Positions 1 through 64,000 of a DNA stretch of 64,000 bases are shown here, one piece after another. The translations under genes were made by a program, and so were the position numbers. The stretch covers positions 2,752,001 to 2,816,000 of the forward strand of contig OZ243938.1 in the NCBI GenBank assembly GCA_965214095.1, in the 5' to 3' direction. Origin of the DNA: Candidatus Poribacteria bacterium. Lineage in GTDB: Bacteria > Poribacteria > WGA-4E > WGA-3G. Positions within the stretch are counted from its first letter, which is position 1; each line of letters starts with the position of its first letter. The notes under the pieces are model-generated. The model saw only the letters and a program-made list of their open reading frames with translations. It was not told the origin of the DNA and did not search any database.

Positions 1-61
1 TATTGCAAACTTATGGTGATATAATCTGGTGCGGTTGTGAACCGCACCTACCATAAAGATT

Positions 62-832
62 TTATATATTTGATCGGGATTGGCACCCGTCAACGTTAAT
101 ACATGCTCCTGTAATAAGACTGGCGCGTTCTGATGCAAGGAAGACAGCGACATTGGCGATCTCTTCCGGTTTGCCAAAACGTCCCAACGGCATCTCACTT
201 TCAACGAATGCTTTCATCTTTTCTGGGTCTGCTTTGATACGACGATCCCAACCGCCACCCGGAAATAGGATAGACCCAGGTGCAATGCTATTGACACGGA
301 TGTTTTGTGGTGCAAGTTCCTTCGCCAACGATTTGGTCATACTGATTTCTGCGGATTTTGCTGCGTTATAGGTGATATGTCCGCCACCCTCTCTGCCGTA
401 AATAGAGGTAATCATGATTATCGCGCCACCACCTTGTTTCTGCATTGCAGGGATAGCGTGTCGGTTAATACGTGCTGCTGAAACCAGATTTAGATCCAAG
501 ATTTCATGCCATTCTTCATCTGAAATCTCGTCTAATGGTGTCCACCGACTCCCACCCACATTGTTGACAACCACATCTATTCTGGTGAAACGATTCAACG
601 TCTCTGACATAAATGCCTCAACTTGATCAGGATCAGTTACATCGGTGGGTTTTGAAAACACTTTGATACCGTGTGCAGTGAGTTCCTCAGTTACATCTTG
701 TAAGGTATCCGGGTCTCTCCCACAGACGCTAAGTCGTACACCTTCTTCTGCAAATCCGTTTGCGATGGCTCTACCGATTCCACGGCTTGCCCCTGTCACA
801 ACGACGACTTTGTCTCTTAGTCTTAAGTTCAT
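62..832 (-). CDS. SDR family NAD(P)-dependent oxidoreductase (FabG-like)
   Basis: TGASRGIG Rossmann motif, NNVG, YNAAK (YxxxK) catalytic motif, IRVNSIAPG, GACINVDG. Confidence 0.9.
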   Translation of the reverse strand: MNLRLRDKVVVVTGASRGIGRAIANGFAEEGVRLSVCGRDPDTLQDVTEELTAHGIKVFSKPTDVTDPDQVEAFMSETLNRFTRIDVVVNNVGGSRWTPLDEISDEEWHEILDLNLVSAARINRHAIPAMQKQGGGAIIMITSIYGREGGGHITYNAAKSAEISMTKSLAKELAPQNIRVNSIAPGSILFPGGGWDRRIKADPEKMKAFVESEMPLGRFGKPEEIANVAVFLASERASLITGACINVDGCQSRSNI

Positions 833-887
833 TTAGTTGGCTCCATTCCTTTCATGCAAAGGTAATCGTTTGAATGTACATAAGTGG

Positions 888-1601
888 TCATTTCTTTTTC
901 TTTTTCGGTACTTTTTCTTCCTTAAGCCGATACCCTACGCCGTACACCGTTTCAATATGTGCTCCTAAATCACCGATTTTTCGTCTGAGTCGGCTGACGT
1001 GTGTATCCACTGTTCTATCAACACCGTAATATTCCTGTCCCCAGATGATATCCATAAGCACATCACGATTGAAAACGCGACCGGGTGAACGTGCAAACAT
1101 TGTAATAAGTTTGAATTCGGTTGCGGTGAGATCAATCGCGCCGTCTTCTGTTAACACTTGATGTCTATCCAAGTCAATTGTCACACCGTGTGTTTGTATC
1201 TGATTTTCCTCATCCGCCTCATTGCCTGCTTTGAGTCTTCGAAGGACAGCATTGATGCGTAAGACAACCTCGCGTGGACTAAAAGGTTTGGTGATATAAT
1301 CATCAGCACCTAATTCAAGTCCAGTTACGCGGTCACTTTCTTCAGATTTTGCGGTCAGCATGACGATGGGGATTTTTTTGGTGCGGGGGTCGTTCTTTAG
1401 GAGACGACAGACGATTAAGCCGTCAACCTCTGGTAGCATGAGATCTAATAGAATCAGGTCGGGTGGGTTATCTACTGCACGTTGCAGTGCGTCCGCCCCG
1501 TTACGTACAGCGTCAACTTTAAAATCCGCTTCCCGCAGATTATATCTTAGCAACTCTACGATGTCACGTTCATCCTCTACAATTAGTATTTTTGCTTCCA
1601 T
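888..1601 (-). CDS. OmpR/PhoB-family response regulator
   Basis: Receiver domain (ILIVEDE, DLILLDLMLP, GADDYITKPF) plus winged helix (RTVDTHVSRLRRK, ETVYGVGY). Confidence 0.92.
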   Translation of the reverse strand: MEAKILIVEDERDIVELLRYNLREADFKVDAVRNGADALQRAVDNPPDLILLDLMLPEVDGLIVCRLLKNDPRTKKIPIVMLTAKSEESDRVTGLELGADDYITKPFSPREVVLRINAVLRRLKAGNEADEENQIQTHGVTIDLDRHQVLTEDGAIDLTATEFKLITMFARSPGRVFNRDVLMDIIWGQEYYGVDRTVDTHVSRLRRKIGDLGAHIETVYGVGYRLKEEKVPKKKKK

Positions 1602-1701
1602 CAGAATATCCTTGTTGTTCGCAGTTAATTAAAATAGGTTTCGTAAAGGTATGTGTCTAATACTAAATTATTTTAACACATTTAGGAGCAAAATTGTAGT
1701 G

Positions 1702-1738
1702 AAAAAACAGGCATATAACCTTGCGGTTACCTGCCTAT
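1702..1738 (-). terminator. Probable intrinsic terminator downstream of the ABC ATPase gene
   Basis: Minus strand AGGCAGGTAACC-GCAA-GGTTATATGCCTG followed by TTTTTT. Confidence 0.55.
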
Positions 1739-1857
1739 TTTTTGTCAATGATTAACATAAATTATACAAGATTGCAAAAAAAGCAAGCAAATTACTGTTT
1801 TTTCAAAATTTCTTCAAATATCAGCAAAAAATCTGATAATTTTCATTAAAACCAAAA

Positions 1858-2901
1858 TTAATCTGAATTCCGAATAACAACCACTTCAACGGGTTTCAAT
1901 GTAACCACATCTCCCACCTCAAAGTACTGTTGATAGTCGGTTTGGACGAAATACTGTTTACTATCCACCTCAACGCGATAGGTAAAGTCATGCCCTTTGA
2001 ATTCACGGGCTACGATATGTCCTTGTTTTCTATCACGAGAATTGGTACTATGCTTTTCTATGTGGAGATGTTCCGGACGGATTGAAATGAGTGTGTGTGT
2101 TGTGTCTGGTGAATCTACTTCTAAAGTTCCAACGGGTGTATCTGCGATGCCATTTTTGATATCCGTTTCAATGATGTTCGTAGTGCCTAAAAATCTGGCG
2201 ACATATACTGTATTTGGGTGTTGGTATACTTCTGTAGGTGTGCCGATCTGTTCAATAGAACCGCTGTTCATGACTGCGACCCGTTCAGCGAAACTCAATG
2301 CTTCTTCTTGGTCGTGGGTTACCAGAACCACAGTGATCCCTGAGGCCTTTAGCAATTCGCGCACCTCTTCACGTGTGGTTTGTCGGAGCCCCGCATCAAG
2401 ACTTGAAAAAGGTTCGTCTAAGAGCAGGAGTTTCGGTTGTGTTGCAAGTGAACGTGCCAATGCGACCCTTTGCTGTTCTCCACCAGAGAGGTGGTGTGGC
2501 ATCCGTGCGTGTAGGTGTGCAATGCCGACTCGCTCAAGCGTATCCAAAGCATTTGCGTGCCGTTCCATTTTCGATATCTTCCGACTCAGACCGAAGGCAG
2601 CATTTTCAAGTACGTTTTTGTCAGGGAAAAGGGCATAATCTTGAAAGACAAACCCGATACCACGCGATTCAGGCGGAATGTATGTGTTTTGGTCATCAAG
2701 GACACGGTCTTCCATTGTTATCGTCCCTACGTCTGCCTTTTCAAATCCTGCAATGAGGCGTAAGGTTGTCGTTTTGCCACATCCGCTTGCACCTAATAAT
2801 GCGAAGATTTCCCCTGGATACACCTCAAAACTAACGTCTGTTACGATAGGTGTTGCTGCGAGCTGTTTTGTTGCTGAATTGACTGTGAGTAGTGGTTTCA
2901 T
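1858..2901 (-). CDS. ABC transporter ATP-binding protein (FbpC/PotA-like, C-terminal TOBE)
   Basis: Walker A GASGCGKT, VFQDYALFP, LSGGEQQR signature, LLLDEPFS, VTHDQEEA. Confidence 0.92.
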   Translation of the reverse strand: MKPLLTVNSATKQLAATPIVTDVSFEVYPGEIFALLGASGCGKTTTLRLIAGFEKADVGTITMEDRVLDDQNTYIPPESRGIGFVFQDYALFPDKNVLENAAFGLSRKISKMERHANALDTLERVGIAHLHARMPHHLSGGEQQRVALARSLATQPKLLLLDEPFSSLDAGLRQTTREEVRELLKASGITVVLVTHDQEEALSFAERVAVMNSGSIEQIGTPTEVYQHPNTVYVARFLGTTNIIETDIKNGIADTPVGTLEVDSPDTTHTLISIRPEHLHIEKHSTNSRDRKQGHIVAREFKGHDFTYRVEVDSKQYFVQTDYQQYFEVGDVVTLKPVEVVVIRNSD

Positions 2902-2927
2902 AATTTAATTATAACATACTTATTGTG

Positions 2928-4859
2928 CTAAAGCGAATGTCCTGCCCCTGAAGATGGCATATAGAGATTCATTACAAAACTGATGATACTCAATACGCTT
3001 CGTGGCACGAAATCTCCTAACACCAATCCGAGAAAAAACGGAATAGCCTTGCGATAGGTTTGCCAACCCGAGAACCGTAGGATCATAAACTTAATCAACC
3101 AACTCACCATGACAGGAAACCAAAAGTAGATGAGTCCACCCCAAGAAGCACCGGACAGCACGTAACCTGATGGATGCAGAGTCCACCATAGCAGACGTGT
3201 TCGCAAGAAATTGAGCAGGAACACAAATGCGAATCCAGCACCCATAAATCCTATTGAACTGACATTTGCCTCCTTCGGATGTTGCAACCAACTTTGCAGG
3301 GGATTGAAACTTTCCCACCCGAAGTGTCCAACATGTCCCTGACATCTTGCGAGCACGCCGTATTGATAAGCGACCTGTAGATATGTCCAAAATGTGGCAA
3401 ATGCACCGATTCCGATAGCAAGTGCCATGCATAAGACTAATGTTTTTCCGGGTATACGTGCTTGATTGCCGATTCGGAGCGATTCAATCTGGTTCGGCAT
3501 CGGATGTGAGCGGTTGCATCTGTTGAACGCATACAGAAAAGTCATGATAGTCAGGTTCGGTGCACCTAAAGCGCGCGTGCCGAAAGCATTGACCATAATT
3601 TGGCGCGGATTTATCCCGATAACTTCATGATAAGGAGGTCCTAATTCCGCACGGACTCGTCCGATTGCGAGTGCAAATGCAATAAATAGCGCGTAAAAAG
3701 CAGCGATCACCCATAGCGACATACCCGCCATATAACAGAAAAGAAACACTGCACCAACACTGAGTATCGCGAGGATTGCAGTTGTTCTATAGGATAGCGG
3801 TTCATTGCTATCGTCACCTTGTTCAAGTCCCACCACATGTCTGAAAAACCGCACGATATGTCTACGTCCCATCCATAACGTTAGCACTGCGATGCCTATC
3901 CATGCCCCTGACGCGCGGTCATTGAGATGGAGTGTGCCGATATTCGTTATACCGACTGCACTTGCGATCACTCGTTCTGCGCGTGTTAGCCAGAAGAAAA
4001 ACCACGTGGAAAACGCAAGGTCAAGGGGCATGAAATAGGTCAAACCGACTATTGCAAGATTGAACGACATAGAGACATAACCGACTGCGTTCCACGGTCT
4101 GTCTGTGAGGAATCTATCTAACCGATAACTTGATGGGAATGCGGGGAATACAGGAAACAGGTCGTGCAATCCTGCAATGATGCGGACCAGAGCAGCGATT
4201 CCAAAGCCTATCCAAAGTGATCGTAACCTGAAGAAACTGCGATTCGTTGTCATCTGCAACGGCAACTGCGTCAATGGGAAACTTAATTTTTCGCGTTCCA
4301 TCCACTGTTTTCGGAGTAGCAATCCTAAACAGAGCAACGATCCGTAGAGAATGAAGATAAAACCTGTCCAGATAAGTACTGGTTTTGCCCAGATGCGAAG
4401 GTGTTCAGTCAGATACAGACTTGATTCACCTTCGTAATAACCTACTAACCATTCAGGGTCGTGTGCTGTTAGCCATTGTGGAATGTGATGTAAAAAGAGT
4501 TGAGCCCACTCATTTTCGGGAGTAGCGAACCAGAATGGGTGTGCTAATGTCCCCATCAGGATTGCCATCATGGCATGTCCAGAGATGGTGGAGACCATCG
4601 TCACCATGATATAAATCAGTAGCAATTCTGCTGGCGTGAATGCGATACGTGGTGTGAATTTGCGAAGGACAACGTTGAGAACAAGCAGTGCTGCCAGTGT
4701 AAAGACCGCATTAGAAAACGGGGAGACAAGTGTATAGACTGCATACCAGAGTTCACTGGCTATTCCAACCCAGTATGCGTTTACGATGACGAGGATTAAA
4801 CCAACAATTATCGCTTTTTTGGAGATAACCTCGTTAGTTTGCGAGGTTTGGTGATTCAT
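2928..4859 (-). CDS. Polytopic membrane protein, DUF6785/DUF6784-like (putative transporter)
   Basis: Many hydrophobic segments; QWMEREKLSFPL, WTLHPSGY and PFFLGLVLGD motifs recalled from this family. Confidence 0.65.
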   Translation of the reverse strand: MNHQTSQTNEVISKKAIIVGLILVIVNAYWVGIASELWYAVYTLVSPFSNAVFTLAALLVLNVVLRKFTPRIAFTPAELLLIYIMVTMVSTISGHAMMAILMGTLAHPFWFATPENEWAQLFLHHIPQWLTAHDPEWLVGYYEGESSLYLTEHLRIWAKPVLIWTGFIFILYGSLLCLGLLLRKQWMEREKLSFPLTQLPLQMTTNRSFFRLRSLWIGFGIAALVRIIAGLHDLFPVFPAFPSSYRLDRFLTDRPWNAVGYVSMSFNLAIVGLTYFMPLDLAFSTWFFFWLTRAERVIASAVGITNIGTLHLNDRASGAWIGIAVLTLWMGRRHIVRFFRHVVGLEQGDDSNEPLSYRTTAILAILSVGAVFLFCYMAGMSLWVIAAFYALFIAFALAIGRVRAELGPPYHEVIGINPRQIMVNAFGTRALGAPNLTIMTFLYAFNRCNRSHPMPNQIESLRIGNQARIPGKTLVLCMALAIGIGAFATFWTYLQVAYQYGVLARCQGHVGHFGWESFNPLQSWLQHPKEANVSSIGFMGAGFAFVFLLNFLRTRLLWWTLHPSGYVLSGASWGGLIYFWFPVMVSWLIKFMILRFSGWQTYRKAIPFFLGLVLGDFVPRSVLSIISFVMNLYMPSSGAGHSL

Positions 4860-4908
4860 TAATTTTGTGGTTAGGGATTTGCTTTGCTCAATGAGAACTG
4901 CGGTACTT

Positions 4909-6432
4909 CTACAACTGTGCCATGGTTTGCATTTCTTTTCCCATTAATTCCAATATCTGGTCAAGCGTTTGGTACAACTTTATAGTATTCCCGACTTCAT
5001 CTGTCTTAATGAGACGGATTGCTTCTTGCAGTTGTGTATCATGCCTTAAGTTGACAGTCCTTTCAATACCGACATTAATGTTGAACAGTTGTTCAGTACG
5101 TATTGTCAACCATCTTAGACTGACTCGGTATCCATCATCAGCAAGTTTTTGCCTGAATTGTGGAAGTTCTGCCTCAAGTTTTCCAAAATCAGTAGGGGTA
5201 TTCCCTATACGTTTGGATTCTTCCTCAATCCATTCAGTGACAAAATTCTCCAGTGCATTTTTCTCTGCGACGATCCGCTGCATTATTTGTTCGATTCTTT
5301 CGGGTTGCGGTTCAGTAACGTGGACGTGTGGTGCAATCCCCGTATTATCTATTGATATGCCGTTAGGTGTATAATAGGATGATATTGTGAGTGAAATGGC
5401 ACCGAGGTCAGTTAGAGGGTATCGTTTTTGGACAACACCTTTGCCGTAAGTTTTTGTGCCGACAAGGATTCCCCGACCTGTATCTTTGATTGCACCTGCA
5501 ACAATTTCGGATGCACTGGCACTATATTCATCTACGAGGACAACAATGGGGATATCAGAGTCACACCTGGTTTTAGGACGGGCGAGATATTGATCATCAA
5601 ACTCGCTTTTTCTTCCCTTTGTTGAAACGATTATCCCCTGACTGATAAATGCGTCAGCGATGTGGTATGCTGCATCAAGCAAACCGCCTTGATTATTTCG
5701 TAAGTCTAAGATGAGTGCCTGCATACCTGCTTCTTTATGTTCTGCAAGTGCTTTGTTGAATTCTTCTACTGTGCCACCTACCCGGTTTGTTCCAATAAAT
5801 TTGGTTATTCTTATATATGCGATGTTATCGTCCAACATAGTTGTTGTTACACTTGGTACAGCGATTTTAGCGCGTTTAAGTTTTACATCAAAAGGTTCAA
5901 GGAACTTGCGTTGTACGGTAATGGTGACATTTGTATTAACTGCCCCTCTGAGTAGATCGACAACATCGTCAACGGTCATACCTGTTCTTTCATTTAAGAA
6001 GATTTGTTTTCCATTAACTTTGGTAATGTAATCGCCGGCTTGAAGATGTGCGGAATCTGCGGGAGTTCCTGGTATTGGTTTAGATATTTTGATAAATCCA
6101 CGATCAGGGTATATGCCTACTCCAATCCCACCGAAATTTGCATTATATAGATTTTCAACAGAACGTTGATGATCTCGTTCCGATAATAGATAAGTATATG
6201 GGTCATTTATTGCACCGAGTGCGCCTTTTATTGCACCACGATACATTGCATTTGTGTCTACCGGTTTATAATGATTTTCTTTTGCGGTATCAATAGCAGA
6301 TCTAAGTGCTATGATCAATCGGTTTATTTGCTCGGTTTCACTGGCTGCATCTTTCTCATTGGAGTGAATGATGAACAATGGTATTCCTATCGCTACGACT
6401 AATACGATGAACGACAATGTGTATCTTTTCAT
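4909..6432 (-). CDS. ctpA: S41 carboxyl-terminal processing protease with PDZ domain
   Basis: FGGIGV PDZ loop, ILDLRNNQGG, SASASEI (catalytic Ser), KTYGKGVVQ, YYTPNG; N-terminal TM/signal. Confidence 0.88.
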   Translation of the reverse strand: MKRYTLSFIVLVVAIGIPLFIIHSNEKDAASETEQINRLIIALRSAIDTAKENHYKPVDTNAMYRGAIKGALGAINDPYTYLLSERDHQRSVENLYNANFGGIGVGIYPDRGFIKISKPIPGTPADSAHLQAGDYITKVNGKQIFLNERTGMTVDDVVDLLRGAVNTNVTITVQRKFLEPFDVKLKRAKIAVPSVTTTMLDDNIAYIRITKFIGTNRVGGTVEEFNKALAEHKEAGMQALILDLRNNQGGLLDAAYHIADAFISQGIIVSTKGRKSEFDDQYLARPKTRCDSDIPIVVLVDEYSASASEIVAGAIKDTGRGILVGTKTYGKGVVQKRYPLTDLGAISLTISSYYTPNGISIDNTGIAPHVHVTEPQPERIEQIMQRIVAEKNALENFVTEWIEEESKRIGNTPTDFGKLEAELPQFRQKLADDGYRVSLRWLTIRTEQLFNINVGIERTVNLRHDTQLQEAIRLIKTDEVGNTIKLYQTLDQILELMGKEMQTMAQL

Positions 6433-6581
6433 ACGGGTACCCTGCTGCTGTTATTATAGCTCAATGTTCATTTGATGTGTTTTGTTTATATTCTAGTATG
6501 TTAGCATATTTTCTGTGTTTAAGCAATGGTATAATCAATAAACTGTCTGCTGTTTCCAATAGTCACAGTTAATTTCACAAG

Positions 6582-7484
6582 TCAATCCTGTTTCGGTTGT
6601 GTTTTCCACCGATTGTGAAGCCAAAGCCACTGATCCGGATATTTCTGTATGTATTTTTCCAACTCTTTAACAAGAAACGTTGTATATTCTATAACATCGG
6701 TTTCTGTATCACCAGATGAATCCAAATAGATTGGTGGAGAGATGTAGACATGATGTTGGTCATTTGGTTGCCGTATATCTAATGTAAATAGGATCGGCGT
6801 ATCGGTTTTCAATGCTATTGTTACGGGTGCTCTGGATGTGGATGCGGGTTTGCCAAAGAACTCAATGAATATTCCTTGCTCTCCTGCATTCTGATCAGCA
6901 AAAAACCCGACAGCTTCATTATTTTTTAGGGCACGTAGTGTTGCGCGAATAGCGTTTTTTCTCGGTATAAGTTTTAGACTCAGACGTTCTCTATTACGGC
7001 AAATATAAGCATTCAGTTTCTCATTTTTTAAAGGAAATGCGATGGCTGTTGCCCGGTTTGGAATGAGTACTCCCCAAACGAGTGAGAGAAGTTCCCAATT
7101 CCCAAAATGTGTTAAAACTACGATGACTCCTTTGCCTTTTTCAAATGCTGCATCAAGATGCTCTCTGCCTTCAACTGAAACTTCCTCCCAGATATTGTCA
7201 GGATTCAGTTTGGTGAAACGCATGAATTCAATGATTGTTTTACTGAGATTTATAAAACTTGCTTTACACATATCACGCCGCCTGTCTTCGTCCATGTCGT
7301 TTCCGAAGGCAATCTGTAAGTTATTGAGTGCGATCTGTTTGCGTTTTTTGAGGGTGCGATAGAGAAGTTTACCAATTCCTGTGCCGAGGGACATTGCCCA
7401 TTTCTTGGGTAGGAGACGGCAAACCCAACCAAAGATCATAACGAACTGATATACTGCACTGTCCTTCAATTTGTTTCGCGTCAT
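6582..7484 (-). CDS. lpxL: Lipid A biosynthesis acyltransferase (LpxL/HtrB family)
   Basis: HFGNWE catalytic motif, FFADQ, FFGKPA, PDQWLWLHNRWK. Confidence 0.85.
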   Translation of the reverse strand: MTRNKLKDSAVYQFVMIFGWVCRLLPKKWAMSLGTGIGKLLYRTLKKRKQIALNNLQIAFGNDMDEDRRRDMCKASFINLSKTIIEFMRFTKLNPDNIWEEVSVEGREHLDAAFEKGKGVIVVLTHFGNWELLSLVWGVLIPNRATAIAFPLKNEKLNAYICRNRERLSLKLIPRKNAIRATLRALKNNEAVGFFADQNAGEQGIFIEFFGKPASTSRAPVTIALKTDTPILFTLDIRQPNDQHHVYISPPIYLDSSGDTETDVIEYTTFLVKELEKYIQKYPDQWLWLHNRWKTQPKQD

Positions 7485-7518
7485 TGTATATGTATTTTTC
7501 CTGAATGTCTGATAATAT

Positions 7519-7700
7519 CTAATTCTATTGATAGTTCTCCGATGATATTAACCTGTATATATCCGTGCGATACTATGTATTTCACATCTTATACGGTTTG
7601 CAAGTTACTCATAGAGAGTAACCAGGGTTCATCTACCAAAGCACGCAGGAATATCCCACGTGCGCCATTCAAGTCTCTGTTCATCTTGCGTCCTGTGCTA
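7519..7700 (-). ncRNA. Predicted omegaRNA/reRNA of the IS607 TnpB (scaffold at the right end, guide from the flank); boundaries approximate
   Basis: Hairpins GTTACTC/GAGTAAC (7604-7622) and nested CCGTATA..GTGAAATAC-ATA-GTATCGCAC..TATACAGG lie just inside the right end; location inferred from TnpB biology. Confidence 0.5.
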
Positions 7701-9172
7701 TCTTTGATTATCTTGCGTCCACCGAGTGATTTTCTCATCTCACCATTCCAAGAAACTGTTTTTGATGTGTATGCTTCACAGACATCAACGATGATAGATC
7801 CAGTTTCTTTCGCTTTATGTTTTAGGAACTGTTTGAATCTGTAGTGAGAGAGTGTCAACATTTGTCGGACAGACCTCTTGCGTAGTTTGCGTTTTCCACG
7901 CATTACCATATCTGAAGTCTCAAATGTTGGGAGTAAGATAATATCAAAGGTATCTACAAGGTATCGTGCGACTTTATGATGCAATTCATCTACAAGATTT
8001 CTTATACGTGTGCGTATTCTGTTTGCAGCACGTCTCATATTCTTGCGTGATTGTCTATTTGCTTTAGCTGCACGAGATAATAGGTCATCGAGATATGAAC
8101 AGAGTCTTTGAATCCGATTGATAGCATGGTGTCCAAGCCATCCGAAACCACGCTCATGAAAATATGTGAGGAATGTTCTCACGCCAGGGTCTAAAGCAAC
8201 AACACGTCCGTTTGGCTTTCGCTTCGGAGTTGTCACAGTATAGGAAACACAGAGATAGTATTTATCATTCTCTTTCACGAGGCGTGAGTCACAGATATTA
8301 TCAGGTAACATCTCTGACATTTTGAGGTGTCCCAGCAAGGTGTGGTAAACACCTTGTTTTTTTATGGAAGACTTTGGAATGAAAATACTAGCTGAAGGGT
8401 GCCGTTTAGATTTGAAAGACACAGATTGAAACGCACCTGTTTTCTGACATTTTTGCTTTGCTGCTCTAACAGCAATACAAGCATCACGGATAGCAATAGA
8501 CTTTATCTGATACGGCGTTTCTTTGCTCCAATCAGGTAGATCGTGAAGAATACCTGTTTTTATCGCTTTCCAATTCGCTTTTGTGTCTGTTTCGTTCAAC
8601 AAAGCAACCGTTTTGTTGTAGGTAAAACGTGCTGTGCCAAACCACTGCCGAAGCGTTTCACGTTGTTCTGTTGTTGGATAAACTCTTATCTTCTTTGATT
8701 TTGTCACGGTAACTTCTGAGTCCGTGCATCCGGCTACTGAAGACATGCAGGATTGCGAGAAGATCCTGCGTGAGTTCTTCTTGTGGACTGTGCTCTGTTT
8801 GATCGAGAACCACGAGTTCGCCACCGTTTTGTTCAATGAGGTATCGTACAAGGTCGATATCGAATCGGGCGAGCCTATCCCGATGGGCAATAACAACTTG
8901 GAGCTTATCACCTTGCATAAGCCGTTCCAATAAGGTTCTAAGCCCTTTCCTTTTGAAGTTGATACCGCTTCCGATGTCTTTGATAACTTCTGCTTCGGGG
9001 TATATGCTTCGTATATACTCAACTTGTCGTTCGAGGTCATCTCTTTGCTTTGTGCTGGATACTCTGCAGTAGCAAACAGTTGCAATTGATTTGGATTTGC
9101 TTTTGATGTATCCTTCAACATCATAGCGTCTGTGTCCGCCTCCTGTGCGGATATATTCAATCTTTCCTTCAT
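7589..9172 (-). CDS. tnpB: TnpB RNA-guided nuclease, pro-Fanzor-like IS607 type; true start uncertain
   Basis: KIRVYPTTEQ...WFGTARFTYN, RuvC-I VALDPG, RuvC-II region IILLPTFE, EAYTSKT, RuvC-III NRDLNGARGI. Confidence 0.88.
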   Translation of the reverse strand: MKERLNISAQEADTDAMMLKDTSKANPNQLQLFATAEYPAQSKEMTSNDKLSIYEAYTPKQKLSKTSEAVSTSKGKGLEPYWNGLCKVISSKLLLPIGIGSPDSISTLYDTSLNKTVANSWFSIKQSTVHKKNSRRIFSQSCMSSVAGCTDSEVTVTKSKKIRVYPTTEQRETLRQWFGTARFTYNKTVALLNETDTKANWKAIKTGILHDLPDWSKETPYQIKSIAIRDACIAVRAAKQKCQKTGAFQSVSFKSKRHPSASIFIPKSSIKKQGVYHTLLGHLKMSEMLPDNICDSRLVKENDKYYLCVSYTVTTPKRKPNGRVVALDPGVRTFLTYFHERGFGWLGHHAINRIQRLCSYLDDLLSRAAKANRQSRKNMRRAANRIRTRIRNLVDELHHKVARYLVDTFDIILLPTFETSDMVMRGKRKLRKRSVRQMLTLSHYRFKQFLKHKAKETGSIIVDVCEAYTSKTVSWNGEMRKSLGGRKIIKDSTGRKMNRDLNGARGIFLRALVDEPWLLSMSNLQTV

Positions 9173-9244
9173 TTGCTAACTTCCTCAAATGGTCGGGGTA
9201 TAATCCAGCAGTTCACTTGCTTTACGTGCTGATACATAAGCCAT
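8658..9244 (-). pseudogene. tnpA: IS607 TnpA serine recombinase with a 1-nt frameshift in the N-terminal HTH
   Basis: ATG 9244 gives MAYVSARKASELL then runs into TGA; the shifted frame continues LYPDHLRKLANEGKI...RTGGGHRRY...YCRVSS..QRDDLERQ, DIGSGIN, RDRLARF. Confidence 0.8.
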
Positions 9245-9539
9245 ATAATAGCGGACTACAAATCCAGATAAATATCAAGAAAAATATAGATATTTAGATA
9301 CTGTTACTCAACCCTTTGAAGTAGAATGTAAGAGGCGCAATGAATTGCGCGACTACAAACCGACTATTTCTTAAAGGGTATGTTGTTTTTTAGAAATGGT
9401 ATAATATCTTGTTTGTCAATGATTAGAGTATATCATACATAGTTGTTGAAGACAACTGGTAGGATAGGACAAATTATTTTCAACTTGATAGGTTTCTATA
9501 TGCGTGGTAGAATTAACCTAAAGATAAGGAGGCATTAAA

Positions 9540-9845
9540 ATGGCAGAAACAGTGAGAACGGACATCAAAGGTATTGATCGGTTTATTCTTGAAGAAGGAA
9601 CAGACAGAAATGTCCTCAGTCTACATATATCCGAAGTTGGTCCGGGACAACGCGCGCACCCGCCGCATACGCATGATGGACAAGAAATTTTCTATGTTTT
9701 TTCTGGAGAGGGTGAAGTGCTATTTGGAGAACAGACGCATTGCATCAGTGATAATGAAGCTGTGCATGTTGATTGCCAAGTATTGCATGGTATCCGAAAT
9801 GTCGGTGAAACGCCTCTCCGATATGCTGTGATTATTGCGCGTTAA
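9540..9845 (+). CDS. Cupin-domain protein
   Basis: HPPHTHDGQEIFYVFSGEG and HGIRNVG cupin motifs; AGGAGG RBS. Confidence 0.85.
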   Translation: MAETVRTDIKGIDRFILEEGTDRNVLSLHISEVGPGQRAHPPHTHDGQEIFYVFSGEGEVLFGEQTHCISDNEAVHVDCQVLHGIRNVGETPLRYAVIIAR

Positions 9846-10276
9846 TCCGGTGAAAATTCAGTGAATTCAGCATTTCGCAGCTGAATAATTCCATAAATTC
9901 CACCAATAATTAATAGTATGCCGATGGTGCTTATTCCCCTACGTATCCAAATCGGATGTATGAATTGTGAGAGAGGTATCATTGTAAGTGGTTGTAACAA
10001 TTGAGATATGCCAATATTGACATAAAACGCACCATAAGCGATAAGACACATCTCACTAAGAAGTTGTTGTTTGTAGGGGTTTACGGGCATACGAAAGGGG
10101 TTAATCAGGTAGTCGCCAGAGAAAACGAGGGTTACGCCAACGATAAAAAAGGTGATGAGTGTTGTTGTTGAGTATGTGTATTGACGCAATATAATTGTCA
10201 ATAAGATACTGACACCACCCAAAATAACGCTAATTATTCCCTGAAAAATTTGAACTCCTCTACTGTGTGCTATCAT
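9842..10276 (-). CDS. Hypothetical membrane protein (about 4 TM)
   Basis: 144-aa hydrophobic ORF with AAAGG upstream; no recognised motif. Confidence 0.55.
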   Translation of the reverse strand: MIAHSRGVQIFQGIISVILGGVSILLTIILRQYTYSTTTLITFFIVGVTLVFSGDYLINPFRMPVNPYKQQLLSEMCLIAYGAFYVNIGISQLLQPLTMIPLSQFIHPIWIRRGISTIGILLIIGGIYGIIQLRNAEFTEFSPD

Positions 10277-10439
10277 ATTGCCTTTCTATAGTTAGACTAA
10301 AGTGAGTTTGATAATCCGCCTTAAATGCCTTTGTAGACTGGGTTGAGGGACGAGATCCAACATGCAGTCCTTTTTTGAGCAAAAATTTCGGGTTTCGTCC
10401 CTGAACACAACCTACAGATACTAAACCTATCAACGATAT

Positions 10440-11555
10440 TTAAAATGAATACATGACTGTCAAAGAAACCAACGGACCAAATTCAAATGCATCGCTTTCT
10501 TCATATTTGCCATCAACGAAAGCATCAGTGTCATCGTAAAGCGTTTTTTGATGTAAAGGTAATAACACCGAGAGCGATAATGGGACATTGAATGGTGTTG
10601 TGATAGATGTTCCGAGTGATGCCATACCGAAAAGCAGACCGGAATTCTTATCTATTTCTCCATCCCAATACGCATAAGCTTGATATATACCGAGATAGCC
10701 TGCTTGGAAAGAAACCCATTTATTCAAGCGAAAATTCAGTCCTGAATTGTAGGTAAGTTCTCTGGAACCGAGATAGGTTTTGCTGTTCTCGTAGAAAGGT
10801 AGTTTTGTCCGTAAACTACTATGAGAAGCTAACCCTTTGTAGATAGGCAGACTATAGTGCAGGTTGATAACAGGGTTGAAAGTGCCAGTGCCAAATTGGA
10901 TATGTAAGTGTTCCTTTCCCATCGCACCGAGTTTCCATGGGTTTTCTTCAGTTTTTCCAAGCGGGATAGTGGATCCAAAACGTCCCATCAGAAAATCTCC
11001 TTCCGTAAGGAGATTTAGTCTATAATGCCCCAAAAAGACTTCTGCGTCTGTAGGACCGTTATAGGACTCATTTCGATGATGGATATACCCATTCCGTTCA
11101 ATTGCATCCCACTGTTGTTGGGTATACTCAACATCTTCAATTTTCTCAATAGTTGCATCTTGAGTTTTAGTTTCAAAAGGTATGTTTGCATCCACTATCC
11201 AGTTCGTTCCGAGTATGTATTTTAATCCGACATCAATCCGATATATGTTTAGGACAACATGATGTCGGTGCTCAGGAACTGGAGCTACTGTTCTGTTTCC
11301 GCTGTTTTCATCAACGAAAACGCCTTCATCTTCAAGATGTCCACCTTGTGCGTCAAACCAACGCATTGTACTGACAGATACTTGAAATTTCTTGGCATCT
11401 TCAGAAGTCAAACTGACTTCACCTATCCCACCACGTGGGATTGCAGGATTGCTTCATGCGCCTCAGCTTTCTTGTGCATAAGTAGTGTATAAACCACCAA
11501 AGGAAAGAATAGTAAGCAAAAGTATGAGTATTGTGCTGAAAAGTCTGTTTTTCAT
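10440..11555 (-). CDS. Putative outer-membrane beta-barrel/transporter selenoprotein with an N-terminal UxxU motif (two in-frame TGA)
   Basis: RBS AGGA plus ATG 11555, signal peptide MKNRLFSTILILLLTILSFGGLYTTYA, then QES-TGA-G-A-TGA-SNPAIPRGG in frame with ORF 10440-11411; C-terminal VMYSF; hairpin at 11425-11441. Confidence 0.75.
11422..11447 (-). promoter_or_regulatory. Candidate bacterial SECIS element
   Basis: CCU-GCA-AUCCCAC-GUG-GUGGGAU-AGG; loop starts 19 nt after the second UGA and 28 nt after the first, with G at the start of the loop. Confidence 0.65.
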
Positions 11556-11597
11556 GTTTATTCCTGTTTATTTTGTTTTACAGAGATAGTGTAATAT

Positions 11598-11700
11598 TAT
11601 GGTAGATTTTGAAATTACTTGAACACTCAGCATCGGCGAGGTTAGGAGACCTCGCCTACCGTGGGTCTCGGGTGTCAACTTATATTTATAATTCACTATA
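11598..11700. mobile_element. 103-bp MITE carrying a GTAG REP (second copy at 57969-58071)
   Basis: Near-identical to 57969-58071; TAT(G/A)GTAGA...TTCACTATA ends. Confidence 0.75.
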
Positions 11701-11707
11701 ATTATTT

Positions 11708-12658
11708 CTATATTTCAAGGTTCAACCAACGCATTTCATCATCGGTTAGTTCAAGGTTCAATGCGCCGAGGGAAGAAGCCATTTCTTCCAAATTAGCAGG
11801 TCCGACAATGGGAAAGTTCGGGAAAGGAAGTTGAACACAATATGCAAGTGAGACTTGAATTGGGGAAAATCCGTATTTAGTTCCTAATTGTTTTGCGCGT
11901 GCGAGTCTTTCAAAGTTATCATCGTTGTAATAGACACGCACCATATCACCGTTGTCTCGGTTTTCGGGTGTAAAAGCACCGCTGAAGAAGCCGCGTGCTT
12001 GTGATGACCATGGCATAAGTGGGAACTGAGTTTCTATATGCCAACGTCGTGCATCATCTTTAACGTTTACACAACCGCCCCACATCGGTTCCATAGGCAC
12101 TGCAAGACTTATGTTGTTGCTTGCAGCAACAAAGCCACTCAAATTATGTTCTTTAGCGTAATCATTTGCTTCAACAATTCGGTGAGGTTCCCAGTTTGAA
12201 GCAGCGATGGTTCGGATACGTCCGGCGTTTATCTCTTCGTTCAGATAATCAATAATTGTGCTAACAGGCATTGCAGTATCATCTCTGTGAAGCATGTATA
12301 GGTCAATGTAATCGGTATCAAGACGGATGAGGTTTTCATCAAGGTCCTGTTTGATGAATTCTGGTGAAACGCGGTTTGGGTTCCCGCCTTGTGGATGTCC
12401 ACCCTTATCTATGAGAAAGACATCTTCTCGATTTCCACGTTCTTTCATCCATAGTCCGATTAACTTTTCACTATTGCCACCTCCATAGATGTGTGCTGTA
12501 TCCAGTGTGTTTCCACCTGCTTCAAAGAATGTATCCAGCATTTTTGTGCTGTGCTCGTAGTCGCCAGGAGAATACATCATCGTTCCCAGAATCAGTTGTG
12601 ATATTTCTTGGTCAACTCCGGGAATTTTTATCCGCTTCATAAATATGCGTTCCTTCAC
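11708..12658 (-). CDS. Aldo/keto reductase
   Basis: DTAHIYGGGNSE, DYIDLYMLHRD, SNW, WSSQARG; probable start MKRIKIPG at 12640. Confidence 0.88.
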   Translation of the reverse strand: MKERIFMKRIKIPGVDQEISQLILGTMMYSPGDYEHSTKMLDTFFEAGGNTLDTAHIYGGGNSEKLIGLWMKERGNREDVFLIDKGGHPQGGNPNRVSPEFIKQDLDENLIRLDTDYIDLYMLHRDDTAMPVSTIIDYLNEEINAGRIRTIAASNWEPHRIVEANDYAKEHNLSGFVAASNNISLAVPMEPMWGGCVNVKDDARRWHIETQFPLMPWSSQARGFFSGAFTPENRDNGDMVRVYYNDDNFERLARAKQLGTKYGFSPIQVSLAYCVQLPFPNFPIVGPANLEEMASSLGALNLELTDDEMRWLNLEI

Positions 12659-12754
12659 TTATGATTATCTCTATAATATTGGACATAAATTATTTGTTTA
12701 TTATATCACATTGGATATGGGTTTTCAATGTTAAATCCTCATCGTTCAGTCCGC

Positions 12755-13714
12755 TTAAATTCTATTTCTATAAATCTCTTGAACGAGTTCCATTGTTTTG
12801 ACAGCATCAGCGAAATAGGTTAATGGTTGGCGGTCTTGCTGAATGCAATCCACAAAATGTCGACTTTCACCGTAAAACCCGTAAGTCTTATGGGTTGCGT
12901 CAGAATTAGCCGCTTCTTCCGTTGTTATTTCGGTAAGTCCTTCAGATGTATAGATCTTTGCACTGCCACTAGCATCCGGATTAATGTAAGCGGAAACACC
13001 TTGTGCGTGCATCTCAAAAATGTGAATACGTCCACCGACTGCCCAATTTGTGCATAGATAACCCGATGCACCAGTGGTAAACTTGACAAGCGCATTGAAA
13101 CTGTTCTCTCGTTCAGAACCGAAGGCGTTGATGTCGCTTGCGACTGCTTGCACCTCTCCTCCTCCGAGCCAACGGAGTGTGTCCACTGCGTGAATGGCAT
13201 CACATGTCAAGACATCTATCACGCCATCATAATAGAGTGCGTTTGGTGCATTTTTGTGGAAAGTGGACATACATTGGATAATCGGTCCGTTTTCCTCCAC
13301 GATAGTCTTGACTTTCTGCATCAACGGTATGTAACGACGGTTGAAACCTACCATCGTTTTACATCCGTTCTTTTCGGCTGCTAAAGCCATTTCCTTGGTT
13401 TGATGTAGTGTGACACCAGGCGGTTTTTCCATAAAGACATGGTGTCCTTGTGACAAACAGTGGATTACAAGTGGAAACAAATGTTGTGGCGGCATTAAGA
13501 CATATACGGCATCTGGACTTGTTTCCTCAAGCATTTTCCGATAGTCTGTAAAGGTATTTTCAATCTCAAATCGTTCAGCGGTTGCATGCAGTTTAGATTC
13601 CACAATATCGCACAATCCGACAAGGTTTACGTCTTCAAATTCCGCGAGAGATGGATAGTGGACACCATTTGCCATCCCACCTGCCCCGATGAGAGCGATG
13701 TTAACTTTGTTCAT
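12755..13714 (-). CDS. Gfo/Idh/MocA family oxidoreductase
   Basis: IGAGGMA, HVFMEKPP, VGFNRRY, DAIHAVD. Confidence 0.9.
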   Translation of the reverse strand: MNKVNIALIGAGGMANGVHYPSLAEFEDVNLVGLCDIVESKLHATAERFEIENTFTDYRKMLEETSPDAVYVLMPPQHLFPLVIHCLSQGHHVFMEKPPGVTLHQTKEMALAAEKNGCKTMVGFNRRYIPLMQKVKTIVEENGPIIQCMSTFHKNAPNALYYDGVIDVLTCDAIHAVDTLRWLGGGEVQAVASDINAFGSERENSFNALVKFTTGASGYLCTNWAVGGRIHIFEMHAQGVSAYINPDASGSAKIYTSEGLTEITTEEAANSDATHKTYGFYGESRHFVDCIQQDRQPLTYFADAVKTMELVQEIYRNRI

Positions 13715-13732
13715 ATTTACCTCTGTTTTAGC

Positions 13733-13951
13733 CAGGGTTATTTAGTTTTCGGTATTTTCCAAAATAGAGATTACTGAAAGTTAATCCCAGGCCGGTAGGT
13801 GCGGTTTCCTAACCGCACTGGAACCTACAAGAAGAATGACTATGAAAGGTTTTCGCACAAATTCGGTGCGGTTAGGAAACCGCACCTACCAGCTTGAGGC
13901 ATTTAGCATTTGTGAAAAAACACAAGATAAACCTAAAACTAAATAACCCTG
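13733..13951. mobile_element. 219-bp MITE with 17-bp TIRs and a 9-bp TSD, containing an inverted REP pair
   Basis: TIR CAGGGTTATTTAGTTTT (13733-13749) / AAAACTAAATAACCCTG (13935-13951); TGTTTTAGC duplicated at 13724-13732 and 13952-13960. Confidence 0.85.
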
Positions 13952-14053
13952 TGTTTTAGCAGTTTTTGTTGTATATTACAAGAGAAGATGTTAAAATGCA
14001 ACTAAGTTCTGTAACACACTAATTCCATACCAACATATATCAGAATTTTTCTT

Positions 14054-15676
14054 ATGAATTTTGACCCAATCAAATTAGAACTCTATAAGAATATACTTAC
14101 TTCTGTTTCGGAAGAGATGGGGGTAACCCTACAACGCACAGCCTTTTCACCGAATATCAAGGAACGGCTTGATTTTTCATGTGCTGTTTTTGATGCTTCA
14201 GGACAGATGATAGCCCAAGCGGCACATATACCTGTCCATCTGGGTTCAATGCCGCTTTCCGTTTTGGCTGCTATTGAACAGACTGAGATGGTAACCGGTG
14301 ATATGATCGTGCTGAATGATCCATATCGCGGTGGAACACACCTGCCAGATATTACATTGGTTGCACCTGTGTTTGGCGATGGATCTTCGGACTCTCCAAC
14401 TTTTTATGTCGCGAATCGTGCACACCACGCGGATGTCGGTGGAATGACCCCCGGTTCCATGCCACTTGCAACGAGTGTGATTCAGGAAGGCATTCGCATT
14501 CCACCTGTCAAACTTGTGCGTGGTGGAGAACTGGATACCGACCTATGGGATTTAATTCTTGCTAATGTGCGGACACCTGTGGAACGTCGGGGTGATATGG
14601 AGGCACAACTCGCAGCAAACCGCATCGGTGAACGTAGATTACAGGAGATGGTTGCGAAATACGGTATTCCTGAAATTGAGGCGTATATGGATGAACTTTG
14701 TGCTTATTCCAATCGGATGGTGCGGTCATTCTTGCGTGAACTTCCTGATGGTAGATACGAATATTCAGATGTTATGGATAACGACGGTATTACTAATGAA
14801 CCGATAGAAATTCGGGTTGCCATAGAAATTAAGGACGACACTGCAGTTGTGGATTTTACGGGGACATCGGGACAGGTGCGCGGCTCTGTCAATGCGATCT
14901 ATGCTATTACAGTCTCAGCCGTATTTTATACGTTCCGTTGTGTTGCCGGTGAGGATGTTCCTTCAAATGCGGGGTGTATGGAACCTATTGAAATCATAGC
15001 ACCTGAAGGGAGTGTTATCAACGCTAAGTTTCCCGCAGCCGTTGCTGGTGGAAACGTTGAAACTTCACAGCGAATTGTTGATGTGCTTTTTGGAGCGATG
15101 GCACAGTTGTGTCCAGACAGAATTCCTGCTGCGAGTAGTGGAACTATGAATAATATCACGGTCGGTGGCTATGATGTTTCACGAGGACGCGATTTTACCT
15201 ACTATGAGACCATTGCGGGTGGTATGGGTGCTCGTCCAAGTTGTGATGGAATTGATGCTATTCATACCCACATGACGAATACTATGAACACACCTATTGA
15301 AACGATAGAGACGAGTTATCCGATGCAGGTTGAACAGTATGCGATTCGACGTGGAACTGGCGGAGAAGGTGAATTCAGAGGTGGGTCTGGAGTTGTGCGG
15401 TCGCTTCGACTACTTACGGATGCTGAAGTTACTATCTTATCGGAACGTCGAGTGTTTCGTCCTTACGGGTTACAGGGAGGTGAATCGGGTCAGTCGGGTA
15501 GGAATGTACTCATCCGTGATGGAGAGGAACAGGAACTTGCTGGGAAAACTACGTTCTCTGTTCGCGAAGGTGATGTCGTTCAGATTGAAACACCTGGGGG
15601 TGGTGGTTTTGGGGAGCCATTGGCACAAATCGGAGCGGTTAGGGAACCGCTCCTACCGAGTAAAGAGATAAGTTGA
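14054..15676 (+). CDS. Hydantoinase B/oxoprolinase family protein
   Basis: SPNIKERLDFSCA, HIPVHLGSM, NDPYRGGTHLPD, HHADVGG, GNVETSQR, ETPGGGGFG. Confidence 0.92.
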   Translation: MNFDPIKLELYKNILTSVSEEMGVTLQRTAFSPNIKERLDFSCAVFDASGQMIAQAAHIPVHLGSMPLSVLAAIEQTEMVTGDMIVLNDPYRGGTHLPDITLVAPVFGDGSSDSPTFYVANRAHHADVGGMTPGSMPLATSVIQEGIRIPPVKLVRGGELDTDLWDLILANVRTPVERRGDMEAQLAANRIGERRLQEMVAKYGIPEIEAYMDELCAYSNRMVRSFLRELPDGRYEYSDVMDNDGITNEPIEIRVAIEIKDDTAVVDFTGTSGQVRGSVNAIYAITVSAVFYTFRCVAGEDVPSNAGCMEPIEIIAPEGSVINAKFPAAVAGGNVETSQRIVDVLFGAMAQLCPDRIPAASSGTMNNITVGGYDVSRGRDFTYYETIAGGMGARPSCDGIDAIHTHMTNTMNTPIETIETSYPMQVEQYAIRRGTGGEGEFRGGSGVVRSLRLLTDAEVTILSERRVFRPYGLQGGESGQSGRNVLIRDGEEQELAGKTTFSVREGDVVQIETPGGGGFGEPLAQIGAVREPLLPSKEIS

Positions 15677-15679
15677 AAT

Positions 15680-17026
15680 TTACGATAACCCTTTCAAAGT
15701 TCCCGTGCTATCACCTAATTTGCTTACATTGACATCCATTCGGTTGAGCATGGATAGCCATAAGTTATTGAGTGGTGTTTCCTTTGGATACTGAATATGT
15801 CGTCCACCTTGTATCGTTCCACAACCACCACCTGACAATAAGACAGGTAGGTCGTGGTGGCTATGCCTGTTACCATCCGAGTTTCCACTGCCATAGCAAA
15901 TCATAGAATGGTCGAGTAAGGATCCTTCACCTTCAGGAATAGAATCAAGTTTCTCCAACAGATATGCAAGCTGCTCAATGTGGAAGATGTTAATCTTTCG
16001 AATTTTATCTATTTTCGCTGTATCGCCACCGTGATGTGAGATGTTGTGGTGTCCATCCGTGACGTTGAGGTTCGGATATGTCTTGTTGCTGCCTTCGTTT
16101 GCTAACGCAAAGGTAACAATTCGTGTTATATCTGTCTGGAATGAAAGCACAATCAGGTCTAACATGAGACGGACATGCTCTTGGAAATCTTTGGGAGTAT
16201 CTTCTGGTGCATTGAAGTCAGGACTTTCAATAGAGGGGAACTTTTCAGCCGCCTCAATTCTCTTTTCAATATCCCTAATAGCAGAGAAGTATTCATCAAG
16301 TTTCCGCACATCGTTTCCACTGACTTTGTGGATTAGGTCTTGTGAGTCTTGTTCCACGAAATCGAGGATACTTTTTCTTTCAGCATCGCGTTGTTGTCTC
16401 TTCTCATTCGGTTCAGTGGAGAACAGACGTTCAAATGCGAGTTTGGGATTAACCTCTTTCGGTAGCGGTTGCGTTGCAGACTTCCATGACATCGTTGCTG
16501 AATAGATGCAGCTATAACCGGAGTCACAATTCCCTGCCCTATAGCCTGCCTCAATACCGAGTTCAAGTGAAGCTAACCGCGTTTGATCACCGATTTGTGT
16601 TGCTGCGGCTTGGTCAACAGAAATTCCTGCGTGTATATCTGTGCCGCTTGTTTTTCGGGGTTGTGCACCTGTGAGGTATGCTGCCATTGCTCTGGCATGA
16701 TCGCCGCCACCATCGCCATTAGCGCGTGCTTTGTCTGCTGTAAGTCCACTGAGAACCAGTGTTTTATCCTTGACGTTTTGCAACGGTTTGAGGATTTCGG
16801 TGAGTTCAAAGTTTGCACCTACCTGTTCTGGTGTCCACTTTTCCATTATTTTCCCATTGGGACTATAGAGAAATGCCATCCGATTTGGTATTATTTGTCC
16901 TGTCACATTTGTTGTGGCTGCGGTTGCCCAACTTGTGAGTGGTCCCATAGATTCCAACCATGGTAATGCGATGCTTACGCCTAATCCGCCTAAAAATGTT
17001 CTACGTGAAAGTTTTGGTGTTTTCAT
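15680..17026 (-). CDS. DUF1552 domain protein with a Tat-like N-terminus
   Basis: LSRRTFLGGLGVSIALPWLESM, CDSGYSCIYS, HHNISHH, EGEGSLLD, GNRHSH, GDSTG. Confidence 0.85.
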   Translation of the reverse strand: MKTPKLSRRTFLGGLGVSIALPWLESMGPLTSWATAATTNVTGQIIPNRMAFLYSPNGKIMEKWTPEQVGANFELTEILKPLQNVKDKTLVLSGLTADKARANGDGGGDHARAMAAYLTGAQPRKTSGTDIHAGISVDQAAATQIGDQTRLASLELGIEAGYRAGNCDSGYSCIYSATMSWKSATQPLPKEVNPKLAFERLFSTEPNEKRQQRDAERKSILDFVEQDSQDLIHKVSGNDVRKLDEYFSAIRDIEKRIEAAEKFPSIESPDFNAPEDTPKDFQEHVRLMLDLIVLSFQTDITRIVTFALANEGSNKTYPNLNVTDGHHNISHHGGDTAKIDKIRKINIFHIEQLAYLLEKLDSIPEGEGSLLDHSMICYGSGNSDGNRHSHHDLPVLLSGGGCGTIQGGRHIQYPKETPLNNLWLSMLNRMDVNVSKLGDSTGTLKGLS

Positions 17027-17250
17027 ATATTTCTATTTCCTCGAGAATTGTGCAATCAGTAGGTAACTTCTATATTATACCGTTACTTGTATCAGTAAAC
17101 CATACTTTCTTTTATTCAATCTATTCTTTGCTCTATAGACTATGGTTAACCTTAGAATTAATGAGAGGCGTTATATCAGCGAGGTTAGGAAACCTCGCCT
17201 ACCATAGGCGGAATGAGTCTTTTTATTTAAGGTCTCACCATAATAGAGTG

Positions 17251-18324
17251 TCAAAAAAGCGGTGCTCCTTGTGCTTCTACGTAAACCGAGTAAAGAGATT
17301 GGCTTGCAGTCATAAAGAGTCTGTTTCTTTTAACGCCACCGAAACAGATATTGGAACATATTTCTGGGAGGTGTATCTTGCCGATGAGTGTGCCATCTGG
17401 TGAGAAGATATGCACGCCGTCGTAGCCTTCACCGACCCAACCCGCACCTGCCCACACATTTCCATCAATATCACATCGGAGACCGTCAGCATTGCCGGGT
17501 GCAGTCTCATAAAACACCTTTTTGCCTCCCAGACGTTCACCGTCAATCACATCAAAGACAATGATGTTTTTTGGTGTGCCTGTGTCGGCTATGTAGAGTT
17601 TTTCGTAGTCTGGTGAAAAACACAGTCCATTCGGTTTTTCAAGATCACTTGTAACAACTGTTGCTTTTCCAGTGTCAGGATTGAGCCGATAAACGGAAGT
17701 CGGCAGTTCAAATTCTGCTTTATGTCCTTCGTAATTGAACATGATGCCATATCCCGGATCTGTGAACCAGATATGTCCATCGGGATGCACTACGACATCG
17801 TTGGGTGCGTTAAATCTTTTGTCTTCAAAGTTATCTATAAGTACCGTAATTGTGCCATCATATTCGGTACGTGTGACGCGCCGTGTGCCGTGTTCGCAAC
17901 TAATGAGTCTGCCTTGACGGTCGCGAGTGTGTCCGTTAGTATAGTTAGAAGGTTTTCGGTAGACACTTACTTTTCCAGTGGCTTCCTGCCATTTCAGCAT
18001 ACGGTTGTTGGGAATATCACTCCAGAGGAGAAATCCGCCATCTCCGAACCAGACGGGTCCCTCAGACCAACGTGCGCCTGTCCACAAACGTTCCACGACA
18101 GCATTTCCAATTTTGTATTTCTTGAAACGCGGGTCAAGAACTTCAATTGCTGGATCAGGATAGCGTTGAATGGTCTTCGTGCCAGTATCTGCTAAACTTG
18201 ACAAAACCCCTACAGAACCTAATAGAGGTAAGGCAGCACTTGCACTTAGGCTGTGTATAAATGATCGTCGTGAAAGTTGTTTTGGAGTGTCCATAAGTAT
18301 CACCTTTGATATGTACTTTACCAC
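17251..18324 (-). CDS. SMP-30/gluconolactonase family protein, Tat-exported
   Basis: LSRRSF Tat motif, WSEGPVW, NAPNDV, PNGLCFSPD, ADGLRCD; probable start MDTPKQ at 18294. Confidence 0.9.
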   Translation of the reverse strand: MVKYISKVILMDTPKQLSRRSFIHSLSASAALPLLGSVGVLSSLADTGTKTIQRYPDPAIEVLDPRFKKYKIGNAVVERLWTGARWSEGPVWFGDGGFLLWSDIPNNRMLKWQEATGKVSVYRKPSNYTNGHTRDRQGRLISCEHGTRRVTRTEYDGTITVLIDNFEDKRFNAPNDVVVHPDGHIWFTDPGYGIMFNYEGHKAEFELPTSVYRLNPDTGKATVVTSDLEKPNGLCFSPDYEKLYIADTGTPKNIIVFDVIDGERLGGKKVFYETAPGNADGLRCDIDGNVWAGAGWVGEGYDGVHIFSPDGTLIGKIHLPEICSNICFGGVKRNRLFMTASQSLYSVYVEAQGAPLF

Positions 18325-18348
18325 AGGACAATAGGTTTGTCAAATAAT

Positions 18349-19398
18349 TTACTTAAGATTTGGAGACAGATATCGTTCATTATAGACGACCATTATTCGC
18401 TCATGGACGAACTTGTATTTATCAGGACATTCTGACCGCAGTTCATCTGGATAGACCAGATAGTATGCAAGACTTTCTGCCATATCCTCGTTTGGATTTT
18501 TTTCCATTGCGTAGTCGGATATGAATGTATCACGGTCTCTGGTTGTTGACCAACCATGCTCACTCTTCTTATCTTCATACCACCCACCAAGTTCTTGCCA
18601 GTCGTTTTTGAGTTGTTCAGGAAAAAGGTGTGTCCATAAGAAATGTGATTTTTCATGAGCAATCGTTTTTGATATGCGCTCAGGACTACGACTATTAAGG
18701 AAAGCTAAGTCGTACTCCATGAAATTCAATGTTGTCCATGCTCTACCTGCAAATTCTAAATTCTCATCAGATCTACATACGATATATTCTAATTGGGGCA
18801 TTTTCTGGAGTGCCTTTGGAAATTTCTCAAAAATTGATAGAAAAATCATCAGGTCTTTGTTTTCAAATTCCGTTATTTCGGCATCCCTCTCATCATCTGG
18901 CACTGTATTAAATAAAAAATCATAAGACTCTATCTCAGTACTGATACCATACCTTGCTTGTAATATGAATTTTATTGCCGATCTATTTGTTCCATTTTCA
19001 GTAATGAATTGTACGGCAGCGTCATATAAACGCCTTTCTGGGACTAATTCCTGTTCATCAGCTTGATCAGGGAAGGCATCAGTACTTATCGTAACGGACT
19101 TTATACCATTTTTCGATTCAATGAGAATGTCATTTTGCATCCCATCACTGTTTATCTTCCATGTAGAAGCCGTAACATTTACATCTGGTTTTGGAGCGAT
19201 GGATTCTAATAATTTTAGAAGCGCTTCTGCACGATTTGTATTCCAAGTAGTATCTAAACGGATTGAATATTTATGTCCAAGTTGTTCATAAGGGTTATCA
19301 AATCGTGTTTCAAGTGGAACAGTGTAACAACTTGTTAGTATAATAATAGGTGTGAGGAAAACGATATATTTTATTGGTAAGAGGTATTTTAGTTGCAT
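18349..19398 (-). CDS. Putative lipoprotein zincin-like metallopeptidase
   Basis: Lipobox-like LTSC, HEKSH (HExxH), SDYA..NPNEDMAES. Confidence 0.7.
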   Translation of the reverse strand: MQLKYLLPIKYIVFLTPIIILTSCYTVPLETRFDNPYEQLGHKYSIRLDTTWNTNRAEALLKLLESIAPKPDVNVTASTWKINSDGMQNDILIESKNGIKSVTISTDAFPDQADEQELVPERRLYDAAVQFITENGTNRSAIKFILQARYGISTEIESYDFLFNTVPDDERDAEITEFENKDLMIFLSIFEKFPKALQKMPQLEYIVCRSDENLEFAGRAWTTLNFMEYDLAFLNSRSPERISKTIAHEKSHFLWTHLFPEQLKNDWQELGGWYEDKKSEHGWSTTRDRDTFISDYAMEKNPNEDMAESLAYYLVYPDELRSECPDKYKFVHERIMVVYNERYLSPNLK

Positions 19399-19404
19399 CT
19401 TTAA

Positions 19405-21864
19405 TTATCCTTTTGTGCCGCGTCGCAAGCGAAACGGTTCGCTTTTGACTATTTCTGTAATCAAGACCGAAAATTTATAATCATTTGTCTCCAATGCGGT
19501 GACAATGCGGTCAATTGTGGGTCTGTCATAATATTCCAAGCCTCTCCCTAAGGCATAGATCAACATCTTTTCTGTTAGACATCGTGTAAATTGTGTTTTT
19601 CTGCCTATTAGAATCTGCTTTAAATCTGAAATGTTTTCAAATGATGTACCGTCAGGAAGTTGTCCGGCAGTATCAATATCTTGTTCTCCATCTTTCTTCC
19701 GATACTTTCCGATTGCATCATAATTTTCCATTGCAAACCCGATAGGATCCATTTTTGCATGGCAGTTTGCACAACCAGGGTCGTCTCGGTGTTGTTCAAG
19801 TCGTTCTCTGAGTGTAGTTCCGGTAATAGCATCGTGTTCTTCTTCCAATTCGGGGACATCGGGTGGTGGTGGAGGCGGTGGCGTGCCGAGTATCTGTTCT
19901 AAGACCCATCGTCCTCGCTTCACAGGGGATGTGCGTTTTGGATTTGATGTTACTGTTAGTATGCTGGCTTGTGTTAGGATACCACCGCGTTTAAAATAGT
20001 TATTTTCATTATTCAAAGCAACACGACGGAATGTGTTCCCTTTTATTGGTTCTCCTTTTTCATCTTTCCAAATCTCATAATGTCCAGACAAACGTTGGTT
20101 GAGAAAGGTGTAGTCAGCACTTAAGAGTTCAAGGATACTCTTGTCTTCACGAAAAATTGATTCCAAAAACAGTTCTGTTTCCTTCAGCATATCTGCTTGC
20201 AATTTGGAATTGAATGTCGGAAAACGTTCAATATCAGGTGTAGCGGTTTCCAGACGTTGAATTTGCAACCACTGAGAACCGAAGTTCGTAGCCAATTCCG
20301 TTGCCTTTGGATCGGCAAGCATTCGTTTGACTTGTTCCTCAAGTGATGCAGTGAGTTGGTTTTTCTCTGCAAGATTGAGAAGTTCATCATCTGGAATGCT
20401 GCTCCATAAGAAATAAGATAGTCGCGAAGCGAGATGGAATTCATCAATCGGTTGTGGTTCTTCGGTTTGAGGTTGGTCATCTAACTCCAATCTGAAAAGG
20501 AATTTGGGAGAACAGAGAATAACTTTAATCGCTTGTTGAATTCCTTCTTCCCACTTTGCACCACCTGCTTGAGTGGATTCCACAAACTGCACGAGTTGTT
20601 CTATTTCCCGATCACTCGGTGGACGACGATACGCTTTGCGGAGCAATCTTGTTAACACTTCGCGTGTCTGTTCCGTTTGTGAAATATCTGGTGTGCAGGC
20701 TAATATCTCAAGGTGTGATTTAGGTCTTGTTTCCAACGGTCCTAACGATGTTATGGCTCGGATTTGGAGTTTTGCTTGTGGTGTCCCATTTTCAGGTTTT
20801 ATCATGGCAATACCGGCATTGTCAATATTTTCAATTCCGCTAACCAGATACCTAATTGTTTGCAGTTTCTTAGGATCCCGTGAAGTAATTTCAAAAATCT
20901 TGAGAATCTTGATTTTGTTATTCGTAGAAGTATCATAACCGACCAACCTTGCGAGTTCATCTTGTGGGGTTACGTCTTCAAGATCCTTGCCTTGAATGTA
21001 GAGTGCGACTTGAACTGGTGTGTCGCTTTCTGTTTCGGCATAGAGTGTTGCGCGGAAGTATGTTTCTACATCGGGTAAAAGTTTGAGAGGTCTTGCTGGC
21101 GTAAAAAATGGTCCGGATTTCCACTGTTCCGTAGCATTTGGATCAAGCATGCGGAAACGTGCATCACGGACATCATTGTGTCGTGGATTAAGATACTTTG
21201 TATTAATATAGTTTGTGGAAGGTTTCGGAGGCTCCAAAACGATGACTCGTGTAGCGATTGCTTCCGCTGCATCAAGATACCTTTCCATAAGTAACGGTGA
21301 CATCGTCAACACATCACCGATATTGTCAAATCCGTGTCCAACATCATCTGCTGGAAAATTGGCAGTCGGGTCAAAATCAGCACCGAGTAAATCACGAACA
21401 CTGTTTCGGTATTCAACCTTGTTGAGTCTGCGGACAGTTATCTTACCGGGATCAGGTTTCGCAGTACGACTTGCTTCTTCAAAAATTGCCTTAACGTGTT
21501 GTACAAAAGCATCTGATTCCTCTATGGCAGGTTGGTCGTTACCTTCTGGTGGCATCTGGCTTGTTTCTATCATGTCAAGCACTCTCTCCCAAACATCGTA
21601 ATCTTTGATTACGGATAGATTGTCTTCATAAGAGTCAAGTGCAAGACCTGCTTCAGGTTGATCGCCGCCATGACAGCCGAAGCAGTACTGCTCTAAGAAT
21701 GTGATTCCGTGTTCTTCAAAACTGTACGTGGTTTTTTCACCGATGCCTTGTTTCAATGAAAAAAATACCAGAGACACAATTAGCAATAGTGATAGTGATA
21801 TGTATCTGTAAAGGGTAGATGCTTTTTTGGATAATATAATGGATTGCAATTTTTGGTACATCAT
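19405..21864 (-). CDS. Planctomycete-type cytochrome c / DUF1587-DUF1595-DUF1592-DUF1588-DUF1585 protein
   Basis: CFGCH and CANCH haem motifs, RRLNKVEYRN, GFDN, LASRLSYFLWSSIPD, TSPVKRGRW, YALGRG. Confidence 0.88.
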   Translation of the reverse strand: MMYQKLQSIILSKKASTLYRYISLSLLLIVSLVFFSLKQGIGEKTTYSFEEHGITFLEQYCFGCHGGDQPEAGLALDSYEDNLSVIKDYDVWERVLDMIETSQMPPEGNDQPAIEESDAFVQHVKAIFEEASRTAKPDPGKITVRRLNKVEYRNSVRDLLGADFDPTANFPADDVGHGFDNIGDVLTMSPLLMERYLDAAEAIATRVIVLEPPKPSTNYINTKYLNPRHNDVRDARFRMLDPNATEQWKSGPFFTPARPLKLLPDVETYFRATLYAETESDTPVQVALYIQGKDLEDVTPQDELARLVGYDTSTNNKIKILKIFEITSRDPKKLQTIRYLVSGIENIDNAGIAMIKPENGTPQAKLQIRAITSLGPLETRPKSHLEILACTPDISQTEQTREVLTRLLRKAYRRPPSDREIEQLVQFVESTQAGGAKWEEGIQQAIKVILCSPKFLFRLELDDQPQTEEPQPIDEFHLASRLSYFLWSSIPDDELLNLAEKNQLTASLEEQVKRMLADPKATELATNFGSQWLQIQRLETATPDIERFPTFNSKLQADMLKETELFLESIFREDKSILELLSADYTFLNQRLSGHYEIWKDEKGEPIKGNTFRRVALNNENNYFKRGGILTQASILTVTSNPKRTSPVKRGRWVLEQILGTPPPPPPPDVPELEEEHDAITGTTLRERLEQHRDDPGCANCHAKMDPIGFAMENYDAIGKYRKKDGEQDIDTAGQLPDGTSFENISDLKQILIGRKTQFTRCLTEKMLIYALGRGLEYYDRPTIDRIVTALETNDYKFSVLITEIVKSEPFRLRRGTKG

Positions 21865-21945
21865 AGTTGATAGTTATGTCTTATTTCAAATGTTTTATAG
21901 TTACAATATGATACATTAAGATTGTATAGAATTTCAAAGATATTC

Positions 21946-22941
21946 TTAGGCATTTTTTACAATCAGTAGTTCGTGAGACTTCTTTACGTGTCCTGTTCCA
22001 TTTTCAATCCGATTCTTGCCTATTCGGGTTTCGCCTTGTCCTAATGTGTATTGCCATTGGACTTCAAGAATCTGAAAGTCAGCATACCACTGCCTGATAG
22101 TTTGGCAATCGTTATAAGAAAGAACGAAGCCGTTGTTGTGTTCATGTAACAGGTCTCGTAACAATTCGTGGTTAAACCCTTTGTGATGAACAGGGAAATT
22201 GCGTTGAGGATATATACCTCGGAACATTTCTCCTTCATCAAGATAGTAAGGTGGATCACAATATAGAAAGTCATCTGAATGCATTTGTAGGGTTGCCTCA
22301 AAACTCCCAGTATTAACAGACAAGTTTGGACATCTGAAATTCTGTACAGTTTGCACTGATCGAGTAAATTTTTCTGGAGATTCATAGATCTTTGACATCC
22401 ATCCGAGAAAACCAGGTCCATAAGAGAGATTGTGATTAAACCAATAGTGTGATGCTAACTCCAACGGATTAGAAATGAGTTCCTCATCATTCCAATGTGC
22501 TTTGAGTCGATTCTTTATCTCAACATATTGCGTTTTTGTAGGTTTCCATTTTTTGAGGCGTTCTGCAAGTTCATTTGCGGATGAAAGTTGCACTTGCCAA
22601 TAATTTACGAGAATATCAAAGATATCATAAGCACAAACCTGCATACCGAGTTCTTTTGCACATGCGACTTCAACAGCTCCACCACCAATAAAAGGTGACA
22701 CAAGTTTTTTCACTCCATCAGGAATATGTTCTACTATATGTCCAACCCCAAGGCTCTTTCCACCAGCATATCGTATCGGTAGACCTCTGTACCGCGTATA
22801 TTTATATTTGCCTTTACTTTTGAGGGAATCCAAAAACAAAACTCTTTGAGATGTTCCAAAGAGATTTGACTGAGTTTGTTGTCCGTCTATTTCTTGGTTT
22901 TGGATATGTGTGCCAAGTAGGACAGAATCGGGATTAGACAT
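21946..22941 (-). CDS. DNA adenine methyltransferase (Dam/D12 class), no cognate endonuclease in the window
   Basis: RYAGGKS, PFIGGGAV motif I, YCDPPY motif IV, LSYND. Confidence 0.88.
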   Translation of the reverse strand: MSNPDSVLLGTHIQNQEIDGQQTQSNLFGTSQRVLFLDSLKSKGKYKYTRYRGLPIRYAGGKSLGVGHIVEHIPDGVKKLVSPFIGGGAVEVACAKELGMQVCAYDIFDILVNYWQVQLSSANELAERLKKWKPTKTQYVEIKNRLKAHWNDEELISNPLELASHYWFNHNLSYGPGFLGWMSKIYESPEKFTRSVQTVQNFRCPNLSVNTGSFEATLQMHSDDFLYCDPPYYLDEGEMFRGIYPQRNFPVHHKGFNHELLRDLLHEHNNGFVLSYNDCQTIRQWYADFQILEVQWQYTLGQGETRIGKNRIENGTGHVKKSHELLIVKNA

Positions 22942-23002
22942 TGAATGGTGTCCATTGAATTTGTTAGATCAAGTAATTGTAGTATGTTTCTTATAGAAAT
23001 GC

Positions 23003-23344
23003 TTGAGTTGAGAATAAGCCGGATTCTGTATATGATGATCATTCATCTGGGATCGATGTTTCCATTGACCTCAAGCGGTTACCCGGGGACAAAGCGGGCA
23101 CACCTTTAAATGTCCCCCATTTTACCTTGCTCCAGATGGGGTTTACCGAGCACCATAAGTCACCTTATGGACTGGTGCGCTTTTACCGCACCGTTTCACC
23201 TGTACACCGTCTTTAAACGTTGTAGTCTGCTTTCTGTTGCACTTTCCATAGCGTTGCCGCTCCTGGGGGTTACCCAGCATCCTGCCCTGTGGAGTCCGGA
23301 CTTTCCTCATTCCATATTGGAACGCGACCATCTACTCAACTCAA
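23003..23344 (-). ncRNA. rnpB: RNase P RNA (class A)
   Basis: GAGGAAAGTCCGGACTCC, GGAAAGTGCAACAGAAA, GGTGCGGTAAAAGCGCACC and 3' ACAGAATCCGGCTTA; P1 formed by TTGAGTTGAG/CTCAACTCAA. Confidence 0.95.
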
Positions 23345-23450
23345 ACGTCTCTTAAGAGTAACATATTTTATGGGTTATTGGCAATATCAATTTTGGATTT
23401 GTGATTTGGAGAGGATTTTGAATTTATGCCGATTCTACCATTCGGACATT

Positions 23451-23532
23451 GTAGGTCGGGTAGAGGTACGACACCCGACTTTATTGATGATAAATGGCTG
23501 CATGTCGGGTTTCGTTCCTCTACCCGACCTAC
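23451..23532. repeat. Inverted GTAG-REP pair (family B; degenerate copy at ~10342-10416)
   Basis: GTAGGTCGGGTAGAGG...CCTCTACCCGACCTAC. Confidence 0.75.
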
Positions 23533-23553
23533 AAGATTAGTGTAGACAGAACG

Positions 23554-23898
23554 CTATGTTGTCTGACTCATAGGTTCTTCTTTTATAACGCGTTGTTCAC
23601 CGATCTGATTTTCAGTCGGAACAATACGAATTTCTATATCATATTTCAGGCGAGTCAGAAACGTAAGTAATCGCTCAACACTGTAATGATTAAACTTTCC
23701 ATTCTTAAGCCGAGAGATTTCAGGTTGTTTCACCCCTAACATATCTGCAGCCTCAGTCTGAGTCCACTTCCGATCTTCTATAATCTGAAACACTTCATAT
23801 CCAAGTGTAGCTTTGAGAAATAATTCCTCAGCATCTGGTAGATTGAGATCTGCAAATACATTGCCTGAACTCTTTTCAAATTTAACTTTTTTGCTCAT
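23554..23898 (-). CDS. XRE-family HTH protein (HigA-like antitoxin)
   Basis: SSGNVFADL, WTQTEAADMLGVKQPEISRL, YSVERL. Confidence 0.85.
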   Translation of the reverse strand: MSKKVKFEKSSGNVFADLNLPDAEELFLKATLGYEVFQIIEDRKWTQTEAADMLGVKQPEISRLKNGKFNHYSVERLLTFLTRLKYDIEIRIVPTENQIGEQRVIKEEPMSQTT

Positions 23899-23941
23899 AA
23901 TTTTTCTCCTGTTCTTGTGCCATTTTCATCAGTCACACTCC

Positions 23942-24237
23942 CCGGTAGATGCGGTTTCCTAAACGCATCTATGACACTGAACAAACACTGGTTCGGTTAG
24001 GATACCGAACCATAGGCATCAATTTAGCGTCCTTCCAAGTACCGGTAGGTTCGGTTTCCTAACCGAACTGGCTTTGTGTCAAATACCTTCATAGAGGTTC
24101 TCGCGTAGGATCCGGTTCGGTTAGGAAACCGAACCTACCAGCCTGGAATTATAGCGTAATTCCCTTAAATTGACACCTATGGTTCGGTTAGGAAACCGAA
24201 CCCACCGTAGCGTGTAAATAATTATGGTTTTACTATA
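23942..24237. repeat. Composite REP/MITE cluster (five family-A REPs; inner element 24011-24181)
   Basis: Repeated GGTTCGGTTAGGAAACCGAACCTACC; inner imperfect TIR CATAGGCATCAATTTA/TAAATTGACACCTATG; core shared with 61042-61153. Confidence 0.75.
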
Positions 24238-24334
24238 ATGGTATGTTCTCAAATAGGAATGGTATTATATATGATATTGGATTTTCGGACGCACTATTCA
24301 ATCTACAGACTGTACAAATTTGAGAAGAAATGAA

Positions 24335-24372
24335 AGGGACTTACGCTAACCTGCGCGGTTTGCGTAAGCCCT
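24335..24372 (-). terminator. Hairpin after nrdJ (terminator or REP-like)
   Basis: Minus strand AGGGCTTACGCAAACC-GCGCA-GGTTAGCGTAAGTCCCT followed by TTCATTTCTT. Confidence 0.5.
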
Positions 24373-24393
24373 AAAATAGAATATTGGAAGGTT

Positions 24394-27300
24394 TTACGAA
24401 CATCCGCTTGTTGCACCGCAATTGGTACATCTATAGCAGATACCGCTTCGGATCATAATTGTGCCGCAATCATGACAAGGTGGCGCGTCGCCATGTCGGA
24501 GTGAGATGAGTTTCTCACGGTCTGCCCACGGGTCTGATTCACCGTTATTCCCGTGTGCGTGTGTCTTTTCAGGGAGTGCCATCTGGTCATCTAATTCAAC
24601 AACATCCGTAGTCCCTTCCTGCGCGTTTGTCGGGAGGAATTCTTTGCCGAGATAACGGAAAACATAGTCAACAATTGATTGTGCCATCGGAATATCCGGG
24701 TTTTGCGTGAAACCTGACGGTTCAAATCGGACATGACTGAACTTATTGACAAGCGATTCTAACGGCACACCGTATTGCAATGCGACAGATATGAGAATCG
24801 CAATAGAGTCCATAAGTCCTGCGATAGTAGAACCCTGTTTGCTCATGGTAAGGAACACCTCACCCGGAGTGTCATCTTCAAAGAAACCGACGCTCATGTA
24901 ACCCTCATGTCCACCTACACTGAACTTATGTATAATACCTTGGCGGGTATCTGATAATCGTCTTCTGATAGGACGTTCACTTGCTTCATCTTGTGTGTTC
25001 TGCTGTGTGCTGGTTGAAAGTGGTTGACTACCTTTGCTTCCATCCCGATAGATAGCAAGGCATTTCACACCGAGTCGCCACGCTTCTACATAGAGTTCTT
25101 TAATATCGTCGACAGTGGCTTCACGCGGCACGTTGACTGTTTTTGAGATTGCCCCTGAGATAAACGGCTGCACTGCTGCCATCAATTTCAAAGGTCCCAT
25201 GTGATAAATAAAACGAGTGCCGTGCTTACCGGATTGAACTGCACAATCAAAAACAGGATAATGTTTAGAAGACAGATGTGGTGCACCTTCAACGGTTCCT
25301 GTTCCACAGATGATCTCCTCTGCTCCTGCTATTTCACTCGCGTTGAAACCGAGATAGGTAAGTAGATTAAATTCTGGGTCGGCTGCTTTCTCTGTGGAGA
25401 TTCCTAACCTGTTAAGGCATTCTTCACCAAGGAAACCAGGTGCGAAAGCGAGGTTGAGATCAAACGCACTTGGTAACATCTCCTCAACATGTGCGATATC
25501 TTCCTCTGTGAAACCTTTGTATTTAAGTGCTTCAGGATTGATAAAAGGAGTGCCTTCGAGCGTCCCTGTGCCAACGATATGTGTAACAATTGCCTCAATG
25601 TGTTGTGGGATGTAGCCAAGTTTTTGCAAAGCATCACGGACGCTTTGGTTGACAATTTTGATGTAACCACCACCAGCCAACTTTTTGAATTTGACGAGAG
25701 CAAATTCGGGTTCTATACCGGTTGTGTCACAATCCATAAGAAGGGCGATAGTTCCTGTTGGTGCGAGCACACTAATCTGTGAATTGCGATACCCCCACAT
25801 CTCTCCATTTTGCTGGCAAATGTCCCAGTCTTCTCGTGCTGCTTCTAAGAGATCAGAGGGACAAGTTGTTGCATCAATTTTATATGCAGCATCGCGATGC
25901 ATATTGATAACCCCTAACATTGAATCGCTATTTTTCGGATATCCAGCAAAAGTGCCGACACTTTTAGCAATTTCTGCACTTGTTGCATACCCGCGTCCAC
26001 TCAGTATAGCGGTAATAGCACCAGCATAACTGCAGGCTTCAGCACTATCATAAGGGATGCCTAAACGCATCAAAAGTGCTCCTAAGTTAGCGTAGCCAAG
26101 TCCGAGCGGACGGTATTCGTGTGAACGTCTTGCGATTTTTGGTGTTGGATAGGAAGACAAGCTAACGATGATCTCCATCGCAGTAATAAAGACACGCGCT
26201 GCTGCTCTGAAACCACCAATGTCAAAGGTGTCATCGTCATTTAGAAACTTGACGAGATTTATGCTTGCAAGGTTGCATGCGGAGTCATCTAAGAAAAGAT
26301 ATTCGCTGCATGGATTACTTGCGTTGATTCTATCAGTATTTTTGCAAGTATGCCATTTCTGAATAGTATCATCAAATTGAACACCCGGATCGGCGCATGC
26401 CCATGCTGCCTCAGCGATCTTATCAACGAGCATTTTTGCATCGTATTCCGCAGCAACTTCACCTGATGTCCGATAGGTTGTTTGCCATTTTTTATCCTGC
26501 AGGTATGTATCCATGAATACATCTGGAATCCGAACCGAGTTGTTACTGTTTTGTCCACTGACTGTGCTGTATGCTTCACCATTGAAGTCAGCGGGATAAC
26601 CTGCTGCGATAAGTGCTTTTGCTTTTTCTTCTTCCTTCATCTTCCAGTCGATGTAATCAACGATTTCGGGATGGTCCATATCTAAAATGACCATCTTCGC
26701 GGCGCGGCGTGTTGTGCCGCCAGACTTAATGCTACCTGCCCATCGGTCAAATCCTTCAAGAAAAGATAACACACCAGAACTTTCCCCACCACTGGAGAGA
26801 TGTTCACCTTTTGCACGAACTTTACTGAAATTAGATCCTGTCCCACTACCATATTTAAAGAGTCGAACTTCAGCCTTTTGAAGTTCCAACATAGAATCAA
26901 GTGAATCATCTACACTTTGGATAAAACATGCTGAGTTTTGTGGGTATTGATATGCGTTTTCTGAAATACTAACTTTCTGTGCTTCTCTGTCCCAGTGATA
27001 ATTTCCGCCACCACCTTTGATCCCATATTCATGAAATAGACCACAGTTAAACCAAACAGGAGAGTTGAAAGCACCACGTTGTGTGACGAGTATATGTGTC
27101 AACTCCATTTCAAAGGTTTCTGCGTCATCAGATGTGGCAAAATAACCACCGATTTCTTCACCAGCACGACGAAGTGTGCGAGCGACACGTGTAACTAATT
27201 GACGAACACTGGTCTCTGATTCAATCTCAGGGATTCCAGCCTTTCTGAAATATTTTGAGGCAGCGATATCCGTGGCGAGTTGGGTCCAAAAAACAGGCAC

Positions 27301-27495
27301 TTCCACTTGGTCCTGTTTGAAGATCACATCACCTTTTTCATTGTAAATGGCAGAGTCCCGATGTTCCCACTCAATCTCATCAAACGGGTGTACGTCTGAT
27401 TTCGTGAAGTGTCGGTCGAAGGCAAGTCCCGTTCCATCGCCTTCTGTCTGATCTGTCACTGCTTCATCAATTTCATTGATATTTTTAGCAGCCAT
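24394..27495 (-). CDS. nrdJ: Vitamin B12-dependent (class II) ribonucleotide reductase
   Basis: FNSPVWFN, SACFI, GGTTRRAAKM, ASNPCSEY thiyl Cys, APTGTI, GAISKT, YRDGSK, C-terminal CxxC..CxxCG.TSGCS. Confidence 0.95.
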   Translation of the reverse strand: MAAKNINEIDEAVTDQTEGDGTGLAFDRHFTKSDVHPFDEIEWEHRDSAIYNEKGDVIFKQDQVEVPVFWTQLATDIAASKYFRKAGIPEIESETSVRQLVTRVARTLRRAGEEIGGYFATSDDAETFEMELTHILVTQRGAFNSPVWFNCGLFHEYGIKGGGGNYHWDREAQKVSISENAYQYPQNSACFIQSVDDSLDSMLELQKAEVRLFKYGSGTGSNFSKVRAKGEHLSSGGESSGVLSFLEGFDRWAGSIKSGGTTRRAAKMVILDMDHPEIVDYIDWKMKEEEKAKALIAAGYPADFNGEAYSTVSGQNSNNSVRIPDVFMDTYLQDKKWQTTYRTSGEVAAEYDAKMLVDKIAEAAWACADPGVQFDDTIQKWHTCKNTDRINASNPCSEYLFLDDSACNLASINLVKFLNDDDTFDIGGFRAAARVFITAMEIIVSLSSYPTPKIARRSHEYRPLGLGYANLGALLMRLGIPYDSAEACSYAGAITAILSGRGYATSAEIAKSVGTFAGYPKNSDSMLGVINMHRDAAYKIDATTCPSDLLEAAREDWDICQQNGEMWGYRNSQISVLAPTGTIALLMDCDTTGIEPEFALVKFKKLAGGGYIKIVNQSVRDALQKLGYIPQHIEAIVTHIVGTGTLEGTPFINPEALKYKGFTEEDIAHVEEMLPSAFDLNLAFAPGFLGEECLNRLGISTEKAADPEFNLLTYLGFNASEIAGAEEIICGTGTVEGAPHLSSKHYPVFDCAVQSGKHGTRFIYHMGPLKLMAAVQPFISGAISKTVNVPREATVDDIKELYVEAWRLGVKCLAIYRDGSKGSQPLSTSTQQNTQDEASERPIRRRLSDTRQGIIHKFSVGGHEGYMSVGFFEDDTPGEVFLTMSKQGSTIAGLMDSIAILISVALQYGVPLESLVNKFSHVRFEPSGFTQNPDIPMAQSIVDYVFRYLGKEFLPTNAQEGTTDVVELDDQMALPEKTHAHGNNGESDPWADREKLISLRHGDAPPCHDCGTIMIRSGICYRCTNCGATSGCS

Positions 27496-27828
27496 AATTT
27501 ATCCTCCTTATGTCAAAATTGTAACAGAATCGTGAGATAGTTGCAAGGAAAAAAATGAAATATTCTGACTATAAGTTATCTAAAAATTTCTGAATTGCAT
27601 AATGAATTCAATAGCAGCATAACTTTACACAATTTTAGTAAATATAAAAATAATGTATAGAAAAAAGTCAGCATAATTTCTGTGCACTCAAGTTCAAGAT
27701 ATAACGTTAAATATGGGATATTTGGAACAGATTTGATTGGGGAAAATGAATTAATATGGTAACTGATAGGTGGATTTATTGTGTCGGAGTGATTGCGGTA
27801 AAGCAACTGAATGTGCGCGAGGTGACAA

Positions 27829-30800
27829 TCAACGTAAGATAGCAAGTTTTCCAATCTTTTCCACAGATCCTTTATTTGTATTGGCAATTACGCGATAAAG
27901 ATAGACACCGTTAGCACAACGTATTCCTATTTCATCTCTTCCATCCCAGAATGTTTCATTCGCACCGCGTTCTGCACTTGCCTCTGTAATAGTCTTGATA
28001 AGTCTACCGTTCACAGTGTAGATTTTTATTGTAACTTTATCTGGAGGTTGTAACAACTGATAAGTGAAATGCGTTTTCCCATCTTCTGTTGGATTCGGGA
28101 CGTTGAATACTTCACTAAGGTTGACTGCCTCATCAAGTGTGAAAGTTGTTTCGTATTCAGTGGTGTTTTCACTGGTATCCGTTGCCGTTACTTGTAGTCG
28201 ATAGATGCCGTTTTCCAGATTCGGTGCAAAACTGATGCTTGCGGTCCCAGGATCATCTTCATCAAAATCCCATTTAGCCTCATCAAATTCGCGATACCTA
28301 ATCGTTGTTTCACTCTCTGTCCCATCAGCGGATATCTGATTGAATGTTATGTTGAGAAGAGAATTGTCAAGTGCTGTTTCATCCGTAACACGAACTTCAC
28401 AGTACGGTTGCTCAATAATACGGTTCTTGTCTATATCTGTGGACGAGGCATCTGAGGCTTCAAGCAATTCATCATTTACAAGAATCTCAATAACAGGCGG
28501 CGAAACGTCGGGCATATCAACGACTGTGAATCGTGTTTTGAATATGCGTTCTTTGCCACCAATTGCATTATCATTAAAATCGATCGCTTCAATCTCAAAG
28601 GCGTATTCACCTGGAAATAAGATTGGTTTGTAGTCAATTGGAACAGTATTGACATCTTTTGGATTCCGAAGTGTGTAATCAGAGATAGGTTTTAGTGGTT
28701 TGCTGTTATCTCCCCTCCGAATGACCAACGTATCCAGATTAACACCGTTAACATCCTCAAGTAGAATAGAAATATGTGGACGAGGTGCAATGACGCTCCC
28801 CGCTTGTGGTTGAACACCGTCTACCCATAGATTAAATTCTGGTGGTTTATCATCATCACTACTAAGAAGTGTGAAAGGGGTCAGTTCAGTTGCTTCTGCT
28901 GTAATTGCTGCGACTTGTGCCGTACTAAATTTAATCTTGTCACCAAATTGGAATTCTTCCGAACTTGGTGAAACGAGTATCTCAAAGCCGAGTTGGCTAA
29001 CGTAGAACTCTTCATTGACTCTTTCTCCAGCGAGAGTTTCATTCGTTAAATAAATCTGGGACCCAGTACTGTCACGGAGTTCATAATACTGTTTGGATGT
29101 GAAAAAGAGGAACCAATCCCCGATGGCGAACTCTTGCCTGGGACCGATCCTTGCCTTGATTGTTGCCGTACCGTTGCCGACATTCTGATTTCTACTTTCT
29201 TTTAACACTGCAAGTTGATTTGAATAATCGGTCTCAAAGGCAAGGATATCTCCAAATTCAAATGGAACAGGAGGTGTGCCATTATCAAGCTCTGAGGGCG
29301 GCTCCCATTTGGAGGGGATAGTGAATTCAATACCGATATTTTCTTCGCGAAATGGGTGGTCAAGTTCTCCGCGTTTCTCAAATTTCTCATACAGGGTACC
29401 ATGTTTCTTCTTTAAATATACGTCATATTGAGTTGGATCTAAGAATAGGATTACCCAAGTGCCAGCTGGTGTCCGCAGTGGGTCAATTTTTATGTCGTCA
29501 ATCGGAAGTGTTTGTTTATTTGCGTTTTCTGTCTGAATAGGTGTAACGTAGTTTTCAAGTTTAAAAATTGGACCTTCTTCCTCAGGATTCGGCGTGCCGT
29601 TTTCAGCAATATAACTGACCTGTGAAGGCAGACGTCTCCATTTTTCATAAGTTGGATGCCATTGGTAAATCGCAAGTTTCTCTGCTTCTTCAATAATAGA
29701 AGCTCTAAAATCTTTACTACCCTCTCTCCACGGTGTGTTCTGTCTGACTATATCCTCTAAACTGGTATTATCAAATTTCAACTTAAGGGTAACCGGTTTT
29801 TTCAAGGTGACATCTGCCGCGCGAAAAGACACTTCATACTGTTGTGCATATTCATCACCCGTCCGGAGGAGACCTCTACGCACTGCAGCGACGCGTGGAA
29901 TTGTGGCAAAACTTAAGGATGGTTGTGTCAGAGCATACGGGGCACTTGATGATACAGTGAGCGGTACTCGATTCCCTTCTACCTCTGCAGAGGATGTCGG
30001 AAAATCAATGTCAAAGACTCTATCCAAACTAAATGCTGACAAAGGTTTTGACTGTTCATAGTAGAACTCATTTACAACAAAAGTGATGTGAAGTTTATTG
30101 TCATATTCGCTCGGTTCAGCAACATTTCCTGTGATGTCATCTTCGGTATCTACTTCTGGGTCAACCAATACATATATATCATGCACACCGGTTTCAAGAC
30201 TCTTGTCTAACTGTAATTTCACAGTAGTACGCTGCAGGACAGTATCACCATCCTCCCATTCATCAGGTTCAACAGTTACAGTCCCTAATATTTCTGCATC
30301 ATCGGCAACAATTAGAACGTTTGATTTATCAGGATTACCCTCTGTAAAAAGCACCTCAAAACCATCTTTGACTGTCCGACCACCATTGTTAATGAGTTCC
30401 GCTGTCAGAACGTATTTTTCAGTTTTTTCATCAAAAGTATAACGAATTGGTACTGTACTGGACCCATCAGCACCTATGGTGATGTTTGGTCCCTTGGGAA
30501 CATCAACATGAATTCGTCCAGTTGATGATGGATAATATACTTTTATGCCTTCAGTATCTGTAATGATGATTCGATATTTTATTTTGAAACTACCACGTGG
30601 TAATGGAATAGGTGTTTGGATTTCATACCACTGTCCACCGGGAAGTATTTCGTTGGTGCCTGGCGGTGGTGAGATTTTAACCATAGGTACAAATTTGTCC
30701 GCAGGGTTAACCGTATCAGACCACAGTACTTCAATTGAATTAATCCCTTTTGCCCCGCCTTGATCGTCATAGACAAGAGCTTGGATATTGAGAGTATGGG

Positions 30801-33800
30801 TGTTTATGGCATCCAATTCGTCCTGAACATCCCCAATAATTGGCGTATCCACCCAGAATTCACCACCACCAATAGCAGCCCGTTTATCATCATAAGCGAA
30901 CAACCTAACGACCCCTCTGCCGGGTAAGGCTTTAGGTGGAATATCCAACCGAATAGTTCCATATTCACCTTTCCAAATCTTGCTTTGAGTTCTTTGAGGC
31001 ACTTCATTTCCAAGCACGCTATCAAAGTGATTCTGGAATACTGCAGTAGCAAAGAAATGTCCCGTGTCAAACCCATCTGCTTTCCACCATGTCCCTTTAT
31101 TGTCGTAGACACCGACATCGTTGTTTAGAATGACAACCTGATTGTCAGAATTAAGTGCAAATGCTTCCAATTTGGTACGTATATCAAGGTTTGGGATTGC
31201 CAATCGTGTTGCTGGATCACCAAATAATATATATTGTTCGGTTCCAAGTGTATACCGAGAATTGTTGACGCGAGAGATGAAACTGATTTTGGCATCGTTG
31301 ACAATTTTACCGATAGTTGGAGAAATTGATGCAATCTCAGTTACTCCTTGCTTTGCTTCAAAAGGTTCCCGCACAAACATAGCAAGAAAAAGGTCATCAT
31401 CAAAATCTGCGTTTGCCTGTGCATAAGTTAATCGTGAGGCAGAAAGTGAAGCGATTGCCCCATATTTTCCAAGCAAAAATTGCTCACTAAGACAGTGTTT
31501 ACCAAATTCTTGAGGTTTATCAAATTGACCATTTAAGCAGGTCGTTGTAATAACAAATGGTAGATATCTATTGCGTAAAGCGACTGCATCCTGTAGTCGA
31601 AAAATACCTTCATCTGCCCATGTGCTGATTCCACCATGCCCAGCATATTCTACAATAAGTGCCCCATCGTTAAATCCTTTTTTGATGAGGGCACGAGTTT
31701 TTTCGGTTTTGTTAACACTATCTACCAATCGCAGATAGATAGGTATTGTGTTGTATCCTACAGGTATGATTTCTTGTATGAGTTTATTCCGTGTTTTCTC
31801 AAAAATATCATCGGAGGGATTGTCCAAATTGTCGTCCGCAACCTGGACTATAGTACCTTGCCACGGACCAATTTTAGGATTCTGTTCGTAGTCTATGATT
31901 TTCTTTACCATACTATCAAGATCAGACTCGGTTTGAGCTGCTAACCTGCCGATGAACATATCTGGCAGAGAATCATCGCCACTTATGTTGACAAATCTAT
32001 GGTCCATAGCAGTTTCGCCGCTGTCTGGTGCCCACCCGTGGTATGTAGGAACAAAATTCGGATAGAGATCATAGTTTCCGTGATAACGTTCAACAATTAT
32101 CTCTTTATAGTCATAGTGTGCATCACCGACGAGCAAAACATACGTTGGGGCTGGGGACTGCCATGTGTGATACGCATAACGTAAAAAGTGCTGTATTGAA
32201 AATGGATTGAAAAGACTGAAGCCAAATTCGTTATAGATTTCGTCCATTTCCACAACTAAAACTCTTAAACCTTGTGAACGTCTAAATTCAACCAACGGTT
32301 GTATGCTATCCAAAAATGTCTTATGGGTAATCACAATGTAGTCCGCTTGGTTAGCAGGACTTCGTAGCGTACTTGGTGGAATTTCAGTGAGGACTCCAAT
32401 ACTTTTATAACCGTTGTTAGTAACGGCAAAATAATTGGTAAGTCGTTTTACATCGTCTTCAAACAATATCTGGTATCCGTTGGTTATAGGTGTTACCAAT
32501 CCATCAGTCAGTTTTTCAGTCAAACCGCTGCTCCGACTCATTGCATAAAGATCAATTGTTTCGGATGAGAAGTTCGTGATTTTATACTGTGTTTTACCTT
32601 CTACTTCGGGTTCTGTATCACTGTTAAATTCAAGGCGGTTCGAATCAGCACGAAAAGTATGCCAATAATCAAATTCGTACCAATCAATATAAAAATCATA
32701 TTTTCCCGGTGGCGTGTTGTTTGAATCATTTGCTTCAATACGCAATTCATTGGTTGTAGTTGGATCAATTTTTCTCTGCGGAAAATCCCGTGTAACAATT
32801 GGTGCTTGCTGTCGTGTCCATTCCGCTACCTGGCCGAGTTGCTCATTATTAAAAGCGATTACAGCTTTATGTTTCGCTCCATTTCTTCGCCAAGAACCTT
32901 GTAACCTCACACGAAGCGTGGCATTTCTATTGAAGTTTTTATTTTCACGAGATACTGCCCGAGGAAGCTCAACTGGGAACTTTTTCGTCCTTATGTCAGA
33001 CCCATCACCTCTAAGACCAGTCCAAAAGTAGTGATCTACTAAATCAGATTTTACATTGGCATCATTTCCATCAAGCGGATCGTGATGTACGTTTTCCTCA
33101 AAACGTATTCTTGTTTTAAAAGCAAGCGGAGGTATGATGTCAGTGGCGACTGGTACTACCGAACGTGTACTGATGCGAAATGTGTCATCTATTTCTTGTG
33201 TATGTTCACTCCCTTTTTCGGAAAAACTGAATATATAAACATTTCTTTCAGTAAATTTGTTAACTATACCGCGTGCATAAAATACAATCATATCACCCGA
33301 ATCAAACGTATCATTCTGGTTATTATCAAAAATGTAATATCCTTGTCTACTACCACTTGTTTCTATCAAGACGGTATCAAAATCTATATCTTCTGGCGTA
33401 ACATCTGCTGATCGGAGGTTGTTATAGGTGATACGGTAGATATCGTTTCGCAAGATTGTTATTTTAAATCTTCTACGTGTTTGGGTTGGTGCGGCTGGGG
33501 CAGCTTGTATTCCCTTGGTATGCATCCGACCTAAACCTTGTCGCCAAGATCTCGCTTGTGTGTTGTTAATCAACATGGATCGGAATAGATCTTCATAAGC
33601 GGGGCTGTCGCTCAAAACGGATATTGGAGGTGTTAAGGCAGATTTTGGAGCACCGAAAAAATCAATACGAAATGTGATTTCTTCAGTGATTTTTATCTGT
33701 TGTGTGGTACTGTTATATTGTATTGGATGGACATGTAATGCGCCAATCCGCTGTGATCGCACAAATCCAACAGGAACAACTTGCACCATTTCAGCTGGAT

Positions 33801-34311
33801 ATAACGGAGAGTTATATGCCCCTGTTGATCCATTAAATTTCGATGCAGGAACATCTTCTTGATAAGCATCTGGGAAAAAAGGATCTTTTGCTTGATATGT
33901 GATGAGCGGATATTCTAATCTTTTAAAAGTACTCTGTTTATTAATTACCGTCGTTGATACACTGCTTGATGATGGCAACCCAACTTGTGCAGCGTAAGTA
34001 GGAAGTTTCGGCTTTCCTATTTCAGTTGTTGAGTTTGCACCATTGAATTGTACTTGTGTGAAGGTTTGTCCATTCTCTTGAACTTGCTGTATTTTAAGTT
34101 TGGGAAGACGGAACCTTAAGATAAGATAATGTGATTCTGTTTTTAAGACTTCTAAAAGATTATTTTGTGCATTGTGGGAATTGACGTTCAAACTCGGAGA
34201 TTGCAATCCATCAGTGGTCGGGTTGCATAACGCACCGACATTCACCTCAACTTGCAAAACTCCTATCATAAAACATAACAATAATATGAATAAATAACGT
34301 GTCTTTATCAT
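27829..34311 (-). CDS. Large secreted C25 (gingipain/PorU-like) cysteine peptidase with propeptide, Ig/CARDB-like repeats and C-terminal FlgD-Ig domain
   Basis: Signal peptide; IGKPKLP propeptide; ADYIVIT, YVLLVGDA, PDMFIGRL, YAGHGG (His), TTTCLNGQFD (Cys), LFGDPA; C-terminal NVPNP..IYTVNGRLIK..WDGRD..NGVYLY. Confidence 0.85.
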   Translation of the reverse strand: MIKTRYLFILLLCFMIGVLQVEVNVGALCNPTTDGLQSPSLNVNSHNAQNNLLEVLKTESHYLILRFRLPKLKIQQVQENGQTFTQVQFNGANSTTEIGKPKLPTYAAQVGLPSSSSVSTTVINKQSTFKRLEYPLITYQAKDPFFPDAYQEDVPASKFNGSTGAYNSPLYPAEMVQVVPVGFVRSQRIGALHVHPIQYNSTTQQIKITEEITFRIDFFGAPKSALTPPISVLSDSPAYEDLFRSMLINNTQARSWRQGLGRMHTKGIQAAPAAPTQTRRRFKITILRNDIYRITYNNLRSADVTPEDIDFDTVLIETSGSRQGYYIFDNNQNDTFDSGDMIVFYARGIVNKFTERNVYIFSFSEKGSEHTQEIDDTFRISTRSVVPVATDIIPPLAFKTRIRFEENVHHDPLDGNDANVKSDLVDHYFWTGLRGDGSDIRTKKFPVELPRAVSRENKNFNRNATLRVRLQGSWRRNGAKHKAVIAFNNEQLGQVAEWTRQQAPIVTRDFPQRKIDPTTTNELRIEANDSNNTPPGKYDFYIDWYEFDYWHTFRADSNRLEFNSDTEPEVEGKTQYKITNFSSETIDLYAMSRSSGLTEKLTDGLVTPITNGYQILFEDDVKRLTNYFAVTNNGYKSIGVLTEIPPSTLRSPANQADYIVITHKTFLDSIQPLVEFRRSQGLRVLVVEMDEIYNEFGFSLFNPFSIQHFLRYAYHTWQSPAPTYVLLVGDAHYDYKEIIVERYHGNYDLYPNFVPTYHGWAPDSGETAMDHRFVNISGDDSLPDMFIGRLAAQTESDLDSMVKKIIDYEQNPKIGPWQGTIVQVADDNLDNPSDDIFEKTRNKLIQEIIPVGYNTIPIYLRLVDSVNKTEKTRALIKKGFNDGALIVEYAGHGGISTWADEGIFRLQDAVALRNRYLPFVITTTCLNGQFDKPQEFGKHCLSEQFLLGKYGAIASLSASRLTYAQANADFDDDLFLAMFVREPFEAKQGVTEIASISPTIGKIVNDAKISFISRVNNSRYTLGTEQYILFGDPATRLAIPNLDIRTKLEAFALNSDNQVVILNNDVGVYDNKGTWWKADGFDTGHFFATAVFQNHFDSVLGNEVPQRTQSKIWKGEYGTIRLDIPPKALPGRGVVRLFAYDDKRAAIGGGEFWVDTPIIGDVQDELDAINTHTLNIQALVYDDQGGAKGINSIEVLWSDTVNPADKFVPMVKISPPPGTNEILPGGQWYEIQTPIPLPRGSFKIKYRIIITDTEGIKVYYPSSTGRIHVDVPKGPNITIGADGSSTVPIRYTFDEKTEKYVLTAELINNGGRTVKDGFEVLFTEGNPDKSNVLIVADDAEILGTVTVEPDEWEDGDTVLQRTTVKLQLDKSLETGVHDIYVLVDPEVDTEDDITGNVAEPSEYDNKLHITFVVNEFYYEQSKPLSAFSLDRVFDIDFPTSSAEVEGNRVPLTVSSSAPYALTQPSLSFATIPRVAAVRRGLLRTGDEYAQQYEVSFRAADVTLKKPVTLKLKFDNTSLEDIVRQNTPWREGSKDFRASIIEEAEKLAIYQWHPTYEKWRRLPSQVSYIAENGTPNPEEEGPIFKLENYVTPIQTENANKQTLPIDDIKIDPLRTPAGTWVILFLDPTQYDVYLKKKHGTLYEKFEKRGELDHPFREENIGIEFTIPSKWEPPSELDNGTPPVPFEFGDILAFETDYSNQLAVLKESRNQNVGNGTATIKARIGPRQEFAIGDWFLFFTSKQYYELRDSTGSQIYLTNETLAGERVNEEFYVSQLGFEILVSPSSEEFQFGDKIKFSTAQVAAITAEATELTPFTLLSSDDDKPPEFNLWVDGVQPQAGSVIAPRPHISILLEDVNGVNLDTLVIRRGDNSKPLKPISDYTLRNPKDVNTVPIDYKPILFPGEYAFEIEAIDFNDNAIGGKERIFKTRFTVVDMPDVSPPVIEILVNDELLEASDASSTDIDKNRIIEQPYCEVRVTDETALDNSLLNITFNQISADGTESETTIRYREFDEAKWDFDEDDPGTASISFAPNLENGIYRLQVTATDTSENTTEYETTFTLDEAVNLSEVFNVPNPTEDGKTHFTYQLLQPPDKVTIKIYTVNGRLIKTITEASAERGANETFWDGRDEIGIRCANGVYLYRVIANTNKGSVEKIGKLAILR

Positions 34312-35393
34312 GAATTACTCGCTAATTGTGCTGCTGCTACTAATGCAGCGATAAGACTTTTTTCACTTGCTATACCTTGTCCCGCGATGTCAAACGCTGT
34401 ACCGTGGTCAACGCTTGTGCGGATGATTGGCAAACCTAATGTTATATTCACAATCTGTCCAAATCCAATCAACTTAATCGGTATATTACCTTGATCATGA
34501 TACATTACAATGACAACGTCCCATTCTCCCATTATTGCCTTTTTGAATAGTGTATCCGCTGGCAAAGGACCGTCTACTTGTAATCCTGTGGCCTGTGCCT
34601 GATTAATCGCTGGTATGAGACATGTCTGTTCTTCTTTTCCGAACATACCCTCTTCTCCTGCGTGTGGATTCAAACCTGCAACAACTAATCGAGGATTGGC
34701 AATACCGAATTGGACCAAGGTATCATGTGTTATTTGAATAACATCTACAATCCTTTCCACTGATAACTGCTGTGGGACCTCAGAAATCGGAATGTGACTT
34801 GTCACAAATGTAACCGTAAGTTCCTCTACTGTATTAGTAGTTATAGAACCGTTTTTCTTCTCTTTTTTTGTGCCAGTATTGAATTCAGAATTAAATTGGT
34901 TTGGGACGTTCCATGTTTTGAGCATCATAACAGTTTTTTCTGATTTTGTAAAATCTGCCAGCATTTCAGTGTGCCCGGGGAATTGTGAACCTGCGCGTTG
35001 TATCGCAGCCTTACAAATTGGCGCGGTAGTGACAGCATCAAACGCACCATCCATTGTGAGTTTCACAGCAGTCTCAATTGCCTGAATTGCTGCTGCACCG
35101 CATTGGGCATCAATTGTTCCAAACGAAATATCTTCAGGAGCTAACGTACTTACATCAAGCACATCAATCCTGCCGTACGATGTTGCAATGTGTTTTGGGG
35201 ACTGGATAAGCGAAACTTGGGGAGAAAAGTTTGTTGTGGTAATCAGTTTTAAGGCATTCTGGATTATAGCGACACTACCGATGACAATCGGATGACATAT
35301 CTGGTAGATGTTTTTGTTAGAAAGGGTTTTAACGATAATTTCCGGACCGATGCCGGCAGCATCTCCCATGGTTATCCCGATACGTGGCAACAT
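34308..35393 (-). CDS. pdxA: 4-hydroxythreonine-4-phosphate dehydrogenase
   Basis: TMGDAAGIGPE, TAPICK, PGHTE, GLNPHAGE, MYHDQG, RTSVDHGTAFDIAG. Confidence 0.93.
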   Translation of the reverse strand: MLPRIGITMGDAAGIGPEIIVKTLSNKNIYQICHPIVIGSVAIIQNALKLITTTNFSPQVSLIQSPKHIATSYGRIDVLDVSTLAPEDISFGTIDAQCGAAAIQAIETAVKLTMDGAFDAVTTAPICKAAIQRAGSQFPGHTEMLADFTKSEKTVMMLKTWNVPNQFNSEFNTGTKKEKKNGSITTNTVEELTVTFVTSHIPISEVPQQLSVERIVDVIQITHDTLVQFGIANPRLVVAGLNPHAGEEGMFGKEEQTCLIPAINQAQATGLQVDGPLPADTLFKKAIMGEWDVVIVMYHDQGNIPIKLIGFGQIVNITLGLPIIRTSVDHGTAFDIAGQGIASEKSLIAALVAAAQLASNS

Positions 35394-35436
35394 ATTTAGT
35401 TTCTTAGGGAATAATTTTTACAGTAATCATCTGTCC

Positions 35437-35715
35437 TTATTCAACGAGGCGATACAGTGTGGTAGCCCGGGCTTTAGACACATTTCCTGTAGGCACATCA
35501 AGAATCTCATAAGTCAATTCTTGTGCATCTTCAGTAGGCAAACGATCAGAAATGATAGTAATCCGATCCCCTATATTGACAGTTTTGCCTGCTTTTGTCG
35601 GCTGGTTGTTGAGTAGAACATTACCACGACTACACAACGTATTTGCAGCATTGCGTCTCTTAACAAGCCGCGAAAGTTGTAAAAACTTATCTACTCGCAT
35701 TTCAGTATCAACCAA
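35437..35715 (-). CDS. S4-domain RNA-binding protein (YabO/RqcP/Hsp15-like)
   Basis: MRVDKFLQLSRLVKRR...GD.ITI; probable start 35700. Confidence 0.85.
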   Translation of the reverse strand: MVDTEMRVDKFLQLSRLVKRRNAANTLCSRGNVLLNNQPTKAGKTVNIGDRITIISDRLPTEDAQELTYEILDVPTGNVSKARATTLYRLVE

Positions 35716-35740
35716 GATTTAATTTACAAACAAAAGAGTG

Positions 35741-38254
35741 TTAGTTTCCAGTTTGTCCTATTGTGTCCGGGTTCTGTAGCGTTGCTTCGTCAACGGGGGG
35801 CGTAATTCCTTCTGGTTCAGTTTCAGGTGAATCATCAGTTTCTTTTATGAATGCCAATTCAAGCACTTGGGTAATATCGGTTACTTGATGCCATCTGATG
35901 TTCTCTCGTATCTCATCTGGAATGTCAGCAAGGTCTTTCTCATTGTCTTGCGGCATGATGATGTCAACAATCCCGTTACGATAAGCAGCGAGTGCTTTTT
36001 CTTTTAGTCCACCGATGGGAAGTACATGTCCGCGGAGGGTAATTTCTCCTGTCATAGCGACATCTTTGCGAACTTTTTTGCCTGTGATTGCACTGAGAAT
36101 CGCTGTTGCAACGGTGATACCTGCTGAAGGACCATCCTTCGGTACTGCCCCTTCAGGGATATGGATATGGATATCGTTTTTCTCAAATGTATCTTTGGTT
36201 ATATCAAAGTGGTCAGCGCGAGAGCGGAGATATGCTACAGCAGTTTGCACGGATTCTCGCATCACATCTTGGAGTTGGCCCGTCATATCCAACTTACCTT
36301 CTCCCGGCATAAGTGTTGCTTCAACAGAGACAATATCTCCAGCGACTTGTGTCCAGACCATTCCTGTTGAGACACCGACTTCGTCTTGTTCTTGGGCTTT
36401 AGTCCGCACCCACTTTGGTGGACCAAGGTAGTCACTGATATTCAATGTATTGATTTTTACCTTCAGATCCGGTGTATCGTCTGTTACGATCTGTTTTGCG
36501 ATTTTTCTACAGACACTGGTAATAGTACGTTCAAGACTTCGTACCCCTGCTTCACGCGTATATTTATGGATGATGTCAAAGATAGCAGAATCCTCAAACG
36601 TTATATTATCTTCCTTTAGTCCATGGTTATTCAGCTGTTTCGGAATTAGTCCGTTAGGATGGAAAGTCGCAATTTTGTGTTTCTCAAAATCGGTATATCC
36701 CGGCAGTTCAATGACTTCCATTCTGTCTTCAAGAGCGGGCGGTATTGTAATACGCGTATTCGCTGTTGTTACGAACATGACATCCGATAGATCAAATTCA
36801 ACATCCAGATAGTGATCTCTGAAGGTTTCATTCTGTTCAGGATCAAGTACTTCAAGGAGTGCTGATGCAGGGTCACCACGCCAATCGGAACTCAACTTAT
36901 CAATCTCATCAAGCAGGAAAAGCGGATTTTTTGTCTTGACATCGCGCAACCCCTGTATGATGCGTCCGGGAATAGCCCCGATATATGTCCTTCTGTGTCC
37001 GCGTATCTCTGCCTCATCACGTACACCACCGAGAGACATCCGAACAAATTTCCTACCAGTTGCACGGGCGATCGATTTACCTAACGATGTTTTTCCAACA
37101 CCCGGCGGTCCGACTAAACAAAGAATAGGTCCTTTTAACTTCTCAACCAATTTTAAGACAGCAAGGTATTCCAAGACATTTGTTTTGGGTTTATCCAATC
37201 CGTAATGGTCTTCGTTAAGAATCTTTTCTGCATTATCAAGTTCAATTGCATTTTCAGTCCGTTCCTTCCACGGTACTGCAAGAAGCCAATCAACGTAGTT
37301 ACGAATCACTCCGGACTCCGCAGACATAGGGGGTATTTGGGCAAGTCTGCTGAGTTCCTTGAGTGCTTTTGTTTCCGCTTCTTCAGTCATTCCAGCATTT
37401 TTGACCTGCTCGCGTAGATCATCAATATCATCAATATCATCTTCTCGTCCAAGTTCCTTCTGAATTGCTTTCATCTTTTCCTGAAGTACGAATTCACGAT
37501 GAGATTTCCTGACAGACTCACCCACCTTATTTTCAATTTCCTCATCCAAGTCAAACAGATCGAGTTCTGTTTCAAGAAGGGTAACAACATAATTGAGACG
37601 TTTGATAGGATTCAGTTCCTCAAGGATTTCCTGCCGTTTATCAGGGGATGGAAAAGCATTTTCTGTATATTGTGAAACATAACGCGTGATATTATCTGCC
37701 ACAATTCCAGGTTCCACGATCTCACGTATGTGTTTTTCTATGTCAGGTATGATACGTTTAGAAAGCGATTTTATATAACCACGAAAAATCTTCTTCGCCT
37801 CATCAATTTGGGTCTTAGAAACGTCTGCTACCCCTGTGAGTTCAGAAACGATTTTGACAGTTGCAGTTAAATAACCTTCATCCTGTGTGCATTGTGCGAC
37901 AATTGCGCGAGAGGTCGTCTCTATGGCAATACGAATCGTACCGTTCTTCGGGTCATGATCTTGTATAATATTCGCTACGATTCCGACAGAATGTAGGTCG
38001 TCGGGTTTAGGTTCTACATCTTTCTCAAGTTCAGTTTTTTGGTGTAGGAGCAAGACCTTCCAATTCGATGTGAGTGCTGCCTGGGCGGCAAGGACTCCCA
38101 TTTTTCGCTGGATGGTCAACGGAGTCCAATCCACCAACCTGTTATCAAGGAAAGCTTTCGTTTTTGGAAAAAAGGTATCAAAATGTGGTGGTAACGCGAT
38201 AACAGGCAACACAACAGCCGATTCGTTTTCATGTCTGACAGGCTCTTGACTCAT
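35741..38254 (-). CDS. lon: Lon protease
   Basis: GPPGVGKTS, GHRRTYIGA, LLEVLDPEQN, PKDGPSAG, PIGGLKEK. Confidence 0.97.
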   Translation of the reverse strand: MSQEPVRHENESAVVLPVIALPPHFDTFFPKTKAFLDNRLVDWTPLTIQRKMGVLAAQAALTSNWKVLLLHQKTELEKDVEPKPDDLHSVGIVANIIQDHDPKNGTIRIAIETTSRAIVAQCTQDEGYLTATVKIVSELTGVADVSKTQIDEAKKIFRGYIKSLSKRIIPDIEKHIREIVEPGIVADNITRYVSQYTENAFPSPDKRQEILEELNPIKRLNYVVTLLETELDLFDLDEEIENKVGESVRKSHREFVLQEKMKAIQKELGREDDIDDIDDLREQVKNAGMTEEAETKALKELSRLAQIPPMSAESGVIRNYVDWLLAVPWKERTENAIELDNAEKILNEDHYGLDKPKTNVLEYLAVLKLVEKLKGPILCLVGPPGVGKTSLGKSIARATGRKFVRMSLGGVRDEAEIRGHRRTYIGAIPGRIIQGLRDVKTKNPLFLLDEIDKLSSDWRGDPASALLEVLDPEQNETFRDHYLDVEFDLSDVMFVTTANTRITIPPALEDRMEVIELPGYTDFEKHKIATFHPNGLIPKQLNNHGLKEDNITFEDSAIFDIIHKYTREAGVRSLERTITSVCRKIAKQIVTDDTPDLKVKINTLNISDYLGPPKWVRTKAQEQDEVGVSTGMVWTQVAGDIVSVEATLMPGEGKLDMTGQLQDVMRESVQTAVAYLRSRADHFDITKDTFEKNDIHIHIPEGAVPKDGPSAGITVATAILSAITGKKVRKDVAMTGEITLRGHVLPIGGLKEKALAAYRNGIVDIIMPQDNEKDLADIPDEIRENIRWHQVTDITQVLELAFIKETDDSPETEPEGITPPVDEATLQNPDTIGQTGN

Positions 38255-38265
38255 AGTTTGCTCCT

Positions 38266-39555
38266 TTATGCGGTTTTGAGTTCTTCAGAAGAAGTTTCAA
38301 CTAATTCAGGAGGACTTTTACCTAAAACACTATCTTTGGTAATCTGACATGTCTGGACTTCCGAAAGTGATGGGATCCGATACATTGTTTCCAGCATGAT
38401 TTTTTCCATAACTGCGCGTAATCCACGAGCACCCGTTTCGCGTTCAATCACCTGATTGGCAATCGCTGAAAGCGCATCATCGGTTACATCAAACTGCACA
38501 CCTTCATAGGCTAAAAGTTGCTGATATTGTTTAACAATCGCGTTTTTCGGCTCGGTGAGAATCCTGATAAGGGCAGATTCATCAAGTTCTTGGAGAATCG
38601 CAACTACAGGGAGTCTACCAATAAGTTCGGGGATAAAACCATATTTTATCAGATCCTTAGCCGTGGTATGCTCAATTATTTCGTGAATTTTCTGTTGTTG
38701 TTTGGATTTGATGGTTGAACCAAAACCTATGCTCTGTTTCCCAAGTCGACTTTTGATAAGGTTCTCTAAACCGATGAAAGTACCACCACAAATAAAAAGC
38801 ACATTCTTAGTATCAACCTCTAACATCTCTTGGTGGGGGTGTTTTCTTCCACCACGTGGTGGAACACTCGCTACGGTGCCTTCTAAAATCTTTAGAAGTG
38901 CTTGCTGTACCCCTTCACCCGAAACATCCCGAGTAATTGATGGATTTTCGGATTTGCGGGTTATCTTGTCAATTTCGTCTATGTAAATAATACCCGTTTG
39001 AGCACGTTTGATGTTTCCATCCGCTGCTTGAACGAGTTTCAAAATTATGTTCTCTACATCTTCACCGACATAACCGGCTTCCGTAACGGTTGTTGCATCT
39101 GCAATTGCAAAAGGAACATTCAATACTTTGGCAAGCGTTTGTGCAAGCAGTGTTTTACCGGTACCAGTTGGTCCGATTAGCAAGATGTTACTTTTGTCTA
39201 GTTCAATATCATTTGCCTTATCATGTTGCAATCGTTTATAGTGTGTGTAAACAGCGACAGAAAGAATCTTTTTAGCATGTTCCTGTCCAATAACGTATTC
39301 ATCAAGTTTTGCCTTAATTTCTGATGGTTCAAGCAGTAAGACCGGAGGTTCAACGTCTTCCTCTTCTGGTTCATCAACGTCAGGAGGTTGTTCAGGCAAA
39401 TCTACAGCGGGATTTCCTTTAGCGAGTATTCTATTACACTCATTGACACAAACATCGCATATCATTGCTTCTGCCCCCTGAAGGAGTTCAGATACTTGAC
39501 TGCGTTCTCTATTACAGAATGAACAAAACATTCTGTTATCAATTGATTCTGACAT
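38266..39555 (-). CDS. clpX: ATP-dependent Clp protease ATPase subunit
   Basis: CSFC..CDVC zinc finger, [22 protein letters not shown] loop. Confidence 0.97.
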
Positions 39556-39641
39556 TCTATCCTCCGACTTCTTTCCCGATAATGCGTTATATAAAAGTTG
39601 GCATGTCTTATTTGAAAGTGTAGAACATACGAATTTGATAG

Positions 39642-40232
39642 TTATTGACGATGTGCTACAACAGTATCAACAATGCCATAGTCCAAGGCTTCTGAAGCTG
39701 TCATATAAAAATCTCGGTCAGCATCCTTTTCTATTTTTTCTAAACTTTGTCCAGTATGCTGTGCTAACAGCGTGTAAAGCCGTTCACGTTCACGCAAGAT
39801 TTCATTCGCATGAATACTGATATCCGTTGCTTGTCCACTAATTCCACCCGCCATGGGTTGATGAATTAGTGCTTTTGAATGCGGCAAAGCGTATCTTTTA
39901 CCTGGGGTTCCCGCAGCCAATAAGACTGCTCCCATGCTGTAGGCGCGTCCTAAACACCATGTTTGAACATCCGCCTTGATATACTGCATTGTATCGTATA
40001 TGGCTAAACCCGCTGAAACCGACCCACCCGGAGTATTGAGATATAATATAATATCTGCATCCGGGTCTTTCCCCTCAAGAAAAAGCATTTGTGCTGTAAC
40101 CAAATTCGCAACAGTGTCATCTTCTATGGGAGATCCGATCATTATAATTCGGTCTTCCAACAACCGAGAATATATGTCATAAGACCTTTCGCCTCGATTT
40201 GTTTGTTCAACAACAAAGGGTACAAGATTCAT
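39642..40232 (-). CDS. clpP: Clp protease proteolytic subunit
   Basis: [30 protein letters not shown]. Confidence 0.97.
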
Positions 40233-40236
40233 TAAA

Positions 40237-41544
40237 CTAACCCGTAATAATAATACTCTTTTTTTCTGATGATTGCTGAATTAGAAAATCGTAAATCTTT
40301 TCGTGCTGGAGTCCAATTCTAAATTCTTCCATACGATTGCTTGTTTTCAGCAAATCGGCATATCTATAGACATCCTGATTCAATTGCTGGGCAGCCCGTC
40401 GTATTTCCCAATCTAACTCATCTTCAGTCACATATATACCTTCCACATCAGAGATTTCTTCAAAAATCCAATTCTGTTTAGTCTGCTTAATCACATTCTC
40501 ACGCAATTCTGCTGGATAGGTCTCCATATTGATGCCAGCATCTTCGGGCGTCTTTCCTTCTGTTTTTAACTGTTTTTGTAAATTCTCAAGTGTTTGCTGA
40601 ACATGTTTGTCAATCAATTCATCTGGAATTTTTATATCAATCTTTTCAATAAGTTGTTCAAGTATCTGTTCCTTTTGCTGCTCAACATGTAATATTCGCT
40701 GATTTTCAACCATTGTGTTCCAGATAACACCGTGCATCTGATTATATGTTTCGTATCCGAGGTCCTTTGCGAATTCATCATCAAGTGCCGGTAGGTGTTT
40801 CACTGTGATTGCATGTAGTGAAACATCAAAGGACACCGTTTTTCCTGCCAGTGCAGCTACTGGGTATGCTGCATCAAAATCAACCTCAATGATCTTCGTA
40901 TCACCGACACACATCCCAATAAGACCAGAAACCAAATCCGGTTGGATCTCTTCAGACATTAGGTCAATATCTATATCCTGTGCTGATTCACTGTCAAGTT
41001 CTTCACCATCTACGGTGCATATCCAATCTACACGCACACAATCTGTTGCTTCAACAGCACGGTCTTCTTCAATCGGTTCATAAGTAGCCGATTGCATTTG
41101 TAAACGTTTAATATGCGCTTCCACATCTTCACGCGGAACATTAACTGCTGTCTTGTCAGTTATGATTTCTTCGTAGTCAGGAAGAGTAATCTTCGGTCTT
41201 ACATTAACAGTCGCTGAGAATACAAAGGGTTGATTCTCTGTGACCTTCATCTCTTGCAGGGGTGGATCAAAAGTGGGTTGATCAAGAGGTATAAGTTCTT
41301 CGTCTATCAGGGCATCTTCAAATGCGGGCAAAACAAGCTGATTAACAACTTCGCTATTGATATGGTCCGGGAAACGAGACTTGATTATAGCTAAAGGAGC
41401 GCGTCCTTTTCTAAACCCCGGAAGTGATACATAATTCCGCAATACCTGGTACGCTTCTTGTAATTTTTCGTCTACATCTTCTGCAGGAACCTCAATCTTT
41501 AATCTGACTTGTGTGTTATCAAGCGTTTCAACATCAACTATCAA
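40237..41544 (-). CDS. tig: Trigger factor
   Basis: PGFRKGRAP signature, LDDEFAK, position upstream of clpPX. Confidence 0.93.
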
Positions 41545-41686
41545 GGTGGTATCTCCCTTTATCAGCTCACAATAAGGTAGGTCTTGTATGGTACATCAAT
41601 TTCCTATATGTATTGAGGCAAACAACGCATCATAAGTGCAATAATGTTGGAGCATCACTTTTACTCACACCGTGTTGTGATATAAG

Positions 41687-41772
41687 TGGGCGAGGAGGGA
41701 CTTGAACCCTCACGAGGCATAACCCCAATAGATCCTAAGTCTATCCTGTCTACCAAATTCCAGCACCCGCCC
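41687..41772 (-). tRNA. tRNA-Leu(TAG)
   Basis: Cloverleaf with long variable arm; anticodon arm ATAGA-CTTAGGA-TCTAT. Confidence 0.93.
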
Positions 41773-41852
41773 TTTATCTGACACTCAAAGTAAAGTAGTC
41801 CATCTCTATAGAAAGTTTACCATACGTGCATCTGTTCGTTAGATAGAACGGA

Positions 41853-41925
41853 TGCGCCGTAAAGGAATCGAACCTTCAACCCTCTGATTAAGAGTCAGAT
41901 GCTCTGCCAATTGAGCTAACGGCGC
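41853..41925 (-). tRNA. tRNA-Lys(CTT)
   Basis: Anticodon arm TCTGA-CTCTTAA-TCAGA; GGTTCGATTCC. Confidence 0.95.
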
Positions 41926-41926
41926 C

Positions 41927-41999
41927 CGCGTCCGGAGGGACTCGAACCCCCAACTTATAGCTCCGAAGGCTATTGCTCTATCCATTGAACTACGGACGC
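41927..41999 (-). tRNA. tRNA-Arg(TCG)
   Basis: Anticodon arm ATAGC-CTTCGGA-GCTAT; GGTTCGAGTCC. Confidence 0.93.
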
Positions 42000-42007
42000 A
42001 TCTAAAA

Positions 42008-42080
42008 GGTGGATGATGGGGATTGAACCCACGGCCTCCTGATCCACAGTCAGGCGCTCTACCCCTGAGCTACATCCACC
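42008..42080 (-). tRNA. tRNA-His(GTG)
   Basis: Anticodon arm CCTGA-CTGTGGA-TCAGG; encoded G-1 and C73. Confidence 0.93.
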
Positions 42081-42090
42081 ACGTTCAATA

Positions 42091-42164
42091 CACGCCTAGC
42101 AGGACTCGAACCTGCAACCCACAGCTTAGAAGGCTGTTGCTCTATCCAATTGAGCTATAGGCGC
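42091..42164 (-). tRNA. tRNA-Arg(TCT)
   Basis: Anticodon arm ACAGC-CTTCTAA-GCTGT. Confidence 0.94.
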
Positions 42165-42173
42165 ATGTGGAAA

Positions 42174-42248
42174 TCGGGGTGAGAGGATTCGAACCTCCGA
42201 CCTTCTGCTCCCAAAGCAGACGCGCTAGCCGGGCTGCGCTACACCCCG
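42174..42248 (-). tRNA. tRNA-Pro(TGG)
   Basis: CGGGGTG start; anticodon arm TCTGC-TTTGGGA-GCAGA. Confidence 0.95.
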
Positions 42249-42401
42249 ATAAGTAAAGACTTTATTTCAAATTATGTGGTTATATTATAATACAAAACCT
42301 TCACTATTGCAAATTAATCGTCACATTCTTGCCATATTTTAGATGGTCTGATATAATGGAATCAGAAGGAAAATCGCTAATCTTAAAGTGGACAAAATGC
42401 T

Positions 42402-43280
42402 ATGCTAAGTCCCGAATTTCTTACACAACTTGATAAGTTCCGGATCCATTGTCAAAAACCATTTCGCGGTAGATTTCGAGGAGACCGTCGAAGCCTCAAT
42501 CGCGGAACTGGCGTTGAATTTGCCGATTACCGGCTCTATCAACACGGAGACGATCTCCGGTATCTTGATTGGAATGTCTATGCTCGTTTGGAAAAGTTGT
42601 TCATCAAATTGTTCCAAGCAGATGAAGAATTGCCAGTATCCATTCTGATAGACACAAGTCAATCCATGCAGTTTGGAGAACCTACAAAATTACATTATGC
42701 CAAACAACTTGCTGCAGCGTTGGGTTATATCTCATTAGGAAACTCGGATCGAGTTGCATTCTATACATTAGCAGAACGTCTAACTACAGCATTACCTGCT
42801 ACCTATGGAAAATCACAATTTGCCCGTATTCAAAAAGTCTTGACAACCGTGGAGGCAGGTGGAACAACTAACCTAACCGAATGTCTCAAACATCTGGCAA
42901 CACATCAACCACATGCAGGCGTTGTCATTGTTCTCAGTGATTTTTTGGATTCGGCAGGCTATACTACCGGCATCAATTCGCTGTTAGGACGCGGATTTGC
43001 GTTGACGTTGATACACATTCAATGCCAAGAAGAAATAGAACCTCCACCAACAGGAGAATGGCGGTTGGAAGATGCTGAAACAGGTGAAACAAAGGAAATT
43101 ACTATTAATGAGGAGACTATCTCGCACTACCAAAATCGACAGAAAGAATTCTGTGAACACCTACAAAGCCATTGCACAAAACAAGGTGTCGGTTATGTTC
43201 GGATAAGCACCGATGTTGATTATGAATCTGTTATCATGCAAGATATGCAACGCGCAGGTTTCATTCAACGAAGATACTGA
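42402..43280 (+). CDS. DUF58 domain protein (vWA-like, MoxR-associated)
   Basis: GVEFADYRLYQHGDDLRYLDWNVYAR, DTSQSM, VLSDF, EDAETGE. Confidence 0.9.
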   Translation: MLSPEFLTQLDKFRIHCQKPFRGRFRGDRRSLNRGTGVEFADYRLYQHGDDLRYLDWNVYARLEKLFIKLFQADEELPVSILIDTSQSMQFGEPTKLHYAKQLAAALGYISLGNSDRVAFYTLAERLTTALPATYGKSQFARIQKVLTTVEAGGTTNLTECLKHLATHQPHAGVVIVLSDFLDSAGYTTGINSLLGRGFALTLIHIQCQEEIEPPPTGEWRLEDAETGETKEITINEETISHYQNRQKEFCEHLQSHCTKQGVGYVRISTDVDYESVIMQDMQRAGFIQRRY

Positions 43281-43313
43281 ATACAATCAGATAGTGAACA
43301 AGGAGGAAAACAC

Positions 43314-43856
43314 ATGCAGAAACAGTTAGCACAAACAACATTAGAACTGATCCAGGGAGATATAACAAAAGCAGAAGTTGATGCGATTGTAAATGCAGCA
43401 AACAAAGAACTCATCGGTGGCAGTGGCGTTGATGGAGCGATACGACGCGCTGGTGGTGAGGCAATCGTCCAAGCCTGCAATGCAATTCGGAATCGTCAAG
43501 GAGGGTGTCCAACAGGTACAGCAGTTATCACAACCGGTGGTAACTTACCTGCAAAATACGTCATCCATACAGCAGGACCAGTATGGCAGGGAGGCAATGA
43601 GGGTGAATCAGATCTGCTCGCAAGTTGCTATAAAGAATGTCTCCAGTTGGCAGTGGAGAATGAGGCACATTCCATCGCTTTTCCTTCCATCAGCACAGGT
43701 GTCTACGGATATCCGACAGAAAAAGCAGCAAAGGTCGCACTTCAAACAATACAGAACTCAGTTGGTAGTGGAGCAAAAGCACCTGAATGCATTCAGTTCA
43801 TTTTATTTGATGATGCTACTTATAGCTGCTATGTAAAAGCTCTTTCAACTCTCTAA
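43314..43856 (+). CDS. Macro domain O-acetyl-ADP-ribose deacetylase (YmdB-like)
   Basis: QGDITK, IVNAAN, GGSGVDGAI, VIHTAGP, AFPSISTGVYGYP. Confidence 0.93.
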   Translation: MQKQLAQTTLELIQGDITKAEVDAIVNAANKELIGGSGVDGAIRRAGGEAIVQACNAIRNRQGGCPTGTAVITTGGNLPAKYVIHTAGPVWQGGNEGESDLLASCYKECLQLAVENEAHSIAFPSISTGVYGYPTEKAAKVALQTIQNSVGSGAKAPECIQFILFDDATYSCYVKALSTL

Positions 43857-44586
43857 AATAAACTTCATTCATACATTTAACTGTGGGGTGTGCATAAATA
43901 TATTATGTGCCGACATTGGCTGCGTCTCTCATCAAGTATTTCTTTATATGTAATTGTCACATTTGTGGCAGTATAATCTATTGAGATGCTTTGATTTTGT
44001 GGACGGCACGCGGAGCGTGCCTACTACTTTTAAGATCATATTTGAGATTGCTTTTCTTTATGCACACTCCTCATTTAATATAGTTATTCTAGTAAAAGAG
44101 AGAAATTACTATCAATTATTTGTTGACATTAACCGACATATAATTATAATAATAGTATTGAGACGAATAATATTAAAATTATATATTATTTTATGTCTAT
44201 ATATTATTACTATAGTTTGGACATTTTAGAGTGCGATGCACCTTTCACTCCGTTGGGGCTGCTGTTTGGTGCTGAGAAGTTCCTTTTTATAGAAAGGTCG
44301 CGTTTGTGGACAGAACTCTACGAATAATCAGAAATGCTTTAGGAACAAGTTATGAGCCCGATAGAAACTGTCCAAACAGTAATTTAAGACCATTTTAAAA
44401 ACTTTAAAACAACTTGATTTCAGTAGAATCATTATGGTATATTATGGTTAATCCAATTAACCGAACGCAATTGCAAATTCAATTCATTCCTATATATTCT
44501 CTATAATAACTGATTCTGACGACAATTGACAATATCATCCTATACCGCTGAAGTTTCGGGTAAATCTGCAACGCAAGGAGAAAATA

Positions 44587-46038
44587 ATGGCATTCTCAAT
44601 TCAGAAATTAAATCGCAGAAAGAAGCAGATGCGAGCACTGATTATCTCTCTCTTAATACATTTTATTGCAATCATAGTGTTAGGCTTCTGGTTAATAAAT
44701 CCGTACATCCAAGAAATTGATGATAGCATGCCTGTAGAATTATTTGACTCACTTACCGAGCAGGGAGAAGTTCGACAGGATATACCAAAACCGAAACCTA
44801 AGATGATATCAAAGGTTGAACGCAAAATCGCGTCATCGGGACTCAAAGGCGTTTCAAGCGCACAACGTATCCCGACACCTGTTAACCCTATATCCCCTAT
44901 ACAAGATGAGAGACCAATTGACGCCCCATCAATGATACAAGACGTCACAAGACTTGCCCCATCCCCCGAAAGTGTCCTAAACCAATCTCAACTTGATGGT
45001 CCAAAGTTAACGGATGGAGATGGACCAACAGAAAGCACTACACCCATACGAAGTAAAAGTAGTAGTGGTTCAATTGACTTAGTTAATCGTGGTAAGGGAA
45101 GTTCAGGATTTGGTAACTTAACAAAAAGCACAAGCACAGGTTCAGTATATGCAGATTTAGGTGAAGGCTATGCGAAGTTACCAACGTTGAAAGATGAGAT
45201 CGGTGATAAATTAGGTGGTATCATCAAAGGCACAGGCTCAGACCTAAAGGCACACATACGCATCATTCGACTGAAGCATACACTCAGCGATTGGTGGCAA
45301 GACCCAACCGCAATTCCTTCACTGATAAAGTGGTTGCGTGAAAACACACCCGTGCGTGCTGATATGAGCTTCGCCGGTGGCGCATTAACCATGACCGACC
45401 CTGACATTATGAGCGCACCACTTATCATTATGACAGGACACGAAAAAGAAATGGTAGGCAACCGAAACCTAATGAAAGAAGGTGAGAAGAGAATAGACGG
45501 TTTTACAGAAGCAGAACGCGCAGCATTACGGAGGTATGTACTTGATCAAGGCGGCACTCTTTTCTTTGACGATTGCGGGTTGAAGGCTGGTTTCTCAGGA
45601 CTAATAGAACGAGAACTATACATGATATTTCCCGAATATGCTTTAGAAAAACTCCCACATGACCACGAAATATACAATATCTACTATCAACTCTCCAAAC
45701 CACCAGAAGGTGGAGAGGTCTTTTGGGAAAGTGAAAATAAAGCACGACCTACCAAATATAAGTTCCATCGTGGGATATATGTACCACGCACACCAGGTGG
45801 AAGGAAATCACCAAATCTAACCTATAAAGACGCACAAGGTGTTCTCCGCACTTCAAACAGGCTCGGTGTCATATTCAATAGAAAAGATTATCTCTGTGCT
45901 ATGGAAACTGCGGAGATACAATCCAGAACTGCACTTCGGAATCGACGTTCCACCGATGTTTATCGTTTTATGACCAACCTGATGGTGTACACACTCAAAT
46001 ACGGTGGCAACACAGACAGATCAGACTATAAAGACTAA
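44587..46038 (+). CDS. Membrane-anchored DUF4159 domain protein
   Basis: N-terminal TM with SLLIH, Pro/Ser/Gly-rich linker, DWWQDPTA, PLIIMTGH, LRRYV..GGTLFFDDC. Confidence 0.75.
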   Translation: MAFSIQKLNRRKKQMRALIISLLIHFIAIIVLGFWLINPYIQEIDDSMPVELFDSLTEQGEVRQDIPKPKPKMISKVERKIASSGLKGVSSAQRIPTPVNPISPIQDERPIDAPSMIQDVTRLAPSPESVLNQSQLDGPKLTDGDGPTESTTPIRSKSSSGSIDLVNRGKGSSGFGNLTKSTSTGSVYADLGEGYAKLPTLKDEIGDKLGGIIKGTGSDLKAHIRIIRLKHTLSDWWQDPTAIPSLIKWLRENTPVRADMSFAGGALTMTDPDIMSAPLIIMTGHEKEMVGNRNLMKEGEKRIDGFTEAERAALRRYVLDQGGTLFFDDCGLKAGFSGLIERELYMIFPEYALEKLPHDHEIYNIYYQLSKPPEGGEVFWESENKARPTKYKFHRGIYVPRTPGGRKSPNLTYKDAQGVLRTSNRLGVIFNRKDYLCAMETAEIQSRTALRNRRSTDVYRFMTNLMVYTLKYGGNTDRSDYKD

Positions 46039-46060
46039 CACGTCTCACCATAAACCACCA

Positions 46061-46504
46061 TTATTTCAACAATTCCTGCAACTTCTGAGTGCGATATTCA
46101 AATATCTTTTCTATATCCGGACGAACAAAGAGATTGTTAATCAACTTTCCACCCAGAACAGCATATTCCACATCGTCACCAACAAGCGTTCCACCATCTG
46201 TTTCAACAAACGTGTGCTTATGAATCCAGCATCTATAAGGACCTCTACGTTGTTCATCCGCGAAAAAATGCGGAGGTTCCCATTCCGTTATTTCGCTTTG
46301 CCATCGGATAGGAATACCACGAAGTTTCAATTGATAATCTATCAATGTCCCGACTTCCATCTCTATCGGACGCGGTGTAAGCATTTCAAAGTGTAGCCAA
46401 GGCGGTGTGATTTCGGCAAGATTATGTGCATCAGAAAAATATGAAAAAACTTCCTCCTGCGACTTTTCAATCAGTTGTTCAGTTGTCAGCTTAAAAGTTT
46501 TCAT
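46061..46504 (-). CDS. SRPBCC family protein
   Basis: NLAEITPPW, FADEQRRGPY..WIHKH, IFEYR. Confidence 0.85.
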   Translation of the reverse strand: MKTFKLTTEQLIEKSQEEVFSYFSDAHNLAEITPPWLHFEMLTPRPIEMEVGTLIDYQLKLRGIPIRWQSEITEWEPPHFFADEQRRGPYRCWIHKHTFVETDGGTLVGDDVEYAVLGGKLINNLFVRPDIEKIFEYRTQKLQELLK

Positions 46505-46536
46505 TTTCTTCCCTCCGTGATCCTATATGTTGTTCT

Positions 46537-47601
46537 TTATTGTGTCTCTACATAGTTTTCATTAACATAACGCGTAATCAACTCTATCTCTTCCTCTTCA
46601 AGATAAAGTCCGTGTTCAATCATTCGATTGATAACTTCGGTTGTTTCCTCTCTTGATCGTGGTGGATAATCCTCCACATCAGTTGTCGGATGGCATTGTG
46701 AACATTTATCCTCAAAAAGTTCCTTTGCCTCCGCTTCGTTATAAGTGTCTGTAATCGTATCACTTTCCTCTTCTGCTGCCATTGCGACAGATGCCTGTTC
46801 TGCTGCGAACTTCGCATCAGAGGTCCGCTTCTGTTCTGCAAGCTGCTGCTTAACTGCGTTCTTTATATCAGGTGTGATTGCAATCAGATATGTAGACACA
46901 CTCCACTCCTCTTCTTCGGATATCGGCTCTCCGATCACAGGTTTAATCGCCATACGATGCACTAAACGCACCCAATCTGGCGGTGTGCGTGGTTTAGCAA
47001 GAATCGTACGCAAATCGTGGCAAACAACACATTTACGTTGTAACACATGTCGTCCTTCCCGCAACTTCCGTTTTGAAGCAAGTTGATCCAACGGTGCCTG
47101 AGATGGTAACTCAGCAGTGTCTAACAACTGTCGGGTTCTTGCAATTCCTTTCTCGCTGAATGCATCTGTCTTTGCTGTCAGGACAGTTTCATGGAATGAA
47201 AACGGAACTGACAACCCAATCAACAAATAGGTGCATAAAAGTAAACAGACACCGATATACGGCATTGATTCCTCAAAATGGCGAAAAAAGCGAAGGATAA
47301 CGACCTTAATTAAAATCAGCACACCGATGGTAATTCCAAGCATCAAATGCGCAACAGTACGGGGTGGCAATTCAACCTGATATGTCCACAAGCGAGGCAC
47401 CATGTACCACATCATAAAGATATAGAGCAACGCATACGCATAACCCAAACAACGATGTAAAATTGTCAATGAACGTGGTGCTTCACTCTTATGCGTCTCC
47501 TTGTTAAATGGGTATCCCCACAACTTAAACATCAAGAACACCGAAGCATTCGCTATTCCCAAAAATATCAGTCCAAATATTGCACTTGTTGATGTTGACA
47601 T
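46537..47601 (-). CDS. Membrane-bound dihaem c-type cytochrome (4 N-terminal TMs)
   Basis: CVVCH and CSQCH, each with a downstream RM Met-ligand motif; His residues in the TM part. Confidence 0.8.
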   Translation of the reverse strand: MSTSTSAIFGLIFLGIANASVFLMFKLWGYPFNKETHKSEAPRSLTILHRCLGYAYALLYIFMMWYMVPRLWTYQVELPPRTVAHLMLGITIGVLILIKVVILRFFRHFEESMPYIGVCLLLCTYLLIGLSVPFSFHETVLTAKTDAFSEKGIARTRQLLDTAELPSQAPLDQLASKRKLREGRHVLQRKCVVCHDLRTILAKPRTPPDWVRLVHRMAIKPVIGEPISEEEEWSVSTYLIAITPDIKNAVKQQLAEQKRTSDAKFAAEQASVAMAAEEESDTITDTYNEAEAKELFEDKCSQCHPTTDVEDYPPRSREETTEVINRMIEHGLYLEEEEIELITRYVNENYVETQ

Positions 47602-47691
47602 TATTTAGTTTTCCTTTTATGAATTCTCTGGTATATATCTGTATCATTCTCAAATAAGTAAATCTCATCGCATGCACTTTTGATAATGCGA

Positions 47692-47749
47692 ACTCTTATC
47701 CTGAAAATCCTGAAAATCCTGAAAATCCTGAAAATCCTGGTTCAGACAA
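47692..47749 (+). repeat. 9-bp tandem repeat (ATCCTGAAA)x4 followed by ATCCTGGTTCAGACAA
   Basis: Directly visible; inverted copy at 49883-49930 and direct copy at 50003-50045. Confidence 0.9.
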
Positions 47750-47771
47750 TATACAATTCAACGCTTCCCAA

Positions 47772-48572
47772 TTACGTATCCAATATAGGACGATTCAATC
47801 GTGAATGGTATGGTTGTTCCATGACCGCACGTTGACGTTCATTTGCCCATTCTGGTACAGGATAAGCAGGCACATAAGCCATATTCCCCGCAGTGTAACG
47901 TGTCAAGATTGAACGTCTCGGATGGTCTGCTGTCCACGGAAGTGTGCCATGTGTTACTGCCTCTGTAAATATAATGACATCTCCAGCATCACAGACAGGT
48001 TGTCGGATATGTTCTTGATGTTTCTGATATAGTCGCATCTCATGTGGACAAGAGTAGTTACTCTTGTGACTTCCCGGTATAACAATCAGTCCACCAGCAC
48101 CTGGTGGCACATCAGTCAGTTGAATCGTTACAACAGTCAATCCATTGTGCATCCTACCATCGCGAAAAATATAATACTGATTCGGATCAAACCCTGGTCC
48201 AGATGAACCGTGAAAAATGAAACCTTCCGCACCTTTGTCCATAGAAAGCAGGAACATCTGATGATCCATGCGGAAACCCTTACCCAATATTTCATTGAGA
48301 TACGGTACAAGTGTCGGATGTGCCAGCATGTCTCGAAACGGATTGCACCACGGTTCCTCCCAGCCAAGCATGCCACCGAGTTCGCTTCTGCCAAACTCAC
48401 CCCGCAACTCCTCAGAACCACCGTCAAGTGTTTGTTCTCTCGGACGCACGCGCAATTGTTCACTATGTTTGTCAATAGCTTCGTTCGCCAATGCTACCTC
48501 TTCTGGAGTCAATACATCTTTTACAACGATATAACCGTTCAGATCAAATAGATATTTTTCATCAGCATTCAT
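47772..48572 (-). CDS. Phytanoyl-CoA dioxygenase (PhyH) family protein
   Basis: FDLNGYIVVKDVL, IPGSHK, AGDVIIFTEAVTHG, RR; HxD replaced by HGS. Confidence 0.85.
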   Translation of the reverse strand: MNADEKYLFDLNGYIVVKDVLTPEEVALANEAIDKHSEQLRVRPREQTLDGGSEELRGEFGRSELGGMLGWEEPWCNPFRDMLAHPTLVPYLNEILGKGFRMDHQMFLLSMDKGAEGFIFHGSSGPGFDPNQYYIFRDGRMHNGLTVVTIQLTDVPPGAGGLIVIPGSHKSNYSCPHEMRLYQKHQEHIRQPVCDAGDVIIFTEAVTHGTLPWTADHPRRSILTRYTAGNMAYVPAYPVPEWANERQRAVMEQPYHSRLNRPILDT

Positions 48573-48646
48573 CTTTTATCTCCTCTATTCTGCACACTAT
48601 ATCTGTAGGACAAGGTTCCCGTACCTCAGTCATACTATACAATCAC

Positions 48647-49774
48647 TTACACCGCATACGCAACAGAACCATCTTCACGCAACGGTGTTGTGCCTGTATT
48701 CATAGGTCTGAAAGGGGTTTCTGCAATTAAATCATCATTAATTTCTACACCCAATCCAGGTACATTAGGAATTGGAATATATCCACCTTCCCGCTGATAC
48801 GACACTTTGTAGACAGCAAAAGCATCCGATTCATCCGCTTTGGTATATTCCTGTGTGACAAAGTTCGGGATACTTGCATCTAAATGTAGCGAAGCAGCTG
48901 TTATCACCGGACCAAGGAAGTTGTGCGTTACAACCGCGCTGTGGTATGCCTCCGCAATCGCAGCAATCTTTTTGCAGTGTGTCAATCCACCTGCCAAACC
49001 GACATCAGGACGCACATATTGCGGTCCTCCCACCTCCAAAATCTCACGGAACTCCCAGATGCTTACATTCCGTTCACCTATAGCGAGAGGCGTTGTCATC
49101 CGCTTTGCTAATTCCGCTTGTGTCGTAATAGTATCTATCTGAATCGGGTCTTCAATGAAATAGAGATTGAAGGGTGCTAACGCCGACTCTAACACGATAC
49201 TATTCATCGGTGTCAGTTTCCGATGCACCTCAACAATCAGATCCAAATCAGGTCCACCACCTTCTCTCGCTGCTGCTACAAGGTCTCTCGCAGTATTTAC
49301 CAAACGATCCAACGCCATATCCTGAAAATTACCGACCAATGGATCAAACTTCAGCGCAGTAAATCCCTCTGCAACGGCAGCTTTTGCCGCTTCAAACATC
49401 GTCTCAGGGGTGCCACCACCACCCAATAGATGCAGTCTGATTTTGTCTCGGCAGTTTCCACCCAGCAATTCCCATATCGGCACTCCGAAATGTTTGCCCT
49501 TAATATCATACAAGGCAATGTCAACTGCACTTATTGCACCACTTAAGGCAGTGCCTTTGAACGGACCCATTCGGTACAGATGTTGCCAATGATGTTCAAT
49601 ACGCAACGGATTTTGACCGATCAGGTATTTCTCAAAAGTATTTACAATCTTCTCAACTGCCTCTGGATATCCCCAGCATGCAGTCTGTCCGATACCACTG
49701 AGACCCGTATCTGTCCAAATCCGAATCACATAACCGTTTCCAATAAAAAACGACTCAATCTTATCAATTTTCAT
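48647..49774 (-). CDS. Mandelate racemase/galactonate dehydratase-like enolase-superfamily enzyme
   Basis: AISAVDIALYDIKGK, KFDP, EVH, IEDP, GER, PGLGVE; start MKIDKIE at 49774 after GGAGG. Confidence 0.88.
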   Translation of the reverse strand: MKIDKIESFFIGNGYVIRIWTDTGLSGIGQTACWGYPEAVEKIVNTFEKYLIGQNPLRIEHHWQHLYRMGPFKGTALSGAISAVDIALYDIKGKHFGVPIWELLGGNCRDKIRLHLLGGGGTPETMFEAAKAAVAEGFTALKFDPLVGNFQDMALDRLVNTARDLVAAAREGGGPDLDLIVEVHRKLTPMNSIVLESALAPFNLYFIEDPIQIDTITTQAELAKRMTTPLAIGERNVSIWEFREILEVGGPQYVRPDVGLAGGLTHCKKIAAIAEAYHSAVVTHNFLGPVITAASLHLDASIPNFVTQEYTKADESDAFAVYKVSYQREGGYIPIPNVPGLGVEINDDLIAETPFRPMNTGTTPLREDGSVAYAV

Positions 49775-49882
49775 ATCACCCTCCAATGAGTGTTGTCTTT
49801 TCTATGCTTGAACGTATTGTAGCATAAGGCGTTGACAATTGACAATAGTCAAGCAAGCAAAGGTGTGTAAAGTTTTTGTCAC

Positions 49883-50045
49883 TTGTCTGAACCAGGATTT
49901 TCAGGATTATAGGATTTTCAGGATAAGAGTCTGAAACATCAAAATCTCATCCAAAAAATAAACGTCAACTTGGGAATAGGAACTTTGGAGAGCCAAACTC
50001 ATAATCCTGCGAATCTACTAATCCTGAAAATCCTGGTTCAGACAA
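49883..50045. repeat. 163-bp element with 27-bp perfect inverted ends built of 9-nt periodic units
   Basis: TTGTCTGAACCAGGATTTTCAGGATTA (49883-49909) / TAATCCTGAAAATCCTGGTTCAGACAA (50019-50045). Confidence 0.88.
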
Positions 50046-50214
50046 CGTCTCTTACATTCTCCCTGAATCTCGGATTTACACGGATGACACAGAGAAGAAC
50101 CTACAACAAGAGAAACTTGCTTCATAAGAAATATTAGTTGAATTGTCGATAAAACTTTGTTAAACTATGTGTTTAAGCGGAATTTACGTATAAACTACAA
50201 TAAAGGACACAACG

Positions 50215-51495
50215 TTGAATATTCTTGTTATCGGACAAGGGGGACGCGAACACACCCTTGTCTGGAAACTTGCACAGAGTCCACTCGTCCAAAAAATGTA
50301 CTGCACACCCGGAAACGCGGGCATTGCACAAATCGCTGAACCAATTCAGATAGATGATGATTTCGCAAAACTCGCGAATTGGGCAGAATCCAATAACATT
50401 GACCTCACAGTTGTCGGACCTGAGAACCCTTTAGCAGCAGGAATCGTTGATGTTCTTAATGAACGTGGTTTGAAAGCATTCGGTCCGGACAAACAAGCAG
50501 CACAACTGGAAGGAAGTAAAGATTTCGCAAAAAAGTTGATGCTGAAAAACGACATCCCAACAGCAGCATATCAGACATTTGAAGATGCTGATGAAGCAAT
50601 TGCGTATATTGAAGATATTAAGACACCTGTTTTCGTCAAAGCAGATGGGTTAGCAGCGGGTAAAGGTGTTATTCCCGGACGCACCATCGCCGAAGCGATC
50701 CAAGCGGTCAAGACAATTTTAGTGGATAAGACATTTGGCGATGCAGGAAAAAGTGTCGTTATTGAAGAGGAGTTAATCGGAGAAGAAGCATCATTTACTG
50801 TCCTCGTGGATGGGAAAAACTGCTTACCATTCGTAAGTTCACAAGACCACAAGATGTCGCACGATGGTGATACAGGAAAGAATACCGGTGGAATGGGAGC
50901 ATACTCTCCTGCACCTGTCATGACTTCCGAACTTCATGAATATGTAATGGAACGGGTTGTTCATCCGACTGTCAAAGGTATGTCAAATATCGGATGTCCA
51001 TTCAAAGGTGTTCTATACGTTGGATTGATGATCACAGATACAGGTCCAAAAGTGTTGGAGTTTAACTGTCGTTTCGGAGACCCTGAAACACAAGTGCTAT
51101 TGCCTCGTCTCAAAAGTGATCTGGTGCCATTGTTGATAGCGTGTATTGATGGAACACTTGATCAACACACTGATGTCCAATGGCACAATGAAGCAGCAGC
51201 GTGTGTAGTTATGGCTTCAGGAGGATACCCAAACCCGTATCAAACTGGAAAAGTAATCACAGGATTAGAAAAAGCCGATTCAATTGATGACGTAACCGTA
51301 TTTCACGCAGGAACAAAACAGCAGAGAAACGATATTGTCACCGCAGGTGGTCGCGTATTAGGTGTCACCGCACTTGCAGATGACCTTAAATCCGCCATTG
51401 AAAAAGCATATCTCGGTGTTACTGATATACATTTTGAGGACGCACATTGGCGGAAAGACATCGGATATAGAGCATTATCACGAACTAATTCATAA
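50215..51495 (+). CDS. purD: Phosphoribosylamine-glycine ligase
   Basis: GGREH, VVGPE, LEGSK, KADGLAAGKGV, NTGGMGAYSP, EFNCRFGDPE, GGRVL; TTG start. Confidence 0.97.
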   Translation: MNILVIGQGGREHTLVWKLAQSPLVQKMYCTPGNAGIAQIAEPIQIDDDFAKLANWAESNNIDLTVVGPENPLAAGIVDVLNERGLKAFGPDKQAAQLEGSKDFAKKLMLKNDIPTAAYQTFEDADEAIAYIEDIKTPVFVKADGLAAGKGVIPGRTIAEAIQAVKTILVDKTFGDAGKSVVIEEELIGEEASFTVLVDGKNCLPFVSSQDHKMSHDGDTGKNTGGMGAYSPAPVMTSELHEYVMERVVHPTVKGMSNIGCPFKGVLYVGLMITDTGPKVLEFNCRFGDPETQVLLPRLKSDLVPLLIACIDGTLDQHTDVQWHNEAAACVVMASGGYPNPYQTGKVITGLEKADSIDDVTVFHAGTKQQRNDIVTAGGRVLGVTALADDLKSAIEKAYLGVTDIHFEDAHWRKDIGYRALSRTNS

Positions 51496-51528
51496 GAGTT
51501 CGTATCAAATACAATTGGAGAAACTGAA

Positions 51529-52725
51529 ATGATAGGTAGAATCACCGACCGACAAATAAAGAAACAGATCCGTCAGATTCGGATGCGTTCAATAATCCTT
51601 CTGTCACTCATTTTCCACCTGAGTTTAGCTATTGTATACCTCTTCCTACATCTAAATGGCGTGCCGGAATTCCAAATCAAGCCAACCGACACCGCCCTCT
51701 TTGAAAACATTACTTGGCAGGAACGTCTAAATATACCGAAACGTCCACTGTCAAACCTAAATTCTGAACAGGATCAAGACTTCTCAGGTAACCCGCTACA
51801 AGAGATAGAAGATGCTAAACATATACAACCAGAAGTTGCAGAACTCAGTTCCAGAGTTGTTATTCATGATGTTGAAAATAACGCTGCTCCTATAGATGAC
51901 AACGTTCCTGAACTTATGACAGACGCTAAATTAAGGGACGCTGAAGCTTCTAACCTAAGCCACCTTGTATCACTTCCAGGACGAACTGACGGTATTGGAC
52001 GCGTTACTGGAGATGTCAGGGCACCAGGAAATGGAACAGACAGCAGAATAGGTGGACCCCCTCGGATACTCGGTCCTGGAGGTCCAGGCACACACGATAT
52101 AGAATCTGATATAGAACATGGGCCCGGCGATCCACTACCTATCATCGAATTACCCGATGATCCTGATGGAAAAAACAAGGTCATTTACTGTCTTGATATC
52201 TCCGCAAGCATGCAAGCAGCAGGACTCAACAAACTTAATTTAGCAATCCAAGCAATTAAAGATTCTATCTTGAGTCTCGGAAGCAACGACACATTCAATA
52301 TCGTTGTGTTTTCTTCTGATGTTAGAACAATGAGCAAAGAGATGTTACCTGCCAATGAGGTTAATGTGAAACGTACCATGCAGTACCTTGACAATTTCAC
52401 ACCAGATAGCATTCAACACAATCGTGGAACGAATATCCTTACCGCGCTTGAAGCATCATTGATGTTTAACTCTTCCGTTATCGTATTGGTAACGGACGGT
52501 CTCCCACATACAATTGAAGGACACAACATTGAAACTGATACACAGACAATTCTCAATATAGTAAGAGAGAAGAATCACACCAGCACGGACATCTATGTCG
52601 TCGCGCTTGAGATAGACTTGAAACGTTCTGTCGGTGCACAATTGCTCATATCTTTGACACAAGAACACAATGGAACACTTAAAGTGCTGGACACAGAAAC
52701 ATTACGCATGTATAGTTCGCAATAA
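51529..52725 (+). CDS. Membrane-anchored vWA domain protein (paralog 1)
   Basis: TM with SLIFH; MIDAS DISASM, GTNI, LVTDG. Confidence 0.85.
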   Translation: MIGRITDRQIKKQIRQIRMRSIILLSLIFHLSLAIVYLFLHLNGVPEFQIKPTDTALFENITWQERLNIPKRPLSNLNSEQDQDFSGNPLQEIEDAKHIQPEVAELSSRVVIHDVENNAAPIDDNVPELMTDAKLRDAEASNLSHLVSLPGRTDGIGRVTGDVRAPGNGTDSRIGGPPRILGPGGPGTHDIESDIEHGPGDPLPIIELPDDPDGKNKVIYCLDISASMQAAGLNKLNLAIQAIKDSILSLGSNDTFNIVVFSSDVRTMSKEMLPANEVNVKRTMQYLDNFTPDSIQHNRGTNILTALEASLMFNSSVIVLVTDGLPHTIEGHNIETDTQTILNIVREKNHTSTDIYVVALEIDLKRSVGAQLLISLTQEHNGTLKVLDTETLRMYSSQ

Positions 52726-52740
52726 CGGTAGGCGCGCTTT

Positions 52741-52818
52741 GATGAAGATTAAATTATATAATTGGGTAATTTTCATTTTCCCAAACCCGGTAGGTGCGGT
52801 TTCCTAACCGCACCGGAC
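52741..52818. repeat. Partial copy (reverse complement) of the MITE at 62875-62990
   Basis: GATGAAGATTAA...GGGTAATT..CATTTTCCCAAACCCGGTAGGTGCGGTTTCCTAACCGCACCGGAC. Confidence 0.75.
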
Positions 52819-52862
52819 ATCGCAAGGCAAAATGTAGAAGCAATTCTAAAACCAACAATAAA

Positions 52863-53366
52863 ATGACAGAGGAACTCACTTATAAAATCGCAAAGTGTTG
52901 CAATCCCGATGAAGATAACCCAATTATAGGTTATTTCAAGGAAGATAGCACCATCACTGTTCACAACACATCATGTCCAACAATACCAGGTTTGAGAACA
53001 GAAAGGTTGTTAGACGTATCGTGGGATGAAATACAGAAATCTAAAACGCCAGATACTTCACCGGAAATGCCAGAATTAGATGAAACGGATTACTTTATTT
53101 TGAAACATCATCAGGAATTGGGTGTGGATTATTCTATAGTTGTCGCTGAAACATTGAGAATCCCGCTTGAAGAAATGCATAAACGACATCGCAAATTAAA
53201 AGAACTTGGCGGATTGAAACGCGTTGAAGGACGTATCATTCAATACCGCAAAAATATCGTCAAAGGGAAATGGATTAAACACCGAAACCATACATATTAT
53301 GAACTCACCCCCAAAGGAAGTGAGTGGATAAACGTCTTTGAAAGACTTTCGTCTAATTCTGATTGA
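52863..53366 (+). CDS. RelA/SpoT-type zinc-finger (RIS/ZFD) module fused to a DUF2250-like winged helix
   Basis: AKCCNP....IIGY.....ITVH...C; C-terminal IKHRNHTYYELT; start MTEELTY at 52863. Confidence 0.7.
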   Translation: MTEELTYKIAKCCNPDEDNPIIGYFKEDSTITVHNTSCPTIPGLRTERLLDVSWDEIQKSKTPDTSPEMPELDETDYFILKHHQELGVDYSIVVAETLRIPLEEMHKRHRKLKELGGLKRVEGRIIQYRKNIVKGKWIKHRNHTYYELTPKGSEWINVFERLSSNSD

Positions 53367-53400
53367 AGCCTTCATATAATATTACAAGGAGAATTCCATA

Positions 53401-54591
53401 ATGTTAAACGAAATACAGGAGCGATATGCTGAAAAAGAACTGCGCAGAACGCGGATGCGATCAATTATCTTGCTCTCACTCATTGTTCACTTGAGTGCTG
53501 CTATTGTCTACCTATTCTTGCCATTAGGCAACATTGCAGAACAACAAGCAGATGCACTCGCTTTTGACCTATTTAAAGAACAGGATCCCCTGCTTGAACG
53601 AAAACTCAGACCGAAACCGCCACTTTCAAAAAAACGTCTTGATCCTAATCAGAAACTCGCCAAAGATGCACTCCAGAAAAAGATTGATGCAGCAAAAAAT
53701 GAACGGGACGAAGTTGTCAAATTAAGTGAAAGAGTCGTGATCCATGATGTTGAAGTCAACAATGCCCCCATAAACGAATTAGTACCGGACGTGATGACTG
53801 ACGCAAAACTAAGAGAAGCCGAAGCTTCAAACCTAAGCAAATTGATCTCACAACCCGGACGCACGGATGGTGTGGGTCTTGTCACAGGTCGTGTCCGCGC
53901 ACGCGGTGATGGTTTCGGAAAATTTCGTGGATCCTCGCAAGGCGGCGGGGGAGATGGACTCCTTGAAGGCGGTGGAAGTTCTGGATACAAAGACCCACTC
54001 GGAATCATCAAATTCCTAAATGATCTTGATGGACCACAGAATGTCGTGTATTGTCTTGATGTCTCCGCAAGTATGCAAGCAGCAGGTCTCAACAAGTTGG
54101 AATTAGCACTCAATGCCGTCAAAGATTCGGTACTAATGCTTGGAAGTGATGATAAATTCAATATCGTTCCTTTCTCTACAACTGCTAAAATAATGAGCGA
54201 AAAACTTTTACCGGCAGATGAGAAAAATATCAAACATGCATTGTGGTATCTTGACAGATTCACACCAGCAAGCATTCAAAACAACAGAGGCACAAACATC
54301 CTTGAAGCACTAAAAACTGCCTTGGCACATGAATCCTCTGTCATTGTGCTCGTTACAGATGGACTCCCGACAACAATTCAGGGACAGGAAATCGAAACTA
54401 ATCCTGAAAATATACTTGCTCTTGTCCAAGAACAGAATGTCCAGAATGCAAGAATTTATGTTGTAGCACTTGAGATCGACTTGCGGACATCCCCTGGTGC
54501 ATACTTACTTGAATCAATTGCTATCCAAAATAATGGAGACCTAAAGGTCGTTAATCAAGAAAAGTTGATGGAGTTGAACCAACAAAAATAA
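53401..54591 (+). CDS. Membrane-anchored vWA domain protein (paralog 2)
   Basis: TM with SLIVH; DVSASM, GTNI, LVTDG; extensive identity to 51529-52725. Confidence 0.85.
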   Translation: MLNEIQERYAEKELRRTRMRSIILLSLIVHLSAAIVYLFLPLGNIAEQQADALAFDLFKEQDPLLERKLRPKPPLSKKRLDPNQKLAKDALQKKIDAAKNERDEVVKLSERVVIHDVEVNNAPINELVPDVMTDAKLREAEASNLSKLISQPGRTDGVGLVTGRVRARGDGFGKFRGSSQGGGGDGLLEGGGSSGYKDPLGIIKFLNDLDGPQNVVYCLDVSASMQAAGLNKLELALNAVKDSVLMLGSDDKFNIVPFSTTAKIMSEKLLPADEKNIKHALWYLDRFTPASIQNNRGTNILEALKTALAHESSVIVLVTDGLPTTIQGQEIETNPENILALVQEQNVQNARIYVVALEIDLRTSPGAYLLESIAIQNNGDLKVVNQEKLMELNQQK

Positions 54592-54612
54592 TCTTTTGAA
54601 ATCAAATTAATT

Positions 54613-55419
54613 ATGAACCAAAAATCCGCTGCAGATATTATCCAGCACTTCAGATTAGATGGCAAAGTAAGCCTCGTAAGTGGTGCAAGTCGTGGCATAG
54701 GTAGAGCAATGGCAGAAGGACTTGCAGGGGCAGGCTCAAAACTTGTCATCGCTGGCAGAGAGATTGACACGCTTACACCTGTCGCAGAAAAGATTGCTGA
54801 CGAAACAGGCAACACTGTCCTACCAATTCAAGCAGATGTCGGCGATCTTCAGGAGATTGAGGCACTCGTTGACCAGACTGTCAAAACCTTCGGTAGACTT
54901 GACATCCTGGTCAACAATGCGGGTGTGAATGTCCGAAATCCCGCGTTAGAATTCTCCGAAGAAGATTGGGATTTCGTTACAGGTGTCAACTTAAAGGGAG
55001 CATTCTTTCTCGCAAAAGCATGTGGCAAGGTCATGGAAAAGCAAGGCAGTGGCAAAGTTATCAATACGTTGTCGTTGACATCCGCTATTGGACTACCAAC
55101 AAGTGTTGCTTACACAGCAGCGAAAGGCGGTCTATTGCAGCTCACCAAACTTCTCGCTGTTGAATGGGCAGAACATAACATACAAGTCAACGGCATCGCA
55201 CCGGGTTTTATCCGCACTGAGATGACCGCGCCAGCAAGGGAAGATAGTCGAAACGAATGGGTCCTCAATCGCACCCCCGCATATCGATGGGGTGAACCGG
55301 AAGACCTTGCAGGATTGACAATTTTCTTCGCTTCTAACGCATCCGACTTTGTTACAGGACAAATGGTCTTTGTTGATGGTGGATTTATGGCTGGCAGTGA
55401 TTGGAGAAAACGAAAATAA
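54613..55419 (+). CDS. SDR oxidoreductase (gluconate 5-dehydrogenase/KduD-like)
   Basis: GASRGIG, NNAG, YTAAK, EWA..IQVNGIAPG, VDGG. Confidence 0.9.
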   Translation: MNQKSAADIIQHFRLDGKVSLVSGASRGIGRAMAEGLAGAGSKLVIAGREIDTLTPVAEKIADETGNTVLPIQADVGDLQEIEALVDQTVKTFGRLDILVNNAGVNVRNPALEFSEEDWDFVTGVNLKGAFFLAKACGKVMEKQGSGKVINTLSLTSAIGLPTSVAYTAAKGGLLQLTKLLAVEWAEHNIQVNGIAPGFIRTEMTAPAREDSRNEWVLNRTPAYRWGEPEDLAGLTIFFASNASDFVTGQMVFVDGGFMAGSDWRKRK

Positions 55420-55420
55420 C

Positions 55421-55654
55421 ATGGAGAATCAGCCAACACCTTCTGCTTTGCAACAAGCGGAACAAATCGTATCAGAATTTGGCATTGATGGTGCAATCCT
55501 GTATGATCATAAACCTGTTTTAAGGATACAAGTCCCCGACTCTGTTTTTACGGATGTACTCAATCTCCGAACCGAACTCGTTGAGAAACTAAAGCCTACC
55601 GGTTTTCGTTTCATTGCCCTCGACCTTGACGGCAATCATACCATCTCTAATTAA
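55421..55654 (+). CDS. Small protein resembling the C-terminal domain of LarE
   Basis: 77 aa starting right after the SDR stop; VLRIQV...LK..GFRFIALDLDG. Confidence 0.6.
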   Translation: MENQPTPSALQQAEQIVSEFGIDGAILYDHKPVLRIQVPDSVFTDVLNLRTELVEKLKPTGFRFIALDLDGNHTISN

Positions 55655-56013
55655 AACATACCATTAAAGAAATAGTTGGTTCGAATGTCTTATGCACATT
55701 TGCCAAACACAATAATGCGCCTCGGACATTCATAGTAGTAGGCATACTCCGTATGCCGTTATTATACCATTTCTAATAGATAAGGTATCATTGGGAATTT
55801 GTAGATTTATCCTCAATTTGCTGAATATAAGAGGCGCAATGAATTGCGCGACTACGAGCGTCTGTTTTGATAATGAGTAGTTTTTATTTAGAAGTGGTAT
55901 TACAACGTTGTCGTCGCGCAACACAATACTGCGCCTCGGACATTCTCAATCTAAATTAGAATTTATACTCTCATAATGAGATATTCTCTATTAGAATTGG
56001 TATAACATTCACG

Positions 56014-56048
56014 AAAAAGAAGGTAGCGATCCGGAGACCGCTACCTTC
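56014..56048 (-). terminator. Intrinsic terminator
   Basis: GAAGGTAGCGGTC-TCCG-GATCGCTACCTTC-TTTTT (13-bp stem, one G-U). Confidence 0.8.
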
Positions 56049-56227
56049 ATAAATCGCGATTTGGATAACGCGCCTGCCCAAATCGCGATTTGGTGAGCAC
56101 GCCCTTAGGGGAGAGGGACGGGCGTACTCACGACTGTTAGGCACATGATATGCCTAAGTCCTTACATCTTTTTCTATTGAATACTTTCAAAAAACAGCGA
56201 AATCAAACTGAAGACACGTTAATTTCC
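56014..56227 (-). ncRNA. Candidate sigma54-dependent small RNA
   Basis: Lies between the -24/-12 promoter and a terminator; three internal hairpins, two with G-U pairs that form only on the minus strand; no ORF over 60 aa. Confidence 0.6.
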
Positions 56228-56237
56228 GATACTATTG

Positions 56238-56253
56238 AGCAAGTTTCATGCCA
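56238..56253 (-). promoter_or_regulatory. Sigma54 (-24/-12) promoter
   Basis: TGGCATGAAACTTGCT vs consensus TGGCAC-N5-TTGCW, correct spacing; divergent from a sigma54 activator gene. Confidence 0.75.
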
Positions 56254-56440
56254 TATATCCAATTTTTTACCGATTATGGCAGCAAAAACATAAAGACAAG
56301 AAAATGTCGCAAATCTTATATACGTTGTAAACAGTGATTTACACTGGATTTATAGGCATCACCTTTTTTATGAAAGTTTTTAAAAAAGAATTTTGATTTT
56401 TTAAAATTACATATTGTAGACTAACTCTAAATTAGTCGTG

Positions 56441-56499
56441 TACGCAAAAAATGCATGGCGATTCATGCAAATATTGCGTTGCTCATGCAAAAAATGCGT
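56441..56499. promoter_or_regulatory. Candidate upstream activator sequences (3x GCA-N5-TGC)
   Basis: GCAAAAAATGC 56444, GCAAATATTGC 56467, GCAAAAAATGC 56487; about 190-245 bp upstream of the sigma54 promoter. Confidence 0.55.
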
Positions 56500-56757
56500 C
56501 CTCAAAATGTGTCGGAATTCGCCTGTTTCAATCTGAAAAAACATTGTTTGAATCACAAAATTTTCACATCAAGTCAACTAAATGTTTCTAATTACGTTTA
56601 TGGAATTGATAAGACAATGTGCTGCATTTTATTGCCTACAATGCAAGAATGATTTGAGTATGGTAATGACGCATCATACATCCATCAGCATTGGGAAAAT
56701 GAAATTGCATTAACTTAAATAGACTTCGTCCAGAATAATATACTTAAGGAGCACATT

Positions 56758-57849
56758 ATGAACAAACAACCCGCATTCATCGAATTACCCTCTGCACCCA
56801 TGCAGACGATCTATCAGAAAATCAAGCAGGTTGTGAATTCTAATATCCCTTTTTTAATTACTGGAGAAACAGGAGTTGGTAAGGAAGGAATAGCAAAGTA
56901 TATACACGAAAATAGTTCACGACGAGACAAACCGTTTGTCGCGATAAACTGTGGAAGGTTCTCTGCTGAGCTTCTCCAAAGTGAACTTTTTGGGCATGAG
57001 GAAGGAGCATTTACCAGTGCAATCCGAAAACGGCAAGGTGCATTTGAACAAGCGAATGGTGGGATACTCTTTTTAGATGAAATCCCCGAAATGTCTTTTG
57101 ATGCACAAAAGATGCTACTCCGGGTTTTAGACACAACGACATTTACAAGACTCGGTGGAAATCATACCCTATCAGTAGATGTGCATATACTCACTGCGAC
57201 CAACAAGAATATTGAAAAAGTTGTTGAGGAACAACAATTCCGGAAGGACCTTTACTATCGCCTCAAAGGGTTGACCCTCTATCTACCGCCTTTACGGCAA
57301 CGAACAGAGGATATCGCACCATTGGTAGATGCTTTCATTCGTGAATTCAGTGCTGAATATGGTAAGGAGGTAATCGGAATTAGTCCAGAAGCACTGAATC
57401 ACCTTGAGCAAGCGGCGTGGCCCGGTAATATCCGGCAGTTGAGAAGCACTATACAAACCGCTATGGCTCTCACAACATCAGATACTCTTGAACCAAAAGA
57501 TTTCCCAAACATCTATCCTGAGTTCCTTCAAACGCTCATCTCAGTATGGGGGGCACTCCCAGCACAAACACAACAAGCAATATGGGAAGCACTCCATCCG
57601 GAAACACAACATATTATAATGCATGAATTCTCAACACAGATGCCACAACCGTGGTACAGTATGAGAAATTCAACTGATGCAGATGATGAAGTGTTAAATA
57701 TCGCTGACATGGAGCAAAATGAAATACTACGGGATGTCGCTCAAATGCGGATAGAAAAATATTCATCACTCCGAGAGGCAGCTGATTCGTTGGGTATTGA
57801 TATCAGAACCCTTCAACGGCACGCACAATGGAATAATGGAGACGATTAA
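56758..57849 (+). CDS. Sigma54-dependent transcriptional activator (AAA+ and HTH, no N-terminal regulatory domain)
   Basis: GETGVGKE, SELFGHEEGAFTSA, LFLDEI, FRKDLYYRL, WPGNIRQL, C-terminal HTH AADSLGIDIRTL. Confidence 0.9.
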   Translation: MNKQPAFIELPSAPMQTIYQKIKQVVNSNIPFLITGETGVGKEGIAKYIHENSSRRDKPFVAINCGRFSAELLQSELFGHEEGAFTSAIRKRQGAFEQANGGILFLDEIPEMSFDAQKMLLRVLDTTTFTRLGGNHTLSVDVHILTATNKNIEKVVEEQQFRKDLYYRLKGLTLYLPPLRQRTEDIAPLVDAFIREFSAEYGKEVIGISPEALNHLEQAAWPGNIRQLRSTIQTAMALTTSDTLEPKDFPNIYPEFLQTLISVWGALPAQTQQAIWEALHPETQHIIMHEFSTQMPQPWYSMRNSTDADDEVLNIADMEQNEILRDVAQMRIEKYSSLREAADSLGIDIRTLQRHAQWNNGDD

Positions 57850-57968
57850 TATATTTGTAGCATAAGAGCAAACTTACTTGATATTACACAATATAGGCGA
57901 GGTATTCACACCTCGCCTATATTGTTAAAGTAACGCGATTCGTCTCCAATGGCTCGGTTTCTGTTCAT

Positions 57969-58071
57969 TATAGTAGATTTTGAAATTACTTGAACACTCT
58001 GCATCGGCGAGGTTAGGAAACCTCGCCTACCGTGGGTCGAAAGTGTCAACTTATATTTATAATTCACTATA
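57969..58071. mobile_element. 103-bp MITE (copy of 11598-11700)
   Basis: Near-identical sequence; TATAGTAG...TTCACTATA ends. Confidence 0.75.
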
Positions 58072-58142
58072 ACACTTTTTTCTTGTGGATTCATTGGAAA
58101 TGTGCTACACTTACCAAAGATTCAAAACAGGAGGTGATGCAA

Positions 58143-59453
58143 ATGCTTCAACCAAAACCCCCACGCGCATTTCATGTGATGACAAAGCCAATCGGTCCAA
58201 TCTGCAATTTAGATTGCGAATACTGCTTCTACTTGGAAAAAGAAGAACTCTATCCAGAAACTCGTTCATTTAGAATGGGGGACGAGACTTTGGAAAATTA
58301 CGTCAAACAATATATAGAAGCACAACAGGTTAACGAAGTTACTTTTGCATGGCAAGGTGGCGAACCCACTTTGATGGGTATAGATTTTTTCAAGCAAGCA
58401 GTCCGATATCAGCAGAGATATAGACGCACGGGCATGACTATCCAGAACACATTCCAGACCAATGCAACACTACTTGACGATGAATGGGGTCAATTCTTCA
58501 AACGGAACAAGTTCCTAATCGGAATCAGTATTGACGGACCACCTGAAATTCACGACAAATACCGCTATGACAAACGCGGTCGTCCATCATCTGATCAGGT
58601 AATAAGCGGGTTGCGGATTTTACAAAACCATAGAGTTGATTATAATATACTTTGTGTTGTCAATAATCATAATGCTGAGTACCCGAAGGAAGTGTACGCC
58701 TATTTCAAAGAACTCGGTGCGGAGTTCATGCAGTTTATCCCTGCTGTTGAACATTTTGATGGTGAAAATGTGTCCCCGCGATCTGTCACAGCAAAGCAGT
58801 ATGGCAAATTCCTAACCGCGATTTTTGATGAGTGGGTCGTCAGTGACATCGGAAAAATCTTTGTGCAGATATTTGATGTAGCGTTAGAAGCGTGGATGGG
58901 GTATAATCCGAGCCTTTGTGTGTTCAATGAAACTTGTGGGGATGCAATGGCGATTGAACATAATGGCGATCTCTACTCATGTGACCATTACGTTGATCCT
59001 GAATACCTCATCGGAAACATAGAAGAAACATCATTAGCAGATCTTGTGGATTCACCGTTCCAACGCAAGTTTGGCACTGATAAGAAGGATACACTACCGG
59101 AATACTGTCGTAATTGCGAAGTGAAGTTCGTATGCAATGGTGGTTGTCCGAAAAACCGAATCATCAAAACACCCGATGGAGAAGATGGGTTGAACTACCT
59201 CTGTGATGGTTATAAGCACTTTTTCAATCATATTGATGAACCGATGAAACTCATGGCTTCCGCACTAAAGATGGGAAAACCTGCCAATAGTATCATACCA
59301 ATGATACGTGAGAAACAGAATCCAAAGTCTAAACGCAGTATCACGAGGACACAACCTGCTGGCACATCCTCACAGAAAATTGGACGAAATTCACCGTGTC
59401 CATGTGGAAGTGGACGTAAATATAAACAGTGCTGTTTAGGAAAGGACACATAA
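58143..59453 (+). CDS. Anaerobic sulfatase maturase (radical SAM/SPASM) with C-terminal SEC-C motif
   Basis: CNLDCEYC, WQGGEP, YSCDHYV, CRNC..C.GGCPK, GRNSPCPCGSGRKYKQCC; GGAGG RBS. Confidence 0.93.
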   Translation: MLQPKPPRAFHVMTKPIGPICNLDCEYCFYLEKEELYPETRSFRMGDETLENYVKQYIEAQQVNEVTFAWQGGEPTLMGIDFFKQAVRYQQRYRRTGMTIQNTFQTNATLLDDEWGQFFKRNKFLIGISIDGPPEIHDKYRYDKRGRPSSDQVISGLRILQNHRVDYNILCVVNNHNAEYPKEVYAYFKELGAEFMQFIPAVEHFDGENVSPRSVTAKQYGKFLTAIFDEWVVSDIGKIFVQIFDVALEAWMGYNPSLCVFNETCGDAMAIEHNGDLYSCDHYVDPEYLIGNIEETSLADLVDSPFQRKFGTDKKDTLPEYCRNCEVKFVCNGGCPKNRIIKTPDGEDGLNYLCDGYKHFFNHIDEPMKLMASALKMGKPANSIIPMIREKQNPKSKRSITRTQPAGTSSQKIGRNSPCPCGSGRKYKQCCLGKDT

Positions 59454-59490
59454 ACCGACACGTATGATGTATGAAATTTAAAGGAAATGT

Positions 59491-61002
59491 ATGGATAAGA
59501 CCAGACCGAATATTTTACTTATCACAAGCGACCAACAACATTGGAACACATTGGGTTGCCTTAACCCTGAGATACAGACACCGCACTTAGATGCATTAGC
59601 ACAAGATGGCACGCTTTTCCAAAGAGCCTATTGTCCAAACCCAACATGCACCCCAACCCGCGCCTCAATCATCACAGGAAAATACCCGAGTCAACACGGT
59701 GCGTGGTCACTCGGCACGAAACTATTGGAAAGTGAACATACTGTCGGTGAAGATTTTACAGATGCTGGTTACCGCACTAGCTTAGTCGGAAAGGCACATT
59801 TCCAACCGTTGCATGGATCAGATGAATTCCCTTCGCTGGAATCCTATCCTATCCTACAAGACTTAGATTTTTGGCGTAATTTCAATGAAACCTTCTACGG
59901 ATTTGAACATGTGGAATTGGCACGTAACCATGCTGATGAAGCACACGTCGGACAGCATTACGCTATATGGATGGAAGAAAACGGATGCACCAATTGGCGT
60001 GATTACTTCGCACCACCGACAGGCAATGCTCGTGGACAATACCACAAATGGCCAATTCCTGAAGAATATCACTACGATACATGGATCGCTGAACGCACGA
60101 ATGCACTGATGGAAGAATATCAACAGAACGATGAGAACTTTTTCCTATGGGCAAGTTTCTTTGATCCACATCCGAAATATCTCGTGCCAGAACCTTGGGA
60201 TACGATGTATGACCCAGCATCGTTGACGGTGCCTTCCGTTACAGAAGGAGAGCATGACAAAAATCCACCTCACTTTCAAATGACACAACAACAGAAACCG
60301 GATTTCTCCGCGTGGCGTGAGACAGGGAAAGGGGTTCACGGATTCAGATCACATCTAAGGGATCGGGATGCACTCGCAGCAGATATTGCTGTCTATTACG
60401 GTATGGTTAGCCTGATGGATAAGTATATCGGCAAAATCATGGGTAAACTTGACGAACTTGGTCTTGCAGATAATACTTTGGTTGTATTTACCTCTGATCA
60501 TGGACATTTTTACGGACAGCACGGTCTGATTGCTAAGGGCGCGTTCCATTATGAAGATGTTATCAAAGTGCCGTTTATCGTGCGATATCCGGGAGTTGTG
60601 CCAGCAGGAGAACAATCTGATGCGTTGCAAACTTTAGTAGACTTAGCACCTTCGTTCCTGAGTGCTGCGGGGATTGACATACCGCTTCCGATGACAGGTG
60701 TGGATCAGACTGCTGTTTGGTATGGTCAAGAGGAACAAGCGCGTGACCATATCATCGTTGAAAATCATCACGAACCTACGACGGTTCACGTTAAGACTTA
60801 TGTCAATGACCGATATAAGCTTACCGTCTATTACAACCGCGAATATGGTGAGTTGTTTGACATGCAAGAGGATCCGGGAGAGATTAACAATCTCTGGAAC
60901 TCAACTGAACACGCCGATTTGAAGGCAGATTTGGTGATGAAACTGCTGTTTGCGGAAATGGGTAAAGAAGTGCTGCCAATGCCACGTACATCTGGGGCAT
61001 AA
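59491..61002 (+). CDS. Cys-type sulfatase
   Basis: PNILLITSDQ, CTPTRASIITG, GKAH, FTSDHG, KVPFI. Confidence 0.93.
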   Translation: MDKTRPNILLITSDQQHWNTLGCLNPEIQTPHLDALAQDGTLFQRAYCPNPTCTPTRASIITGKYPSQHGAWSLGTKLLESEHTVGEDFTDAGYRTSLVGKAHFQPLHGSDEFPSLESYPILQDLDFWRNFNETFYGFEHVELARNHADEAHVGQHYAIWMEENGCTNWRDYFAPPTGNARGQYHKWPIPEEYHYDTWIAERTNALMEEYQQNDENFFLWASFFDPHPKYLVPEPWDTMYDPASLTVPSVTEGEHDKNPPHFQMTQQQKPDFSAWRETGKGVHGFRSHLRDRDALAADIAVYYGMVSLMDKYIGKIMGKLDELGLADNTLVVFTSDHGHFYGQHGLIAKGAFHYEDVIKVPFIVRYPGVVPAGEQSDALQTLVDLAPSFLSAAGIDIPLPMTGVDQTAVWYGQEEQARDHIIVENHHEPTTVHVKTYVNDRYKLTVYYNREYGELFDMQEDPGEINNLWNSTEHADLKADLVMKLLFAEMGKEVLPMPRTSGA

Positions 61003-61009
61003 TAGCATT

Positions 61010-61155
61010 ATAGTGAAATGTAAAAAGACGTGCACATTCCTCGGTAGATGTGGTTTCCTAACCGCATCTATGAAACCGAACCGGCTTTGTGCCAAATACC
61101 TTCTTAGAGGTTCTCGCATAGGATCCGGTTCGGTTAGGAAACCGAACCTACCGGA
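61010..61155. repeat. REP/MITE composite sharing its core with 23942-24140
   Basis: TATAGTGAAAT end; GGCTTTGTG.CAAATACCTTC.TAGAGGTTCTCGC.TAGGATCCGGTTCGGTTAGGAAACCGAACCTACC. Confidence 0.75.
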
Positions 61156-61167
61156 CAATTACAAGAC

Positions 61168-61983
61168 TTAGTAACGTCGTCTCCAATGCCAACTGTCACT
61201 ACCTGAGATAAGCGGTCGGATTTCTTCAGGAAGGGTTTCTATAAAATCGGGACTTACCTCGTTACCAGGCCATTCCCTTACCATCGGTGGTGTATAACCT
61301 GCGATAAGTATAACCCTTTCATTATCACTACGGATCGCAGTAGTGCTGTGAACAAGCGACTCCGCGAAAAGCAGGACTGAACCCGCAGATGCTTCAACCT
61401 GATGGATCAGACTATCATCAGATAAGGCTGCCTCTATCATCTCGCTCTGATTCCATGTGAGTCGGTGGCTTCCGGGAATAACACATGTCCCACCATCATC
61501 AGGACCGACATCGGTAAGGTATGCGAGGGTCTTTACAAAGATGCAGTGGAACTTGTTCTGTTCCATATATGTTCCCCAACCGTGCTGTGTGCCACGATGG
61601 AATCCGGTTGGGTTGTAACGGCGTTTGAATAGTTCATCTATATCAGCATCCGCACTCCGCTTATTGATTACCGCTTCGGTTTCCTCAAGCCGTACTCCTC
61701 CGCCTACCACTTCTTCAACTAACGGAACGAGTTTAGGATGTGCTGCATATTCTAATAGTGCAGGATCGTATTCAACAAGATTTCCCATGTGCGCATGATG
61801 TTCACCCCGCCAATTGAGATAGACTCTTGTACCATCAAGGTTTCCACTGTCTTTGATCCTATAAAGTGCCTCTTTTATTCTCTTGATTTCATCATCAGTA
61901 AGAACATTCTCAAGCAGAACGAAGCCGTATATATCAAAGTGTAGCCTTTGTGCTGATGTTAGACTAACTGTATCACTATTCAC
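61168..61983 (-). CDS. PhyH-family dioxygenase
   Basis: FDIYGFVLLENVL, YLTDVGPDDGGT.VIPGSH, AGSVLLF.ESLVHS; GTG start 61983 inferred. Confidence 0.85.
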   Translation of the reverse strand: MNSDTVSLTSAQRLHFDIYGFVLLENVLTDDEIKRIKEALYRIKDSGNLDGTRVYLNWRGEHHAHMGNLVEYDPALLEYAAHPKLVPLVEEVVGGGVRLEETEAVINKRSADADIDELFKRRYNPTGFHRGTQHGWGTYMEQNKFHCIFVKTLAYLTDVGPDDGGTCVIPGSHRLTWNQSEMIEAALSDDSLIHQVEASAGSVLLFAESLVHSTTAIRSDNERVILIAGYTPPMVREWPGNEVSPDFIETLPEEIRPLISGSDSWHWRRRY

Positions 61984-62809
61984 TGTTGTTCTCCTCTTCA
62001 TTGTCTTCTAAATCGTTCTCTTCATCGTCTTTTATATCGTCCTCCGCATCTTTATCTTCACAATATTTTTCTATAAATTCTTTAAGTTTTTTCTTGAGTT
62101 CCTTGGAAATTGGGTAACTATCTATTTCTTCCAAGATTTCCTGGCAAGTTTTGCCACTTTCTATAAGTTTGATTAAAACCGCTGGGAATACTTGTTCAAA
62201 CCCAAATCTAGCAAGCATCTGTGCGATAAATGCCAAAACAAGTAAAGTAGCGATGCCACCAAGCATTCCAAATGGACCAATAGCGGCAAGAGAAGCAGTT
62301 ATTGCAGCTGCACCATAGAAAGGAGAAGCAGCCATTACAACCACCAATACAAGTCCAGGAACTCCCAATCCAGCAAGTATTTCTGCTACTTTGTCAAGTG
62401 GAATGTTATCTTTGCTTTGTTTTTTTACTTCTTCAATAAGATCTCGTACTTCTTCAATTGAAGGAATAGACTCTTTCAACTTCTGAAGTAAGTTTCTCAA
62501 ATCCAACCACCATTCACCTATAGAATGGAAGACATTTTGCATATCTGGCATCTGTGCTTTGATTATAGATTGTATAGCATCTGTCAGTTCCTGGATTGCC
62601 TTCCACAATTCATCCAATTTTGCTTTTCCTGCACTGAGGATAGCACGTAGAACCCTTTTCAACTCCCTTATGACTTGGTTTGGATTCGGTATTCGTTCTT
62701 TGTCCATAGAACGAATTGATCTTATCAACTTACGAAAAGCTTTTATTAGTTCTTGTCCCATTTTACCTGCAATGCGTACTAAGTTTTTCAGAAATTGCCG
62801 CCACTTCAT
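61976..62809 (-). CDS. Hypothetical protein: amphipathic helical N-terminus, Gly/Ala-rich membrane hairpin, acidic tail
   Basis: AGGAG RBS before ATG 62809; LAGLGVPGLVL...GAAAITASLAAIGPFGMLGG. Confidence 0.65.
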   Translation of the reverse strand: MKWRQFLKNLVRIAGKMGQELIKAFRKLIRSIRSMDKERIPNPNQVIRELKRVLRAILSAGKAKLDELWKAIQELTDAIQSIIKAQMPDMQNVFHSIGEWWLDLRNLLQKLKESIPSIEEVRDLIEEVKKQSKDNIPLDKVAEILAGLGVPGLVLVVVMAASPFYGAAAITASLAAIGPFGMLGGIATLLVLAFIAQMLARFGFEQVFPAVLIKLIESGKTCQEILEEIDSYPISKELKKKLKEFIEKYCEDKDAEDDIKDDEENDLEDNEEENNSE

Positions 62810-62827
62810 AGTATTTCTCCTGTGAAT

Positions 62828-63102
62828 TATAGTGAAATCTATAATTACTTGCACACAATTGTAGCGCAAACTGCATGAAGATTAACAAATAAATAGGGTA
62901 ATTTCCTTGAGAAGTCCGGTGCGGTTAGGAAACCGCACCTACCGGGTTTGGGAAAATGAGAATTACCCGTTTAATAAATTAATCTTCATCCAGTTTGCGT
63001 ACACTACTGCACAAACTGGCAGTTTGTGCTACGGCACAGTCTAGTCCGTTAGTTTAGGTCTCACGTACCAAAAGTGTGCATATATTTTTGTATTTCACTA
63101 TA
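62828..63102. mobile_element. Nested MITE/REP composite
   Basis: Outer TATAGTGAAAT/ATTTCACTATA; inner ATGAAGATTAA/TTAATCTTCAT splitting a REP; innermost family-A REP. Confidence 0.75.
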
Positions 63103-63183
63103 ACATATAGATGCAGGGTTTACCTATACCTATTCCATTCTAATTCTATTTGTTCAAGGACAGTGGAGAACAGGAATTACTAA

Positions 63184-63978
63184 CTACCTATTGGTTATGA
63201 ATGGTGATTTGAGGTGTCCCCAAACGGTCGTCAGTTTTTTAGTGGGTTCAACAGCAAGGTTTAACGGTTCGTCTCCTTCATAGACAAGCAAATCATCTAC
63301 ATATCCAGGAGCGGCGATAGTATAGACATGGAAAGAAACCCATTTTGGGACTTGGAACTCTGCAGCATTTCGGAATGGAAGTCCTTTTTTGCCTTTGTCT
63401 CTGAGAGCTTCATTTCTATCATCGCCAGCATAGAAATCAAACTTGCTTTTACTAACATCGGCGACAACACGGACATATCTCCATTCATCTGTTTCAAAGT
63501 CGTCAATAGGTTGCCATGCAGCACCATTAAAGAGACGTACCATATCCGCATTCCAATTGATGTAAACAGAACCGTTATTTTGCGCATGGTTTTCGGAAGA
63601 TACAATCCTGAAATTAAAGGATCTTCCGCCACTCCTAATGTAAACCCAAAACTCAACGGTAATAACGGAATTTTCAGTTTCAATTGGGATGCCGACTCTA
63701 TCGTCATCTGCACCTCCTAAGATTCCGAGCGATTTTTTGTCTGTTTTAACGACATCATCTGTTACTTCAAGCATATTTCCTCTAATGTCCCAATCAGCTG
63801 GTGGTTTCCCCAGAGATTCTTTTTCGAATCCAGTTTGAAGAAATACCTCTTGCGCAATTGCCGTTTGTAGTAAAATGGAACTTAATGCAAAGACAGTAAC
63901 TAATGCAAGGCATACCAGAAGATGCGTGTTTTGTGCGGCGATTGATACTGAGTTGAAGCGATTCTGTTGGTGCTTCAT
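63184..63978 (-). CDS. Secreted beta-sandwich (LamG/lectin-like) protein with a Poribacteria-type C-terminal motif
   Basis: Signal peptide ending AIA-Q; YVDDLLVY then LAVEPTKKLTTVWGHLK. Confidence 0.7.
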   Translation of the reverse strand: MKHQQNRFNSVSIAAQNTHLLVCLALVTVFALSSILLQTAIAQEVFLQTGFEKESLGKPPADWDIRGNMLEVTDDVVKTDKKSLGILGGADDDRVGIPIETENSVITVEFWVYIRSGGRSFNFRIVSSENHAQNNGSVYINWNADMVRLFNGAAWQPIDDFETDEWRYVRVVADVSKSKFDFYAGDDRNEALRDKGKKGLPFRNAAEFQVPKWVSFHVYTIAAPGYVDDLLVYEGDEPLNLAVEPTKKLTTVWGHLKSPFITNR

Positions 63979-64000
63979 TTTTTCTCCTTATATCATGCTT

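Follow-up and report, generated by a model that had tools for sequence, protein, structure and literature searches.

The IS607-type element and its host

The window, a stretch of 64,000 nucleotides, contains an IS607-type insertion sequence (IS) whose features are listed in Table 1. The element displays the characteristics of the IS607 family: a serine recombinase with an N-terminal helix-turn-helix is followed by tnpB on the same strand, and the element is multi-copy with defined ends, which G runs make ambiguous by 1-2 nt. The same genome holds five copies of the 7539..9312 IS at 94-95% identity, with similarity ending at the IS boundaries, and the ends of the window copy are common to 13 Poribacteria loci. 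An earlier note, made from the letters of the window, had proposed a Poribacteria host, and the ten best relatives of a neighbouring lipid A acyltransferase-like gene do all come from Candidatus Poribacteria MAGs.

Table 1. Features of the IS607-type element, in window coordinates
Feature	Position	Strand	Details
IS607-type insertion sequence	7539..9312	-	1774 bp, GTTGAG...CATCGG
tnpA, IS607 serine recombinase	8658..9244	-	Pfam Resolvase PF00239, E 1e-19
tnpB, 527 aa, predicted pro-Fanzor-type RNA-guided nuclease, intact	7589..9172	-	Pfam HTH_OrfB_IS605, OrfB_IS605, Cas12f1-like_TNB
TnpB residues 1-78, tail predicted to be disordered	8939..9172	-	pLDDT <50
TnpB residues 79-155, conserved N-terminal domain over the tnpA catalytic half	8708..8938	-	stop depletion, conservation, fold
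P415, canonical RuvC-II Glu position	7928..7930	-	alignment to canonical-type TnpB chain
E466, alternative RuvC-II Glu	7775..7777	-	invariant; aligned with ApmFz2 E467
omegaRNA-like scaffold, 188 nt	7539..7726	-	RNAalifold consensus
Presumed guide, flank 3' of right end	7518..7538	-	differs between copies; length assumed
Left flank AAGG, presumed TAM/target motif (RRRG)	9313..9316	-	13 Poribacteria loci

The Resolvase domain lies directly upstream of tnpB, an arrangement shared by 80 of 84 genome loci. In the window copy tnpA is broken: a C run near 9195-9197 has lost one nucleotide, so that the helix-turn-helix start (ATG 9244) and the catalytic part (9188..8658) lie in different frames. The missing base is present in copies L003-L005, where an ORF of 195-200 aa is intact, and is likewise inserted at 9195/9197 in related contigs; L003-L005 also preserve the helix-turn-helix 'MAYVSARKASELLDYTPDHLRKLANEGKI', which is frameshifted in the window copy. 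The tnpA start and the tnpB extension share one frame in the window copy, and a programmed frameshift linking them was considered; it was rejected, given that the deletion is private to this copy. Both tnpA and tnpB are intact in L004 and L005, and tnpB is frameshifted in L003. Contigs from RNA libraries (four runs) cover most of the element at 90-95% and none is identical to the window copy; such contigs, from libraries in which DNA is possibly present, cannot reveal a transcript, its ends, or its strand.

The TnpB core and its catalytic residues

The RuvC motifs read in the earlier note were located in the protein and compared with 56 homologues. RuvC-I is DPG, as claimed (D328-P329-G330 at 8191-8183), and is invariant, and the RuvC-III motif RDLNGARGI begins at R499-D500, with D500 at 7675-7673. 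The RuvC-II Glu is indeed replaced by Pro: P415, within 'DIILLPTFETSDM', occupies the canonical Glu site, the family profile segment 'IllPtF' being aligned with 'IAVEDL' of a canonical-type TnpB chain, and is conserved in at least 90% of sequences. The Glu noted shortly after it exists as E418 ('TFETS'), but it was rejected as the relocated catalytic residue because it varies among homologues and is missing in L79, the mimivirus Fanzor2 (ApmFz2, PDB 9b0l), whereas E466 is invariant. The triad D328/E466/D500 is invariant in the 56 homologues, and in the available text of Jiang et al. 2023 (PMC10530073) D324A and E467A are given as dead mutants. The TnpB core would be expected to cut DNA using D328, the relocated Glu E466 and D500, in a protein without a zinc finger and beside a purine-rich RRRG motif.

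The C4 zinc finger is absent from the window TnpB, which reads VSWN...KDST, with VSWN after E466 where relatives have CxxC, and lacks all four Cys. Among the rows scanned for CxxC, the zinc finger is absent in 28 and present in 35 (33 plus 2 GVMAG rows). As no CxxC follows E466, the window TnpB does not match, and is missed by, the published pro-Fanzor expression DPG x(120,160) E x6 CxxC x(12,18) CxxC x(4,8) D (Yoon et al. 2023), which is that paper's identification tool and not a concept of the clade.

The window copy, or the zinc-finger-less subclade as a whole, could be a decaying or nuclease-dead passenger, as the loss of all four Cys and the frameshifts in the window tnpA and in the L003 tnpB might indicate. 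This is unlikely, given that the triad is invariant throughout the subclade, that the zinc-finger-less clade has many members, drawn from several phyla and from viral contigs, that variation in the tnpB core is biased to third positions (0.115 vs 0.026-0.029), and that L004 and L005 retain both genes. Loss of the zinc finger is, moreover, known from large TnpB branches, as described in the available text of Altae-Tran et al. 2023 (PMC10691335). The window copy itself may not be autonomous, given its zinc-finger loss and its tnpA frameshift.

Placement in the pro-Fanzor clade

The family is closer to Fanzor2 than to canonical TnpB, the family profile matching mimivirus Fanzor2 (9b0l) with an E value of 7e-67 against 2e-17 for ISDra2 TnpB, and a single-sequence search giving 6e-26 against 0.03. 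The structure prediction that had been proposed as a check agrees, as the best match to the fold model is Fanzor2 9b0l (Foldseek rank 1). On a phylogenetic tree, the split of the family, including two GVMAG loci, from seven canonical TnpBs that the same genome encodes has SH-aLRT support of 100%. This tree comes from a quick LG+G4 search whose sole measure of branch support is SH-aLRT, some extension columns were kept in its alignment, and two IMG/VR loci labelled GVMAG, which we take to be giant-virus MAGs, stand in place of named Fanzor1 and Fanzor2 references; it contains no named Fanzor sequences, and the placement it supports is that outside canonical TnpBs.

The window TnpB resembles the pro-Fanzors, as described in the main text of Yoon et al., NAR 2023 (PMC10711439), in its DPG motif, homologously relocated RuvC-II Glu, IS607 serine-recombinase partner, greater closeness to Fanzor2 than to canonical TnpB, and many cyanobacterial relatives, and differs from them in lacking the C4 zinc finger. 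The proposal that the element belongs to the clade ancestral to Fanzors is therefore upheld as to membership, on the DPG, the alternative Glu and the affinity to Fanzor2, but not as to ancestry, since it lies on a derived zinc-finger-less branch. The window element is a side branch nested among zinc-finger-bearing pro-Fanzor members. The description of the clade as mostly cyanobacterial is too narrow: many relatives are cyanobacterial, with loci in Anabaenopsis elenkinii CCIBt3563, Calothrix sp. NIES-4105 and Dulcicalothrix desertica PCC 7102, but the clade is much wider and includes sponge-symbiont phyla and viral contigs.

Overlap of tnpB with tnpA

In canonical IS607 and IS605 elements, the overlap of tnpB with tnpA is usually short or absent. 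The tnpB frame of the window copy, as had been reported, stays open from 9172 through the tnpA stop at 8658, forming a 515-nt overlap in which tnpB is the +1 frame of tnpA; the same +1 relationship is found in 79 of 80 genome loci and 72 of 73 viral loci. The WN and SWFS segments picked out earlier lie within this overlap, PYWN at 8935-8924 and NSWF at 8818-8807.

The number of stop codons in the overlapping frame was compared, in 46 non-redundant loci picked regardless of the +1 frame, with the number expected from synonymous-codon shuffles that preserve the TnpA protein and its codon usage. The distal tnpA segment has 2 stops in the +1 frame against 153.5 expected, and 45 of the 46 loci are stop-free against 1.7 expected, whereas the +2 frame of the same loci has 319 stops against 350.1 expected. 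Among loci with tnpA of intact length, 40 of 50 are without +1 stops, where 2-8 are expected per locus, and the +2 frame is again about as expected. An open frame by chance is ruled out by this depletion, which is confined to the +1 frame. Depletion is weaker under residues 1-78 (25 stops vs 77.3 expected; 33 of 46 loci stop-free vs 8.1 expected), a part whose frame stays open without conservation of its sequence and where tnpA wobble entropy is unconstrained at 1.55-1.66 bits. In 26 of 40 loci the tnpB frame has its first ATG at column 29 or 31 of the TnpA alignment, preceded by AGGA(A/G).

Constraint is also apparent in the codons of tnpA. At conserved four-fold codons, third positions have an entropy of 1.27 bits in tnpA against 1.79 in the tnpB core (Mann-Whitney p 5e-9), and tnpA wobble entropy is lowest under PYWN and NSWF, falling to 0.00-0.57 bits. 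Among the five copies of the genome itself, tnpA under residues 79-171 has a third-position diversity of 0.045, compared with 0.115 for the tnpB core. In the new frame, S120 and W121 show no change across 56 homologues that reach down to 32% identity, and W82, L93 and F122 are conserved in at least 90%. The dual coding put forward in the earlier note is thus supported in that both frames are under purifying selection, as seen in +1 stop depletion, constrained tnpA wobble, and invariant residues in the new frame. That note had named stops in the overlapping frame of homologues, with unconserved motifs, as evidence that would count against it; the 46 loci have two stops in the distal tnpA segment, and S120 and W121 do not vary.

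The frame outlasts its partner gene. Among loci with a broken tnpA, 13 of 18 still hold at least 150 extension codons open, and six viral loci carry an intact extension of 81-84 aa over a TnpA-like frame bearing 6-15 stops. TnpB would most likely be translated from ATG 9172, inside tnpA and in its +1 frame. It is highly improbable that the extension is instead untranslated, with TnpB initiated from an internal Met immediately ahead of the core and the open frame a by-product of tnpA conservation or codon usage. Some database entries and loci do carry only 370-390-aa forms, and residues 1-78 lack sequence constraint, but 2 stops are present against the 153.5 that TnpA-preserving shuffles predict, S120 and W121 equal the catalytic residues in their invariance, the frame is still open where tnpA is broken or fossil, and the segment aligns in sequence and fold with a domain resolved in a Fanzor2 structure.

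The N-terminal domain and its Fanzor2 counterpart

In the fold model, confidence over the extension is no more than moderate in two islands (pLDDT about 76-83) and is low between them; PYWN lies in a helix at 84-92 and NSWF in a strand at 123-128. VIA-align pairs residues 78..517 of the model with 53..518 of the 9b0l chain (Z 27.2). An alignment from model residue 78 is obtained with 9b0l alone; those with every other TnpB and Cas12f chain begin near residue 154. A link to the Fanzor2 N-terminus had been suspected, and in a 56-sequence profile NSWF aligns with N82-S83-W84-Y85 of L79. The single-sequence PDB search left the extension unaligned, and HMMER aligns L79 only from profile position 113, so that PYWN is tied to Fanzor2 by the fold alignment alone.

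According to the available text of Schargel et al., NSMB 2024 (PMC11832414), residues 53-130 of Fanzor2 form an N-terminal domain (NTD) present in no other TnpB structure, and Asn82 and Ser83, situated in RuvC-R, contact the omegaRNA pseudoknot. On the strength of the alignment and the modelled fold, TnpB residues 79-155 are the bacterial counterpart of this NTD, comprising RuvC-R plus thumb. NSWF would sit against the RuvC fold in contact with the omegaRNA pseudoknot, and the stretch preceding the core would lie on the target DNA; these RNA and DNA contacts are predicted by correspondence with Fanzor2.

The extension may alternatively be translated and selected mainly for something other than RuvC-R- or thumb-like contacts, such as coupling or balancing the expression of TnpA and TnpB, or binding TnpA. 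The two starts lie about 70 nt apart in one mRNA region, the overlap ties tnpA and tnpB together, and the window TnpB shows no clear basic character in the stretch that corresponds to the basic thumb of Fanzor2. Such a role is nonetheless quite unlikely to be the main one, as the domain is unchanged in loci that have lost tnpA and its most conserved residues align with omegaRNA-contacting residues of Fanzor2.

omegaRNA-like scaffold, presumed guide and flanking motif

The omegaRNA-like scaffold overlaps the 3' end of tnpB and terminates at the right end of the IS, and a long-range helix pairs its 5' CGGUG with the terminal CAUCG. When 100 other loci were searched with a covariance model (R1), 94 matches were obtained (E <= 0.01), almost every one of them at the tnpB 3' end. 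In the scaffold model, 87.2% of cells are paired against 62.4% when shuffled and 41-46% when slid, and compensatory changes occur in 47 of 50 pairs, counts that come from a model-fitted alignment and a model that is partly coding sequence. An Rfam scan of 7300-9600 assigned neither the omegaRNA nor the flanking repeat to a known family, its two hits being at chance level. By analogy with TnpB and Fanzor2, the flank 3' of the right end (7518..7538) would serve as the guide. On the left flank of the 13 Poribacteria loci, purines occupy positions -4, -3 and -2 in 11, 13 and 13 of 13, with G at -1 in 12 of 13, suggesting that RRRG may act as a TAM.

Discussion

The best explanation of the locus, to which we assign a probability of about 85%, is a pro-Fanzor-type IS607 element with a tnpA-overprinted, Fanzor2-like TnpB N-terminal domain, a relocated Glu, and a 3' omegaRNA. 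The element would consist of an IS607-family IS in a Poribacteria chromosome that carries a frameshifted tnpA, an intact pro-Fanzor-type tnpB, and a 3' omegaRNA scaffold.

Mimivirus Fanzor2 is the best match of the window TnpB in both sequence and fold, and shares with it the Glu pair E467/E466, the motif NSW[FY], a disordered N-terminal tail, and an omegaRNA whose 5' part pairs long-range with its last bases, as far as the available text of PMC11832414 describes it. Unlike the window TnpB, Fanzor2 as described there retains the zinc finger, bears a nuclear localisation signal within its tail, and has an omegaRNA extending about 200 nt beyond the ORF; in the window IS, stop codon and right end are only 50 nt apart. 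Fanzor2 proteins are further characterised by a eukaryotic or eukaryotic-viral host and an N-terminal nuclear localisation signal; the window TnpB lies in a Poribacteria chromosome, and its tail (residues 1-78) is not basic and has no basic cluster like the KKRKR of locus L155. Canonical TnpB (ISDra2, PDB 8h1j/8exa) has the same WED-REC-RuvC core (Z 26.4, from model residue 154) and a 3' guide RNA, but it has a RuvC-II Glu where the window protein has Pro415, possesses a C4 zinc finger, and is without the N-terminal domain.

The N-terminal domain most likely arose by overprinting of tnpA. In the extended form of this reading, which we consider probable, the Fanzor2 NTD was born de novo in a bacterial IS607 element as tnpB was extended in the +1 frame through tnpA, the nested pair moved to phages and giant viruses, and, wherever tnpA decayed, its out-of-frame fossil persists as the coding sequence of the nuclease domain. 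The reverse direction, in which an older TnpB N-terminal domain came first and tnpA was overprinted later, is given hardly any credence. The TnpA frame encodes a standard Resolvase-family domain that is widespread outside IS607 pro-Fanzor-type elements, all non-Fanzor2 TnpB and Cas12f matches start at the core, and the seven canonical TnpBs of the same genome are 323-420 aa long, with six of them lacking an SW motif. The N-terminal domain is, in addition, reported from no other TnpB structure in the available text of PMC11832414.

Among the papers listed by a literature search none joins TnpB or tnpA with 'overprinting', and the term 'RuvC-R' was found there only in PMC11832414, the available text of which terms the NTD unique, with no equivalent in TnpB structures, and proposes no bacterial or tnpA origin for it. 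The word 'overlap' is absent from the main texts of PMC10711439, PMC3627910 and PMC13565253, where a locus drawing could still show it, and 'N-terminal' is absent from the main text, as distinct from the supplements, of PMC10711439. In the available text of PMC10530073 'overlap' occurs twice, both times unrelated to tnpA, and in that of PMC10691335 once. The locus resembles the overprinted genes of viruses and mobile elements, in which a new frame runs over an older gene, both are selected, and the new product is rich in disorder. Here, however, the new frame makes up the N-terminal domain of the nuclease encoded downstream, instead of an accessory protein of its own, and it outlives its host gene.

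These results offer a testable origin for the single structural feature by which Fanzor2 is set apart from bacterial TnpB, namely a domain overprinted on the neighbouring transposase gene. A stepwise series is visible, from full overlap in bacteria, phage-like contigs and a giant-virus MAG, through a fossil tnpA, to no trace of tnpA. The overlap interlocks nuclease and transposase genetically, which bears on the co-evolution of the two partners. Pro-Fanzors extend beyond cyanobacteria and are common in sponge-symbiont phyla and viral contigs, including a large zinc-finger-less branch missed by the published search expression. With regard to genome editing, residues 79-155 are probably needed for guide-RNA binding, and trimmed or mis-annotated 370-aa forms may therefore be inactive. 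If the de novo reading is true, the RNA-contacting domain of a eukaryotic-virus genome-editing nuclease would be the alternative frame of a recombinase gene.

Nuclease identity and catalytic residues

The earlier note had read the window TnpB as a pro-Fanzor, an IS607 TnpB with DPG at RuvC-I and a relocated RuvC-II Glu, and most of the motifs stand: DPG is present (D328-G330), P415 in 'DIILLPTFETSDM' occupies the canonical RuvC-II Glu position, and RDLNGARGI is present at RuvC-III with D500. The relocated Glu, however, had been misplaced: E418 ('TFETS'), a few residues past P415, is variable among homologues and is ruled out, and the alternative Glu is E466. D328, E466 and D500 are invariant in 56 homologues, and a 56-sequence profile aligns E466 with E467 of the mimivirus Fanzor2 ApmFz2 (locus L79), one of two residues whose mutation kills the enzyme (Jiang et al.). 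Pro-Fanzors are defined in a passage of Yoon et al. (PMC10711439) by the DPG motif together with an alternative Glu that lies six residues ahead of the first zinc-finger CxxC. The window TnpB and its nearer relatives lack all four Cys of the zinc finger, and so the published pro-Fanzor regular expression misses the window protein; zinc-finger loss is already known for large TnpB branches, according to a passage of Altae-Tran et al.

The closest solved relative is ApmFz2 (PDB 9b0l), matched at E 6e-26 in a single-sequence search versus 0.03 for ISDra2 TnpB, and at 7e-67 versus 2e-17 with the 56-sequence profile. A quick LG+G4 tree (70 rows, 430 columns, SH-aLRT support only) splits the DPG/alternative-Glu family from seven canonical TnpBs of the same genome with SH-aLRT 100, bearing out the proposed placement of the window TnpB outside the canonical group. 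In this tree, the window TnpB lies deep inside a clade without the zinc finger (27 rows of this kind plus one, support 99), which is embedded among members that bear it, and one locus labelled GVMAG sits at the base of the family. The window protein, a predicted nuclease, belongs to the pro-Fanzor branch without a zinc finger. The genome additionally carries no fewer than 15 open frames of canonical TnpB type (341-421 aa; loci L168-L179) with the zinc-finger domain kept, which makes it rich in OMEGA-type elements from several families.

The element and its copies

The window holds a real, largely ordinary IS607 copy, one of five (94-95% identity) in a genome of 5.2 Mb on 4 contigs. The host is assigned to Poribacteria since the 10 best relatives of the adjoining lipid A acyltransferase-like gene (60-95% identity) are all from Candidatus Poribacteria MAGs. 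The window copy alone lacks 1 nt of a C run near 9195-9197, which places the helix-turn-helix start of its tnpA, ATG 9244, out of frame with the catalytic part; the run is undamaged in the genomic copies L003-L005, related contigs also carry the extra base, and a homopolymer assembly error is a possible source of the deletion. In copy L003 (G000:C1:3362085-3363859), the loss of 1 nt from an A run in tnpB, directly past the alternative Glu, truncates the nuclease. Another Poribacteria copy, L011 (OZ244616.1), measures 2195 bp, approximately 420 bp above the others, and the surplus DNA lies between extension and TnpB core, splitting the nuclease ORF.

Features of the IS607-type element and its left flank (window positions or TnpB residues)
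Feature	Position	Strand	Basis
IS607-type element	7539..9312	-	ends GTTGAG (9312) and CATCGG (7539), 1774 bp; alignment of own-genome copies
tnpB	7589..9172	-	ORF, 527 aa, intact
tnpA, Resolvase-family serine recombinase	ORF 8658..9188	-	Pfam, E 1e-19; frame differs from tnpB
HTH_OrfB_IS605	TnpB residues 157-194	-	Pfam
OrfB_IS605	TnpB residues 309-414	-	Pfam
Cas12f1-like TNB domain	TnpB residues 443-507	-	Pfam
Guide RNA region, last 188 nt of element	7726..7539	-	conserved multi-stem fold
Dispersed repeat beside IS left end	9314..9400		~77-87 nt

The dispersed repeat has approximately 35 other copies on the chromosome (81-91% identity) and a hairpin-rich fold (z -3.55), with no match in Rfam; the IS seems to have inserted where one such copy ends. 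Contigs of RNA libraries from three studies, 90-95% alike, span most of the element; they do not demonstrate transcripts and possibly include DNA. In one RNA-library contig, of 647 nt, the IS right end (joint 7538) is fused to tnpA at position 9164, immediately after AAGG; pieces of the left end are present too, and the contig resembles a miniature derivative that has gone into another copy of the same IS.

Guide RNA and putative target motif

A covariance model of the guide RNA region, built on 9 Poribacteria sequences, finds 94 matches at E <=0.01 in 100 other loci, nearly all at the tnpB 3' end. In an alignment that leans to the model and is partly coding, 87.2% of cells pair versus 62.4% when shuffled and 41-46% with partners slid, and 47 of 50 pairs show compensatory changes. 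A long-range helix joins 5' CGGUG to the last CAUCG ahead of the right end (80.9% paired, 5/5 pairs covarying), similar to ApmFz2, where a passage of PMC11832414 describes the 5' region as paired with positions -4 to 0. The left flanks of 13 Poribacteria copies are purine-ended, with G at -1 in 12, which points to RRRG as the putative target or TAM; that of ApmFz2 is given as GGG in the same source. Two miniature elements without protein genes were also observed: L200 (G000:C1:3164013-3164292, ~280 nt) has both IS ends, a full-length omegaRNA-model match of 115 bits and GAAG flanks on the left, and L201/L008 (G000:C1:~1573353-1573510) has an omegaRNA and right-end match. Both are candidates for mobilisation and guide supply in trans.

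Overlap and selection on both frames

tnpB and tnpA share a stretch of 515 nt in different frames, as the earlier note had observed; tnpB lies at +1 relative to tnpA, and the extension carries the reported motifs PYWN (residues 80-83) and NSWF (119-122). Hundreds of homologues of 500-600 aa align from residue ~10-40 to ~515, at identities down to ~32-35%. Across 80 genome loci from Poribacteria, many cyanobacteria, Latescibacteria, Dehalococcoidia and Caldilineaceae, tnpB lies in the +1 frame of tnpA in 79, and the frame is open for at least 130 codons upstream of the core in 71.

Stops were counted in 46 non-redundant loci (TnpA <=80% identical), picked only for intact-length tnpA, with expectations from shuffles that preserve the TnpA protein and its codon usage.

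Stop codons in the alternative frames of tnpA
tnpA region	Frame	Stops seen	Stops expected	Stop-free loci seen	Stop-free loci expected
codon 95 to end	+1	2	153.5	45/46	1.7
codons 25-95	+1	25	77.3	33/46	8.1
codon 95 to end	+2	319	350.1	0/46	0.0
codons 25-95	+2	214	228.6	2/46	0.3

Third-position entropy at conserved four-fold codons of 40 non-redundant loci is 1.27 bits over 39 tnpA columns versus 1.79 bits over 63 columns of the tnpB core (Mann-Whitney p 5e-9). In tnpA it falls to 0.00 and 0.29 at the two Val codons behind the W and F of NSWF, and wobble sites show no constraint over the first ~50 codons (1.55-1.66 bits). Among the five genomic copies, third-position diversity is 0.082 in tnpA under residues 1-78, 0.045 under residues 79-171 and 0.115 in the tnpB core. 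Residues of the extension are conserved: S120 and W121 are invariant in the 56 sequences, and W82, L93 and F122 are at >=90%. As judged from sequence comparison, the open frame of the extension is selected, and accident does not explain it.

In 26 of 40 loci, the open frame has its first ATG at TnpA alignment column 29 or 31, where it is formed from the conserved helix-turn-helix codons for 'LRKY', with AGGA(A/G) ahead of it. The window sequence has GAGGAAG, followed after 7 nt by ATG 9172, suggesting that translation may start at this ATG inside tnpA.

A probable Fanzor2-type N-terminal domain

The proposed alignment to Fanzor2 N-termini succeeds for the SWFS segment: by profile, NSWF falls on N82-S83-W84-Y85 of ApmFz2 with high posterior probability. 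Passages of PMC11832414 describe ApmFz2 residues 1-53 as a disordered nuclear localisation signal, 65-91 as RuvC-R, which completes the RuvC fold, and 109-130 as a thumb clasping target DNA, with Asn82 and Ser83 touching the omegaRNA pseudoknot at its C(-191):G(-3) pair. In the AlphaFold model of the window TnpB (mean pLDDT 74), the core is confident and residues 1-78 are below 50; helix 84-92 (block pLDDT 83) and strand 123-128 (block 76) are separated by stretches of low confidence. Foldseek ranks 9b0l first (E 2e-23), and VIA-align superposes model residues 78..517 on chain residues 53..518 (Z 27.2, rmsd 4.2 over 406 residues); of the other TnpB, Cas12f and Cas12 matches, nearly all start near model residue 154, and none before 115. 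NSWF is thus linked to Fanzor2 by sequence and fold, and PYWN by fold only.

In the main texts, 'overlap' is absent from Yoon et al. (PMC10711439), which also lacks 'N-terminal', and from Bao and Jurka 2013 and a 2026 OMEGA review. Literature searches of an open library found no paper joining TnpB/tnpA with 'overprinting', and 'RuvC-R' only in the ApmFz2 structure paper PMC11832414. There is strong comparative support for a Fanzor2-type N-terminal domain encoded within the transposase gene in another frame.

The extension frame persists where tnpA has decayed: the tnpA frame closes early in 18 genome loci, 13 of which keep at least 150 extension codons open. On viral contigs, 73 of 80 loci show a TnpA-like match on the same strand, and in 72 of these tnpB is in the +1 frame. 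Six of the viral loci (L092, L117, L120, L121, L134 and L162) possess an intact 81-84-aa extension with conserved motifs, and their other frame is a still recognisable TnpA with 6-15 stops. L155, a Fanzor2-like relative on an IMG/VR contig (174 kb, GC 0.29), has KKRKR at its N-terminus, the motifs PYW and NSWF, and a zinc finger; its other frame shows no trace of TnpA, and it may be the end point of a series of tnpA loss.

Follow-up and report, generated by a model that had tools for sequence, protein, structure and literature searches.

The window, by which we mean the whole 64,000-nucleotide stretch of the Candidatus Poribacteria contig that was analysed, comes from a group of uncultured sponge symbionts and carries a bEBP gene on its plus strand. 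Divergent from this gene, on the minus strand, lies an ordered series of elements that comprises a predicted sigma54 promoter, an A/U-rich leader and four hairpins, the last of which is a predicted intrinsic terminator (Table 1). The initial annotation, which was made from the letters alone, had placed a promoter, three hairpins and a terminator on this strand, and all of these coordinates were reproduced. High-copy short repeats flank the locus on both sides, at 55750-56010 and at 57967-58060, and either stretch gives at least 160 blastn matches in the genome.

Table 1. Features of the locus, numbered from the first nucleotide of the window
Feature	Position	Strand	Details
bEBP gene, 363 aa	56758..57849	+	AAA+ sigma54-interaction domain from residue 12; C-terminal HTH
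Motif TGCGTCATTA, in the intergenic half nearer to the bEBP gene	56664..56673	-	Invariant across 17 orthologous intergenic regions
Three enhancer-like palindromes, GCA-W5-TGC	56444-56454, 56467-56477, 56487-56497		Putative activator sites
Conserved block ATAAATCCAGTGTAAATCACTGTTTACAACG, between the enhancer-like sites and the promoter	56323..56353	-	Aligned in 11 genomes of the genus and 5 sister-genus loci
Predicted sigma54 -24/-12 promoter TGGCATGAAACTTGCT	56253-56238	-	Predicted +1 at about 56227; GG/GC spacing canonical, 10 nt
5' leader, A/U-rich, about 70 nt	56158..56227	-	Sequence variable
Hairpin 1	56137..56157	-	7 pairs, 5 compensatory
Hairpin 2, 12-bp stem, loop GUCCCUCUCCCCUAA	56093..56131	-	99.3% of cells paired; 4 pairs compensatory
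C/U-rich loop of hairpin 2, 15 nt	56119-56105	-	Candidate seed
Hairpin 3, long inverted repeat (14 + 2 bp)	56051..56091	-	16 pairs, 7 compensatory; 97.6% of cells paired
Hairpin 4 with U5 tail, predicted intrinsic terminator	56014..56048	-	Stem 56048-56019; U5 56018-56014

Thermodynamic modeling of the minus strand yields a fold of -92.4 kcal/mol, compared to -54.9 +/- 4.4 kcal/mol for 200 shuffled sequences, none of which equals the native value (z = -8.56), and the plus strand of the same region reaches only -74.4 kcal/mol. The stem of the predicted terminator is composed of 13 base pairs, including seven G-C pairs, and is followed by TTTTT, which places it among Rho-independent terminators. 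This hairpin is missing from four genomes (G010, G019, G024 and G046), wherein a run of U residues lies directly 3' of hairpin 3. Alignment of the interval between the promoter and hairpin 1 in 12 genomes reveals a leader of 55-75 nt whose sequence is poorly kept.

Of 40 genomes of the genus, a covariance model recovers the RNA from 23, where it is essentially single-copy and the best E-values do not exceed 4e-21; in the rest of the order, beyond the genus, the model gives only weak matches. A weak match in G004 from a DNA search (E 0.001) was not confirmed by the covariance model and was set aside. Among 24 copies of the RNA, pairing holds in 96.6% of the pair cells, and 24 of the 46 pairs are compensatory, meaning that both sides have changed; the terminator contributes such changes in 8 of its 11 modelled pairs. 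None of 500 shuffles reaches the observed pairing and compensatory values, and when the partner columns are slid by one to three positions only 32-42% of the cells pair. An independent run with MAFFT and RNAalifold on 13 copies returned the identical four helices, with compensatory changes in 11 of the 46 pairs. Covariation on this scale supports the helices.

The same alignment also indicates which strand is transcribed. Among the pair cells of the 24 copies, 108 are G-U and 10 are A-C, and the paired fraction falls to 87.3% when the antisense strand is considered. Because G-U cells exceed A-C cells to this extent, we concluded that the transcribed strand is the minus strand, in agreement with an earlier remark that certain G-U pairs at this locus favor that orientation. 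One structural detail, however, required revision. Hairpin 3 had been described as twin local palindromes, but covariation instead preserves the pairing between its two arms, for example that of AAACCGCGATTT with AAATCGCGGTTT, and so the aligned copies indicate that it is a long-range inverted repeat.

These data bear equally on the possibility that the hairpins operate as DNA, either as a repeat of the REP or MITE type or as palindromes bound by a protein (AAATCGCGATTT occurs twice). The high-copy repeats that adjoin the locus would be in keeping with such an element, as would the fact that both halves of hairpin 3 are palindromic in G000, the genome to which the present locus belongs. In contrast, the hairpin region itself is present in one copy in its own genome and in one copy per genome in nearly all others, the preponderance of G-U over A-C cells shows selection on one transcribed strand, and what covariation maintains is the pairing between arms rather than the individual palindromes. 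We therefore consider a DNA-level element highly improbable, and the suspicion that the hairpins might be REP or MITE repeats was discarded, as only the flanking sequences are high-copy.

Whereas the stems vary, a 12-nt C/U-rich core of the hairpin 2 loop (GTCCCTCTCCCC) is identical in 23 of the 24 copies. This conservation has to be considered together with an alternative product offered in the initial annotation, namely a 13-residue peptide (MCLTVVSTPVPLP; 56146-56105) encoded by the transcript. An ATG, GTG or TTG codon does occupy the aligned position in 18 of the 24 copies, and 14 copies could encode a peptide of 12-13 residues. However, the start codon is absent from the other six copies (AAG, GTA, ATA, TAC, ATT and TGC), and the stop is not conserved, in that ten of the 24 frames continue to 23-44 codons, seven of these without a stop. 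Moreover, the start codon resides within the stem of hairpin 1, the substitutions compensate for each other in the RNA, and the conserved PVPLP of the peptide is no more than an in-frame reading of the invariant loop. Synthesis of this peptide is therefore very unlikely to be the function of the transcript.

The RNA matches no family in Rfam 15, the Qrr, GlmY/GlmZ, CrcZ, 6S and Y-RNA-like families among them. Within the region 55500-57000 the best scores are 17.7-19.8 bits, below the gathering thresholds of 46.5-80.4 for the families concerned, and a search of the entire window found only RNase P and six tRNAs. By this comparison of sequence and fold the RNA is new relative to the families of Rfam 15. 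A Poribacteria-1 RNA motif was reportedly described by Weinberg et al. in 2017; if Rfam 15 includes that motif, the RNA does not match it. A literature search under the name Poribacteria-1 found nothing, and a search for regulatory RNAs and sigma54 circuits of Poribacteria likewise found nothing in print (the sRNA papers listed were judged by title). With 24 sequences and strong covariation, the RNA is a candidate for a new Rfam family.

We also looked for relatives of the loop in other settings. The pattern GTCCCTCTCCCC-N18-30-GATTTRG matched 113 metagenome stretches, of which 80 were tested with the covariance model (R1). None of these 80 matches the model at an E-value of 0.01 or lower, and so we regard the tested pattern matches as chance occurrences. 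A scan of G000 for hairpins with C-rich loops identified a long stem only at the present locus, and hence no sibling RNAs, and no C-rich-loop RNA was found near the bEBP genes of a sister genus within 4-kb loci.

The genes that surround the RNA differ among genomes. Directly downstream of 15 of the 24 copies is a convergent open reading frame of 230-266 aa, one of which matches Pfam Cation_efflux, while 12 more start with MDNCC and two are longer calls with this motif internal. The remaining copies have no downstream gene in common. Because the downstream gene is convergent in these 15 copies and unshared in the rest, the RNA probably forms a transcription unit of its own. In many genomes the cation-efflux gene ends 15-110 nt from the 3' end of the RNA, and this adjacency might suggest that the region serves the convergent gene, either as a bidirectional terminator or in a cis-antisense role. 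We regard this interpretation as very unlikely, given that G000 (where the efflux gene is 1.27 Mb away), G051 and G021 lack this adjacency and yet the RNA is fully conserved there, that hairpins 1 to 3 and the invariant loop far exceed what a terminator needs, and that a conserved promoter belongs to the RNA itself.

Another conceivable arrangement is a 5' leader, such as an attenuator or riboswitch, that controls a gene located downstream on the same strand, and the order of promoter, structured region and terminator would also fit a terminator-gated leader of this kind. The convergent orientation of the next gene in most copies argues against this arrangement. In G000, the 600 nt downstream of the RNA hold repeats and no credible same-strand gene, followed by a convergent SDR gene, and the few same-strand open reading frames that lie farther downstream differ between genomes. 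A leader function is thus scarcely plausible. Instead, the covariation and the strand bias agree with the original proposal of a structured sRNA, absent from the annotation, that spans about 214 nt of the minus strand, and we consider it likely, from comparative analysis, that the locus is a genus-specific sRNA gene with four conserved hairpins that is driven by sigma54 and the bEBP.

It had also been suggested that the RNA participates in sulfate-ester or glycan metabolism. Synteny gives this suggestion no support, since genes for an anSME and a sulfatase are neighbors only in G000 and G051 among the 30 bEBP loci searched, and in G021 as well. More common neighbors are the convergent cation-efflux gene, an alpha-amylase/CBM48 gene, and a gene whose 281-aa product belongs to no known family.

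In the consensus for sigma54 promoters (TGGCAC-N5-TTGCW), a GG at -24 and a GC at -12 are set a fixed distance apart, and the promoter at this locus differs from this consensus by a single mismatch. Two such matches with at most one mismatch exist in the window, versus 2.48 expected, which is not above chance. The weight of the promoter prediction therefore rests on its conservation across genomes. The sequence TGGCAY-N5-TTGCT lies upstream of 19 of the 24 RNA copies, and the promoter is present in all 17 aligned genomes that carry an orthologous bEBP, in each case divergent and 476-618 nt from the bEBP start. The earlier assignment of a sigma54 promoter holds up on these grounds, and the genome also carries rpoN (a 598-aa open frame with a Sigma54_DBD match of 194.3 bits).

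Upstream of the promoter, the three enhancer-like repeats noted in the initial annotation as GCA-N5-TGC prove to be real. The more restricted form GCA-W5-TGC occurs four times in the window (1.04 expected), three of these in the cluster, and among the 117 such sites in the 5.2-Mb genome only this cluster brings two within 60 bp of each other. Related sites (ACAATTTTTGYG and TGCAATTTTTGCGT) are found equally far upstream of the promoter elsewhere in the genus and in three of the five sister-genus loci. The conserved block between these repeats and the promoter is possibly a site for a DNA-bending (IHF-like) protein, as its position would suggest, and the invariant motif closer to the bEBP gene is possibly a control site of that gene.

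The protein encoded by the bEBP gene matches Pfam Sigma54_activat (PF00158) over residues 12-174 with 219.6 bits, in addition to AAA_lid_14, and carries no N-terminal sensory domain. Its closest solved structures are of the NtrC1 type. When compared to the NCBIfam PspF equivalog (TIGR02974), residues 16-339 align with 231.3 bits, which is below the cut-off of 443.55. The protein is therefore like PspF in that it consists of an AAA+ domain plus an HTH, lacks a sensory domain and faces a divergent regulatory region, but it is unlike PspF in falling below the equivalog cut-off, in carrying GAFTSA rather than GAFTGA, and in having an sRNA rather than the psp operon as its predicted output. GAFTSA takes the place of the canonical GAFTGA sigma54-contact loop, and this variant is kept family-wide, with GAFTSA in 38 of 40 orthologous matches and GAYTSA and GSFTSA in one each.

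The RNA and the bEBP gene are inherited together, which agrees with the original description of the RNA as divergent from its probable activator. All 17 aligned bEBP loci show the divergent arrangement, the bEBP gene also adjoins the RNA in G052, and among the sampled genomes of the genus without the RNA, none has a bEBP relative of more than 58% identity. Taken together, the conserved parts suggest a mechanism in which sigma54-RNA polymerase would occupy the -24/-12 element, and the sensor-less bEBP would bind two to three palindromes approximately 190-260 bp upstream and open the promoter. The transcript would then begin near position 56227 and end with the terminator at 56014. As a sensor domain is lacking in the bEBP, the signal probably enters through the amount of this protein or through a partner protein that acts on it.

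The general kind of system is already known, as sigma54-dependent sRNAs have been found beside the genes for their activators, but the RNA described here is itself new by sequence comparison. The Pxr sRNA of Myxococcus xanthus, for example, is a multi-hairpin RNA located beside the gene for the sigma54 activator Nla19/PxrR. The poribacterial RNA is likewise multi-hairpin and beside a bEBP gene, but it belongs to a different phylum and has no Rfam match. The qrr1 gene adjoins luxO in divergent orientation, and the Qrr RNAs, which measure about 100 nt, depend on Hfq. In contrast, the poribacterial RNA has no Rfam match and its genome has no canonical Hfq, and LuxO, unlike the poribacterial bEBP, has a receiver domain. 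A preprint on Vibrio describes Qrr sRNAs as trans-acting and dependent on sigma54 and a bEBP (bioRxiv 10.1101/2021.07.01.450815). For Pseudomonadaceae, a published account places CrcZ next to cbrB as a separate, sigma-N-dependent unit that is activated directly by CbrB and whose synteny is conserved (PMC8871633). CrcZ lies on the same strand downstream of cbrB and sequesters Crc/Hfq via repeated A-rich motifs, whereas the poribacterial RNA is divergent, has a single C/U-rich loop and shows no homology to CrcZ.

With regard to function, it is just short of an even call that the C/U-rich loop in hairpin 2 is a trans-acting element, one that would pair with purine-rich, Shine-Dalgarno-like sites in mRNAs without a classical chaperone. 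Several sRNAs with C-rich loops bind G-rich ribosome-binding sites, including the UCCC-motif sRNAs of Staphylococcus, RsaE/RoxS and Xanthomonas sX13. The poribacterial RNA shares with them a conserved C/U-rich apical loop and the absence of a classical chaperone, a resemblance that serves as a lead only; those sRNAs usually carry several such loops, and the poribacterial RNA has one and no homology to them. In the genome, which is 94% complete, we found neither CsrA nor ProQ, and Hfq is represented only by a sub-threshold Sm-like match.

Searches for targets of the loop gave no clear excess. Against 7827 crude start sites, the loop forms 93 duplexes of -16 kcal/mol or stronger, compared to 44-84 for five shuffled seeds (extrapolated from every fourth start site), and the top matches of this genome-wide scan have no common theme. 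The complement of the loop 11-mer has approximately 33 non-self matches in the 40 genomes versus 52 for a reversed control, again no excess. Pairing is poor with the ribosome-binding site of the bEBP gene (-5.2 kcal/mol), and no good pairing was found with the start of the neighboring cation-efflux gene.

Alternatively, the RNA could be a decoy that titrates an RNA-binding protein through the loop or through hairpin 3, which is conserved in sequence. The near-complete identity of the loop among copies would agree with protein recognition, as would the lack of an enriched set of base-pairing targets in the loop scan and the 11-mer search. Furthermore, two known sRNAs encoded beside bEBP genes operate through proteins, one of which is GlmY, which acts by protein mimicry. 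The other is CrcZ, for which the published account describes binding to Crc/Hfq (PMC8871633). However, the motif is present only once per RNA and known sponges usually have several, CsrA, ProQ and canonical Hfq were not found in the genome, and synteny links no candidate protein to the RNA. A protein decoy is thus a less probable role, although not one of negligible likelihood, and base pairing by the loop remains the function we favor.

The combination of enhancer sites, central block and promoter is also present in the sister genus, where it would drive the bEBP genes themselves and so provide positive autoregulation. A regulatory cassette therefore appears to be conserved across two genera and attached to different outputs. 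In the present genus its sole recognizable output would be the RNA, the loop of which resembles an anti-Shine-Dalgarno sequence. One speculative and on balance rather doubtful extension is that the whole cassette (the sensor-less GAFTSA bEBP, its enhancers, the central block and the sigma54 promoter) was rewired between the two genera and here drives an RNA that regulates translation independently of a chaperone. If this were true, it would be the first time that a regulator has been identified for a regulatory RNA of this phylum. The proposed circuit is compact, with a single activator, enhancer, promoter and RNA, and the module of approximately 2 kb could be rebuilt in a laboratory host and tested outside its native one.

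Parallels in genetic organization also come from Enterobacteriaceae. As a response regulator, GlrR, the activator in that system, has a receiver domain and a kinase; the poribacterial bEBP has no sensory domain, and the poribacterial RNA lacks sequence or structure homology to GlmY and GlmZ, as judged from the absence of any Rfam match. A published study describes sigma54 promoters for GlmY/GlmZ with three activator sites upstream and IHF sites between these and the promoter, conserved co-localization of glmY/glmZ with bEBP genes, and a gradual loss of sigma54 control in some lineages that kept the sRNA (PMC3045617). The poribacterial locus is similar in having three sites, a conserved block between these and the promoter, and linkage to a bEBP gene. 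It is also similar in that four genomes (G016, G045, G008 and G021) retain the RNA although both the sigma54 promoter and the bEBP are absent, and because of these we conclude that the RNA can persist under other control, having outlived its promoter and activator much as that study reports for glmY/glmZ (PMC3045617).

Between an SDR gene (54613-55419, plus strand) and a gene for a sigma54 activator (bEBP; 56758-57849, plus strand) lies a 1.1-kb gap whose minus strand had been proposed to carry a sigma54 promoter, a leader, three hairpins and a terminator, and all of these elements were found on re-reading where they had been placed. When folded as the minus strand, the 221-nt stretch reaches -92.4 kcal/mol, compared with -54.9 +/- 4.4 kcal/mol for 200 shuffles (z -8.56) and -74.4 kcal/mol for the plus strand. 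The promoter pattern occurs twice in the window versus 2.48 matches expected, which alone is not beyond chance, and the case therefore rests on comparison across genomes. The rpoN gene, on which the proposal depends, is present in the source genome (G000; 5.25 Mb, four contigs, 41% G+C).

Features of the predicted RNA gene (window coordinates) and an example of the related sister-genus cassette
Feature	Position	Strand	Remark
Predicted sigma54 promoter TGGCATGAAACTTGCT	56253-56238	-	GG/GC canonical spacing; +1 at about 56227
Leader, A/U-rich, about 70 nt	between promoter and hairpin 1	-	
Hairpin 1	56157-56137	-	
Hairpin 2	56131-56093	-	12-bp stem, loop GUCCCUCUCCCCUAA
Hairpin 3	56091-56051	-	
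Terminator	stem 56048-56019	-	13-bp stem, then U5
Sister-genus cassette, example	L070:1180-1461		

A BLAST search recovered the RNA from 12 of 24 same-genus genomes at 74-94% identity, along with one weak match that was not confirmed later. A covariance model trained on 13 copies detected the RNA in 23 of 40 genomes of the genus including the source, each with a best E-value of 4e-21 or lower. Within a 151-genome sample of the order, strong matches are limited to the genus (21 of 37 genomes besides the source), and the three weak matches outside it all score 32 bits or less. Among 113 metagenome contig matches from a pattern scan, 80 were checked with the covariance model and none contained the RNA. 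We also considered the hairpins as REP elements, a reading rejected on copy number, which is one in the source genome and one in nearly all others. Strong sense matches occur once per genome with two exceptions. G044 has a second, full-length copy (L042:1501-1625, 69 bits) directly past a coding gene's stop codon and with an altered loop (GUUCUCUCCCC), and G053 has a weak partial match to a second, shorter hairpin RNA (L043:1500-1625) with loop UACCCCUACCCUAA and a similar terminator.

RNAalifold, applied to an unbiased MAFFT alignment, returned the same set of four helices, and 11 of their 46 pairs show compensatory change. Across 24 copies, 96.6% of cells are paired on the window minus strand and 24 of the 46 pairs are altered on both sides, which bears out the compensatory change that the initial annotation had put forward as a check. 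Not one of 500 column shuffles of this alignment attains any of five pairing measures, and sliding the partners by 1-3 columns lowers pairing to 32-42%. G-U cells outnumber A-C cells by 108 to 10, and the helices are therefore less completely paired (87.3%) on the plus strand; the favoured strand matches the direction of the promoter, as had been argued from the G-U pairs of the single locus. Hairpin 3 does exist in its proposed place, but not as the twin palindromes first described. It is a long-range inverted repeat, in which changes such as AAACCGCGATTT with AAATCGCGGTTT leave the two arms able to pair with each other but do not preserve the local palindromes. Exactly the same loop core, GTCCCTCTCCCC, is present in 23 of the 24 copies, and the leader is variable. 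We rejected a 13-codon peptide, previously offered as an alternative product: its start codon is absent from 6 of 24 copies and lies inside a stem, the frame is 23-44 codons long in 10 of 24, and substitutions are compensatory at the RNA level. On these comparative grounds, we conclude that the locus is a real, conserved and previously unannotated gene for a predicted sRNA.

The sequence TGGCAY-N5-TTGCT lies upstream of the RNA in 19 of 24 copies, at 126-148 nt from the loop core in 12 and at 228-790 nt in seven; in G003 the extra DNA contains repeated sequence. The bEBP has an AAA+ domain from residue 12 and a C-terminal HTH, without a sensory domain. The aligned genomes with a bEBP orthologue of at least 73% identity number 17; every one carries the RNA, with its promoter 476-618 nt away from the bEBP start and in divergent orientation, the arrangement first claimed for one locus. 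An eighteenth linked pair occurs in G052. Five RNA-bearing genomes fall beyond these 18: G022 retains the promoter next to a truncated bEBP, and neither promoter nor bEBP was found in G016, G045, G008 or G021. Among the sampled genus genomes without the RNA, no bEBP relative exceeds 58% identity.

Three GCA-N5-TGC repeats had been noted upstream of the promoter, and their cluster proves unique genome-wide. The window holds four GCA-W5-TGC sites versus 1.04 expected, three of them at the RNA locus, and this is the one locus, among 117 sites in the genome, with any pair of them within 60 bp of each other. Other genomes of the genus have related sites that align with these. We regard the predicted sigma54 and bEBP control region of the RNA as well supported, and we infer that the bEBP would bind these enhancer-like sites. 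The bEBP-proximal half of the region (56573-56757) contains TGCGTCATTA, GCAGCACAT, AAACGT and GTTGAC, which show little or no variation among 17 genomes and may be control sites of the sensor-less bEBP gene. Elsewhere in the source genome, TGGCAY-N5-TTGC has 89 matches, many within repetitive coding DNA that is WD40-like by eye; about 20 others lie 25-90 nt before start codons, and the encoded N-termini resemble signal peptides. Promoter counts based on pattern alone overstate the size of the sigma54 regulon.

The canonical bEBP loop motif is GAFTGA. Within this family, 38 of 40 matches have GAFTSA, with GAYTSA and GSFTSA once each. Orthologues in a sister genus have 60-73% identity and often form tandem pairs, and no such RNA was found there. 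Five of 13 sister-genus loci (L066-L078) carry a sigma54 promoter (TGGCACGAAATTTGCT) about 55 nt upstream of a bEBP gene. All five share a central block, AAACCCAGTGTACAYCTGTGTTTACAAAGG, whose source-genome counterpart is AAATCCAGTGTAAATCACTGTTTACAACG; three have ACAATTTTTGTG and TGCAATTTTTGCGT at about 230 and 208 nt upstream, and the remaining two have the variant site ACAATTTCTGCG. Because the cassette is common to both genera, it belongs to the GAFTSA bEBP family. It is predicted to drive bEBP genes in the sister genus and the RNA in the present genus, and its position before bEBP genes suggests either positive autoregulation or a cascade between paralogues.

In 15 of the 24 copies, the RNA is followed directly downstream by a convergent ORF, 230-266 aa long. 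Pfam identified one of these as Cation_efflux, and 12 more have the same N-terminal MDNCC start, with two longer calls in which the motif is internal; the G045 ORF was left out of this family check. A palindrome, ACATGGTACCATGT, upstream of the cation-efflux start (L023:2486-2610 and equivalents) looks like a candidate repressor site. In the source genome the cation-efflux gene is 1.27 Mb from the RNA, and the 600 nt past the terminator are high-copy short repeats. The RNA is predicted to be its own transcription unit.

A role in sulfate-ester or glycan metabolism had been proposed from the sulfatase maturase (anSME) and sulfatase genes. These adjoin the bEBP only in the source genome and G051 among 30 bEBP loci searched (L049-L078), and they also occur at the G021 locus; because this neighbourhood is rare, the sulfate-ester idea is unsupported. 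Elsewhere the genes that follow the bEBP encode a 281-aa protein that matches no known family, and an alpha-amylase/CBM48 protein; the neighbouring genes offer no hint of RNA function. High-copy short repeats (MITE- or REP-like) at 55750-56010 and 57967-58060 bracket the RNA and bEBP in the source genome. Each matches the genome at least 160 times by blastn, DNA contigs are broken or joined at them, and one contains a 64-aa ORF (55730-55924, minus strand). These repeats may be the reason for the differing neighbours in this lineage.

As the sole strictly conserved single-stranded element of the RNA, the C/U-rich loop suggests pairing with purine-rich, Shine-Dalgarno-like sites. Against 7827 crude start sites it forms 93 duplexes of -16 kcal/mol or better, compared with 44-84 for five shuffled seeds (extrapolated from every fourth start site). 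The best matches at source-genome start sites have no common theme, the 11-mer loop complement is not commoner than a reversed control in 40 genomes, and no good pairing was found with the cation-efflux gene or the bEBP start site. A less likely alternative is that the RNA acts by binding a protein. The source genome (94% complete) yielded no CsrA and no ProQ, and an Hfq-type search gave a sub-threshold Sm-like match only, inside a 326-aa frame.

In its gene anatomy and its retention beside an activator gene, the RNA resembles known sigma54-dependent sRNAs. The Qrr sRNA gene, for example, is adjacent to the LuxO gene. The sigma54 promoter of GlmY is preceded by three binding sites for GlrR as well as by IHF sites, GlmY is constantly co-localised with glrK-yfhG-glrR, and sigma54 control has been replaced in some lineages (PMC3045617). 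CrcZ is described as a separate sigma-N-dependent unit adjoining cbrB (PMC8871633). The RNA has no homologue among the Rfam 15 families. Literature searches found nothing for Poribacteria with sigma54 and, among the matches listed, only unrelated titles for Poribacteria with sRNA. Weinberg and colleagues reportedly described a Poribacteria-1 RNA motif in 2017; if that motif is this RNA, the structure would already be in print as a candidate, and the link to promoter and activator would still be new.

The window also contains a class A bacterial RNase P RNA (23000-23343, minus strand, 296.6 bits), a cluster of six tRNA genes (41687-42248, minus strand) and an anaerobic sulfatase maturase (58032-59453; TIGR03942, 526.8 bits) with a C-terminal SEC-C motif. 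At 51529-54591, the gene for a protein with a DUF2250 domain, whose family has been described chiefly in archaea, is flanked by those for two paralogues of about 397 aa that carry VWA domains.
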